A stretch of DNA of 63,785 bases, the filler included, from Sphacelaria rigidula (lineage: Eukaryota), in assembly GCA_964200075.2 (NCBI GenBank). It is 11 parts of 11 records of this genome, joined end to end, with 100 filler letters (N's around TTAATTAATTAA, not from the genome) between each part and the next. Parts side by side here need not be neighbours in the genome. Positions count along the whole stretch, not along the records: positions 23,233 to 28,940 come from CAXNAA020025089.1; 10 more parts are not named here. One strand, written 5' to 3'. Position numbers and translations under genes: made by a program. Shown one piece after another: positions 1 through 63,785 of this stretch (position 1 is the stretch's first letter; the number at the start of each line of letters is the position of its first letter). The notes under the pieces were generated by a model. It was not told the origin of the DNA, ran no database searches, and saw nothing but the letters and a program-made list of their open reading frames with translations.

Positions 1-1351
1 GCAGTCATGTGGGGTCGGCGCCTCGAGCGTTCGCAAGCTTTGCTCACCGCAGTATGGGGATCCTACACTCTAACCCCCCCCCCCCCGTCAAGTTGGCGCA
101 GTGCACTCGCCGCCATACTCTCAAGAGCTTCGTCCCTAGGAATTTCTATCAATTTGTACGCGAACTGTGGAGGAAGCATGGGGTCCTCCCACCCCCCAGT
201 CTATATGGACCGGTTGGGCGTTTGGTGACACGCGGTGGTGGGGCAGGGTAGGAAGAGACGTTTGGTGTTTTCGAAATCGCAGAACAGTAGTAGCAGACAG
301 CACAGACTGCAGCAGCCCTGAAGCGAAGGTGGTTGGTAATCTGCGCAACTGTGAATGAAACAGTTGACGCAATGCCCCTGTGGCGAAGACTCGTATGACG
401 ATGTAATGTACTGAACCGCCCTGTATCACCATCGTACAGGTACGGGTGCGAAGTGAGGGGTGTTGTCATCTGACAAGTGTCCGGGTTGTTCGACGACATT
501 TTTCCGACCGTCGACACTTGATCTTCGTTTCCTTCCCCATATGGATACTTGTGGTTAGCAAACACATCCTTTTCATGGGCGATTCGCGCCTTCAGGCGAC
601 GCTCTCCCTGTTCAGAAGGTACATGAACCTCCACACCCGTGACACAGTGGGCCCTACTCATTCTGTTTTCAGGGTTCTTAAAGCGTGCCCTGAAAACCTA
701 AAAAAAAGCCAGCGAAATCTATTGCCAATGAACTACAACCTTTCTTGTGAACTATGTAGTGAAAAGAGCTCGTGATTGACTCGCACACTCCAGTCACACC
801 TGCAGTGTACGTGCTAGTGTACATGAATGAACAGTCGCGCCGGGAAGGATAGCGCAGCAGCGGAGAAACGAAGCAGCAAGTAAACAACCAGGCAGCGAGT
901 GGTACATTGCCACCGCAGGGGTCATGGCGATGCTCGTGTGTCAGTATATTCCCGTCTTGGTATGGCTGGTTGTGTCTTTCCGTGGCCGCGAGCCCTGGTG
1001 CCGATGCCAGCGGCAGCGGCGGCCATGCTGCCGGATGCAAGCAGTGCCCTGGCGGTGAAGCATATCCTCACTGTGCCGCGGGTTGTTTTTTTCATCGGAG
1101 CACGGAGTCTGGCCCAGCTGGTCGAGAGGTGTATTTCGGCGCTGATTGTGTGTGTTTACTCAGCTATGTTTGGTATCGCGCAAACGATGGGTCTGGGTAG
1201 CGCCTTGTTCGTTTCACGGAAGACGAAACAGTCAACACACCGTGCAGTTTTCAACAGTCAGTGTGTAGACGGCACTGCGTCCCGGCTGATACTATTTTCT
1301 ACAGAGACAAACACAACAATACGGCAGCTTCAGCCAGGTTGACAATACCAA

Positions 1352-1497
1352 GTGTGCAGAACGCGTTTTTGTCTGAATCGGCGCTGCAGGCGCCGATTTG
1401 AGGTCTACCAACACCATACTTGGCCTAGAGAACACCATGCACCCCCCTCGCCCGAGGGTTCTCGGTGTTCCTTGGCTTAGCGTTAGCGTTAGTTGGA
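1352..1497. repeat. Interspersed repeat ending in telomere-like hexamers (also 35570-35712 inverted, 63425-63556)
   Basis: Shared GATTTGAGGTCT...GCCCGAGGGTTCTCGGT. It is followed by TTAGCG/TTAGGG units in the 1352 and 35570 copies. Confidence 0.7.
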
Positions 1498-4400
1498 TAT
1501 GAAATATTTTCCGAAAAAAATCTTGTCCGACCAAGTAAGCTGGCCTCTTGGAACCGACCGGACGGATCCTTCGTTTCTGGCTGGCTAGCTTGATCTTTCC
1601 ATCGGGAAGAGCTAGGACACCTTGGTAAAAGTTTTTCCCTAGATATTTTGCGAGCAATTCGCATCCCTAACAGAATCACCGTACGGTGCTGTACTGTGCT
1701 TGTTGGGCGATGTACTCTATACTACAGTCGTTCTCTACCCGTACACTCTGTATTTCTTCACCCACCCTTCCTTACCTTCGCTCTCTCGATCTATTATGGA
1801 GTATCTCCGGCTTGTTTGTTTTCGGTGTTGCGGTGGGACGCAATCAAGGTACTGGGATATCCCGAATCCTAGCACTTGTTGGGGGTCTGATGTCTTTCAA
1901 TTATATTGCTTGTTCACCTGCACGAAAAAGCAATGGTTACATTGCGGACTCTTAGCCTGAGACCGTTTTCAACACCCTTGGCACAAGTACACCACGCTTG
2001 TGCCAGGTGAGCTGCATGGTGGACCATCCAGGCGTCTCCACTGCTCTCCTGGCTACCTTACCTCCCTTCAGGGAGGTTCATGATCACCGCGTAAGGTTCA
2101 AAGATGGCTCGCACAACACGAAGTCTTACTCAAACACCAGGAGGTCCCACACATCACCTCCTCCCATTCCATGTACGGTTGGTTCACCATGAGTCGCTAC
2201 TCGACTAATGCTCCCGAGTAGACCTTCGCTGTCGAAAGCTCGGCCAACTGTTACCCCAGATTTTGTGCCGGCCTCTATCCTTCAAGATCTCAAGATATCT
2301 ACCTACCGATTGGTGCTCCTTTTTTGGTCGTGTGGTTGGTCATTGACGAGATGTTTATCTCGTGTCTGCAGCAGGTCTTGGGGATTTCTATCATGTACTA
2401 TCCATCCCTTTCCTTTATTTGACGCCTGTACACCTCATGTAGGGAATAGCAGGATACTGACTGACCAGATTTCCATCGTCTAATGAAAATCGGTACAGGT
2501 TTTCGGCTATCTCACCGCGAGACTCAATCTTTTCGGTGTGGGTTCGACATGTCGGGGTAACCTCATTATATCTGTGCTTGTTATATATATATCCTGTGCT
2601 TTCGATGTTGCATGTAAGGTGGCCAACCTCCAAGCTATTACTTCCATGTCTGGATTTTGGTCTTTGCATCATGTCTTACCTTCGTTGCGACGTGGGGGAC
2701 AGGATCTCGATTGTTAACTGGTTTTGGTTTGGGGAAATGATAAATGGTTATTAATAGTTCCGGCACTTCATGTCCATGTCCGGCCTGCGCCAAAATAAAA
2801 GACGAGCATATATCAACCCCGGCATATATTGAACATAGTATAATGTTTCAGCTGCAACCACCCTCAGTATGAGCGGGGGATATTATTCACGAGACTTTTA
2901 TTTCACATATCTCTGATTTTTTCGCCAAAAAAACTCCCTACCCGAAAAATGCGACGGAAGATCTCGGCAACAGATTAGGCCATATATCCATTTCAGACTG
3001 GGTATGGGTTTCTCCGGAAATCTAGCGCGATTTTTTTTATCAGAAAGTAATATGTTGGAAAAGTCTGAAATAGTTCCAAAATCTCGGCAAAAGGTGCAAA
3101 ACCCCGAAAAACAAGCTCCGTTAGTAATACGTAGTAATACCCCTATGTGCTGTAACAACATTATCCTCCACGAAGGCCAAAATTTCAGCGTTCACTCTCT
3201 CTTGTGTGCACCGCGCCGGAGAAATATTCGCTGTAAAAAAAAAGTGACACAAAAGGGCCGGCGTGTGCCAATACTGTACGACTGCTGCACGGAACATGTC
3301 TGCGGGAGAGACTTCTTGTGACGACTCTTGCCCACACGCGAGAGCATACTGATCATCATTCTCCCTCTGTCATATGCTGCCGGCGGAATGCGTTCCGTGC
3401 CAGAATTATTGTGCAATATGCATGGTATCTACAATAGTCTCACGAGCATGGGATGGAGCGCATGTCCACACGTCCGTCGTCACATGGCTTGTCGTTGTGA
3501 ACATGTCTCCTCCATCTTTGAGGAGACGATCATACTGGACGCAGACAATCAAAAGTGTTACTTTCTTGCTTGACTGTTGTGGAGACTCCAGGCCTGTTCC
3601 CACGCCACCTCTCCAAGTATTTCCGAGCACTTTCCATGTTGCAACCAAGCATGAAAGAAACGTCGAGTGCCGACAACACCGCTGACAATACCTCAGCGTC
3701 TTTCGATAGCCAGCGATTTTTGGCACCTTCAATCGAAACACCCGAGAGGAAGCCCCCCCTACTGAAGCCGCCACCACCGCCCCGGGCACATATATGCAGC
3801 GAACGTCTACTTTCAGATGTCAAAACCATCGCCTGAACCCACCATCGAGATCTGGTGGATCATGATGAAAGTGTACATGGTACATAGTCTGCACCCACGT
3901 CCACCGTTACCGGCCTCAACCTTCACACTCGATCTCGCCACCGTCAGGGTGCACCCGGGGGGAAACGTAACATGCGCGGTGAACGAACGAAGAGAGGTGT
4001 ATATGCAGAGGAATCGAAGGAGCGTGGGTCATGTTCCATTTGTGCATCATGGGGTGACCAACACGTCGGGATACTACGGCACATGGGACGGCATCGCCGC
4101 GCAGCATGATAGACCGACACAAATCGAGTGCTTCTTACTTGTGCGTAGGCCATGGCCTCCGAACTTTTCCCGTCACATGTTCACCTACGGTTTAATAACA
4201 CCATTAAACGCGGGGGCCACTTGCACTCTCTCACACAACGATGCCCCGTTCGAAGTACCATTCCACAACGCCCCCGCCTCCGTCTCCGCCGGAATCATAG
4301 GAGGTTCCCGCTCTTCCTGTGTCACTCGCCCCTTACTCGTCGTTGTTGTTACTCCCGGACTCCACTTCATCGGCTATCACTGTCCCGAACCCTTTCCTGA

Positions 4401-4902
4401 CTGGAACCCATTGACCATCGACTGTCGGACCGCACCGCCCCCTACACCCACATAACACGGGATGGTAATCCTCCTCCCTAACTTCGCGCTCTTGCACTCG
4501 CACTTGCACTCGCGCGTCTCCGCCGCCGGAGGGCTGGCACCCGCACAAAACACGGCTGATCTTTCCCCGTGGGGTCGATGTGTGCATGTTCAGATGAGTT
4601 GACAACAACCTTGCATTTTCGTCGTGGACGTGCGTACGTCATCCGATGCCGTCTTCCACCCACGGTTGGTGATGTCCACAGCAACCATGGAGTCTGCCAT
4701 CTCACCCCATCCATTATCCCAACACAGCACCAGCTCGCTGCGCTTAGAAGCGCAAGGCATCCGCGGGTAGTACGAGATCTATTGGCTTCCTGTCGCCCAT
4801 TTTCCATCTCAGGAATCTACCTCACCCAGTTGACCAAGAGCGTGATACCCCCCCAGCCTGGTCCGGCGAGAACCCGGCGTGCTCCGTCCCGGCTTTGTAG
4901 GG

Positions 4903-5316
4903 GCGGACCCCCGATGGGGTTGGCGTCAGTTGGCCATGGCGCTATAAAACACGCCACTCACTGCACAAGCTAGGCAACCAGGTTGCCGTTTTTTTCGCGC
5001 GCGCTTGCGCTTTATTTGCGGTAACCATGATGGTAGTCGAGCTCGATCATCTTGTGCGGCGTTGGAGAACCCCCAACTCCGCACAATGGGGATGGTCGTA
5101 CTACGTAATGTTTGAATGGTGAGACACCCATGAGGCAGTGTATAAGCCGTGGCTGTCTCTGGAAGTGGTGATACCAGATAATAAAGCAACTCGCTAGAGG
5201 CTGTCATCCAAATGCAAGATAATCAGTAGGCTCTGGGCGGAATAATCTTGGCAGTGTGCAGCTCACCCTTCATGCGACTCGCCAAACACACCACGGCGCT
5301 TCGCGCTTGGTGATTG
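4903..5316 (-). repeat. ~400-bp non-coding interspersed repeat family C (also 11617-11990 +, 13050-13440 +, fragment 46325-46364)
   Basis: Three long homologous copies on two unrelated contigs, plus a fragment on a third. Confidence 0.88.
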
Positions 5317-5708
5317 NNNNNNNNNNGCTTCGTAGGGATGCGAGGTCAATAGTCTTATGACTATGGCATGCATGATCATGAGTACACCCTCCCGGGCGCT
5401 GTTCTCCAGGATGTTGTCTGCGCTAGTTCCGGCCGTGGAGAATCCGGATTTTTTCTTGTAGTAAAAAAGCAACTGCGAGAACACACGTTCGTAGGAAATC
5501 ACAACAGAGCGTTATGTTCTGTTGGCCATGCGTATGGTGGTGGTTTCCCGTATGTGAGCATTCGTTCGTTTTAACCCTTTCGGAAACGTGATGGAAAAGT
5601 GACGATTGACGTTTTTTTCTTGGGGGGGGGGGGGGGGGGAAGATATAAAGGGTTTTTTTTTTGCAAGGAACTGTTGTTAGGGCGGCCCACCGGGGCGGGC
5701 GACCACTT

Positions 5709-5808
5709 NNNNNNNNNNNNNNNNNNNNNNNNNNNNNNNNNNNNNNNNNNNNTTAATTAATTAANNNNNNNNNNNNNNNNNNNNNNNNNNNNNNNNNNNN
5801 NNNNNNNN
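5709..5808. other. Artificial contig-joining linker (N44-TTAATTAATTAA-N44); identical linkers at 11517-11616, 17325-17424, 23133-23232, 28941-29040, 34749-34848, 40557-40656, 46365-46464, 52172-52271, 57979-58078
   Basis: Ten identical 100-nt spacers carry a six-frame stop core. The intervening segments are 5708 bp (x8) then 5707 bp (x3), i.e. length-sorted contigs. Confidence 0.99.
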
Positions 5809-5824
5809 AATAATTATAGTAATA

Positions 5825-5876
<52 letters not shown>

Positions 5877-5932
5877 TAACAGTAATAATAATGATAACAG
5901 TAATAATAATGATGATGATAATGATAATGATA
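5809..5932. repeat. (AAT/GAT)n microsatellite
   Basis: Direct inspection. Confidence 0.97.
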
Positions 5933-6956
5933 GTGTGCTCAGCCCAGACAGGTCCACTCAGCTGTATGTCACGTGAGTTGAAGATGTTCAAGGGTAGTCG
6001 TAATAACAGTGCCCGAATTTTCTCGGAATGATTGCCGGCAACCATCGCGGAAACCGAAAACGTTGCCTAGTGTAGATCGCCGGCTGTTGGCCTTCTTCCT
6101 GATTCTGCTCTCACCAGCATTGGCGACACCGTCACGCGACTCAGCTGCCACCGATTCGCTTTCTGCTGCAGTAGCCACCACCGCGCTGATCACGGACGCC
6201 GTGTCCTGAGAAAAGCATAAACCGCGCCGTCGACGAGCAGCAGAAGCGAGAAAAAGGCAAAAAAGCAAAACATTGGATTGATGGAACATACATAGGATGA
6301 CGGGCAAACGACAAAAGTAGGTTTATTCCCACCTATGTCAGCCCACACGTAGGTTCAGGTAACCGTGCAAGTTAGAGCTGGCCGTACTAGGCCCAAACCA
6401 CTTAAGACCCAATCCCCATGCCAAAACAAGGCGCCCACCGCTCATGCAGAACATGTACACCAACTGTGGCGAAAAACATGTCGCGAAAAAAGAGCACGAT
6501 TTTACTCCCGAACAGCGGCGCTGCGGGACACAGGGGCCTCGCAGTGTATCCTGTTCTGTCCGCCAATGGGGGGTTAGCGTACCCAGCAAACCTAATAAGT
6601 TAATCAATAATGTACCTTATTTTCTCTTATGCTGTCTCATATTATATTCAAAGTGTACCTCTATTCAACCAATATGGGCCTCCCACAGCCACCGTTCAAC
6701 CCACGGCAGGGCACAAAACCGAACGGACGGAGAACTTTCTCCAATCCTTCTTTTTACCTCTTCCAACGGCCTTGAGACGCAAGAGCCCACGCTTTTATTT
6801 CACCTCTTTCTACGGCCTGGAGGCTCGATATCTCTGCGGAGTGATCGACACACCGCACGACCGTTGACAAACGGCTCAACAAGGTGTTAAGTAGCCTTGC
6901 GTTCTGTGCAGTTTTTGGACTGCATGAGACCTACGAGTTTTCGACCTGCATAATAA

Positions 6957-7213
6957 GCCGGTCGCCCCGGTGGCTCAGTTGGTAACCTCGAAACTCTCTG
7001 ACGGTTGGGTCGTGGGTTCGTTTCTCGAAGCGATCTGGGATTTTTTCTCACACCATGCCCAACAGTGGAGAGCGACTATGTCGTCGTGGATACACAAAAT
7101 TCGGCTGAACGGGCGACGAGGGAAAGGGGACTGCTGAATCCCGCTCGCGATAAAAAAGGGCAAGCACCGCAGAAGGGAGGTGGGGGTACTAAAAACAATT
7201 AAAAAAGAAAAAA
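6957..7213 (+). mobile_element. tRNA-derived SINE family S1
   Basis: A box TGGCTCAGTTGG, B-box-like GGTTCGTTTC and an A-rich tail. Same head at 63713. Confidence 0.8.
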
Positions 7214-7955
7214 CTCCTGTGTAGACTTTCCTCCTGTGCGACCCCGGCCGATGCGTCCACATATACCGAAAAGGTATAGACCGGCGTCCAGAATAGATGG
7301 GACGACAACACACAACAGCACAGCACATAATAAGGACCGCGATTCCGTAGACCGCACGCTCTTTCGGGAAGTGCTTGCCCGGTTCAGAGTCCCGCCACAG
7401 ATGATTCAAGATCGTCCGTATCTTTCACGATTGGCATGCGATCTCGTGTCCAGCTGGGTCGTAGCAACTATCAGCGCGGTTTCACGTCTACTAGTAGGGA
7501 CTCAGACAAGAGCGCCTTTTTTGTCCGAGCTGTAGTTCAACATCTTTTGGCGCAGCCTTGGTCACCAGTTCGAGGCAGACTCCCAGCCCTCGCCTGACAC
7601 TTGATATTCCTAGACCATGCGCCAAAAAGGTAACGATGCTCAATCTCCGGAAGAGACGCCGCTGGAGAAGGTGGGGTGCGCGGCATGGGGGAACGCTATA
7701 TAAGGACGACGCAGGCATAGATAGCGTCGAGGTCTGCAGACGACCGGGCTTGCTGGAATGATGGCCGTCATAGTGGTGGCTAGTTAGGAGTTCGGATATA
7801 GACGATGTCGGAGAACAAGACAAAGCGCGTGTGCCTGTGTTCAGCACCCAGCTCCGCAGAGACAGCGTTTAACACCAAGGCGCCAGGCCAACGGTGTGGG
7901 CAGATGGTCAAGTTTGTCTACCTTAGCGCTGCTGTCCTCGAGGATGCGAATATTT

Positions 7956-8198
7956 CACGGTTACGAATCCCCAAATCCACGATTTCTTCGGTCTGACTGC
8001 CCCCAAAAGGGAAAAAAACGTTGACCGCTGGTCCAAGGGGGATATCCACGCAACGTTTGCGCCATTCGACGTGTCTAGGCTGCGTGTACCTGGGCTGCAA
8101 CGCTGAAAACAAAGCCTAGGGATTGATTCGTACGAATCGAATCAAATATACTAAAACCAAGTAATTTCCAGACGAATCATTGATTTGTCCGACCCTTG
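7956..8198. mobile_element. hAT-type MITE (~250 bp), copy 1
   Basis: 8-bp TSD GAATATTT at 7948-7955 and 8199-8206. CA..TG termini. Homologous to the copies at 18731 and 57508. Confidence 0.9.
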
Positions 8199-9115
8199 GA
8201 ATATTTTCATCGAAGTCATCCGCAGCATCAGCGCTCCGTGGGCACGCCTCAGGATGTCTAGTGTTGAACTCTACGATCAGCCCGACCCCCAGCTACCTCT
8301 GGAAGCCCGGCTGCTTGAAGCGGAAGTTGTGGAAGCGTATGCTGAACGGGTGTGCTGCGCGGACGCTGCCTCCCGAAAAATTGAGGAGTTCGCGCGCTGC
8401 CTGACATCACCTTTTGTTGCGAAAAGGTGGGAATCCGCATGAAGTAGCGAATTGACTACAATACTCTTTTCGTACAGAGATGTGGTAGAGATGACCAACT
8501 AGAGCTTATTATTGAGACAATCATCCGCAACCGTAAACTCTAGGTTGCGGGGGGGGGCTCTTGTCTGGAAGGACAAAAAACGTTTTTCAAAGTCCATCAT
8601 ATTTTGACGGTTAGCCGGAAAAGAGTCCACGGAGGCTGGTCGACCCCCGAAACACTGGGGGGATCACCTCCGGTAGAAACTGCGTGCACCAGAGGACCTC
8701 CGACGCAAAGAAGCACAGCGGAAACGGTTCGTCTGCGGTATAGAGATCAAACTCGCACATGATTGAGCTGCTTCGGCGAAGATCATGGCAAAGGACACCT
8801 TGGAGTCGAGAAAGGGACGGAATAGTTTGAAGACATGCGGCGACGCGAAGACAAACTCCAATCGGACGTTCCCCACAAACTAGAGGATTCTGGATCGAAA
8901 TACGCTACTCGAAGAGCCGCCGCCGCTGGCGCGGCGGGCTCGTGAGGAATGCAGAATGGAAAGGATCGATAGAGCGTCCCGCTTTGTGCCGGACTAGGGA
9001 TGAATAGAGGAATCTGGGTAAATATGGGAACTGGTTCACCCCCGTCTTCTCTTATCGGTTGCTGCCGTTTTCCTTGACCTGTGGTCTTGCGTTCTTCCCT
9101 GGATGTACTTGTGTA

Positions 9116-9360
9116 CATTGATTGATTTTTGATTGACGGTCGCACTTTAAGTGACCCCCCAGGTAGTCATGATCCAACCGTGGTCTCATGATAGACGTAC
9201 CCAAGAAAAACAAAACTGAACCACTCGCTGAAGAGAACAAGGAACAGAAGAAAGTCGAACAGAACGACATAGTAGACTAAGACGTGAAAGAAAAAAAAAA
9301 CAAGAAGAAAAAAAGTCAACAAAAGCAAAGCACAGAAATGCATGACCGACCTAAAACAAT
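9116..9360 (-). mobile_element. RTE LINE 3' UTR/tail fragment
   Basis: Same TTGGGTACGTCTATCATGAGACCACGG...AAGTGCGAC(CAAT)n end as the RTE at 55535-56930. Confidence 0.85.
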
Positions 9361-9420
9361 ATGCTTACTGCGATCTTGGATTTCATCGCTTTATTCACTT
9401 CCTTCTTCTCCGCCCTCTAC

Positions 9421-9530
9421 CCTCTCTCTCCGTCTCCGTCTCCGTCGCTGTCTGTCTGTCTGTCTGTCTCCGTCTGTCTCTGTCTCTGTTTGTCTCTGTC
9501 TGTCTGTCTCTTTTCTCTCCTCTCTCTCGC
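9421..9530. repeat. (CTGT/CTCTGT)n microsatellite; others at 12375-12465 (GAGACA/CA), 23586-23629 (AG), 51928-51982 (CAT), 44660-44840 A-rich
   Basis: Direct inspection. Confidence 0.95.
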
Positions 9531-9875
9531 TGTTTCTTTCCTGTGGATAATGACAACGACTGGGCCCTTACTTCCGTGGGGCTCCCGGGTGAGCGATTAC
9601 GCTCGAATAGTTTTGTTCGAAACATCTGAGCCGCGATCCGTTTACCCGGTTGTTTCGTGTTGTTTCGTGTATGGATACATATGCCATTCTGAGTCAGTCC
9701 CACGCATGGCCTTTCCCCATGAAGTCGTGATGCAGGGGCCGGCCGACCTCCTCTATAGCCATTTCCTCGGTATGATTCAAAGATATATATATATATATAT
9801 TACTTTTGCTGCTTCTCCGCTCCGTTCCTTTCCTTTCCACTCCCTTTTTCTGTTTGACTTCATTTTTGTTTCTCA

Positions 9876-10075
9876 GGGCGTGTCTTACTTAGCACACTAG
9901 TTTTCGACTTGGAATTGTGCGGTGGGAAAAACAAAAGATCCCGATCTGATTTGCCGTAGTTTCAACCATCGTCGTCGCTAATTTTGAAGATGGTTAAAAT
10001 CACGACTTATCAGATCAGGAGTTTTGTTTCCCGCCGCACTTTTTCGATCGAAAATTGATGTGCGAAGACACGGCC
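9876..10075. mobile_element. PIF/Harbinger-type MITE family H1
   Basis: Palindromic ~200 bp element with GGCCGTGTCTT-type TIR and 3-bp TSD TCA. Confidence 0.85.
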
Positions 10076-10712
10076 TCACAGTGTATTCCGTCCGTCCATT
10101 CGTCCTGTCCTTTTGTTTCCCACTTTTTATTTTTTTCTTCAGTGGGCATGTTCATGTTGCTCACCTTCCGAACGTCCATTTTCTGGATGACGACTACGAA
10201 TGCGTCCGTCGGCGATCAGTTAATGTGCAACAGTCAGTCTACCAATCAATCAATATTAAGGATACGAATATCCCAGATAGATATGGTAGATGGGCATGCC
10301 AGGTGGGCATCTTGCTCCTCCCAGATGGGCATTTCAGAAACTTAATATGTCAGAGGAATGTCCCAGACAGACGGATGTGATACTCCAGATGAATATCCGA
10401 GATGAATATGACATCCAATATGGAAGTTACACGATAATTCCAGGTTTCCAAATCGCGGGAAGTGGAGCATACGCGAATCGTTGCAAGCCTTATTAACGCC
10501 CTCCGGACAGATTCCTGGCTGCATCATCGACAGGTCGTGTGACAAGTGGCGATGTTCAATCGCCGCACGAGGGGCCTGCGGTTCAAGAGGAGCAAATGTA
10601 GTAAGAGAATTCCCGTACAATGCATCACACAAGGAGGTATCTTCAGGATCGGTCAGCATCGTAGGTTAGACCCTTTTGAATGCCTTTTTGAATTCGCCAC
10701 GACTCGGAGGAA

Positions 10713-10993
10713 GAGCAACACTACGGTAGGGGTCGAACTTTTTTCAGCGAGAACATTTCTCGTTGCTGCTTGGAGTGTTGGAGGGATCATTTTGAGAACC
10801 GGCATCAGTTTTACTTGTGAAAAAAAGACTGACAATGGTGCCGACTCACCAAAAAGACCCCCGCGTGCAAACACCATGTTTCTGGAAGTCCGGTCCCCGG
10901 AGATTTGGGTTGCACGGCAAGCGCCACACATTTTGGTTCCTACAGAAAAGCGACCCAGAAACAAAAAGTGTAGCCCCTACCGTAGCATTGTTC
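10713..10993. mobile_element. MITE with GAG..CTC-type termini and 4-bp TSD (Sola-like)
   Basis: TIRs GAGCAACACTACGGTAGGGG and CCCCTACCGTAGCATTGTTC. TSD GGAA. Confidence 0.8.
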
Positions 10994-11436
10994 GGAAGTT
11001 TGTCGTTTTTCTAAAGTATATGTATGTCAAGTGAAAGCTGACGTCGATTGACATATGCGGAAACGCCGATATTGAGGAACACCGATGGAGTGAGGAACCA
11101 CGTCCCAAGTAATGTTAGATGTTGCGTCCGGCCGCGAGCGAGTTCCCTCACACTCCACTGCATGCCGCACCACGTAGAAAAACAATTTCTTACCCTTATC
11201 AGCTCTTGCATTTCAGTTCCCAGGGGGTTGCTTGGAACGTTGAAAAAACATCGATCTATGTAGAATATTGCGTGCTCATGAACAATTTCTTGAGTGCGCG
11301 GAAATTTCTAGGGTTTTGTTGAACGTGTGTGCCAATTCATCATCCGACTGCCTTCGCCCCCAGATACTATGACGTTAGACGATTGTTGAAGTCGCTCTTT
11401 CAAATGCGGTATTCGTCGCTTGAGACACTTTCTACG

Positions 11437-11468
<32 letters not shown>

Positions 11469-14400
11469 ACCCACCCCACCCCACCACCACACAACCAAAA
11501 AAACAAACCGAACCGANNNNNNNNNNNNNNNNNNNNNNNNNNNNNNNNNNNNNNNNNNNNTTAATTAATTAANNNNNNNNNNNNNNNNNNNNNNNNNNNN
11601 NNNNNNNNNNNNNNNNGTTCGGCCAGTCGCATGAAGGGTGAGCTGCATCCGGCCAAGATTGTTCGGCCCGAAGCCTACTGATTATCTTGCATTTTGATGA
11701 CAGCCTTCAATGACTTCAATGAGTTTGCTTCATTTTTTGGTATCGCTGCTTCCTTAGACAGCCATCGCTTATACACTGCCTCATGGGTGTCTCAGCATTT
11801 GAGAACTACGTAGTACGTACGATCATCCCCATTGTGCGGAGTTGAGATTATCCCACGCTGCACAACATGATCTAGCTCGATTACCATCATGGTTACCGCA
11901 AAAGGAAACGCAAGCGGGGGAGAAAAACGGTGACTTGGTGATCGAGCTTACGCAGCGAGTGGCGTGTTTTATAGCGTCATCGCCAACCGGAAGGGTTATT
12001 CAGCACGACGAGTAATTCAGCCGCATACTACACCATGACCTACTACTTACTGTATCGGCTTCTTCTCTTAGAAAAAAACTGGGAGCTGCCACCTCAGAGC
12101 CTTTATACACCGGCGAATACACGAAGAGTAGCGTGTCGGCGAAGAGTAATGCGTCGGTGGAGAATGTGACCCCCTCAGCATATATTGATGTGTGCGTGAA
12201 CGTAACCTGTGACTTGAGGCCTACGGACCGTTTCAAGTGTGGGACGAATCATCGCTGTTGTGAATGACCAAGTATACGTTTTCTCAGGCGTGATTGGTCG
12301 AAACAGAGAAAAAAGCTGACCGCGGGTCATATAAGGATCTACGTTTAAATGATCGAGAGATTGAGATAAAGATCGACAGAGAGACGGAGACAGAGACAGA
12401 GACAGAGACAGAGACAAAGACAGAGACAGAGACAGAAACATACACGCACACACAAACACACACACGAACGAGCGAACATGGCCTTGTGTACACTGTAGAT
12501 GAACACACATTTTCATCTTTACCTCTCGTTCAAACGCCAAGTAGTCTTGACGGGTATATAAGGCTGGTTGCACCCGTCCAGAAGGCGATGGAGGGAAGTG
12601 CACGCCCTCTTCAGCACGGACGCGTGCGCAACGTCGAAGCGGAACCCCGCGGCAGCCAGTAGCTTACCCGCCTCGATAGCCTCCGCTTTCCCCTCTTCGG
12701 CCAGGGGCACATCACACCAACCCTGTACGGCAGGAGGGATGTGTATGTGTCATACTCCAGTGTGTGTAGATGTCATTATTCATTCGTGTTATATTCCATA
12801 TTAGCCATACTCCATGTGTGCGTCATATTCCATGTCTAAATGAAGAAACCAACGAAGAGCTCGACTCCGAATTGAACGCAAAACATTTTTCCGTGAAAAA
12901 AAAGACAGTCGTTCGTGCTGTCTTTTCTGGGGAGGCGCGCGGGAGGGGGGTTGGGGGGCGGGCGTACGCATAATCATGCATACCTCAGTCATGAGACCAT
13001 TGACCTCGCATCCCTACAAAGCCGGGACGGAGCACGCCGGTGCCAGGCTCGCGATCAAACACCGAGCGCCAAGCGCCGTGGTGAGTTCGGCGAGTCGCAT
13101 GAAGGGTGAGCATCCTGCTAGCATTGTTCGGCCCGAAGCCTACTGATTATCTTGCATTCGAATGACAGCCTACAATGCGTTGCTTCATTTTCTGGTATCG
13201 CCATTTGTAGAGACAGCCACGGCGTATACACTGCCTCACGAGTGTAATACAATCATCTCCATTGTGCGGAGTTGGGGTTCTCCCACGCCGCACAACATGA
13301 TCTAGCTCGACTACCATCATGGTTACCGGGAAATAAAACGCAAGCGCGCAAAGAAACCTCGGTAACCTGGTTGCCTAGTAAACGCAGTGAGTGGCGTGTT
13401 TTAAAGGGTCATCACCAACCGACGCCAACCCCATCGGGGGGGGGGGGAGGTTCTAAGGCTGTCGTGTCTGCTGTGATGTTTTTTCGACCTCGATTTCCTT
13501 GAGAGACGAGGGCTCTGTAAAAAACGTACGCCTATCGAAGGATCTCGACGAGGATGTCCCAACAAATATATTTATTAGTGTCATGAGGTCTATTTCCAAG
13601 ACAACCGACCTCCAAGAAGAGGAATGGCCACATTCAGGTATTCCAGAGCCCGTTGAGGACAAATCGAGGTATAGCTCTGGCGGTGGAAAAAAGGGTTGCC
13701 TTGAGTACTACCGCCATCTGATTGGCCAAGGGGGCAGAATACTCGATCGCGATTGCAACACCCAGCGGGTGTATCTAAGCTCGTCTACTTTTTCTTCGTG
13801 GAGTAAATGGAAGCTGTCAGTCGCTTGGCACATCTGTCGGCAAAGCCCGGAAATGCTGAGGAGATAGTGAGGAAAAGACAGGCCATGTCGTGACCCGTGA
13901 ACAAAAACATCCCGTCGGACCGTTGATCATAGCGTGCCCCGCCTTCTTTCATTCTTGAAACTTCGAAGCCCGGGGCTCTCACAGCACCGTGCTGACTCGG
14001 CGCTTACCCACGTTTTGTTGTCCCGCTGCGACTTTTGTCGTCGGTCGTAAGCTCTCGGATAGTCTTCCAGAGGTTTTTCGTTTCTTGGGGAGGTTTCTAC
14101 GATCGTTGTCGTCAGAGGCTGCCTGTCTTTCTGGGCCCGACCGATTTTTAATGGCCCGAAACAGGAAGGGCTCTGTGGAAAGGTTTGTCCGTTATTCGGG
14201 GAATGAAATCAGGCATGTTATCATGTCATCATGTTCTGATCATCTCCGGACGACTTTCCTCGAGGAATGCAGTGCTGTACAGGTATTCCAGACCACTCGA
14301 CATGACTCAGGGAAAAGTTTGGCGGGTGTTGATCCAAGACGGGAGCGTCCGCCCCCGTGACATTTACCATGATCTATTCGGTGAACGAACCATTTGCCGC

Positions 14401-17400
14401 TGTACTAATTGTATTCGACAGCTGTTCTGGAGCTGTGAGTACTATCGGTGCTGCTGCTCGGCGGTACTGCCTAGATTGCACGGGAGTCATAATGTTGTGT
14501 GTGCTATCTCCATTGTGGTGTATGCAGCCGTGCATCATTAATGTCTCATCTGTACAGCGAGGTGCAGCGTACTTGACGGAAGGCGTTTTCGAGAAATTCC
14601 TTCCCCGCCGAACGTTGATATCTCCGAAAACAGTATACTCTTGTCCACGAGATGAGCGGAAGAGAATCTACCTGGGAAAACTCTCGCCTCGGAGAGGTTC
14701 CCAAAAGGCTCTCGAGGAACGGTTTATCGAATATTAATATTAACTGGACCAGTCCCTCCTCTTCAATTCCCTCTCCCGAACTCTTCCGAGACATGTTCTC
14801 CTCGCATCATTAGAAGCGGCCTTCACAAATATAAATGCAGTCAGTCATCGATACTTTTTGCCAATGTAATCTATTTGTCACTGTCCAGGCTGTGATCTCG
14901 AGCGTGCCTGAAGTCGAGATATCGAACATAGTAGATTTACTGTATCAAAAGACCGCATCAAACGGACCAAGGATGCATGAACGTGAATTCATACCCCACA
15001 TACCGACCAGTAGATGTGACGGCGGGTGTCACGACGTTTCGAGGAGCAGACGTGTACCTAATGTTTCAGGGCATGCATCATCGCTTACAGACACCTGCAA
15101 CAAAGCGCGAACGCATCCTCAAAACAATGGAGTTGCGCAATCCTTCTGCATACACATCTTCGGCCGCAGCGACCACGCTTGCGTCATGCCAGAAACACTC
15201 CATGATGTCCACATCCCACTCAGATCCGCGAACAAGCTTCAATATGTCACCTCTTTTTCCGTGCTGTACAGTAGAGAAGCAAGGGAATGGAAGACTTGCA
15301 GACCAATCCTCGCGAGGGTACGCACACCCCAGCAAAACACGCGCATTCATATCCATCGCTAGCCCTTGCTTGTCTGCACAAAAGCGGCGTCCGACGGAAA
15401 TCCACACACGGACACTTTATGCGATAGCCCCCTTCCCAAAACCAGCCCACAAATATCACGAAAAAAAGGGTCATACTGCGCCTCGTGTTTGGTTTCGGGT
15501 TGCATGAAGCGCCTCATGTGGGCGGCTTTGGCGAAAACGAAGCCAAGCGTGGGAATTCCCAGCTGCTTGTTGTGCTCGGCTTTTTTCATTCCGATTCACG
15601 TGTAGGTTTTGCATCCCCAAACCAGCCACTTGTGGAGGGGGAGGGGGGGACGGCGGGGGACTATCGTAAAAAGTGTTCACTCAGCGGGAATATCAGGTCC
15701 GCACTGAAAAGTCTTCATTTCCTTCCTCAGTTGGAGATACCGTACTGCTGGTATCGTGTCCCCCGTTGCGGTTTCCAAAGTTCTCTGATGAAAGGAGCCT
15801 GTTTCTGCGCTTCACCTTTTCTGGTGTGCCATGAAGCAGAGCTTTACTGCGCGGATTATTCCATCTCGGAAAAAAGTTGCTCTTCTCTTCCTTTTTTTTC
15901 CTTCGAATCTTGGACTGCCGCTCTTGTTCCCTTTTATTTTTTTCATGTCTTCCCTTCATTATACTCATGTTCCAGTCTCATTCCCGTATCAAGTGTCGCG
16001 TTTTTTTCACCTTGGGTACGTCTGTCTGGTGGCCACGACCGGATGATGACCCGTAGCGAATTAGATCAATCAACGGATCTACTTTCAAAGATAATTGCAG
16101 ATGCCCGTTGTCCCGGTACGCAGGTTGTTGACCTTAGGCCGAATCAAGGTTTTCTTCTTGAACCAGTCTTCAATCCTTTGTACAAATCCCCTGAATCAGG
16201 TTCTTATCGTACAAATTTCAAACGTTTTGCGGTGTTGATGCCTCTTCGTCGCGGTGAGGGTTCTTGTCTGGAAACTTCCCACCCGAGTGGTGCTGCGATA
16301 ACCCCTCCCCCCAAAAGTGACTGGTTTGAGGGAGCAAAATCTTTTACAATGCGAATCGAAACGATCGATGCCGAGCACACCGAACGGCTGGGAACTCCCA
16401 CGGTTGAGATCGGTTTCGCCAATATCGCCCGTGTGAGGCGCTTCATGCATTCTGAGGGCAGCTATCACGCGTCGTATGGATATTTCTTTGTGACAGTTTG
16501 GGGCTGGGTTGGCGACGGGGGGGGGGATATGGCGGCACCACTTATCTGCTTTTTCCAATTCCCGCCTAAAAAGAGGGAGAAACGGGAGTTTCGTGTGAAG
16601 CGGTTTTGGGCCCATGTAATACGTTTCACGTCCCGTCATACGGTGTATCGACAGCGGCGCAAATGCCGAACATCGTAATGATCTCGAAGAACAGTAGAGA
16701 TATACCTACATGCAGTGCGACCGTGCTGTGTGCAATTTGGGGGCTGTGCGTGCCCTAGAGTGCGTGAAACAGGCAGGAATGCTGATTTCCGAGAGGTGCC
16801 CATTTTCCGAATCTGAACATAGAAATGAGCAACGTGGTGGGGAAATGAAGTTGCACAGCTTCTGAAGTTACAGAGAAAATGCGAAATGTGCACGGGTAAC
16901 GTGCAACACAAAATGAGTAATCATCTTATTTTTTTAATCGTTAATCAATGTTCTCATGAGGAGTGCCGTAGCCCTAGTCATACCCTAATCCAATGGGAAG
17001 ACGTACTCTGACGGGGTATCAAAACGGAACGTATGGGATTTGCGCTGTGCCGCCTTCCCTATCGTTTCCTTCGGATCTGGGTTCGAAACTTTGCTGCCCC
17101 CCCCCCCGCGCTTTCCGCCTGGTGATCGAGTACGAGCGTGGTCCGGCGAAAACCCGGCGCGCTCCGTCACGCCTTTGTAGAGATCCGAGGTCAATGGTCT
17201 GATGACCATGGCCAGCATGATTGTGAATACTCCCCCCCCTCCCTTGCTCCGTCTCGAAAGGGATGCGTGGTCAATGGTCAAATGACTAGGGCAAGCAACA
17301 AATGAGTACGCCGACCCCCCCACGNNNNNNNNNNNNNNNNNNNNNNNNNNNNNNNNNNNNNNNNNNNNTTAATTAATTAANNNNNNNNNNNNNNNNNNNN

Positions 17401-17940
17401 NNNNNNNNNNNNNNNNNNNNNNNNAGCTGCAGCATCTACCGCAACGGCTGGTTTCGTGGCGGTTTGATCTGAAGGAAAAGTGGAAAACCCATCAGTCTGT
17501 GTACAGTGAAACAAAAGCTTGTCAAGCCAGAGAAATGTGTGGATTGACTGGAGGTCTAAACCTGTCATACATACGTGAAAGCAAGGGTACCGACGTAGTA
17601 CTCTGGGCAATGCCAGGAAGACCCAAGCTGGCGTTCAATCTCGTTCGCGAACTATTGTATGTACAGTATGTGCTGTCGTGCGAATGACCAAGCATTCGAA
17701 TCTTGAAAACTTGGAATGAGACAGTGGAAAGACAGGGAAACTTATCCGGTCAAGGACGAGTGCATGATACACTGTAGAGAAAGAAGTGTTATACACTCAA
17801 ATAATGCGCCTACGATCAAACATACGATAGGCGGCCGTCAGTGCCACGTGCACGGTGACTTCACGCGTTACACGACAAATCAAAACACCTTCAACCCTGG
17901 TGTGAGCCGCGATATGCATTGAATGATAGGGTTAAATTCG

Positions 17941-18212
17941 AACGTGACACGTGTCAATGTCACGTTACATAATACGTGACACGTAACAATGCCACGTTAC
18001 ATCATACGTGATACGTGACAATGTCACGTGACATATAACGAAACGTCACGTTAAATTTTTTCAACGTGATTAACGTCACGTTCACGTCACGTTAAAATTT
18101 CCAGATGGCACGTCCACGTAACGTTACATTTTCCGAACGTGACACGCGTCACGTGTCACGTCACGTTAAATTTTACGAACGTGATTCACGTCACGTTCAC
18201 GCGTCACGTGTC
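17941..18212. repeat. ACGT-dense degenerate repeat array
   Basis: About 27 ACGT cores in ~270 bp by manual count. Confidence 0.9.
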
Positions 18213-18399
18213 CCTCCCTTAAAAAAATACCCTCCTTTTGCCTGACGCGCCTCTATCTCATTATCGAACAAGAAAACCGAATGATGAGGATAATTGGAGG
18301 GCACAGTGGACTGGCTCCGACTCGACAACCATCACAGCATTCAAAGAAGCTGAGCACTCAGTATCCACGTAGCTGCCACCACCGTTCCCCAAAACCAAC

Positions 18400-18611
18400 C
18401 TGAGGTGATCATCAGCATGGCTAGACATCTTCATGGCTGCAATATCGCCGCTTACTCTTTCCACGCTATTACCGCCTGCTGTACTGCTGCTTGAAGCCTC
18501 CACACCGTCCGCACTTTCTGCATCTGCAACAGCCCGAGCGGTACCCTCAGCGGCAGCTACAGCTGCTTCCAACTCGGTTGCCTTCGCTCCCACCTCTTTC
18601 ACGGAGTCACC
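18400..18611 (-). CDS. Probable next exon of the same coiled-coil gene (alternative GTAAGC donor would end it at 18456)
   Basis: TTTTACAG acceptor, phase 0. Encodes the Ala/Glu-rich helix GDSVKEVGAKATELEAAVAAAEGTARAVADAESADG. Confidence 0.45.
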
Positions 18612-18730
18612 CTGTAAAATTGACAGTGCAAAAAGATACCAGGATAGCAAACGGGCAGCAGAGAACTAGAGAATAAAAAATCGAAAATGAACAATCGAAA
18701 AGATCGAAAAAGTGTAACAATGAAAATAAT

Positions 18731-18986
18731 CACGGGTAGGACAGATCATCACGACTCAAAATCACCAAATTCACGATTTGTTCGGCCCAATTGCCCGAAA
18801 GGGAGAAAAACGTTGATCGCTGGTGCAAGGGGTATCCACGCAACTTTTGCACCATTCCACGTGTCTGGGCTGCGTGTACCGGGGTTGCAACGCTAAAATG
18901 AAGCCTAGGGATTGATTCGTCACGAGTCGACTCATGATACTAAAACCAAGTAATTTCCTGACAAGTCATTATTTGTCCGACCCTTG
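18731..18986. mobile_element. hAT-type MITE, copy 2
   Basis: 8-bp TSD AAAATAAT. TIRs CACGGGTAGGACAGAT and ATTTGTCCGACCCTTG. Confidence 0.92.
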
Positions 18987-19531
18987 AAAATAATACACAA
19001 CGATAGAAATAATGAAACCACAGAAAAAAAAAAGGAATAAAAAGGCAAGAGAAACATGAAAAGTACTCCAAGGCACAAATTGAAAACAACAAAAAATAAA
19101 TCCAAAGAGAAACACGAGAACGCAACGGCGGGGATGTGGGGGGCGGGGGGCGACAGCAGAGAGCACACAGACACATATACACCGCCACACTGTAGCATAC
19201 ACACGAGTGAACCGAGGGCAAGAAACACCACACCCTGGACAATAAATCCCGTTGTGAAAAATGTACTGCGCACAGTATGAAATATATTATCTGCTGCAGT
19301 GAGCGGAATAGTCGATACTGTACGCAGTACACTTTTTGACCGTGCATTCGTTTGTCGAAGGGGTGAAAACCACGGCTGTTTTCGCAGAATTGTGTAGTTC
19401 GTCGGGATCTGGGACACAATGCGCTCACGAGTAGCTACTCCTGCCCACGAGAAATAGAAGGCGGAAAAATACATGAGACGCTCGCGCTAAACACCCTCGC
19501 GAAATCGTCCTATAGAGACTTCACACACTAC

Positions 19532-19649
19532 CTTCAAGGCTGACATGAGCGTCTGGTTGGCGAGAACGCGTCTCTTGAGTGATGCCAGTAAACGCTCCTT
19601 CTTACGGCATTCCGTGGCCGCTGCAGACGCCTCCGTTAGCGCACAGCAC
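19532..19649 (-). CDS. Probable internal exon of an unidentified coiled-coil protein
   Basis: Pyrimidine tract, AAG acceptor and GTAGTG donor. Encodes CCALTEASAAATECRKKERLLASLKRRVLANQTLMSALK and ends in phase 0, compatible with the exon at 18611. Confidence 0.45.
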
Positions 19650-21577
19650 CTTTCAAGAAGCAACAGGAAACACAAATAGAAGAGGAAAAAGAAGAGTCAA
19701 TATCTGTGAGCTCCAGAGTTATACCTACGAAACAAATACCAGCTTATTTCTGTCGAAGCTGAAGCTTGCTTCCGAACAGTTTGCGTAAATAAAAACGGGG
19801 GGAAAGACGAAGCATGGAGCGTCCCACATCGAAGCCATGATTTCAAATCAACATAACGAGTGTTCCAACAACTGAGATATACTTCAGGCACCTCACGGAA
19901 AAGTTCACGTCATCGATGAATTACCTTCATCCTCATGGAACCGTTGATGGAAAATTGACCATTTACATTAGACGTTTTTTCGGGCAAGATATGGTTGTTG
20001 TTCCACAGTCTTTGAGCAAACGATTCGCCCAAAGCGTGTTTTTCAGACCCGTTCGAATGGAACGTCGGAGAAAAGAAGGTTCGAAGGTTCTCTATTTTAC
20101 GGGTACGACGAATTGTTCGACTCGTCGGTGTTTTCCAACCTCGGCCAGAGTGCACGGCTGACTTTCGGTAAAGCAATCTTCACGCCGCACCTGCATTAAA
20201 TGCTTTGCACCGTATCATAGAAAGCCTGCGCCTAAGTTGAAATAACAAAGGCGACACCGACGGCACATTTACCTCACATATGCCCCTGTCTGCTGTCGGT
20301 ATCAGTCACAGTCAGGCCCTGTGAGGATGTGTTCACCTTCTCCTCTGCACTGCGTGTGATGATGATATTTTCAGCTCATGTCAAGGGTAAACTCGCGCCA
20401 TGCACGCTACTATACTCTGTCGTACGCGTTTATACGGCACCAAACTGCGGTTTGATCATCCCACGACGGCGACGAGGATGTCATGTACCCCGCCGTTATA
20501 CATACTCCTGGTGCAGCGTAGGCGGGGGCCCTTACTTTGACATATCCGATACAGGCCGTCATTTTGTAGGCTGTGATCTTACGGCATATCTCATCCTGCG
20601 CTTTGTGCTGTACGTTCCCACGAAACCACCTCTGTACTGGGGGTTGGTCATGTCTGAACGTTGCACAGCCGCGTGAGGTGTATTACTCCGGCTGGCGCTA
20701 TCGCGTTTGGACCGTCTGTCCGCGTGGGCGGCGTCGGGGTTTTTCATGCAATGATGTTGCATACCTTCTGTCTTCTGGTATGGAAGACCGTTGCATCGCT
20801 TTTTAGTTATACTGGACTGTAGTGAAGTGTATTTAATGACTGTATTTGAACAGTAGTTGGGTTGGGCTGGTTGCGAAAGGCCGTCCCGGTCGGTTGTCGA
20901 CCGTTTGCTAGTATATCGCCCGTCTGGACGCTTGCAATCACGTCCGCCTGGTGTTTCCTACATAATCCTGCGTGCCTCTCAGCGTTTTCACTTTCCGCGG
21001 TTACTACGTTGACGTTAGGTAAGCGAGCGGGGGGGGAGCGGTGTGCGCCGGGGGGCAATGGGCTACCCCAACCGCTCTTGCAGCCTTTTCAGCGAAAAGC
21101 CTGGCAGCGTCTTGGCCGTGCTTCTCAGCCACCTCTTGCAGCTGAACGTGAATTGCATATGGGTTGCTCTTCAGCGCTTCCACGTGTGGCGACGGTATTT
21201 CCACGTGCTCCGCCATATCGATGTCGCCGGCCGTATAGTGTGGCTTCCTACGCTCGCCAAGGGTTGATGATTCAGCCCACCAAAATGGTGCACTACTTTA
21301 AGTTCAAGTATACTCGTGCGCCAGTCTAACTTCAAGTATATTAATGTGACATATTCGTGCACCGAACTCGAATTGACGTATTTCACGGATTCTACTGACA
21401 AAAATTACATATATAGGAGTTTGTACTGTTTTGCGAGAGTTTTGTCGATGCACACAATTGGACACGCTTCGCCCGTCGCGTGATATCATTGGACAAACCC
21501 CAACCCGATCGCTCCGGGGGGTTTCATTTTCGGTGCAGCCTTAGCGTGTGCGCCTGGAGTCTTCTTTGGTCCTCAAC

Positions 21578-21715
21578 AGAAAAAATGGTTGCCGTCGGTC
21601 TTTTCTGTTTCCATCTTTTCTTGTTTGTCAGGGCTTCTCATAATGAGGCGTCTGGCCCGGGGACGGGAGGGGAGGGTTCCAGAAGGATTAACCCGAAAAA
21701 CGATACCGAGGGTAG
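21578..21715. repeat. Interspersed repeat (second copy 28364-28478)
   Basis: Shared AAAAATGGTTG..TAATGAGGCGTCTGG..GGGAGGGGA.GGTTCC. Confidence 0.75.
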
Positions 21716-22603
21716 GTATCCAGGGTAGCGAAAAAAAATCGAAATGGATCATACATATCACTTGAGCTTGAAAAATTGAGACAAAAAAAAAACGAAAATA
21801 AAGGAAACGTGCAAGGGCGCCCGTGGACTATGGCCCAAATGATACGTGGAAATTATTGCTGAATACACCATGTACCAACCAAGATACAGCGCACCTACTC
21901 AACGGTGTACTCCACGACACCAAATCGATCGGTCAAAACCTTCCCTATTGGGCATCAGTACTCACCGACCATAGCCACAACCTGAAGTACGCCGTGCGCT
22001 CTGGTTGGTCATCGAGACATCTTCATACTTTCACACTATCCTTGGACACCGAGTTTGGCCTCTGGTGACGGTACCCGTTTGTACCCGCTGGTAGTGGCCT
22101 CGTATAAGAATCAATATACAATAGTGGGCGGTCTAACCATTCATTTTGTGGAATTTTTTTCCATCATTGGCGATTTTCCCGGGCTTTTTTCGCTTGCCAC
22201 CGCTCATCACATTGGGAATCTGACGATATTTGTATCCGCTCCACGTTCCAAAAAAAACATATGAACACCATATTGAGTGACTTACAGGCTGACCGGTCAT
22301 CGGGGGTCCTGCCACGTGTCAGTCTAGATTCTTACTCTTCGGTATTTCCGGTCGATCGAGCCTGTCTTGCTCATTTTTGGGAATAAATGTACAGTTTTGA
22401 TTCTTGAAATGCCATCTACTCATTGGACTGGAGCCGAAAAAATGTGTTTCACGGTCAATAACACCCTCCTCATGAACGGGGTATTCACTCGTATCGCCCG
22501 ATAACACCAACTCACATTGACTCGGGCACTGTGTTTCGAGGATGATCAGTTTGGTGTAACAAAATCTACCGACGCCGGCAATTTCGAGCTCTATTGAAGA
22601 GGA

Positions 22604-22913
22604 GTTTTGTTCTTTGCCTCACACTTTGAACCCCTCCCCTTCCTCGGGATGAGTCCGTGGTCGCATTGGATCAACCAATCTCTCCACAGGTACGTGCTTT
22701 TCATTTTGGTCTCGCGGATTGGATCAGCACTCCCGCACCACGTCAACTCACGTCACACAAACTCAGTCGACTACTTTTGTTTACTCACGTTCTCACGCTT
22801 TCCACGGTGAAAATCATACATTACGAAGAAAAAACCCGACGCATCGGGAATCGAACCCCCGTTCGCTCCACCCTAATGGCGACAGTCGGACCATCACACC
22901 ACCGCGGCGCGGC
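22604..22913 (-). mobile_element. tRNA-derived SINE family S2
   Basis: A box TGGTGTGATGG and B box GGTTCGATTCC. Body homologous to 55420-57117. Confidence 0.82.
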
Positions 22914-23581
22914 AGTTAGTACGAAACGAAAACCCCAAAACACCCCAGAATAGTTGGACCGCCCACTGCTGTACACGGGCGTTTGCTGAATTGAATGCAA
23001 GAACACGATACCTGCTTCAGTTCTCAACTCTTCGACTGTTCAAAAGCCACGGCCAGAACAAATATCCGGGGGGGGAGGGGGGGGGGGGGGGGGGCCCCCT
23101 TTTTTGCTTGCCTTACTCCTTTGGCTCTTTACNNNNNNNNNNNNNNNNNNNNNNNNNNNNNNNNNNNNNNNNNNNNTTAATTAATTAANNNNNNNNNNNN
23201 NNNNNNNNNNNNNNNNNNNNNNNNNNNNNNNNGGGGCGTACTCATTTGTTGCTTGCCTTAGTCATTTGACCATTGACCACGCATCCCTTTCGAGACGGAG
23301 CACCGCCGGAGGGGGCACCACCGGAGGGGACGGAGCACGTCACAAACAACGGTTCCGACAATGATGATATGAGCCAGAGGCCCAAAGGCTCTCGCACCTG
23401 TTACGTACGTACGGATCTCCTGGCTCCTGTACTGTAACCTGAGTAACCGCTAGGTTAGCGTTAGGTAACCGTTAGTAGGGCATGGTTGTACAAGAGCTCC
23501 ATACTGCCGGACCGCCACGTTCACGGGAGAACTCTGGTCTGCCTCCCGGCTCGAGACCAACAACCCTTGCCCTACCTAACA

Positions 23582-23633
<52 letters not shown>

Positions 23634-24720
23634 GCTGGCATTGGAGTACGTTCGGCAGGAAGACTAAAATATGACAGCAGCCTTCGGCAGGGAGGAACCC
23701 AAGAATCCATATCTTTTTAGCAGATAACGTACTCACACCGCAGCAGGAACGTTCAAGCATACGTGTATCTACGGTGCGTGGCGAGCACCAGTGCGGAACG
23801 AACCCACTATATTTGCTCGTCCGAATGTTAGTGGTTAGGCAAAAGAGTGTACCCTGAAACAAAAAACGAAAACTGAAATGGCGACAATAATGCCGACTAT
23901 TGCAGAGAGGGCAACATCACCAACGTCGACATCAACGACTGCTTGATACATCAGGATACTGTCTGTAGCCAACTTTTTGACATCATTAGGGTGCTGTAGC
24001 CAAAAATACTTGATTGATATTATCGGGATACTGCAGCCGAGTAACTCCGCCACGACGCTATGAAGAGCAGTTGACAGATCAACATCGGCGGTCTGAACCA
24101 GAGGACGCGGGGCAAGGATGGATTGACTTGCGTATCCCAGTTGACGCAGTTTTATTTATTTATTTATTTTTATTGTGTATGAACAGCATGGGTTCGATGG
24201 TCTCGACTCCCCCTCCAGTATTATCTCGCTCTCCTTCGTTTCTGCTTCTCTTATAATAGCTGAATATATAATCGCTGCCTGCCAAAATATCTGACGCCCA
24301 TCATTTGCTGAGCTACACCAGTGATCTTAGCCATCGTGCATCCCCCGCGAGTCGCGACGACACAGCACTACACACCACTAGTGTTTCCACCTGTGCGGGA
24401 GAGAGAGTAACTCAAGGAGGGGACCCAAGCTTCATCGGACAAGTTTCCTTGATGCGTACGCGAAAGGAACTGGACGAGTATATCAGCACTTAGGACAAGA
24501 GACAGCGGTACACGCAACTGCCTGGAAGGAGGATGGTGCAACAGCTAGAGAGCAGCAAGCTCTACATCAGGGGCGAAGACGGGGAATTTCACCTCGTAAA
24601 CGGTACAGGAATCCAACCTGTGAGACTTGAAAACGGTACTTTTCCGTGCTCCGCTTAAATCACTACATCGGCAACGGGCGATCGATGCGGCATCGAGACC
24701 ATCAAGTTAAGATCAGAAAG

Positions 24721-25159
24721 CACGGGATCTTACAAATTCAGGATGGATCTTTTGTTGGGGATGAGAAACCCGGAGAATTAAAATCTTCGTATCCAAACCG
24801 AATCTTCGAAACATGGTTCCATTTTTCACCTACTGATCAATAGCTACTGACAACTGCTACACGGTATAAAAATTTGAATTTCGATCACCGACATGTTGGG
24901 GTCCTACCTAGGTGAAAAACCAAGTTCGGAACCATTTTGGCGTCCGTTCGGATACCCGAATTTCCCAAAATTGGTTTTTCACCTCTGACCCCAAAATTTT
25001 GGTGATCGGAATCCAATTTTCTATCGCGTGTAGCAGTTGTCAATAGCTATCAGTAGGTGAAGAAATGGAACCATTTTTCGAAGATTTGGTGTGGATACGA
25101 ATATTTTAATTCTTCTCATCCCCCATAAACGATCCATCCCCAATTTGTAAGATCCCGTG
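24721..25159. mobile_element. Long-palindrome MITE with CAC..GTG termini inserted in an RTE
   Basis: TIR CACGGGATCTTACAAATT and ~190-bp imperfect inverted arms. Flanks TCAGAAAG/TCAGAAG. Superfamily uncertain. Confidence 0.8.
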
Positions 25160-25736
25160 TCAGAAGCTATGTCACTTGGAGACCCTTCAAATTCCTCGCC
25201 GAGACAAGAAAAAGGGCACTGAGAGAGCTATGGCCAACGGCGAAGCGATGGGGACGGATCGGCTGGCTGCTGAACTAACTCTCAAGACTCGGGATTGGAT
25301 TGGTCGGGAAGTCTCCGGAGATCTTGTACCATTTCCGCCGCATCATCGCTACCGTGTGGAAGCCCGGCTACAGATGCGCAGTGCACGTGGAACGACATCC
25401 ACCATCAGAGTGCTACTACACACAAAAAAGGCACAGCCGAGAGTGTGCAGTCGCTACAGGGGGCATCTCCCTCGTAGGGCACGCTGAGGAAGTCCTCCCT
25501 CGACATCGTAGCCAAACAGGCTCTCGGTAGGTTCGACAAGGAAACGAGGCGTTTTCCCCGAAGAAAGGGTGTACGGATTCCGGCGCCGACGATCGACCAT
25601 CGGCATGATGTTCGTAAATTAGTGCACCAACCGCAGGAGTTGGGACGGGCGTACAAAATACGGGATATGATTATATGCATCATCGGCCGGCAGAAGTAAG
25701 GCGTCCGGTCTCTGTAGATCGTACGCTCCGGTTGGG

Positions 25737-25799
25737 GGCGTACTCATTTGTTGCTTGCCTTAGTCGTTTGACCATTGACCACGCATCCCTTTCGAGACG
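25737..25799 (-). mobile_element. C-tailed short element, subfamily A (also 17245-17312 +, 23233-23304 -, 36337-36413 +; degraded at 23093-23132, 40536-40556, 40657-40724)
   Basis: Near-identical ~70-nt copies. This copy is flanked by duplicated ACGCTCCGGTTGGG (25723-25736, 25797-25810). Confidence 0.85.
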
Positions 25800-27520
25800 C
25801 TCCGGTTGGGAGCGCTTGACCGTTTCGGAGTCCCGCTGCAGATGACGAAGGTCCTCCGTGGGTGTCACGATGGCATGCGCCTCTGGATGATAACGAGCTA
25901 TCAGAGTGGTTCCATGTCTGCGAGGAACTCAGGTAGGGACGAGTGTCGTCCCCCTTGCCGTTCGGCAATTTCGGCGGCAGCATTGGTCGACGCGATCTTA
26001 CAGCGTCCTGCGGCAGATCCGGCCATCGTATCAGACTTGGTATACCTGGGTGATGCTGCGATGAAGCGAGGACGGAGGATGACCACTCCACAGAGGATAC
26101 GTTACTGATGACGGTATGGTGCGCAGCGTGAGTCATGGAATGCTGCTGTACGTGCATGGCACAGGCACAGACTCGAGATTCCCAGACGGGCTTGCACCTT
26201 TGAGCTGTTGGTGTTCAATTAAAAAAAACAAGGTATCTCGATACCACAAACAGGGGTGTGCTGCCAGCAGTGGTAATAGCAACACGACCTCGCATTCTAC
26301 CGGAGTGTAGTATTGCAGCGCCTTTTGCTCACGACGACCAAAGAGGGTGCTGTCTGGGCAGCTAGGTTATACATTGCGTTTGGCTGGGGACGGGTAGGAG
26401 GATGAAGTTGGGTCGCACGGTGCAGCTGGCGTTTCGATAATCTGTTGTACCGCTATTTCGCCTTACTCCAAAACTTACAACGCAAAATGCCCCAAACATT
26501 TATTTCTGGTACAAATCGCTGACATATTGGCGGTGGGCAGTAGAGCGAAGAGTAACCTTAAAGTACTACTATGTGGTGGTGGAACAATTTTAAGACCAAG
26601 TGCAGTGTCATATTCCGGGCCCAGAAACGTCGATTCTCAACGGGATACGAACAGTGAAGCATGGAACCATGCCGCGTTAGATCCCCGCGGTAGCCTCTGC
26701 CGAGAAAAGAGTAATGGGGACCAAGGCAAAATCGACATGTATGTGAGATGTTTAGACCTGGATTCTCCAGAACCAGCTATATCTGCATTCTTCGTGGGGA
26801 AAAAAATCAAAATCTGGTTTCTGATACCACCTATATCTGCATTGTTCAAACTCGAGTTCAAGACGTGGTTTCTCAAACCAAATTCATCTCCATTCTTCAC
26901 ATAATAGTTCCAAGACCTGGTTTTTTAAACCAGCTCCGTCTCAATTCTTCATATAATAATTCCAAGACCTGGTTTCTGGCACTACCCGTCATGTCGATTT
27001 TCGGGGTGTGGCCGTTTCTTCGCAACAGTTTTTTCTTTCCTTTTGGGAGGGATGGGGGGGGTGGGACTATCGCGGCATCACTCTATGAACAAAGTTGCAC
27101 TACCGTTTCGACCTTTGACAACAGGAAACAGGCAGAACAAAGACAAAATACAAACCATTTATTTTGCGTGTTTAAGCTGATGCTCACCGACAATCTCCGA
27201 CGAGGTTCACTGAGTCCGGAGATTTCAATATGGAATGCCGTACTCCCACTAAAATCGACTACTCCATCGCCCAAACCCTACTGAGTTGGCAAACTGGATC
27301 GCAACTAACGGTACACGAGAGAGTGTTGAGAATCGGGCAAACGCAAGTTGCATCAACTTTTCTGGCGCATCTTTTTGTTTTCCCTGGCGCACTTTTTTAT
27401 CCACCGACGCTTCGTTTTTGGTCGCTTCATCTCCGTCGGTGCGTCACCTTTCTGTCGATGTGATTGGTTCGCTCTCACTCTGCGCAAAGAAAAAGAAGAA
27501 AGAAAACCAAACATCCGTAC

Positions 27521-27805
27521 TAGTGTTGGAGATATCTTACCGAAAGAAGGTTTTAATACATCGTATCGGAGTGCCGAAGTATCCATATCGTTGTCGTGTC
27601 GAAAACAGTCCGATATAGCGACAACGATAACGATAAGTTCGATACAATACAATACGATACGTACGGTACGGTACGATACGGTACGATACGATAAGATATG
27701 ATACGATACGATACGACACGACACGACACGACACGGCACGACACGACACGATACGATACGATACGATACGATACGATACGATGAATTCCGTCCTTCTAAC
27801 CCTTG
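27521..27805. repeat. (GATAC/GACAC)n pentamer array, possibly inside a hAT-like non-autonomous element
   Basis: Pentamer run at 27640-27783. Ends TAGTGTTGGA and TCTAACCCTTG resemble hAT termini, but there is no clean TSD. Confidence 0.6.
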
Positions 27806-28801
27806 TGGTACTGGCAGTGGAAAAATGCTGATTTCGAGGTGCTGTTTTTTGCACATCATGTGGTTGGTTATTTGCAGCTTTCAAGGACCACTACTTTGCA
27901 CAAGGCGTGTTTTTCAGATCCGCGATCGCTTCGAACTGGCGGTGAATCGCGTAAATACTCTATCGTGCCTCAATCCTTCCACGTGTGGTGAAGGGATTTC
28001 TATGTGCTCGGCCATACTACTTTGTTTCTGTGATGTGGCTTAGCACGCTTGCCAAGTGTTGGGCGGGTACGGCCTCCGGACTACAGCACAACAATACTCC
28101 GGTGGGGTACGTCAAGTATATGAATGTGAATGTGTGCCGCAGTGCCACACGGGACTAAATATATAGAAAATATACAGGTGGTGCTGATTTTTGTTGTATG
28201 AAATTCAGAGACCGTGGTGCTGATTTTTGCACTGTGCACAAAGTTTACCATACTGGACCCGTTACGTCCCCTCATTCGATAAAACTAATTCGACCGCACA
28301 GTGGTGACATTTTTGGTGCGAGCATGAAGTATGCCGGCGGATTCTTGTGTGGCCTCCCGCTGTAAAAATGGTTGTTGTCGGGGTTTTTTCTTCCATCTTT
28401 CCTTCTTTGTCAGCGCTTGAAATAATGAGGCGTCTGGACCGGGGATGGGGAGGGGAAGGTTCCCAAAGGGCTAACTGAATAGTGATGCATTATTCAACAT
28501 ATAGTTGGTGGGGGTGTGATCGTTACGTTCTTACCCGTTCTTCTCTTCGTTTTTCATTTTCCGTCGTTCACTTCGGGGGATCAAATGCTTCAAGGATGCA
28601 TTTCTGCTCTTTGGCCATGCTACTCTAGGTAGGGTAAACAAATCTCACACTCCTGTCCGTTCATACGTGCCGATTATTCCGTTTTGTTTTCCCCGTTATA
28701 CTTTTCATTTTTCTTCATGTGCGTGTGTGTGTGTGTGTTTTATTGCGCGCTCCATTTTTTCTTCTCTTATGTCTCCAGGTTTGTGTAGAGTGTGTTCTAC
28801 T

Positions 28802-28927
28802 TTAACCCTTTTGGAACCCATTGACGATTTTTGTTTTCGTGAATCGGCATCGTTTTCAGTCATTTTCAAGTCAAAATTATGCCGATTCACCAAAACAAAA
28901 ATCGTCAGTGGGTTCCAAAAGGGTTAA
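28802..28927. mobile_element. piggyBac-type MITE (TTAA-CCC...GGG-TTAA), fully palindromic
   Basis: TTAA on both sides and ~45-bp inverted arms. Confidence 0.85.
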
Positions 28928-29188
28928 GGTTATACATTATNNNNNNNNNNNNNNNNNNNNNNNNNNNNNNNNNNNNNNNNNNNNTTAATTAATTAANNNN
29001 NNNNNNNNNNNNNNNNNNNNNNNNNNNNNNNNNNNNNNNNACTTCCAGACCCGCCGCGTTTCGGAATATGCATGCAGATCTGGGTTCCAACCTGTACAAA
29101 ATTGCTTGTCGATAGGACTCGGGGCTGGTCGTTATGGGGTCAATCCCCTGTCAAAAGGGGATTGTGAAAAAGGGGATTATCCCCTTCG

Positions 29189-29497
29189 TTAACCCTTACC
29201 GCGAGGCTAGTCTTCTGTTGAATCGGCATCAATTTCAAGTGAAACAAAGCATGCATGATCCAGCAAGACTAATTTCGCGGTCTAACGGTTAAACCGTTAG
29301 ACCGCGAAATTAGTCTTGCTTAGACCGCGAAATTAGTCTTGCTGGATCATGCATCCTTTGTTTCACTTGAAACCGTTAGACCGCGAAATTAGTCTTGCTT
29401 AGACCGCGAAATTAGTCTTGCTGTTGAATCGGCATCAATTTCAAGTGAAAAAAGTATGCATGATCCAGAAAGACTTATCTCGCGGTCTAAGGGTTAA
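29189..29497. mobile_element. Tandem/inverted cluster of ~100-bp piggyBac-type MITEs
   Basis: Repeated CC(C/G)TTAGACCGCGA termini with TTAA flanks. Confidence 0.8.
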
Positions 29498-30107
29498 GAC
29501 AGGGCCTGCACAAACCATAGATTTCCGAGAAATATCTGTCAACTGCCGAGTGGTAAAGTCCACCTCTCATTTTTACCTGAAAAAAACTGAAAATGATGCC
29601 GATTCATGAAAAGGCCCCCTGGGTGCAAACACCATGTTTCTGGGATAGTCCAGTCCCCGTATATATGGGTTGCACAGGAAGCCCCGTATATATGGGCTCC
29701 TAGAAAAATAAGAGTTTCTTCACATCTATCGCGCTCTGTATGTTGTATATACTGTACAGTAGTATTTGGGACCGCGCCCTGCATTATGTACTAATGAGAC
29801 CGCACACATAATTGCACCGCTGTATAAATGACTACCGAAGCAGCGGGCTAACTCGCAGAGATTCACCTGTTAATTAAGTACCTGCGCCTGCGCAGGGATA
29901 TCCCACTGACATCCCTGTCATCCCTGTCACAGAGACATCCCCACGCAGGTACCTCACAGGTGCATCCCTGTGAGGTAACCCACTGGTTCGGCTGGCATGT
30001 TCGCAGGGATTTCGGCAGCCTTACTGCGCAGGGCCTACGCGGGTGAGCCACAGGGGGGAACCTTTGCCCGCGTGTGTAGCGCTTGCTGCCCGGTGCGCTG
30101 GATCTCA

Positions 30108-30315
30108 GAGCGTGTCTTATAGCACATTATATTTCGTTAGTAAATGTGCGGTGGAACAGGATAACTCCGACCCGATAGGTCGTGATTCCGGCTATCGTAC
30201 TATGGTGGGTCGTGTACTTTGAAGATGCCATGGTTGAAATCACGACCTATCAGATCGAAGTTTTTGTTTTTTACCGCACTTTTTCGATCGAAAAATAATG
30301 TGCTACGACACGGCC
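30108..30315. mobile_element. Harbinger-type MITE H1
   Basis: TSD TCA. Homologous to the 9876 copy. Confidence 0.85.
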
Positions 30316-33300
30316 TCATCAAGTTTCAGGCGCAGGAGTGAAGATGAAACCGCTAACAGATATGCCCAACATAAGAAAAAATCGATAACACGGTGACAAC
30401 CAGACTTTCGGATGGCAAGCTGGGGTCCGCGTGGAAATCTGTGAAGAGTCAGATAGCTGACGAAATAAATGTCCGAACTACGGGGGCACTCGGTTGGTTC
30501 CGAACCAAAACAAAGTAGATTCCAACGGCCGTTCTTGCTGTACTGTTGTTGGCGACTGCGGCTTTCCCGCTTGTACATTACCATCACCTCGCACCACCCC
30601 AAGGTCCTTGCATTCGGTAGTGCGGCTCCGCCCATTTGATAAGAGAAACACTGTCAAGCATCAGGTGGCTGGCTGTGCCGCATGATCGGGCATCGCTGAT
30701 GTCTTATTCCAGACATACTCGCAGTTCACAGCGGATATGTACCTCGGTTTCTACAATAGCACGCACTCGCATCTATTGCCTGCACATAATCAACTCACTT
30801 GTTTGAAACCATGCATTCAGACCCGCGTCCGACCTTCAAAACCGATGGCAGCGAAATCTTGTCGCTTTTGTGCTGCTGACGCACAGGCGGGCCGTGGGTG
30901 GTAAAGGCAATGCCCAAGTACACATATTGGCAAAGAAATGGGAAGAGGAAGGGTTTCTTCTTGAGATATTTTCCTCACTACCGACACGAAGCAAGATCCC
31001 GGTGATTCGATGCCCTGGTATACAACAGTACGAAAGGTGGGCCTGTGCATTGGCGGCTCTGGCCATTTAAAATCAAGCCGGTCGCAGCAGCGGCGAGTTA
31101 GTGGATGATTTTCCAGTTCATCGGCGTTTATCGGCGACGCCGATGAAGTGGAAATATATCGACGGCGAGCGGCGACGCCGCGATAACCCCGCCCCTTCCT
31201 TCCCCCCCCCTCCCCGCCCGGCTGATGCGATGAGGGGGGCCCGCAGCCGGAGACAAAAGAAATGCGGCATTTGGCTTGCTTCCCCTTGAAAAACATTCCC
31301 CGTCGTGGTGTCTGTAACCCTGTTTGGAATTTTATGCATCGTTACTAGTTAGGCTAGATTGTACGCTTTCTACTGGTATACCGGTCACGAGTTCAGATTC
31401 GTTGTTGTCCGACCGCAAATAAAATGTGTCAAACGTCGGATAACACCTCTCCCTTTTCGCTGAGAACGTTCAGTGAGGGGATGCGTTTGACGCATCTCCA
31501 GGGAAAGGACAGGGGGGAGAAGGTGGGTCATAAGGAAATATTATGTGGTGCATACACATTCTAGCGATGTCCCCCGCGTGTTGAGGGTCATCGTTATTCG
31601 GCTGTGAGTGCCTACGTAACTAGCGAAAACGGTAGGTAACGCCCCCATTGTGCCTGGAGAGGGGATAAAGTGATTTCATCCCCGCGTGAGGAGAAGAGGG
31701 AGGGGGGGGGGGGACCATTTTATTGTCGACATGGATGGTTATGACCTCCGGGACAGAGCCACCTTGAACGGCAGCGGGAGGGAGTGCGGTGGAGCGGGGA
31801 CCAGAAGCAGGTGACGGCTCGCGACCAATGGCCGCTCCGCCGACCGCACCCGATCTGTGATCACGGACGATGCACGGGCCGAGATCATTACGACCTCTGG
31901 AACAGAGCTACCGAGAAATCTCGGCGCAAGAACCCATGACTGGGGGTGCACATCGTCTACCGCCTTCAGTGGTGTATCGTGCTTTCACGAAACCTCTCGG
32001 GGGGTGAACATTTATTTGCAACACGACCCGGGCGGGGAAGAATGTGGCTGAGACGAGGTCGCAAGCACCTGAGTCGCCTCTCCACCTATGGCCGTCCGCG
32101 GACGGCACCAGGTATAGGATCGTGGAGGAACAACGGGCCCGGGGGGCTCACGGAGAGGCGGCGAGGTAGTGTGGGGACGGTGACGGACGACGACAGAGAG
32201 ATGATCGCTGCCCATAGTTGTTGCCATAAATGTTGTACAATGCGACTACGTAGAAGTCACTCCCGCGTCTTACATCAGATATTTTGCATCGGCGCAGTAA
32301 AGGTCGAGTGCCCGCGGTGGCTATGCTTTTGTTGCATGAAGGTGTACTCAGGGGGCAACGAAGGTCCGCAGACTTGGGCTTGTCTATCACGCACACGAGG
32401 AGGAGAGGACGCCGCCGTGCTCGAGCAATAAACGGTAAGTTTCGTGATGATTTTGCTTGAGAATCTCCACAACACTGGTGTTCCACTCTCCAAAAACTTG
32501 AAAGTGAAAGAAAAAGGAAACAGAAAATTACCCATATAACACCAATTACAAGCAACAGGTGACAGTTCTAATTACTTGTTGGTGGACAATTGAGCTCTAT
32601 TTCAGTGTTACATATATGTATATATATATATCCCAAAATTTAGTGATGTTTGGGTTTGGATTCGGCGTCCCACCTTTCAATGAATCAGCGATGAGGTGGA
32701 AAAAATCGAAACAAAGTCCACCAAATCAATCACCAAAGAGTATGACATTCTAGCAACTAGCTAGAATGCCATACCCCTTGTCAACCACAAACAAACAACA
32801 ATCAACTAAATGAATTGGTGCATTAATCAACAGTACGATCGATTAGTTAAATATGCCCAACTAACTAATAACGAAATATACTGATACTACTACCGCTGCT
32901 GCCACTGCTACTACTAAAATTGACCAGAGAGAGATAAAAAAATAATGAGAGTACCGCCAAAATGAATGGCAAGAATGACGTATGTAGGCAGGCGCTCATA
33001 TCATTGAATGCACAGGATTCAGAAGCCGCGGGACGGTGTTGGGGGTTTGCTGAATCGGTCGCGACATGTTCACTGACAGCCTGTGGCTCGAAGCCCCCCC
33101 CCCCCTCATCTCTATACTTTTGGGTTAGCGTCGAGTGGCAGCGACGCTGTAAAACAAGCCACCAGAACCTAAACAGCGAATGAATGTGCAGACTGTCACC
33201 GTGCCTGTACCGTGAACCTCCACTAGACAAAAGAAAGTCCCGGATAGACAAGCAATATAGATATGCAAAAACACAAATAACAAGTTTTGTTTTCCCCCAG

Positions 33301-33434
33301 CAACACACAAGATGGGTATAGACATGATACGCCAAAGCTGGCCTGTTAAACTCCTTCCCTTTCCTTATCCCTCTTTTTTCCCTTTCATTTCGTCCTTTTC
33401 TTGTTTCTTTCCCTCTTTCCCTCCCTTTTTTTCC

Positions 33435-34222
33435 GCTACCATAGCACAGCCCACACATAGACATGGAATGAAGAAGCTAACCATCCTTTTTCTCAAACCT
33501 ACCATAACCCAGCCCGGACATGGACATAAAATGGAGAAGCTCACCCTGCTTTTTCTCAAACCTACCATAACACAGCCCGGACATGAACATGGATAAAGAA
33601 GCTGACCCCCCTTTTTCTTTAACCTACCAGAAAACAGCCCGAACACGGACATAAAATAGAGAAGCTAACCCTGTTTTTTTCAACATACCATAATACAGCC
33701 CGGGCATAGACATGGAATAGAGAAGCTAACCTGCCTCTTATTTCACCTACCATAACACAGCCCGGGCATAGGCATAAAATAGAGAAGCTAACCCTGCTTT
33801 CTCTTTAACCTACCATAACACAGCCTGGACAGCATAGCCATGAAATAGAGAAGCTACGCGCTCTTTATCTTTAACTTACCATAACTCGGCCCAGGCATAA
33901 ACATGAAATAAGCTGACCCTGCTTTTATTTAACCTACCAGAACACAGCCCGGATATAGACATGAAATAGAGCAGCTGACCATGAAATTAAAAAGATAACC
34001 CTACATTTTCTTCAACCTACCATAATCGAGCCCGGACGTGGACACAAAATAGAGAAGCTAACCCTGCTTTTTCTTCACCCTGCTGTGATATAGCCTGGGC
34101 ATAGACATAAAATATAAAAAGCTAACCTCCCTTTTTATTTATCACAATAACATAGCCCAGACATGGGCATGAAATAGAGAAGCTAACCCTATTTTTCATC
34201 GCCTGGATATAGACGTGAAATA
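33435..34222. repeat. Minisatellite, ~62-bp unit, about 12-13 diverged copies
   Basis: Unit is approximately CCTACCATAACACAGCCCGGACATAGACATGAAATAGAGAAGCTAACCCTGCTTTTTCTCAA. Confidence 0.95.
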
Positions 34223-34431
34223 GCAAGAAAAGACATACATTCTTTCTCATATCAAAACGGGATGTAATAACCGAGATTCTTCTCCCCGTGTCATAGTCAA
34301 CCTAAGACAAGAATAAAGCCAAAACCCAGACAAGTAAGTGACAGCGTAAAGGTTGACCACCTTGCATGGAAATCGAGAACACAAGATGCATAATCAGACT
34401 GGTTCACGCTTATCACCCGAAAAACACTCAT

Positions 34432-34745
34432 CGGCAAAACTTCACGCCGTTTCAAGAAGTTACACCCTGAAATTTTGCACGAATGTTCTATGGGTCATTA
34501 CGCAACTTTGCAGGAACGCGTTTTTTTTTTTTCAAAACTTTTTTCGCCCTTTTCCGGGGGTCGCATTTTTTGGGGGGAAACCTCGATCCAACCGGACCCC
34601 CGTAAAACGATAACAAAAAATAAAAGATAAAAAACTCGTTCCTGCAAAGTTGCGTAATGTCCCAAAGCACAGTTGTGCAAAATTTCAAGGTCTAACTCCT
34701 TAAAACGGCGTGAAGTTTTTGGCCTTTGTGCGATGAAGTTTGCCG
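34432..34745. mobile_element. Palindromic MITE-like element
   Basis: Inverted arms AAAACTTCACGCCGTTT..GAAATTTTGCAC..CAACTTTGCAGGAAC. Confidence 0.7.
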
Positions 34746-35364
34746 TACNNNNNNNNNNNNNNNNNNNNNNNNNNNNNNNNNNNNNNNNNNNNTTAATTAA
34801 TTAANNNNNNNNNNNNNNNNNNNNNNNNNNNNNNNNNNNNNNNNNNNNTCCGGCTGTCAAACGCGCGAAAGCTGGTCTGTCGCGCCAGGTATCCGTGCTG
34901 GTGTGGAGACCTCTCTTCCAAGGACGTCCGCCCTCTTTAGTCTCAGCACATTTTAGGCCTTAGAGTATGACCCTCTTCGATTGACGCCGTGGATGATGAA
35001 TTATAATTTCAGTACAATGCCTCCATAACATTGAAAAGGAACAACACTGTTTTGGGACGTTTGACCCATTTTTTGACCCCCAAACAGGGAAAATCGCCAA
35101 CGCACGTCTCGGACACTTTGCATCACCCCACAAAGAGGAGCCTGGCCTACTTTTCAGATTCGCTTCGCTTCGAGGTTTCAAGATCGGCCGCTGAACAACA
35201 ACTCGTGTGCAATAATCTGTGCTTGCCAGCATACGGCAGTTTGCCCATTTATCTGTGGAAATCGCCGTAGATTTTATTACACACGGAGTATTGTTCAGCG
35301 GCCAATCTCGAAACCTCGGAGCCTAGCGAATCTGGAAAGTGGACTAGACTCCTCTCTGTGGGGT

Positions 35365-35455
35365 ACTCATGATCATGATGCCATAGTCATCAGACCATTG
35401 ACCTCGCATCCCTACAAAGCCGGGACGGAGCACGCCGGGTTTTCGCCGGACCAGG
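35365..35455 (-). mobile_element. C-tailed short element, subfamily B (also 12961-13040 -, 17135-17231 +, and split 4855-4902 / 5327-5389 +)
   Basis: ~95-nt copies. This copy is flanked by duplicated CTCCTCTCTGTGGGGT (35349-35364, 35456-35471). Confidence 0.85.
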
Positions 35456-36655
35456 CTCCTCTCTGTGGGGTGACGCAAAGTGTCCGAGACCTGTGTTGGC
35501 GATTTTCCCGAGGCGACCTGACGAACTGTACACAAACAACGGTTGGTACAGTGAAGATGCCGCCAATTCTCACGCTAACCCTAACCCTAACCCCGACGAA
35601 GGCATACCGAGAACCCTCGGGCAAGGGAGTGCAGAGTGTTCCCTAGGCAAAGTGTGCGTTGCCAGACCTCAAAGCGTCTCGGCATGCGCCGATTTTGGAC
35701 GAAAACACGTTCTGGACGAGCTGGGCCTACTGCTCACCACTGCTCACCTGCACCAGACCATGAATTTTCTCAGAACTTTGTTCAGTCTAAAATCAAGTAA
35801 AATCGAGTATCAACCATTGTTCATGTACAGTTCGTAAGGTCACTGATTTTCCTTGTTTGGGGGTCAAAAAGTGGGTCAAACGTCCCGAAAGTCAACAATC
35901 CGTGGGCCAAAAATCTGTGTGCCATGACATTCGGCCTCATATGATGTGTAGTATGATACTCGTCAGCATGGCAATATCGGAGGGTTACGACGTATGTAAA
36001 TGTATACTTTATCATGAGCACAGCATAAGATATAACAGGAACGACAACATTATAGGGAACAAATAGAGAGTAATATACAGCGCGGAAGATCATGAGTCGG
36101 AAACATCTAAGAGCGCAAAAGGACAGGACAGCGGTTGATCCTTGCATGGTGAGGGATGGGTCGTATCTTGAATCGGCATCAATTTCACTTGAAACGAGTA
36201 TGCATGGTCCAGATGGCCTGCCCTCACGGGTTAGGGGTCAACAGTTACAAGGGAACGGGTGAGACCGTACGCAATAAGAATAATTTCTATTGTAACCCCC
36301 CCTCCTTGACCGGGTGTCTCTATTAGGAGTAGGAACGGTGCTCCGTCTCGAAAGGGATGCGTGGTCAATGGTCAAACGACTAAGGCAAGCAACAAATGAG
36401 TACGCCCCCCCCCTCCCTCCTTGATCTTTGACCGTGCGACCGCAAAGGTGGGCAAGCTGGGTGTTGCTCATTTCTCAAGTAAAGATGATGGCCGATTTAA
36501 CTACCCGAGCGGCCGAAAAGAGAAGATTTGACGACCTGGGTAGGTCATCTCCTCAACCATCAACGACATGTTCGTTTGAAAAGCGAATCTGAGACCCAGA
36601 TCGCCCCCCCTAGCGGTCGAACGGCTGATGACCCATTAACCACCACGGTGGGCGA

Positions 36656-36761
36656 CTAACCCTTAGACCGCGACGTTAGTCTTCTGTTGAATCGGCATCA
36701 ATTTCGAGTGGAAAATAGTATGCATGATCCAGAAAGACTAATCTCGCGGTCTAACGGTTAA
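36656..36761. mobile_element. piggyBac-type MITE (~100 bp)
   Basis: CTAA/TTAA flanks. Same family as 29189 and 37131. Confidence 0.82.
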
Positions 36762-37130
36762 TGGACCGCGAGGGGGCGGGTCCTCTGTGGAATGGGCATC
36801 AGTTTCACTCAAAAACATCCCGGCAAGATGCCCGCGCGGGTAGATCACCTGGTATTCCAGTGACTTTTCAAGAGAAATTGAAACTGATTGAACAGAAGAT
36901 GAGCGATGCTCGAGATCAAACGGTTATGAACCTCGACAGCCAGGTTGGGTGAAAGGGTGAACTATCTGACGGCCAGGAAGGAGACGGGTGGGGCATCACT
37001 TGAGCGGGCATCATTTCACTTGTAAAATGACGGCAAGAGACCCAGATGATCCACTCCAGCGATCAAAAGGATAATTCAACTATTTTGACCACCAGGGTGC
37101 CGTACGAGCTGGGCCAGCCTAAAAACGGAT

Positions 37131-37236
37131 TTAACCCTTAGACCGCGAGATAAGTCTTTCTGGATCATGCATACTTTTTTTCACTTGGAATTGATGCTGA
37201 TTCAACAGAAGACTAACCTCGCGGTCTAACGGTTAA
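37131..37236. mobile_element. piggyBac-type MITE (~100 bp)
   Basis: TTAA-CCCTTAGACCGCGAG...CTCGCGGTCTAACGG-TTAA. Decayed relatives at ~36150, 36770, 37000, 37950, 38660 and 62900. Confidence 0.88.
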
Positions 37237-38752
37237 ACTCTAAAAGCAATATCTCATCGACACAGACGAGTTGGGCCGTGATCCGCATATCCCAATCAAG
37301 GGAAAGGTGCCCATCTGCTCAAAAATCTGGGCCAATTTTTTCTCGTTGACTAAACCCCATGTCTTGTGATTCCAATACCTAGCGGAGATCGCGCCAATAC
37401 TGAAATCTCGATGAAACTCCCGATCGATGCATTTAGCGGATAGCGACGAATTTTGGTGTGGAGAACCATAAAAGAATGCCGAATAAAAATAATAAAATGG
37501 GCCTTCATTATTTTTTTTCACAGAGGTTAGGGCGTTCTCGTGAAGAAACGGTCTTTATCATAGTAGAACGCCCTACACCAGTGAAAAAGATTGAAAAGAA
37601 TCAATCCGACCTACTTTTTGTTTTGTCAATCATGCCTTAGAGAGCGTCCACACAAAATTTCAATACACGAAAATCGAACACGGGCCGGTGAGTGGCCTGC
37701 GAAATACTGTTCCGAATGTCTACCGACCCGGTTTTGTAAAGGCCCATGCTCCCCCGCCAATATTTAGAGTTGAACCCTGAAAATTGGTATGGACAATGAA
37801 TAGGGCATGAAAAAAAGTTACATCGACACCAGAAGTTCTTCTTTTTTTCATGAGTTATGGGCAAGGTTAGCGATATTTATTAAAAAAAGGTGTCCGAGAA
37901 ATTTCGTCATCGACCAAGTGGTGAACACACCTCCCAGGATGGGTCATCTATCTGTTAAATCGGCATCATTTTCACTCCAAAAATGACTGTATGGCGGGGA
38001 CGACCCGCCCCGCGGTCAACAGGTTAACCCTCCCATCACCAGGAACATGGGGAGCAGGTCATCATTTGCTGAATCCGCATTATTCCCACGTGAAAACTGA
38101 ACTTGATGCCCAGATTGCCCAGCCTGGAGGTCAAACAAACGGTTGACCCCTTGAGCATCCGCGCCAGTGCGTAGCTGGACGGGAAGAGAACAGTAGTCCT
38201 TGGGAGGGGGGGGTTTAGGATCAGATGAAGATAGTGATCTTTGGTGGAGAGACATCCCACGCATATCGAGGGCCATCGACACGCCTAAACATGTATGCCA
38301 TGCGCCGGAGACGGTACAGATGTCAGCACATGAGCAACGACCAGGAGCGCTTCGCTATCTCAGAACGACCAAAATTCTCGGGCCAGTACCAGTACCAGTA
38401 CCAGTAAAGCTCGCCGATAATTTCCTCCGACAGCCGACAGCCAGCTGAGCAGGTCGTGTCCAACAACTTGCCATATACAAAACCAATGAATGCTCGTACA
38501 GTGCGACCGCAGCGGTAAGCTTACTCCCTCACAAGCCCGTGCTACCAGTAACTGCGGCGAGACATGCGAGTTTTCTAGTCGTTGAGTGCTTCCACAACCA
38601 TCACGAGGGTATACGAGCGGGTCAGGCTGAGAACGGATTTGAACGCCCCGGGCTCGAGCAGAGGCCATCTGTTGAATTAGCATGAGTTTCACTTGGAAAA
38701 TGAATACATGGCCAGATAATCTACCCTCGCGATCAAAGGGTTGAGCTCTCAC

Positions 38753-38948
38753 GTCGTGTCTTGTCATTTTTTTTGGGGTATCGAAAGCGTGCGGCGGAAA
38801 AAAAGTAGTTGGTAATCTGATACGTCAAACATTTATTATCTCAGGTGACAGACAAAATACGTGTCGTGGACGAACGTACTGCATCAGATACGAGAAAAAT
38901 CGTTTCCGCCGTACGTTTTCGATCATGAAAAAGGGGTGAGACACGGCC
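38753..38948. mobile_element. Harbinger-type MITE H1 (diverged), abutting a partial H2 copy
   Basis: CGTGTCTT...AGACACGGCC termini followed by TCA. Confidence 0.65.
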
Positions 38949-40334
38949 TCAGGCCGCTTCTTGCAGCAAACCAGAAGGAAAATTATGAAAAAATGCATGT
39001 TTGGTCCTTCTGCGTCGTTTCAGGCTCCAAGAGAGGGCTTGGCGGATCGGAATGTTTCTTTTCAACCGCACTTTTTCTATCGACACATGATGTGCTAAGT
39101 AAGACACGGCCCAAGTCTGCTATCGTCAGATAGCAAAAACAACAAAAATTGAAGTAGAGGACGGTACCCCGTTTACTGCGGGTCGAGACGACTCAATAGA
39201 CATCGCCATCCCGGCCGGAGAACGCCCGGCGAGGCCGCTCTAGCATCGATGGCTCTGCGGTCGCAACATCTGAGCCACGCTAAAGAGCACACTACGCTAG
39301 CCAACGGACATGTATCCTTTGAGACCACCGTTGCTTCACACTACAGCAGCCACCCTAGCGGTGGAACACTTTGGGCGCCTCGGCAAGTGCGGAGAGGACC
39401 TGCTCGATCAGTTGGCTTACCAGTGTCGTGGTGGGAGGAGAGGGTTGAAGGAATACCAGTAAAAAATGGGATCTCTTAGACAGGATCAGGCACGGGATAT
39501 CATTAACGACTTTATTTTGCTTGCTTTATTTTTTATATTTCTTGCACGTATCGTGCTAGTGTGATTTTTTCTGAGCCCAATTTTGTTATTTTTCATTTCC
39601 CTATACGGTATCTGTTTTAGATAGTTACCCGGTGATCACGGAAAGTCTCTGCATCAGATGCCCTGTACAGAGTACTGCGCAGATATCGAAACGGTTGTCA
39701 ATGTCAAAAACAACAACGCCTCCGATAAACGAGGTTGCCATCTCCAGGCGGGTGAAACGCTACTGCTCAGCACCGCGAGGTAGAAAAGAATGGGGTTGGG
39801 AATAGTTGTAGTAGCCTTAAACCAAGGGCGTGGGGTTGAAACCTAGACGTAACTCAAATAAACTGGCAATGATCACACTCCCCCCCCCCTGTGATGCAGT
39901 TACACAACAACACTAGACCAATCATCCCGACCGGGCGAAAAACCCGAAAGAGAACAACATTAACGATAAAAGTCCCGAGAATCAGTTACAATAGAACAGA
40001 CAAGCCTGCCGTAAGCGGGACAAATACTTGAATCTAGCCACGAAACGGGCGGACCCAAAATTACAGCAGACACAATAATGATGGTGAATATCTACAAAAA
40101 CGCGGAAACACACAGTCAAAAAGCACACACACGCGCGCGCGCACAAAATTATTTGCATAACGATGGCTCACCCGAACGACAAGCCTCGGACATATGCTTG
40201 AAAAAAAAATTGATGAGATGAAATAAATAATAAAAAAAAAACGAAACATATGAAGAAGAAAAAAATAGCAACCACGAGCTGTGAAACATAACACTAACGT
40301 GCAAGACAGACAAAAAACATCAAACGAACCGTAC

Positions 40335-40465
40335 CTCTCCGCCTCGAAGAACAGGACAAGCTTGTGTCGATCGAATTGAAATTCGGCATCCACGATCTTC
40401 ATGGGGAGGTTGCGGTTGCGAACCTTGGCCTGGCACACGAGAAGAATCTGCGCTTCTTCTTGCGT
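40335..40465 (-). CDS. Internal exon of a PSP1 C-terminal domain protein (PSP1/YaaT family)
   Basis: TAG acceptor and GTAC donor flank TQEEAQILLVCQAKVRNRNLPMKIVDAEFQFDRHKLVLFFEAE(R), which matches the PSP1 motif LPM.IVDAEYQFDR.KL.F.F.A..R. Confidence 0.85.
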
Positions 40466-41800
40466 CTAGTGGATGACAAGACGCACGAACAGAAAAAACC
40501 GCCAGGGAACAAGACACCAGGAGGGGGGGGGGGGGGGCGTACTCCTTTGTTGCGTGNNNNNNNNNNNNNNNNNNNNNNNNNNNNNNNNNNNNNNNNNNNN
40601 TTAATTAATTAANNNNNNNNNNNNNNNNNNNNNNNNNNNNNNNNNNNNNNNNNNNNGGGTGTCTTTTGTTGTTCGCCTCAGCCCTTTGGCCATTGAATAC
40701 GCACCCCTTTCAAGACGGAGCACGGCGCGGGGGGGGGGGTGACCGTCTGATGGGGAACTACTGTTTGATATTGCTGTACGATACAGTACATGATGTGAAA
40801 GTGTGTGTGCGCGCATCCGTGTCGGGGCTAGTACGTGAGAACTTGTACGGATAGGTTTACATAAATGTCTGTGTTGGATGGCCGCGTGTTGTAGCAGCTC
40901 GAGCCAGCTTCGCGCACTATATGTCTCGTATATATCAATGTTGCGACATGCGTCGAACCGTTCCGGAGCCTTTGCAGCTACCTGACCTTCTCGCAGCGAA
41001 ACTTGCAAAAAAGATAGATCTACATCACAAATAACGCATTTTTTTACAACAGAAATCATGAACAAGTCCCGCCGCCCACCACATGTCAACCCAACCCAGG
41101 CCCATGCTAAATCAAGGTACAGATCGCGGTTATCTTTTGACGGGTACACAAGCACCAGCTCGTCGTCAAGCAAAAACGCTATTTCGGGTACATCCTCACA
41201 AGCCCCATCGTGAGGGGCGAGAGAGGTATGAGCCGGATTCATCACTCGCGGAACTTTTCACAACTCGTTGTGCCGACGAATACTCCGCAACAAAATACCG
41301 GCCATCCCTGACTTTATTGCTTCGCTGGGAGTTCAGCCCTCACTATCGGACCCCTCCTGTCTGTCGGCTTTTATGTTGGAAGAGAGGGTCGACCAAGCGT
41401 GGTCACCCGTGCAGACATGGCTCCATAGCTACGGTACCGAGCCTTACCGTACACGTATCATAATCCAACGCGCACACAGGAATCATTTATACAAAAGCCT
41501 CGATCAGATACCATTCGACAGGTCGATGTACATGCAATTTATGCTAGGATGTATTTAACATGGACAGCGCGCGGTGGGGGGCAGTGATTTGACTGTGGTT
41601 CGTTTGAATTTTCCCGTATTTACCCCTTGTCGCATAGGGCTTTCTTATCAACGAGACACTTTTTTTTTCTTACTTTTTTCATCACTTTTTTTTTCTAGCT
41701 TCTCCCAAAACAAAATGCTTGGAACAATCCGACGCAAGATTTTTGGAGAAGCCCCAAGTCAGTCTCAAATTCTCACATTTTTCGGGGGAAAAGTCTTTTA

Positions 41801-42230
41801 GGCCGCTCGTTATAGCAAAAAAAAACCGAACAAAATGCTTTTTTGGTCCTTATTCGTCGTTTTACGCCCTCGAAAAGAGCTAGGCGGAGTTTGACACCTT
41901 TGAATGATTTGATCTACTCGGTGAGACGGTTCTCAGACATCTTCAGGTTGTTCGGTGGCCGCAGATAATTTATTTTGGCCAAATTTGATTTTTTGTCCAA
42001 AAACGGTCAAGAACGCTCAAATCTAGAAAAAAAAATGTAATTTTCTCTGGACCGTCTCTGGACAAAAACGCTTGTTTGGCCAAAAAAAAACTGCGGCCAC
42101 CGAAAAACGCGGAGATGTCCTGGAACCGCCTCAACGAGTAGAGCAAGTCATTTCAAGGCGTAAAACGACGAAGAAGACCAAAATATCATTTTTACAGTAT
42201 TTTTTTGTTTGATTCTTGCAAGGAGCGGTC
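41801..42230. mobile_element. Harbinger-type MITE family H2
   Basis: TIRs GGCCGCTC.. and ..GAGCGGTC, TSD TTA, long internal inverted arms. Confidence 0.85.
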
Positions 42231-42765
42231 TTATCGATGAAAAGATCGGATATAATATATATATATATATATATATGGATCTGTTTTGGCCACTTGGAAT
42301 CCGGTCTTAGCCACATTCGAACGATTCATGCCATTTTCGTCTTGAACAGAAGTCATGCCGTGACGAAAGGGATTTAGGCCGAAACGATGCAAGCTTCTAA
42401 ACAAGCAGTAAGCTGAAACGAAGACATTTGGTCCTTTTTTTGTTGTTGTTGCAATTTTTGGGTTATAATAATTTTTTTGGCCTCCCAAAAGAGGCGAAAT
42501 GCCACCATTTTAGGGGCGACTGCTATTTTTTCGCCGTTTGGCCGCACGGGAACAACGACAATCGTAAATTATATATATATATATATATATTACTCGAAAA
42601 CACGCGAAAGAGTTCCATAAAACAAAACAGCATCGGACACGGTCAGGGCCCGTACAACAGAACGGAGCAGCCTCACGTATGGGAAGGATGGACTGTGTAC
42701 AGTAAAAGCGCAGAGTGCAACAAAAATACGTGTGACGGGGCAACACCATTCTCTGTGCTACCCAC

Positions 42766-42884
42766 CTCGAGATGGTGCGCTTGGCATAGCCTACACCCGC
42801 ACAGTTCACCGCCACAAAGGGATTTGAGCCGAACTCTGCTCTCGCCAGCTCCAAAGCTGCCGTCACTTCAATCTCGTTCGTCAC
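42766..42884 (-). CDS. HSD17B10: Internal exon of a 3-hydroxyacyl-CoA dehydrogenase type-2-like short-chain dehydrogenase
   Basis: TTTTCCAG acceptor and GTGGGT donor flank VTNEIEVTAALELARAEFGSNPFVAVNCAGVGYAKRTIS. This matches the DVTSE.DV..AL..A...FG....AVNCAG segment of HSD17B10/scully. Confidence 0.8.
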
Positions 42885-44084
42885 CTGGAAAAAGACGAAA
42901 CACAAGTACAAAGCAAAATGGAGAAAGACAAAAAAAATGAGATCCACATAGTCCGTCGATTTGTTGCTGACTGCCTGTACACGTAAGTGTACCATCATTT
43001 CTCGCAACGCTCACGCCACGTATCAGATTCGCGGGAAAACGAACGAAGCAAGCACCCCGTAGTACCGTTCGACACGCTGCCGGAGATCAGCCCGCACGTA
43101 GACGTCTCAAAGTACCAATCAAGACATCAGTACGACGTGGATGTGAGAGGCCGTTTCACCAAGGACATGTTTGGCGCTCGTGTTTTCTCTGGATCGCTCT
43201 TGTTGACGAAAAACGACGCGATGAACGTATGCCGCACGGCCGGAAGGTGGGGGGACTCACCGATACTGTCTCCCAATATAACGCCCAGCGGGAAAACAGT
43301 ACGTACGTACTCCGTGGGTTGAACGTCAAATTCGGAGCAAAAATCAACGCTATAATAGTCCCTATTTAGCTTCTCCATGAGGCTAACGGCATGGAACAAA
43401 AAAATATGTGATCCATCATCTTGATGTGGAACACTCGACTTTTGACTTCCCTGGGTTCCGTGCGCGGCGGGTCTCCGCCGTCAGGCTGTGAATGTCTACA
43501 AGGAGTGATGGATTCCAGGATGTAGTTTCAGCAGTCCACGATCAGTGTGGGGGCAGTGCTCAGCATGCTGCAGGCAAGGTGTGCGCAATGTTGCACACTG
43601 ACTTACGAGCATCGTTGGTTCGGTCCAAGTCACTCTCCAATACTCCCAATAACACTTGAATGATACTTGCAAAAATGCCCTGGCGATCTGTCTTGCATTC
43701 TTGGCCTGTGTCGTGCCAAACTACAGTTTTGTACCGTGCGATTCATGTAATGATACACATGTATAGAAAGGACTACCGTAGAAGACGGTGTATATTAACC
43801 CCCTTCTCTAGGTGATGACATTCTGGGACACGGAAAAGTAATCACCCAGGCGGGGTGTGTGGTATATACTACGTACAGATCGTATACAGTATACCGCATT
43901 ATACGGTACAGAGGTGAAACAAAAATACGTGTACAACGCGCGGCCGATAGGATGGATAATGACGATAGTCGGAAATTAATTTGCAAGACTAGTTCTACTG
44001 CACGAGCCCACTGTCGACTTTTTTCGGTAGATTTTCGTGCATATTTGGTATATATATACTTCGAAGTATATACATACAGTGGTT

Positions 44085-44780
44085 TGATTGATTGATTGAT
44101 TGTCGCACTTTAACTGACCCCCCAGGGGTTCACCCGTGGTCTCATGATAGACGTACCCAACAAAAATGAAACTGAAACACGCTCTGAGGCCGCTTCTCAT
44201 AATAAACAGAAATAAAAAACTGGAAAACTGCTTTTTTGGAGCTTTTACATACTTTTACGCCTGAATAGAGAGCTAGGCGAAGTTTGACACCTTGCAATGA
44301 TTTGCTTCACTCATTGAGGTGGTTCCAGGACATTTCCCCGTTTCTCGGAGGCCGCAGTTTTTTTTTTGGCCAAAGAAGAATTTTTGGCTAAGAAGGGTCA
44401 AGTCCAGATAAATATGGCGAATTTCTCTGTATTTGACCTTTTTCGACTGTTCTAGGACTAACATTCTTGGTTGGCGAAAATAAAAACTGCGGTCACCGGA
44501 GAACACGAGGAAATGTCCTGGAACCCCCTCAACGAGTAGAGCAAATCATTCCAATGTGTCAAAGTCCGCCTAGCTCTCTCTTATGGCTTAAAACGACGTA
44601 AAATCTCCAGAAGAGCACTTTTTCAGGGTTTATTTTTGTCTGTTATAAGAAGCGACCTAAGGAAAAAAAAAAAACGAACAAAAAAAAAAGAGAGGAAGAA
44701 AAGAACGACATAAAAAAAAAAAAAGGGAAAAAAAAAAAAAAAAAAAAAAATCACAAAAAGAGAATTTTTTAAATATTTAT

Positions 44781-44822
<42 letters not shown>

Positions 44823-45010
44823 GAACAAAAAAAAAAGAGAGGTCGAACAGAACGACATATCAGACTAAGTCGTGACAAAAAAAAAGGAATAAAAGGTCAA
44901 CATAAGCAAAGCACAGAAATAAATGGCCGACCTAAAACAAGAAAAAGGAAAAGAAGAGGAATGTACAAAACAAATTAAAGAAAATACAATAAAACGATGG
45001 GAAAAAAAGA
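44085..45010 (-). mobile_element. RTE LINE 3' UTR/tail fragment split by a Harbinger-type MITE
   Basis: (CAAT)n tail at 44085-44102 and the conserved 3' core. The UTR resumes after 44660. Confidence 0.85.
44188..44657. mobile_element. Harbinger-type MITE H2
   Basis: TIRs GGCCGCTTCTCATAA and TTATAAGAAGCGACC, flanked by TGA/TAA. Interrupts an RTE tail. Confidence 0.85.
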
Positions 45011-45057
45011 AGAAAAGGAAAAGGCGTAAGGGATTACAGTACACGCATATATGCTGT

Positions 45058-45450
45058 GCCGACGCGCCCCGGTGGTGTAACTGGTAGTGTTGATGGTGGT
45101 GCAACTAATGGCACAACTGGTGGTACAACTGGTGGTACAACTGGTGTTCAGCAGCACGGGCCAGTCAGAGCGGAAGGTCGTGGAACCGAAGCCCAAACAA
45201 CGCGATCACTTTTGAGCAGAATCTGTTTTTTTCGCTGTTGACAACGTAGGGCCGCGGGTAGTAACAGAAAATCCAACGAGAGTCGTCTCGGTGCCGGAGT
45301 GTTGATCCAATCCGCGATAGCAATATGTCAGGCATGTACATGTAGGACTTGTGGAAGAGATGGGTGTGTGTCTTGAGACTACGGGTTCGTTCCGTGGAAG
45401 GAGAGGGGTCGCCTGTAAGCTCATGAGGGGGGGATAAGCCGCAATAAACT
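45058..45450 (+). mobile_element. tRNA-derived SINE with a multiplied A box
   Basis: GCCGACGCGCCCCGGTGGTGTAACTGGTAG head, tandem CTGGTGGTACAA units, and the shared GAGTGTTGATCCAATCCGCG core. Confidence 0.65.
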
Positions 45451-46464
45451 ACAGAAGGAGGTTCAGTTGCAGAATCTCGGTTGTACAGTGTAGCAAAATC
45501 GAGCTACAGAACCGCTTTTTTTTTCAATGTATCCCGGCGACGATGGGCACATGAACTGATCGCGTCATCACCGACTACTTCTTCCCACAACGTGGACAAG
45601 TCGGGTGTCAACACACGTCAATATGTTTGCTGCTTGTGCGCTAGTCCGGAGGGCGGAGAGGTTCGGAGATCTTTTCCCGGAAAAAGACACGGGATTGATC
45701 GCTCGTCGCGTCCTGTAATGGTTAGTAATTGTTTGTAACTGTAACTGTTAACGGCAAAAATGTGTGCACATAATCGATTTTCCGGGTGCGACGGTTGCGG
45801 TTGCTGCGTGTTTCGGGGTTGCGCGTGTTGAGGGTAAGAAGAGAACTTGTGTTTTCCAAGACGACTGTATCCCAGAATGTCCATCATGAGGCACGGCGGG
45901 TAGTGGTCCAAAACAACTATGGTAAGGTGCAACTGCAGGTCAGAAAATGTACGCCCCAAAATAAAGACCACGGCCGGTGAACCCGTTGAATATCTGGCCC
46001 GAGGGTGGTGCACGAATGGAGAGTGCAGAAACTAAGCCTCTCTTGCGGATGACTGTTTGAAGCGAGAATGATTCGGTGCCCTTCTTCCGCAGAGATTATG
46101 GGTGAGAGCTCATTCATGTCCAAATAGTATGGTCCAAAAAGAGCCCAAGTATATATATTTTCTCCCCAAGACTTTTTTGCTTTGCTTCGTAAATGGGTGC
46201 ACGTGCTTCTTACGCACGGCCTTTTGTTCACCGGAAGCCACGCTGCAGGGGCCGGGCCGGCCATTTATGAGTTATTTCGTTGTCTACCTTCATCGTTTCA
46301 TTTCTATCCCCCCCCCCCCCCCCCTAGCTAGGCAACCAGGTTACCGCTTTTTTTTTGCGCGCTCNNNNNNNNNNNNNNNNNNNNNNNNNNNNNNNNNNNN
46401 NNNNNNNNTTAATTAATTAANNNNNNNNNNNNNNNNNNNNNNNNNNNNNNNNNNNNNNNNNNNN

Positions 46465-46900
46465 CTCCGTATACTCCGCCTCCTGCGTGATGTTTTTGAC
46501 GGGGGTGTCGTATCTTATTATGGTTTTGTCGTTCATGGCTCCGGGGAAGCCCTCTGTACCGGCTAGGACGGGCCCCGAATGATCAACCGCCGCCTGATGA
46601 GCGATTGTCGGAGCAAGTAGCACATCTTGCACATTACCGCCGTGGCGTCGTGAGATTAAACAGCCGCTCCGTATAATTCGTCTCCTTTCTGGTGTTCGGG
46701 ATGGCGGCTTTACATCGGATGATCGTCGTGTCGTTCATGACTCCGAAGAAGCCCACTGGGACGGCCAGGATGCGTCCCGAATGATCAACCGTCGCCTGAT
46801 GGGCGATTGTTGGATAAACTTCCCCTCCCGTGTACAGTCGTTGGAGGCTGAAAGGGCAGCGGTCCCACTTGACATGAGTAACACCCCAATAGCTGCAAGC
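46465..46900 (-). pseudogene. PIF/Harbinger DDE transposase fragments (two tandem diverged copies of one segment)
   Basis: THVKWDRCP...YPTIAHQATVDHSGRILAV..GFFGVMNDTTII and PTIAHQAAVDHSG...GFPGAMNDKTIIRYD carry Harbinger/Plant_tran-type catalytic-region motifs. Confidence 0.85.
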
Positions 46901-47931
46901 AAGGCCCTCATTGATTGGTCCTCGCGCATTAACGGACAACCGAGGGATCCGGGCGTAGTCACAAGATTGACGCGCCCACCGTCAACGACACGAAAACATT
47001 TGCCGAGGAGAAATATTAATGCACAACTAAAAAACGCAGTCAACGAAGAAATGAAGCCAAGTGGTAAAACGGAAGGAAGGCAACACACCCGCAAGTAACA
47101 GCCTAGAACCGGCTAGCACCTCCAGCATTGCGCCAGGCGCGAAAGGCCGTGGACAAGAAACGCACACGCACGACCCTGCATGAAAGAAAACGAGAAGGTC
47201 GTGGCAAAGGATTGTGGTTCAGCTTCTTCGGTACCAGGAGTTTTGGGAAATAGCTGTTACCTTAATCCCTACGGAGCTAACGCACAAGCAATGGCGCCAT
47301 ACATCACTGAGAGTCGGAGAGAGACAAAAAAAGGCGAAAAACGAAACAATGGCGCCCCGCTACCAATGCAACGCCCAGTGTCCACATCCGGCGCTCACAG
47401 CGCCACAAACGCCACAACAGCTCTACTCGCTGCCCGTTTTGTGTCTTCGCCCTTCCCCGTCTCGGACTCCAACCCCAGCTTCCCGCGCGCGCCCTCGCAA
47501 CCATCACCCCACCTTTGAGTGAGAAGGCGAGCCGGGCAGCCACAACGGTTAACGCAAAACCCGCGAACAGCACCACGCCATAGGAGAGTATGAAATGTAC
47601 AAAATGTACACCATCACCATTGCCACACATACACGTATACGTCGGAGCGTTACTGTGATCTGCTCGGCCCCGACGCTCCAAGGACGCAACCCCCCGCTTC
47701 CAACAACCTCTGAGGTGGTACCCTGGGCCCGGTTCTGTATGCCAGTCATTTAGGCACTCTGTGTGTGTTGGGAAAGCTTCTGCAACGGGGTACTGCGTGT
47801 ACACGTGCACATCGATCAGTCGGCGCCGCCACAAGTGTGGATGCAACCGGCGCCCAAGAGGATTCGCCTGTACTGTCCACCAGCGTTACGACCAGACGAC
47901 CGTCTCCACCTAAGCCCTCCACGGGGGCTAA

Positions 47932-48121
47932 GGGCCTGTCTTAGCACATGAGTTTTCGATAAAAAAAAGTGCGGTGGAAAACAAAAATCCTGATCTGATG
48001 GGTCATGATTTCAACCATCTTTAAAATGAACGACAATGGTTGAAACTACGACCTATCAGATCAAGATTTTTGCTTTCCACCGCACTTTTTCGATCGAAAA
48101 CTCACTTGCTAAGACAGGGCC
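47932..48121. mobile_element. Harbinger-type MITE H1
   Basis: Near-perfect palindrome homologous to the 9876 and 30108 copies. Confidence 0.8.
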
Positions 48122-50369
48122 TTGCTGGCGATGGTGATGACGGCGCCGCGGCAGGTGCTTGCCCAGGCGGAGTCGACGGTGAGTCGTCGGCGCTGTCTGC
48201 CAACGTTTCCGAGACACGACACTCCTAATGCATCGATTCACTGAGTAAGGCATGCCGGCAGCGGCGGCACGTAATTGTTCAGGTGATGACGCCGCGGCCG
48301 GTGCTGATTAGAGGACCCGGAGGTAATGCGTCGGCACTGCCCGTAAACGTTTCCGGCAGACTAACATCCCCAGTGATCCCTTCACAACCGCAGGAGTATC
48401 GGCACCGGTTGCACGTGGGTCTTCAGCCGCCGCCCCCTGCGGCACGTGCTGGTGGGGGCGGACTCGGAGGCGATTCGTTGACACTGTCCACAATTGTTTC
48501 CAGCAGACAGACATCTCCAGTGGTGGGCCCATTCATAGGGGCAGGAGTATCGGCGCCGGTTGTACATATGACCTGCTATACACCTGACGTTTCATGAATG
48601 GCGCGGTGTCGAAGTCGTCGACCTCGTCCATCAGGGCGATGCTCTCTCTCAAATTGGCCAGGTCAATCTGCTCCATCTTCCGAGCGGTCATCGCTAAGCT
48701 GCACTATACCCACTCCCCTCGATTCTGGGAGTTTCCAAAGATACATCGACCCTGGTGTCGCAAACTATCCAGAAAAGGATGTAAAAATGACAATAGGGAA
48801 AATCATGATCCTTTTGTCAGCGGATAATACTCCAGTCGTTATCCTCGATCTCAACCTGGTGTGCTTTCAGGCTCGACTCTTGTTGTTCTTTTTATATATT
48901 TCTTTTACGTATTCATGTTCAGCTTGCTACTCCTTCTCTGATTTTTTTCGTGCTATTCTGTTATCTATTGTCTCTGTCCCCTCCGAGCTATTCTGCGGCG
49001 AGTGTTTCCGTCTATTTTACCTTGGGTGCGTATATCTTGTGGATGATGACCAGGACTGGGTTCGTGTAGGATCATTGAAATTTTTAAGGTGCGACAATAA
49101 AAAATCTATTCCGCGGGGAAACGGCTGTACTCTCGCAACTCACTTCTGTGCTTCTTCCTTCATCTCCTTCTGGGTACTCTGCCGTGTGAGGTCGCACCGG
49201 CGCTCCAGGGATTATCCATTCGACTTCTACAGGTTGCCGTGGCCCACGTGCACAACTACGGACACGTACAAGACGGCAGAGGTTTCCACATAAACGCCCG
49301 TGGCGAGATGTTGAGTGCAATGTCATGGATTCATCTCGGCAAACATTTCGGCGTAAGTCAGACGCAGCGACATAGCGCACCGTGTGCCAAATACGGCTTG
49401 CGGTATCAGATCGGCCAGGCGGGGTAGGGACAAACGACGACTGCTGCATTGCATCTTCTGTACTTCTCGACACTATCAACTCTGTATCGCACAGCAGTGT
49501 ACTGTACTGTTTTCAAGTGCAGCGTAGTGCAGTGCCATGTAGTGTAGTGTCGTGTGGTGTTCTGGATACTGTGCTATTGGACTATATCGTGCTGTGCTCT
49601 GAAATGCTGAGGTGTACTACTTTTCCAATGTGTTTTACTGTGTACACTGTACTATATACTCTGAACTACAGACTGTAGACTGTACTCTACTCAATTACTG
49701 CTTCGGGCACATACATGATGAACCGGTGCCCTAATTGTCGCTCAGAGTCGTTCGCCCCATAATTTCGGCGTTCAACCAGGGAAGGAGAAATTTATAGGTT
49801 TCCGTCAGGCGCTTTAGGAACGCCGGGACAACGAGGTTCTCATAGCTGCGGGCCCCCTGCCTCAACGTCTCGTCGATGGATATCGTCTTTGCCTGGCGGA
49901 TGTCTGCCTCAAGTATACCAGATCGCAACGTTCTAGAGGATCTTTACATCTGTGCACATAGCGGTCTTCCTCTCGGCGGAGTGAGTGCTAAAAGTACTGT
50001 TCGTGGTCTGCTGTACATGACGTCCGTGCAAGACTCTGTGAGAGAAGGCGCACATAATCTTTTTGAAAGTTGGGATATAACATTTTTTATTTACCCCCTG
50101 AAGAGCATGACTCTCCCGGTAGAAAACTATCCCCAAAAATCTTTGCACCCATAATGGGGTCCCTGTGGATCTATCCGTCGCAACTCTGAATCACCCCCGA
50201 TTTTGCACAGAGATGGAGTCTCTACAGAGCCTGGATTTGTCTTCATCAAAGCTAGTCTTGGACCACCGGGTCGCGGCGAGATGTCCTTGTCGCCATCATT
50301 ATCGTTATCAATATCAATATCGTTGCCATTACCACCATTGTCATCATTATCATGTTTATAATTATCGTT

Positions 50370-50606
50370 TTTAGGTCAACCATTTCCTTCTGTGCTTTGC
50401 TTGTGTTGACTTGTTTTTATTTGTTACGACTTAGTCTGCTATGTCGTTCTGTTCGATTTTTTTGTTTTGTTCTATCCCCTTTTTTTTTTCAGGGCGTGTT
50501 TCAGTTTCGTTTTTCTTGGGTACAGTACGTCTATCACGAGACCACGGCTGGACCCCTGGGGGGTCAGTTGAAGTGCGACATTCAATCAATCAATCAATCG
50601 ATCAAT
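50370..50606 (+). mobile_element. RTE LINE 3' UTR/tail fragment
   Basis: Ends GAAGTGCGACATTCAATCAATCAATCAATCGATCAAT. Older decayed copies lie at ~15850-16075 and ~48880-49100. Confidence 0.85.
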
Positions 50607-51934
50607 TATCCTCATTATTATCACTCATATTAATAGCGTATATGTCTCTCCCCCCGATTTTTCATCAAGTCAAGACTGAAGCATTCTCCATACTCTTTGC
50701 AGTAAAAAAACGAAGCATCGATAATAGCTTTCCCAATCGCTCTGTCTGCAGGAGGAACAAAGTCACCGTTAGTCACCGCGCACGAGCAGGGCAAAACATG
50801 ACCCGACTTACAGTCAAGTTCTTTCAATACCCCTTCCAAGTTTGAAAAAAAATGTTCGGGAGTCCACCTATTCAAAAGTTTAGTCAATTATCGTTTTTAT
50901 TTCACGTGTCTTCGTTTCGAGGCCCCAACACATTTTTACGTGTCTGTGGGGACTTGCGAGTAATGCCAAGCCAACAAGCGTGTGCGATAGGTTCAGCGGC
51001 CATCTCCGTGCTACATGGGGCTATCACTTATCCGAAGTGATTTCTCGTACGTTTTTTGTCACGTTCGATAAGAACTCGCGTGAGGGCGTGTCTCGGCAAA
51101 CGTGCGGTGGGAAAGTGCAAATCCGATCTGATGGGTCGTCACCTCAACTTAAATGGCCCAAGACACACCCCGAAGATATGTATCAGAAAGCGGGAAGGTG
51201 AGGCCTGACCACATGGGTCGTTCATAAAAAAAAAAATCATCATGGCTTCGTAAGGGCAGAGTGGTTTCGACTACGTCCACACGAAACCGCGAAGGAGGCG
51301 TCTGCTTGGAATATGATGGTTAAGACAGGCCAGAATGATTCGAAAACATCGTAAATGGCTACAGCCAGGCGTATCATCAGCAAGGTGTCAACGCAGCAAT
51401 TACCCTCAAACGCCAACGGGAACGCCGTCGACACGCGCCAGGAAGGAATAAGTCACCGTGGCCCTTGACGATGACCTTCGCTCTCGGGTTGATACATACG
51501 GCCAGCGTATAGCCCATGCGATGCAGGCTGCCGACGCCGTACTACTGCCGACGAGGATCGACGAGCTGGGAATCGATGCTCTTTGACTTCATTACTGCAA
51601 ATCCGGTGGGGGTTCAGAGGAGTGACGGGGCGCCATCCTACTCGGTTTGGTGCTCGTTTCGAAGGAATAGATTATCTATTTATGTGGCGCTACCGGGTCG
51701 GCGATAACACGGTCAGGCTTCCTTTCTTCTTTCGTAGTGGTTACGGTTAGCCGTGGGGTTGGAAGTCACCATCTGCTTGTACCAATGAATTTTGGTTTAT
51801 GTCAGGTTCACTTTTTTTATTTCAAAATTTGTTCAAAGCCTCCACGCGTGCGAAACCCGTGGCGTTGATACCTGCGGCACTGCTGCCACGCGCGTCAGCC
51901 GTGGCTTTCCACCAGGTATTGTTATTACCATCAC

Positions 51935-51982
<48 letters not shown>

Positions 51983-54240
51983 TTTTACTACTATTATTCT
52001 TGTTACCAATTTAATTATTATATATTAACCCTCTTGGGACCGGGCCTCCAGAACGACCAATGAAGCTGGTGAGGAATGACGTGTCTGGCGTCTAAACGAA
52101 ACACTGAAGTGTTGCTGAAAATCCGCGTATATAACTGCAGGGTTATGACAAAGACCGAAAGTTTCATCTAGNNNNNNNNNNNNNNNNNNNNNNNNNNNNN
52201 NNNNNNNNNNNNNNNTTAATTAATTAANNNNNNNNNNNNNNNNNNNNNNNNNNNNNNNNNNNNNNNNNNNNGCGGGCGTGGGGGGGGCGGTGTTGTTTTT
52301 GTGTTGTCGGGTGGGTGTGTGTGAAGTTTTTTTTTTTTTTTGTGTGTGTGGTTGTCTTGCTTTTTTTGTCTCTCTGGAGCGTCGCCTGATTTTCCGACGT
52401 CCAGGCGAACGTGGATGAGAGGCGGAAGGACAGGAGTCCAGTCCGCAGGGTAATATAATGCAGTTTTCCTCCCGGGAAATGTTGTGTCTGTGTTGGTGTG
52501 TGTTGATGTGTGTGAGTGTGTAAGTGTGTGTTGACTGCATGCGGCTGCGCGTGCACAGCCGTGATAGGAATGGCTTGGCGTCGGTTTCGTGTTTTTGTTG
52601 CTCATCTAATTGAAGTTTTTGCTCCTTCTCGTTTTTTATGACGCGCGATTGCTCGCCCGTGGGCACATTCACACTCGCATCTGAATACACCTATTGTAAG
52701 AAGATGGGTCCAGTTTCTCTCGAAAATTCTTGAAAACTCGCAGGGCACCACTTGGTCGCAAAACTACATAAGGGATCATTTGTGGTTGTTTTAATATGTC
52801 ACCAAAAAAGTACCGCTTAGGTCATGCGTCACTATTTTGTTTTCCCCGTAGGGGAATCGACGGTCGTGTGACCTGGACGCAAAAGAGAATTACAGTAACC
52901 GTGTGCCACCACACGGCAGGCCACCCTTCCCTCCACCTGCCAGTGATATGTCGGCGGTTTCTTACATCTTGTTTTATCTGTTGCTAGCGGGGCATTTTCG
53001 TATTTTTACGACCGAAACGCGGCACGACGTGTTCTTGAGGCACCCGACTTTTCTGTACGACCCGATCCCGCCTTGCCCATCAGCTGAACACCGTTTACAA
53101 CCCAGGTGCCCAAACAGCACACTCCTCGTCATCGCACGCGCAACACCTCAGTAGGCTACTGGTTCGTATTCTTGTTGCTACTGCTGGTGCACCCCAGCAC
53201 GTGAAAGGTTTCCTGATGAGCTCTGTATTCGATATTACACCAGCAGCTCAGGTGCTGTCTCGTGACAAGTGCCGTCGTACACAAATCCACGGCATTTATT
53301 TTTGCAACAGCCCGCTGCTCTAATCTGCCGTACTTTCTATTTTCGCGAATGTACAGTGGGGGGAAAAGGCAGCGCTTTGCTGCATCTCAGCAGCACACTC
53401 GAACTTTCGTAGCTCTGGAAACACTGAACAAGTTGCCGCTAGACCACCGGGCGTGTCCGTTGGCAGCAAGCCGTACGGCTGTTGCACGAGGGCTGGGCAT
53501 TTGTGTGCATATCGGATGCTTCCTGAGCACACCATTGTCACAACGCGCGCGTTATTTTCGCTTTGCCTCCGGACCCGACAAACGGCAGTCATTCCCAGAA
53601 GCAACACAGCATGAGCATATTTTGCCTGGGTCCGGAGCTCGGAACACATAGTCACGGATTGCTGGTGGTGAAATCCCATCCGTCAAAGTTGGCCTTGTTC
53701 AGCATGTCCGAGTAAGATGATTTTCACGGTTCAGCACGAGGCGTCGGCAGGGACGGTCAAGGGACCTGAGCCGGTGCGGTTCAGTGCGAGGTACCAAAAA
53801 GAACGGTTCGGGAACCAGTTCTGTAACCAGCGTGATTCAGCCGAGCCAGATGGGTATGCAGATCCGCATCGAAAGTTTTGAGATGGTTGGGGTTTAGAGA
53901 GGTTCAGAGAGAATGTTTCAGAAGAGAGTTCAATGGATACGGCGTTCGCGCAAGGCCGTTGAACCCCACCTGAACCATCCTTCATATCTGGCATACCCTA
54001 CCCAACTACGTCAAGGCTCATCTTGAGTATCTAGCAGAAGTGTTGAGACAACCACCGTTGTAGATCACGTGTAACAACGTTTTCGTGACATTGAGAGTAG
54101 AGCGCTGAGTGAAAGTGGTTTTGATCATTCGCTTCAACTTGGCCAATTTTTCATCAAGTGTGTGCTTTTATTTGCCTCCATCACTTGCGTGTGCTTACAG
54201 CTAAACGTCAATACCCTACACAGAGATATCAGGAGCCTCA

Positions 54241-54433
54241 GGCCGTGTCTTATCAAATTGTTTTTGCGTCGAAGACGTGCGGTCGAATCCAATTCCCTCG
54301 TTTCTGATTCGCGCACACTCTTTATTTTCTCAGATGGTTGAGAACATGGATGCCGTGGACGTATCAGGTAAGAGCCAATTCGATTCCACCGTACGTTTTC
54401 GAGTCGAGAACAATTTGATAAGAAGACACGGCC
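54241..54433. mobile_element. Harbinger-type MITE, H1-related subfamily
   Basis: TIR GGCCGTGTCTT. TSD TCA in a CTCAG context. Confidence 0.88.
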
Positions 54434-54850
54434 TCAGTGGCGAGCTACTACAGAAAGCATATCGGGTCTCGCGGAGGGGCACTTCGGAGCTGAAACGATT
54501 CATACAGTAATTGAGCGCTTTTCACTTTCAATCGTATCCTCTATTCTCAAATCTCACGAAAACGTTGTTGTGTGGTGACCAATAAGAGAGGGCTGAAAGG
54601 GAGATTCACATGAGATTTACCAAGGGAAACCATCACATACTCTTGAGGTACGCCAACGGCACATCGTCTTGAAGACGCCATATCACTCTTAGTTATCTGC
54701 TGGTGTCATATGGCACCAAGCCCAGCGGGGCCGCTTCGTTGTGGAGCAATCAATCTCAAATCTACATCGGGGAGAATCGACACTTACGTTTTGTGTTTTT
54801 CATGTGTTTGTCCCCCCGACCAAACCTAGATCTGATTCACTGCTGACTGA

Positions 54851-55046
54851 GGTCGTGTCTTATCAAATTGTACTTGACTCGAAAATGTACGGTGGAATCA
54901 AATTTGCTCGTACCTGATACGTCTACAGCATTCATGTTCTCAACCATCTGAGAAAATCAGTAGCGTGGACGAATCAGAAACGAGCGAATTCGAATTCGAT
55001 TCGACCGCGCGTTTTCGACTCCAAAACAATTTGATAAGACACGGCC
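54851..55046. mobile_element. Harbinger-type MITE, inverted sister of the 54241 copy
   Basis: TSD TGA in a CTGAG context. Confidence 0.88.
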
Positions 55047-55534
55047 TGAGTTTCCTCACGAAAACGGGGGACAGTAGTGTCGTATCATCAATCTCGAGTT
55101 TTCAACCATGTCAAGAGTATGCCGCTGCGCCCCGGTGGTGGAAATTAAAATGTCACAACTGACTCGTGCTCCGGTGGTAGGCGTGCACTTTTTGGGCCAA
55201 TACTTGTACACACGTATGAGTATTTTGACGTCGTGAAAGAAAACGATGACATTTTTTTTCTTCTTCACACTTTGTGATTGTCGGCCTGCGAGAGGATGGC
55301 CTCACGTTTAGAGACGCAGCGTCGTCCTAACTGCGCCAGCGCGTGTGCGCGAGAATCTGTATCTGACTCAAGTACGCCGGCCAGAAGATTCTCGTGCACC
55401 CCTAACGACGTAGCACGACCCAACTGACACCCATATGAGGAGGGTGGAAAGAACGCGGGTGAGGTTCCCGCCAGATGCGTTGAGGTTTGTTCTTCAAATA
55501 ATCTGATTCGGTCCTTGAAAGCGTGAGGATGTGA

Positions 55535-56930
55535 TCGATTGACTTGATTGATCGTCGCACTTTGACAGACCACCCACAGGTCCAGTCGTGGTGAGCAATG
55601 CTACGGTAGGGGTACACTTTTTCGCGAAATACTGTCTAGTTCAGGGGCTCCTAACGATTTTGAATACACAAGAATATGGGTCAGGGCATCAACGTTTGCA
55701 AATTCATTGGGGATATCCCCAGCACATTGGACTAGTTATCCTGTCGTACTTTTACATATTTTCATAAGTAGTGTTTTGCCTGAGATCAAGGACTCCTAAC
55801 AATTCTAACCTCTGAAAATATTTGTACACCCCAACCGTAGCATCACTCTGGTCGCATGATAGACGTACCCAAGAAAGCAAAACTAAAACACTCGTTCAAG
55901 AAAACGAAGGGGCAGAAAAAAGTCGAACAGACCGACACAGTAGACGAAGACGTGAAAAATAAAAGAGAAGGAAAATCAACAAAAGCAGAGTATAGAAAGA
56001 GGTGGCCGAGCTAAAAACAAAAACAAAAAAGGAGAAAAAAAAAAAAATGGAATAAAATAATGGAAAAAAGGGGAAAGCCCAGGGGATTCAGGGCAGCAGA
56101 GTAGATACAGCCACACACCAGTGGGCACCGCAGAGCCACCGACTAAAGACATCATCAACAACCGATATGAGCAGAGAGCATACTTCGATTTGCGGCCCTC
56201 GACGCAGCAACCTCTCGCTTGTGACGGCGGTCTGATTCTCGTTTGCCCGCGCGTCGCCACGTGTCCTCAAACTCTTCCGCTCCTCTTCGACTCCAATATG
56301 CCATTTGCCCGTGTTCTTCGCCGCAGTGATCCAATCGTATGCATCGTTAACTTCTACACCATAGACGAACCACTTCCATCGGACCCCTTTGTGCGGGACA
56401 GCCCCTAGCGCAGGTAGGTTCTCCTTCAGGGTATCCTCCCATTGCTCGGGGGGGCGGCCGGCCTCCGTGGGTCCTCGTGTGGAAAGCCGACCGTTCATGA
56501 CGCGTTTAGGCAGGCGTGTGTCCTTCTGCCGGACAAGGGCTCCCGCGAACCATAGTTGGTGTTTGCGGATAGTCTTCTCGATACGTTCGCAGTTGATAAT
56601 CTCGAGCACCGCTCTATACGAAAGAGTCTTGTAGCCATTTACATATTTCCTGCGGAATCCAACCACTCGCAGCAAGAGCTTGTCATGGGAAGTCCGCAGA
56701 CGATCGAAGTCCTCAGAACGTAGCGTCCGTGTGGCACATGCATACAACAGAGCTTCGACCACCTCCGCTTTAAGCAGTCGAACTTTCAATGATAGCTCGG
56801 CGTTGGGTCGGCCGTAGAGTTGGGAGCTGCATTTTCGGATACGCGCCCACGCCGCGCTGTTATCGAGGTTGATTTCGGTGGACATTTTCGCATCCGCGCT
56901 GATAGCTCCACCAAGGTAGATGAACTTCCC
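55535..56930 (-). mobile_element. 5'-truncated RTE LINE (ORF C-terminus, 3' UTR, (CAAT)n-like tail) with ATGTGA TSD
   Basis: ORF 56088-56885 contains LKVRLLKAEVVEALLYACAT, RKHQLWFAGALVR and RLPKRVMNGRL..GRPP..W, with KFIYLGGAIS just upstream. ATGTGA lies at 55529-55534 and 56931-56936. Confidence 0.93.
55593..55848. mobile_element. Sola-like MITE inserted in an RTE 3' UTR
   Basis: TIR GAGCAATGCTACGGTAGGGGTACAC. TSD TGGT. The empty site is visible in other RTE tails (CCGTGGTCTCATGATAG). Confidence 0.85.
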
Positions 56931-57507
56931 ATGTGAGTTGACAAATATAGTTTGTTAGACAGGAGTCGACGTATTGGGAGAGTGCTGGTCCAATCCGCGC
57001 AACCGAAATGCCAGGGGTGTTCCTGGGGCAGAGACGGATTGATCCCTTGAGGCCACGGACTCGTCCCGAGGAAGAGCAGGGCTTAAAATGTGTGACGGGA
57101 GAAAAAATACAAAAATCATGCTTCTCCAAAGTAGAAGCGAATGCGTCGTGGTTATCGTTCCACCATCCCCAGCTGCACAACAGTGGTCCGTTGGTTTACG
57201 ATTTTGAAGCACTTCTTCTGTTGGGCACTTGCTTGGGCTATAAGTCACCATCGGAATGTGCCATAAAATGACGGGCCAAGTGATTACACCAGTCTACTGG
57301 CACATACATTCGCCGATGTGTATCGGATGCATGCATTTGGTGCAACGAAAGTGCGTACAATATATGTTTTTTTTCGCCCTACCCAACGTTTTGCTCTTAG
57401 TTGGCACAGGAACCGCTGCTGGGAAGAACGGAAGGTACACACGGTGGTCGGAAGGCATTTCGTTTCGCTCCGAAAGCACTTGGCACGTTGTAAACCCTGC
57501 AACTTTT

Positions 57508-57762
57508 CAAGGGTCGGACAAATAATGATTCGTCTGGAAATTACTTGGTTTCAGTATAATGAGTCGACGGAATCAATCCCTAGGCTTTACTACAGCGTTG
57601 CAACTCAGGTACACGCAGCCCAGACAGGTGGAATGGCGCAAAAGTTGCGTGGATACCCCTTGGACCAGCGATCAACTTTTTTCTCCCTTTTGGGCAATCA
57701 TACCGAAGAAATCGTGAATTTGGTGATTCTTACTGTAGTCGTGATGATTCGTCCTAACCGTG
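57508..57762. mobile_element. hAT-type MITE, copy 3 (opposite orientation)
   Basis: TSD CAACTTTT/CAACTATT with one mismatch. Same internal sequence as copies 1 and 2. Confidence 0.9.
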
Positions 57763-58828
57763 CAACTATTATACGACCGGCGATTTCACGCGCCCTTCTC
57801 CCCGTGATATCGCGAATCACTCGTCGGCGTTTGACTCTCCGATTGGTGCGCAGAGTGAGAAAAAGGCGTCAGTCTTTGACCGTTTTCATTCGTGAAATTC
57901 GTGTTCGGCTCTTTCTGGAACCTCCGCCCTGCGTCATCACGGATTCCCCCACAACCTCACACCATCTACCCCATTACANNNNNNNNNNNNNNNNNNNNNN
58001 NNNNNNNNNNNNNNNNNNNNNNTTAATTAATTAANNNNNNNNNNNNNNNNNNNNNNNNNNNNNNNNNNNNNNNNNNNNCGCCAGGATTACTACTCCAATG
58101 TGCTGGGGATATCCCGAATGAATTTACAAGCGAGAATGCCCTGACCCATATTTTTGTGCATCTAGAATCGTTAGGGGCCCCTGAACTAGACACAATTTCG
58201 CGAAAAAAGTGCCCTCCTACCGTAGCACTGCTCACCCCTCTACCGTGGCATCACTCCACCTTCGAATGATTCATTCGGTTCAGGTCACACCCGGTGACAC
58301 CGACGAAGAACTCGTCCCTCAAGTGCCTAGTGTGGTCGTTCGGAAACGTTTGTGACGTACAGAGACGGCCAGGGGGACCATGCCACCTCGAAATAACTTT
58401 CTGTTCCGTCTGCGGGGCTTCCAGCGCACTCTTACGATTTTGGCGTGTATGTTTTGACGTCAGGTCGAACAACAAACGAAAGCATAGGATGAAAAAAAAG
58501 GAGATTGACTTGCTTTACCACGACAATAAGAGACGTTCGATACACTGACGATTTTCGTTGCGCGCAGTTGTACTCTGGGCTCTTGAACAACAAAAATACG
58601 CAAAATGCTTCAAAATCGGAATACGCGCGCAACAGTACTTCGATATTTTCCGACTTCTGAAGCATTGCGCGCAGAAGGTTTTGCTCTTCAACCCGGAGTC
58701 AAACTGGGGGCATGAAAACTCATTCAAGTGTGTCCAGGGCCTGCTAGGTCGTCCAGCAGAGCAAGGCCTTCCGAACGAACTAGCTTTGGTTGTAACCTGC
58801 ATCCTTTGTTTGCGTGCAGGTTACCAAG

Positions 58829-59084
58829 GAGTGATGCTACGGTAGGGGTACACAAATATTTTCTGAGGCTAGAGTTGTTAGGAGCCCTTTCTCTCATCCA
58901 AAACACGACTTATGAAAATATGCGAAGGTACGCCAGGATTACTATTTCAATGTGTTGGGATATCCCGAATTAATCTGCAAACGGGGATGCCCTGACCCGT
59001 ATTCTTGTGCGTCTGAAATCGTTAGGAGCCTCTGAACCAGACAAAATTTCGCGACAAAAGTGCATCCCTACCGTAGCATTGCTC
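58829..59084. mobile_element. Sola-like MITE (a partial copy also lies at 58079-58233)
   Basis: TIR GAGTGATGCTACGGTAGGG. TSD CAAG. Confidence 0.85.
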
Positions 59085-59543
59085 CAAGGTGGATACGCCC
59101 ATCAGAGTAATGAGGAACCTCCGAAATGATGCGCAGGGACAAGTCACGAGCGTATTCGGCGAGCATAATGTTTGGGGCTACTCCAAAGAGAGGGGGCTAA
59201 AAAAGGATGTATTTAATGGGTTCAACTTCAAGCAGAGCCGACCACATCATGATCGTGGCCTTCTAAGAAGATACACACACATGAAGGTGATGCCATGTGG
59301 TGCGAACAACTTTCACTCCCACACCACAAATCCTTATCATCACTTGATGGAATACTTGTAAATTATCGGACACCACACATGTAGGGCTGCAACAACAACT
59401 GAATGCCACTAATCCGACCCGCAGACATCAACACTTCCACGCTGAAGATCATCGCAATTAGGAAACGTAACAGCAAGCGAACCGTCGGGAGTCTACACAT
59501 CTCACACCACCACTTAACGCAAGAGCGCTCTATAAATCGACGG

Positions 59544-60690
59544 TCAAAACATACGGAACCCGCTTTTCCTGGCTTTTTTGGAGCTCCCGGTCCTTTTCTT
59601 AACCCCGTTCTTCATCGATGCATTCGTTGTAATTATTGTCGCAACCCCTTCCTCGGCTGCCTTTTTCTTGCTTCGCTTGTCCTTTTTTCTTAGTACATCA
59701 TCCTCCGTAACCTTGGGTCTTTCATTCTTCTCCTTTTTCTCCCCCGGTTCCCCGCTGTCACGTTTTCCCGATCCATTTCTCTTTTTACCCTTCTTTTTAG
59801 CCAGGTCGTTCCCCGCCGGTGCTTCGGTCGCCGCCGACGCCGCAATGGCGTCCATGTCAGACTCTCCAGCACCTCTGGTCTTCTCCCGCGCCCTACTACT
59901 CATCGCTTCTTCTGTCTCTTGGCGCTTCCTCTTCTTCTTTTTCTTCTCTGCTAACTCTTCCTCGCGCGCCTCTCCTGCCAAACGAGACGCTTGTGCGGCA
60001 ACCGCAATACCTTCCTCGTCCTGTTTATCACCACCGCTCGTCCCTTTCGCCTTCTTCGACTTTCTTGGTTTGACATTTTCCGTGTCCCTAACCACCCTAG
60101 ACTCCAAAACACCTCCCTCTTCCTTCGCTACATCATTACCCACAGGGCCAGATTCCATCTCACCGCCTCCCTCGGTATACCCCCCATCTATCGAAGCACG
60201 GCCGCCATCACCGCCTACCCCTCCTTCCAGAACAGACCCTGAGTTCTTTCCTCGTCTTCCCCTTCCTCGCTGCCGACGCCGCTTTTCCTTGCCACCAGCG
60301 GTCTGAGCATCGGATTTCTGTTCATCTGTCTCCGCCTCTCCGTCTCCATCGCCATTTTCCGCTGCACTTGCGCCGCTCGTGTTTGACAGCGTGCTGTTGG
60401 TGTGGAACGGAGACGGCGTAGGCTTCCGACCTCGCGCGGATCGATCTGATCCGTTGGTCTTACCGTTTTGAGCAGCCTTGCTGCCATTTTTACTGGACGA
60501 GTCGACCGCGAAAATCTCGTCCAACATCTTGGCGCGATTATCCCTATTCTTGAAAGCATCCTCCCACTCATTGGGAGAGCGGGAGAATCGCTCCACCATG
60601 CACTCTGTCATCACCGATCTACCGGACGGGTACCCCATCATCCTCGAGCGCGCCTGCTCGCCCCCCGCGGATAACTCTTCCGCTATTGCC
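59544..60690 (-). CDS. NOP9: Terminal exon of a NOP9/APUM23-like nucleolar Pumilio-repeat protein with a long Lys/Glu-rich tail
   Basis: Long open frame after a TAG acceptor (60691-60693), ending in TGA at 59544. AIAEELS..GRSVMTECMVERFSRSPNEW resembles the last-repeat motif of Nop9 (IA.EL....G..V......F.R....W). A KKKKKR-rich nucleolar-type tail follows. Assignment is by recalled motif, not a database search. Confidence 0.7.
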
Positions 60691-63600
60691 CTATGGCACA
60701 TACAGGGCGTGAACAAGGCGGTGGGGAATGGGGTAAGGGGTAAGAGTGGCGATCGGTTTTAGAGCACCATTTATCTAGTCTGTTCCTGATAAATTCTTCA
60801 AGACATATATTTCTACGAGGGCTAGGTGTCGAGAAAAGGCGCCCCTCGTCTCTGATGACGCCGAAACTTGTAGGGTGTGTTGGTTGGTACCATAGCTTGG
60901 TGTCAAAGTCACAGGTTCAGTTGTGCAAGGCGCTGAGGGCGCGGTTTACGTTGGAAGGGTGGATGCCAGAATGACGCTTGTATATATTAAAAATGCTTGC
61001 GGTCTGATGGCAATTTCAGGCACTACGATATCAAACGGGCACACATGCAACGACGGATCCTGCCAGCCGTGTCATGAATCTTCGCCCGGTTATGGGCAAA
61101 CGCCAGAAGAATCACACCTAAAGAAGCACCCGTCAGGCTTCGTTACACATCTGAGGGTGAGGGAGCTCAGCTTTCCCGCTTCAAGTCTCGCGACAATTCT
61201 AGGTTAAGCTCCTCTTGCGCGAACAGTGGGTTCTGCCAAGGATCCTTGCCGGTGTTCCTGGCAAGGGAGCAACAATCCCTTACAGACAGCACCAAAACTT
61301 CCGGATCAGACGTGCTGACAGCCTGGCAGCCACGGTGGTGGTTGATAAGATATCCTTCTCCCGACATCAACTTCCAGTAAGGCTGCTGCGGGCTTGGACA
61401 TGAATATTGTAATGATTGATCCACTTCCACTTCGCGGAGGTCTTGTGGAGAATTCTCAACTTTTAATCCAACTCTCCCATCGAACGATGTGAGATGTTAT
61501 GTGATGATGTACAAGTCTTACCACACGCCGGACACGGTCAGCGACAGTACTCGTGTGCACAGAGTGGCGCTCTGAGAGCACAATACCAATGTAGTCACCA
61601 ACTCCCGGACCACGGCAGGTCTTGAGTAACAACCACTTGCGACCTGTGCGACGTCGTTCGTCCTTCCCGGTGATAATTCCTCCGCCGTCTGCTGTGCCAG
61701 TTGTGCGTGCTGACCAATATCATCTCTCTTCCCAGCATGGTTTCTTCTCTGGGCTCAACACGATTGACACTACGGAATATGACTGCTTCAGGTAAAATAT
61801 AATAAAAAAATCACCGGCGCAAAAAGCCTACATGTTGTGGAAAATAAACAAGACTGTGAACCAAAATATCAGATGAACGGTGTTCCCTGCCGCAAAGCAT
61901 GTTTTGGATCGGAAAGAGGAAAATCGAAAATTGACTCCACGGTAGTCAAGAGTGATTGAAGGTTTCCAGGCGTTTCGCCAAATTGTAAAAGCACACCGAA
62001 TTACTCGATATGAATATGAGCTTGCTGCTCTAGCTGCAGCACTTACGGCTACGATTTACCGCTGAATACACCGGAGAATAGAGAGCTACACGCGGAATAT
62101 GATACGGCGTTGCTGGAGACAACACCAGGAAGATTGTCTCGGCACAGAATCTTGCCGCAAAAACCGATGATCCAAGCCATGCCTTTAGCATAAACTGAGC
62201 CCGTGTCGCGGACGATGACGACGACGACGTCGACGGAGTCTGAAAGGCCTGTCATGGTGGCAGAAATGTGATGGAAACTCGAAATCGAAAATAGATATGG
62301 TGCTGTGATTGGCCCATTGCCGTGAACCGTAACAAGAATACTTGTAATGTTCGAGCAGATGGTTGACACCTCGGATATGTGGAATGTTGCAGGATTTGAA
62401 CCTTGGACCGAGTCCCCAGAAGTATGAATCATCTTCGCGACCTCGCAGCAGCGGAGAGAACAAATTATAACACTGGCTCTAACGATGGCATACTGAGAAC
62501 CATCGGGCAAGGGGGGTGCAACGTGTTTCGTAGGCGAAGGGTGCGTTGCCAGACCTCGAATCGGCACCCCAGGCGCCGATTTAGACAAGGACGCCTTCTG
62601 GGACGCTACGAGTAGTAGAATGCTGGGAGCTCAGCCCCCATGAAAGATCCGGATTTCGATTTTCACACCAAGATCAAGATTGACCGACTCACGCTCCCGA
62701 ATGGGAAAGTATACTGCGCCAAGACGACACGAAGTTGCTGGCCCACTTTCGCTGAAGCCACATAGCACCGAAGCCCCAATCATGTCTTTCAGTGGACTCA
62801 CCCATCTTAAGACACGCATCTGTTGTATCGGCAATGGTGGGTGACGGACGACCGTTTGTTTTCATTCCTTCTTGCATAACATCTTTGGAGTCAGATGAAC
62901 ACCCCTAGACTGCGAGAATAGTCCATCTGGACCATGCATACTTTTTTCAAGTGAAAAATGATGCCGATTCAGGATGTGACCAAACGGTCGCGGTCAAAGA
63001 GCTAATTAATTAATCATATTCATTAAATGAAAAGCCATGCCCACGGAACAACAAATACACTTTGAAACGCGAGTCATTCGTCCGACAAAAGTTGTGGAAT
63101 CATCGCAGGCGATAAATCAAGCTCCTCAAACCATGACGAGGTGGTGGACCAACACTCGCCCAGCCCACGTTACACACCCGGTGACTATTTGTACTCCACT
63201 CGTCTGTGTAGGGCCGTCCTCGTTGAAGTTCATCAGTACATATGACTTTGTCGCATGTTGAGCACATCATGTTGACCCAACTTCGATCCACCCAAAAGTG
63301 GTTCCGCTTCCTGGTTTCACTTACCGGCGTTGGGCTACAAATGTTCATGGTTGATATCACTTGATTTGAGTGCGTACAACGAGAATCGGAATTTTAGTAG
63401 GGCTGACGGTCCCGTGTGCTCCTCGGGTGCGCACAACGCGTTTTCGTTGAAATCTGCGCCACAGAAGCCGATTTGAGGTCTACAAAGGCCTCACATTCTT
63501 CAGAGAATGTGTGTACCGCCCTTGCCCGAGTGTTCTCGGTGTGCTTTGGGTTGGTTCAACCCAATCAGCCTCCTTGCATGCCAGGGTATCGCAAGCGTGG

Positions 63601-63712
63601 ACGAAAGGTGACGCAGTGGCATGTAATATATGAGGAACAACGGAAATAACGGTAGGAATCTGGTTTAGACGGCAGTCCGCTTTTTTTCGATATGAATTTT
63701 GGATCCATGCCG

Positions 63713-63785
63713 GCCGGTCGCCCCGGTGGCTCAGTTGGTAACCTCGTACCCTTCTGATGGTTGAGTTGTGGGGTTCGATTATCGG
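63713..63785 (+). mobile_element. SINE S1 head, truncated by the window end
   Basis: GCCGGTCGCCCCGGTGGCTCAGTTGGTAACCTCG is identical to the 6957 copy. Confidence 0.8.

What the first reader, a model, noticed from the sequence alone, without database searches (positions are those of the whole stretch)
25723..25810. C-tailed mini-retroposons that insert at G-runs with long TSDs (candidate undescribed mobile system)
Seen: two related ~65-100 nt families occur at least 11 times on 6 of the 11 unrelated contigs. One end is fixed (..ATGAGTAC(G)CCC plus further Cs) and almost always abuts a G/C run. The other end is variably truncated. Flanking duplications vary in length: 14 bp at 25723/25797, 16 bp at 35349/35456 and 10 bp at 36300/36415. 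Each ends in GGG on the strand that continues into the element. The 25737 copy interrupts the RTE SVDRTL-W..L.RFGVP frame, so it is a true insertion. There are no TIRs, A/B boxes or poly(A). Established: variable TSDs with a fixed 3' end and truncated 5' end are hallmarks of target-primed reverse transcription. Inference: an oligo(C) RNA end primes on genomic oligo(G), mirroring poly(A)/oligo(T) priming by L1. The driver is not the local RTE, whose tail is (CAAT)n. A microsatellite-biased Penelope-like (Chlamys/Naiad-type) element or an unknown non-LTR element is a candidate.
Basis: partly seen in the sequence, partly recalled or inferred. Interest (0 to 1): 0.78.

Follow-up and report, generated by a model that had tools for sequence, protein, structure and literature searches.

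The report
Truncated ends of a C-tailed LINE
The short C-tailed repeats are real insertions, but they are the cut-off tail ends of an ordinary jumping gene (a LINE of the RTE-X type) and of its small dependent partner, a pair already catalogued with the same C-rich tail in the brown alga Ectocarpus.

Summary
The window is 11 unrelated 5.7-kb pieces. It carries 13 copies of two related repeats (6 of family A, 7 of family B) on 5 pieces, plus a degenerate one on a sixth. All copies with a readable 3' end finish in ..GAGTAC(G) followed by a C-rich stretch, usually a C-run. The 5' ends vary, and three copies have exact target-site duplications (TSDs) of 10, 14 and 16 nt.

The "undescribed mini-retroposon" reading does not hold. 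In a marine metagenome contig and a mis-binned contig, family A is the last ~100 nt of a 1253- to 1382-codon endonuclease plus reverse-transcriptase frame. Its stop codon lies inside the terminal box, followed by GTACG and a C-run. Family A copies are therefore severely 5'-truncated LINE insertions.

Family B is a ~475-nt non-coding partner that shares only the ~75-nt tail.

A 2025 curated Ectocarpus transposable-element (TE) library lists RTE-X LINEs with "(C)n 3'" and "C-rich" TSDs, and 607- and 188-bp non-autonomous partners sharing the 3' end. The nearest named proteins here are from Ectocarpus.

Integration by target-primed reverse transcription at G/C runs is consistent with the data but inferred.

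One modestly new point: the tail folds into a conserved RNA module that overlaps the end of the ORF. A distant relative with a (TAT)n tail shares it.

The parts
36313..36404 (+). Family A copy: 92-nt 5'-truncated LINE 3' end, ending GAGTACG
   Evidence: 98.9% identical over 91 nt to the end of the full-length LINE in L070. Translates to the last 28 residues of the LINE ORF.
36405..36413 (+). C9 tail of that copy. A T and then the 3' TSD copy (36415-36424) follow. The 5' TSD copy is at 36300-36309.
   Evidence: Read directly. The exact 10-nt duplication CCCTCCTTGA leaves nine Cs plus a T that the target does not account for.
25739..25799 (-). Family A copy of 58-61 nt. This is the copy named in the finding.
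   Evidence: 98.3% over 60 nt to L070. The last 3 nt overlap the TSD, a microhomology at the 5' junction.
25723..25736 (-). 3' copy of the 14-nt TSD. Positions 25737-25738 are two extra Cs (GG on +). The 5' copy is at 25797-25810.
   Evidence: Read directly. The target has 3 Cs and the filled site has 5.
23233..23305 (-). Family A copy (23237-23305) plus a C4 tail cut by the start of the piece
   Evidence: 100% over 68 nt to L070.
17245..17321 (+). Family A copy (17245-17310) plus tail CC-GA-C7. It is inserted directly behind the C-run tail of a family B copy.
   Evidence: 98.5% over 65 nt to L070. Tandem arrangement read.
40523..40556 (-). Family A copy: the last 19 nt (40538-40556, cut by the piece end) plus a C15 tail (40523-40537)
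40657..40739 (-). Diverged family A copy, cut by the piece start, with a C11 run at its 5' junction (40729-40739)
   Evidence: 87% over 39 nt. C-run.
35364..35455 (-). Family B copy: 92-nt 5'-truncated, flanked by a 15-16-nt TSD (35349-35364 / 35456-35471)
   Evidence: Read directly. 98% over 54 nt to the long B copy.
12963..13447 (-). Family B long copy (12963-13435, ~473 nt, non-coding) with C12 at the 5' junction (13436-13447). C-rich DNA follows the 3' end (12945-12962).
   Evidence: Alignment with the 4908-5386 copy, same 5' start. No tRNA or Rfam match in the head.
4855..5386 (+). Family B: a 48-nt internal fragment (4855-4902) directly upstream of a long copy (4908-5386, which contains an N10 gap)
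17097..17239 (+). Family B copy (about 17108-17231) with C11 at the 5' junction and a C8 tail
11617..11989 (-). Family B long copy. It is 5'-truncated by ~20 nt and its 3' part is cut by the piece start.
   Evidence: 75-80% over ~375 nt to the other long copies. Sequence.
46308..46364 (+). Family B fragment (46325-46364, cut by the piece end) preceded by C17
23077..23120 (-). Possible degenerate family-A-like end next to a run of 18 G (C on the element strand)
   Evidence: A 12-nt blast seed and reading. Weak.

Best explanation
Family A copies are 'dead-on-arrival', severely 5'-truncated insertions of an autonomous single-ORF LINE. It encodes an AP-type endonuclease, a reverse transcriptase and a C-terminal Cys/His motif. 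It is about 5 kb or more and is most likely of the RTE-X clade.

The ORF runs to within a few bases of the 3' end. The stop codon TGA sits inside the terminal ATGAGTAC box, and only GTACG plus a variable C-run follow.

Family B is a ~475-nt non-coding, LINE-dependent (SINE-like) element. It has borrowed the ~75-nt 3' tail and is itself often 5'-truncated.

Inferred mechanism, for both families:
- They integrate by target-primed reverse transcription.
- The endonuclease nicks the bottom strand at or in a G-run.
- The C-ending 3' terminus of the RNA pairs with that G-run.
- The RT, which recognises the conserved 3' RNA module, starts cDNA synthesis and usually stops early.
- A second nick 10-16 nt away gives a TSD that begins with the C-run.
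- Where the target is a long C-run, often the tail of an earlier copy, both junctions are C-runs and copies pile up in tandem.
For: Shown:
1. Of 69 metagenome loci holding the 20-nt core, 3 extend to the whole family-A sequence (L011, L018, L050). All three continue 5' into shared sequence.
2. In L011 the family-A sequence is the end of a 1253-codon frame, open at the contig end. It has Exo_endo_phos (E 3e-11) and RVT_1 (E 8e-33), and its stop lies in the terminal box.
3. L070 holds a 95%-identical copy with a 1382-codon frame, followed by GTACG and C13.
4. All 5 well-preserved window A copies are 98-100% identical to L070's last 60-91 nt. The window holds no further LINE coding sequence: tblastn with 14 relatives hits only these tails.
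5. Three short copies carry exact TSDs, so they were inserted short.
6. Contigs of 4 public runs continue 5' of 36313 into the LINE body. They continue 3' of 36413 into 12-16 Cs and then unlike sequence. The family-B end reads GAGTACA plus about 13 Cs (table 7).
7. Two long B copies start at the same base and share ~480 nt, and a third starts ~20 nt further in. The B copies match the LINE only in the tail, at 54 of 77-79 columns. A 5-nt loop indel there breaks the LINE frame.
8. The nearest named proteins are from Ectocarpus (58-71% identity). One Ectocarpus model ends in nearly the same C-terminal peptide.
9. The curated Ectocarpus library lists RTEX-1/2 ('single EN-RT ORF; (C)n 3'', TSD 'C-rich', 5.5-5.9 kb). 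It also lists RTEX-N1 (607 bp, 60-bp 3' end 83% like RTEX-1/2, 'can be present in tandem') and RTEX-N2 (188 bp). Source: PMC12477816, passages and supplementary file 1.

Inferred: the nick site, the C/G pairing and early RT termination.
Against: - RTE-X membership was not tested by phylogeny or against Repbase. The FASTA libraries of PMC12477816 could not be read here, so identity with the named Ec32 families is unproven.
- The source of the C-run is ambiguous. At 36405-36413 nine Cs and a T lie outside the exact TSD, and at 25737-25738 two Cs do. At the 35364 copy no C lies outside the TSD.
- Only 3 TSDs could be read. No whole genome is held, so the target preference rests on 9 window 3' junctions, 4 loci and consensus loose ends.
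- Transcription is not shown. The one 'RNA?' run is a guess by the tool.
- Many long C/G runs in the window have no A or B copy beside them.
Confidence: 0.87

Rival explanations
1. A and B are autonomous-size-independent 'mini-retroposons' of 65-100 nt, forming an undescribed mobile system driven by a Penelope-like or unknown enzyme.
For: All copies in the window are short. No RT gene with this tail lies in the window.
Against: - The copies are collinear with the end of an APE-RT ORF found elsewhere.
- The 5' ends differ from copy to copy.
- The ORF has no GIY-YIG domain, and no hammerhead or other Rfam family was found.
- The same kind of element is catalogued in Ectocarpus.
Confidence: 0.03
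2. Same LINE and partner, but the RNA carries no C tail. The element is a sequence-specific inserter into pre-existing (C)n/(G)n tracts, like microsatellite-specific LINEs, and all Cs at the junction come from the target.
For: - The 35364 copy has no C outside its TSD.
- At least 6 copies have C-runs at both junctions.
- The window holds 62 C or G runs of 6 or more, many without an element beside them.
- The Ectocarpus table says '(C)n termini/TSD'.
Against: - At 36405-36414 nine Cs and a T lie between GTACG and an exact 10-nt TSD, and at 25737-25738 two Cs do.
- A relative in another genome has a variable (TAT)n tail behind the same terminal box. This argues that the tail repeat is templated by the element.
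Confidence: 0.2
3. Family B is not a SINE-like element with a foreign head. It is an internally deleted derivative of a related LINE, made of that LINE's 5' end plus its 3' end.
For: - No tRNA, 5S or other small-RNA head was found.
Against: blastn and tblastx of the B body against L070 (which holds ~1 kb upstream of the ORF) and all other loci match only the tail. L070 may lack the true 5' end, and the parent could be another family.
Confidence: 0.3
4. Assembly or chimera artefact: the repeats and their C-runs are products of sequencing or assembly.
For: - Five piece ends fall inside these repeats or their C-run tails (11617, 23233, 40556, 40657, 46364). A sixth (17324) lies 3 nt beyond the C-run behind the 17245 copy.
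- An N10 gap lies in one copy.
Against: - The same sequence with diverse flanks is in contigs of 4 runs from 3 studies and in 4 independent metagenome or MAG contigs.
- Exact TSDs are present.
- Piece ends at repeats are what a high-copy repeat does to a short-read assembly.
Confidence: 0.01

Closest known systems
RTEX-1_Ec32 / RTEX-2_Ec32, RTE-X clade LINEs of Ectocarpus (PMC12477816, supplementary file 1; rows read)
   Same: - Single endonuclease-RT ORF.
- (C)n at the 3' end.
- 'C-rich' TSD and termini.
- Several kb long, frequently 5'-truncated, thousands of copies.
- The nearest named proteins to the ORF found here are Ectocarpus models, one with nearly the same C-terminal peptide.
   Different: - The consensus sequences could not be read here, so no direct alignment was made.
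- Identity to the Ectocarpus protein models is 58-71%, against 90-95% to unnamed metagenome relatives. This is probably a sister family in a related host.
- The clade label is taken from that paper, not tested here.
RTEX-N1_Ec32 (607 bp) and RTEX-N2_Ec32 (188 bp), non-autonomous partners (same source)
   Same: - Short non-coding element with a head of unknown origin.
- Only the last 60-100 nt resemble the LINE (83% there; 54 of 77-79 columns here).
- C-rich TSD.
- Occurs in tandem (17108-17310 and 4855-5386 here).
   Different: Family B is ~475 nt, not 607 or 188. Sequence relationship untested.
'Stringent-type' LINE/SINE pairs, in which the RT recognises a specific 3' stem-loop plus a short terminal repeat (eel UnaL2/UnaSINE1; recalled from memory, not from a call)
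   Same: LINE and partner share a conserved, structured 3' end followed by a short repeat of variable length. There is no poly(A).
   Different: The tail repeat is a C homopolymer. The structured module overlaps the end of the ORF instead of lying in a 3' UTR.
L1/Alu integration at T-rich nicks with poly(A)/oligo(T) pairing (established knowledge)
   Same: - The tail homopolymer is continuous with the start of the TSD.
- TSDs vary in length.
- 5' truncation is common.
- New copies land in the tails of older ones.
   Different: - C/G instead of A/T.
- The tail is probably not added by polyadenylation.
- Specific 3' sequence is shared between LINE and partner.
   Same: Retroelements of the same host group, with microsatellite-associated insertion.
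   Different: The ORF here has an N-terminal AP endonuclease and no GIY-YIG domain. No hammerhead was found, and the tail is (C)n, not (A)n.

Membership tests
APE-type non-LTR retrotransposon (LINE) | Reverse transcriptase domain of the non-LTR type | tested here: met
   RVT_1 E 7.7e-33, residues 634-883 of the L011 frame.
APE-type non-LTR retrotransposon (LINE) | N-terminal apurinic/apyrimidinic-type endonuclease | tested here: met
   Exo_endo_phos E 3.1e-11 (residues 64-285) and Exo_endo_phos_2 E 9e-7.
APE-type non-LTR retrotransposon (LINE) | Fixed 3' end, variable 5' truncation, TSDs of variable length, no terminal repeats | tested here: met
   Six A copies of 19-92 nt share one 3' end. 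TSDs are 10, 14 and 15-16 nt.
RTE-X clade | RT phylogeny groups with reference RTE-X elements (Repbase RTEX families) | not testable with these tools
   No reference RT set is held. The label rests on PMC12477816, whose curators report best blastp to RTEX-4_NV and RTEX-1_BF for the Ectocarpus (C)n-tailed LINEs, and on 58-71% identity of the ORF here to Ectocarpus models.
RTE-X clade, Ectocarpus-type families (RTEX-1/2_Ec32) | Single EN-RT ORF, (C)n 3' end, C-rich TSD | tested here: met
   One 1382-codon frame in L070, followed by GTACG and C13. C-rich stretches follow all 9 readable window 3' junctions, and all 3 TSDs begin with CCC.
SINE (for family B) | Head derived from a Pol III-transcribed RNA (tRNA, 5S, 7SL) with an internal promoter | tested here: not met
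   ARAGORN finds no tRNA in the window. Rfam at E up to 10 gives only a chance miRNA hit. B is therefore filed as a 'non-autonomous LINE-dependent element', as the Ectocarpus curators did.
SINE (for family B) | 3' tail shared with a partner LINE; short; non-coding | tested here: met
   Tail identity 54 of 77-79 columns. Body ~475 nt with no match to the LINE elsewhere.
Penelope-like element | GIY-YIG endonuclease, pLTR, hammerhead ribozyme | tested here: not met
   Pfam finds APE and RVT_1 only. Rfam finds no family in the window at gathering scores.

The most novel reading that the evidence does not exclude
The last ~70 nt of this LINE clade form a conserved three-way-junction RNA that overlaps the final ~25 codons, and the stop codon lies in the closing helix. 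This module would be the RT's recognition handle. The short repeat behind it would choose the target by pairing with the nicked DNA: (C)n in the brown-alga-like host, (TAT)n in a distant relative. If so, changing the tail repeat would retarget the element.

Support so far:
- The same core and terminal boxes occur in a 35-58%-identical family of another eukaryotic genome.
- About 30 relatives end in a GCVVNG-like peptide 6-9 residues before the stop.
- For the inner hairpin, 71 of 72 cells pair and 2 of 8 pairs change on both sides.
- By my own reading, one compensatory pair lies in each of the other two helices.
- Family B keeps the nucleotides although its frame is broken.
Probability: 0.35. 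Interest if true: 0.45.

Novelty: new member of a known kind. Interest (0 to 1): 0.2.

Why it matters
As a discovery it matters little. It is one more LINE/partner pair of a type already curated in Ectocarpus. The result mainly warns that very short, C-tailed repeats in brown-alga-like genomes are truncated RTE-X ends, not a new mobile system.

Two things keep some interest:
- A homopolymer-C tail with matching G/C-run targets is an unusual natural mirror of poly(A)/oligo(T) priming. It appears only as a table remark in the papers I could search.
- The recognition RNA overlaps the ORF end and is conserved across very distant hosts with different tail repeats. That would make tail-directed target choice directly testable.

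These elements also seem to seed many of the long C/G runs and to break short-read assemblies of this genome.

Tried and rejected
- Hammerhead or other ribozyme: family B has CTGATGA and GAAA, but Rfam gave 0 matches over the window at gathering scores. At E up to 10 on 12940-13520 it gave only a chance miRNA hit.
- tRNA, spliced-leader or other small-RNA origin: no tRNA; dropped once the ORF was found.
- Whole genome: none is held, so no genome-wide TSD table.
- Pfam on 150 six-frame ORFs of the window gave only a PSP1 exon and two sub-threshold hits, Plant_tran and MFS_1. Nothing was found in the frames around 25500-26100.
- 66 of the 69 metagenome hits to the 20-mer were chance matches.
- Viral contigs: 15 pattern matches, none a relative.
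- The two MAGs behind L070 and L075 held no further copy beyond L070 itself.
- Protein atlas: only unnamed RT/endonuclease clusters, no clade information.
- Single-sequence folds of the tails were not more stable than shuffles in 4 of 5 cases (z -0.87 to +0.36; one at -2.07). The structure argument therefore rests on conservation and covariation only.
- In the relative's genome (G003), 8 truncated copies were examined for TSDs. Only 1 gave a clear one (15 nt); in the other 7 the blast boundary was probably not the true 5' end.
- Literature: searches for oligo(C)/poly(C)-tailed retrotransposons and for RTE-X tails returned nothing relevant apart from PMC12477816, which one search had found first. 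Searches gave no useful listing.
- Read laying showed no contig joining across an empty A or B site among the joints listed. Most joints were not shown, so this says nothing about polymorphism.
- Earlier notes of this scan: none.
Full report
**What the window is.** The window is 11 unrelated pieces of 5707-5708 nt joined by artificial spacers. No whole genome is held. The DNA is eukaryote-like and mostly non-coding. Of 150 six-frame ORFs, only a PSP1 exon passed Pfam's cut-off; a Plant_tran and an MFS_1 hit fell below it.

**The observation.**
- Family A has 6 copies of 19 to 92 nt.
- Family B has 7 copies. Three are long (373 to ~479 nt) and four are short (40 to ~124 nt).
- They lie on 5 pieces. 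A degenerate A-like end at 23095-23120 would add a sixth.

The shared 20-nt core occurs 8 times with up to 3 mismatches, against 0.02 expected (0 of 100 shuffles reached 8). Every copy with a readable 3' end finishes in GAGTAC(G), or a close variant, followed by a C-rich stretch. In 8 of the 9 this is an uninterrupted C-run of 3 to 15; in the copy at 17245-17310 it is CC-GA-C7.

Three copies have exact duplications: 14 nt (25723/25797), 15-16 nt (35349/35456) and 10 nt (36300/36415). Each begins with CCC in element orientation.

Two details need qualification.
- The frame interrupted at 25737 is only weakly RT-like. Pfam finds nothing. tblastn with 121 LINE proteins gives short collinear RT-motif matches at E 2e-4 to 0.07.
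- Family B is not only short. Two copies of ~475 nt start at the same base, and a third starts ~20 nt further in.

**What family A is.** A scan of metagenome contigs with the core gave 69 loci, and 3 of them carry the whole family-A sequence. All three continue 5' into shared sequence beyond the longest window copy.

In L011 that sequence is the end of a 1253-codon frame, still open at the contig end. The frame has an AP-type endonuclease (Exo_endo_phos, E 3e-11), RVT_1 (E 8e-33) and a C-terminal Cys/His motif. The stop codon TGA lies inside the ATGAGTAC box, so the 3' untranslated part is GTACG plus a C-run.

A scan of genome contigs found L070, a mis-binned 5259-nt contig. It holds a 95%-identical copy with one 1382-codon frame, followed by GTACG and 13 Cs. 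The five well-preserved window A copies are 98-100% identical to the last 60-91 nt of L070.

tblastn with 14 relatives finds nothing of the LINE in the window except these tails. The short copies carry their own TSDs, so they were inserted short. They are classic 5'-truncated LINE insertions, not a family of mini-elements.

**What family B is.** The long B copies share ~480 nt with each other at 75-80% identity. They match the LINE only in the last ~75 nt, at 54 of 77-79 aligned columns. A 5-nt difference in one loop puts the two conserved halves of the tail in different frames, so the conservation is at nucleotide level.

ARAGORN finds no tRNA, and Rfam at E up to 10 finds nothing credible in the head. 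B is a LINE-dependent, SINE-like partner with a head of unknown origin.

Copies sit in tandem. The A copy at 17245 lies directly behind the C-run tail of the B copy at 17108. A B fragment at 4855-4902 abuts the long copy at 4908.

**Abundance.** Contigs of four public runs (three studies) were laid on piece 7. Summed contig depth over the two elements is 1 to 3 million, against about 15-45 in the unique part of the piece. The tool warns that this is not a copy number (table 2).

The loose ends are more telling (table 7).
- Hundreds of contigs continue 5' of 36313 into the LINE body.
- Hundreds continue 3' of 36413 as 12-16 Cs and then unlike sequence.
- The B end reads GAGTACA plus about 13 Cs.
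- Some 5' junctions are C-runs.

Five piece ends fall inside these repeats or their C-run tails (11617, 23233, 40556, 40657, 46364), and 17324 lies 3 nt beyond the C-run that follows the 17245 copy. This fits a high-copy repeat breaking a short-read assembly. One contig of 1715 nt in a run that the tool only guesses to be RNA ends in the A tail. I do not count this as evidence of expression.

**Is it known?** The nearest named proteins are Ectocarpus gene models, at 58-71% identity. Unnamed metagenome relatives reach 77-90%. One Ectocarpus model ends in almost the same C-terminal peptide.

The relevant paper is 'Characterization of the transposable element landscape shaping the Ectocarpus genome' (PMC12477816). 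I saw passages of the main text and part 1 of 3 of supplementary file 1. [quoted passage not shown] It also states that a ~600-bp element, RTEX-N1_Ec32, shares its 3' end with autonomous RTE-X elements, and that the origin of its head could not be determined.

The curation table lists:
- RTEX-1_Ec32: 'single EN-RT ORF; (C)n 3'', TSD 'C-rich', 5867 bp.
- RTEX-2_Ec32: '(C)n termini/TSD'.
- RTEX-N1_Ec32: 607 bp, '60 bp 3' end 83% RTEX-1_Ec32/RTEX-2_Ec32', 'can be present in tandem'.
- RTEX-N2_Ec32: 188 bp.

Every structural feature found here matches this description. The paper's FASTA libraries cannot be read here. I therefore could not align the sequences, and the RTE-X label is adopted, not tested.

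My searches for oligo(C)-tailed retrotransposons found nothing else.

**Mechanism.** The shown steps are the enzyme domains, the fixed 3' end, the truncated 5' ends, the variable TSDs that start with the C-run, and the tandem stacking. The inferred steps are a bottom-strand nick at a G-run, pairing of a C-ending RNA terminus with it, and early termination of cDNA synthesis.

Whether the Cs come from the RNA or from the target is only partly resolved.
- At 36405-36414, nine Cs and a T lie between GTACG and an exact 10-nt TSD.
- At 25737-25738, two Cs are extra.
- At the 35364 copy, none is.

At least six copies have C-runs at both junctions. The Ectocarpus table also notes this ('(C)n termini/TSD'). 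The simplest reading is insertion into pre-existing C-runs with a short all-C duplication.

**A conserved 3' module.** A 16-Mb record labelled as a bacterial MAG has Mb-sized contigs at 41% GC and many LINE copies, so it is evidently eukaryotic (G003). It carries a 35-58%-identical family.

That family has the same TGCGTGGTCAATGG core and the same ATGAGTA box containing the stop codon. It is followed by a variable (TAT)n repeat instead of Cs: of the 18 G003 loci whose 3' junction was read, 12 show at least two TAT units.

About 30 protein relatives end in a GCVVNG-like peptide 6-9 residues before the stop.

For the inner hairpin, 71 of 72 cells pair and 2 of 8 pairs change on both sides. Slid controls pair at 15-57%. 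Only three independent families stand behind these numbers.

By my own reading of the sequences, two further helices are kept. One is a stem closed by a tetraloop in A and in the relative, and by a 9-nt loop in B. The other is a long-range helix between GTGCTC and the terminal GAGTAC. Each has one compensatory change in the relative, and the long-range helix also has one broken pair.

Single-sequence folds are not more stable than shuffles in 4 of 5 cases. This module is the only part that may go beyond what is in print. It remains a hypothesis.

**Verdict.** The 'new mobile system' interpretation is not supported. The TPRT and C/G-run idea is reasonable and in line with the Ectocarpus curation. 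This is a new member of a known kind, of low interest.

Noticed in passing
window 37131-37237: A ~107-nt MITE-like insert with terminal inverted repeats (AGACCGCGAG / CTCGCGGTCT), flanked by TTAA/TTA. Many contigs of all four runs skip exactly this stretch (skips of 102-111 nt). Other copies of the surrounding repeat therefore lack it.
   Followed up: partly
window about 35567-35590: Three telomere-like CCCTAA units inside a piece, between the B copy at 35364 and the A copy at 36313.
   Followed up: no
window 11439-11468, 5622-5639, 23077-23094, 46308-46324 and others: There are 62 C or G runs of 6 or more in 63 kb, up to C30. Many have no A or B copy beside them. They may be tails of other families or of copies truncated to nothing.
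   Followed up: partly
piece boundaries 11617, 17324, 23233, 40556, 40657, 46364: Five piece ends fall inside A or B copies or their C-run tails, and 17324 lies 3 nt beyond the C-run behind the 17245 copy. An N10 gap sits in the B copy at 5317-5326. The assembly seems to break at these repeats.
   Followed up: no
G003 (genome behind L072-L107, L109-L138): A 16-Mb record labelled as a bacterial MAG has contigs up to 2.7 Mb at ~41% GC. It holds at least 41 copies of an APE-RT LINE tail, so it is evidently eukaryotic DNA filed as a prokaryote. L070, L071, L075 and other 'MAG' contigs also carry such LINEs.
   Followed up: partly
window 25425-25993 (+): A decayed RT-like gene with collinear motifs (KK..RVCS.YRG, GFR..RST, FD..PR, SP.PF) and stops. 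This is the host of the copy at 25739-25799.
   Followed up: partly
window 46637-46981 (-) and 40064-40465 (-): A weak Plant_tran (Harbinger/PIF-type transposase) match at E 5e-4, and a PSP1 C-terminal exon at E 4e-12.
   Followed up: no
window 12963-13435 and 4908-5386, near the 5' end of family B: A TATAAAA box about 40 nt from the 5' end of the long B copies, and an internal inverted repeat (TTGTGCGG ... CCGCACAA). No function tested.
   Followed up: no
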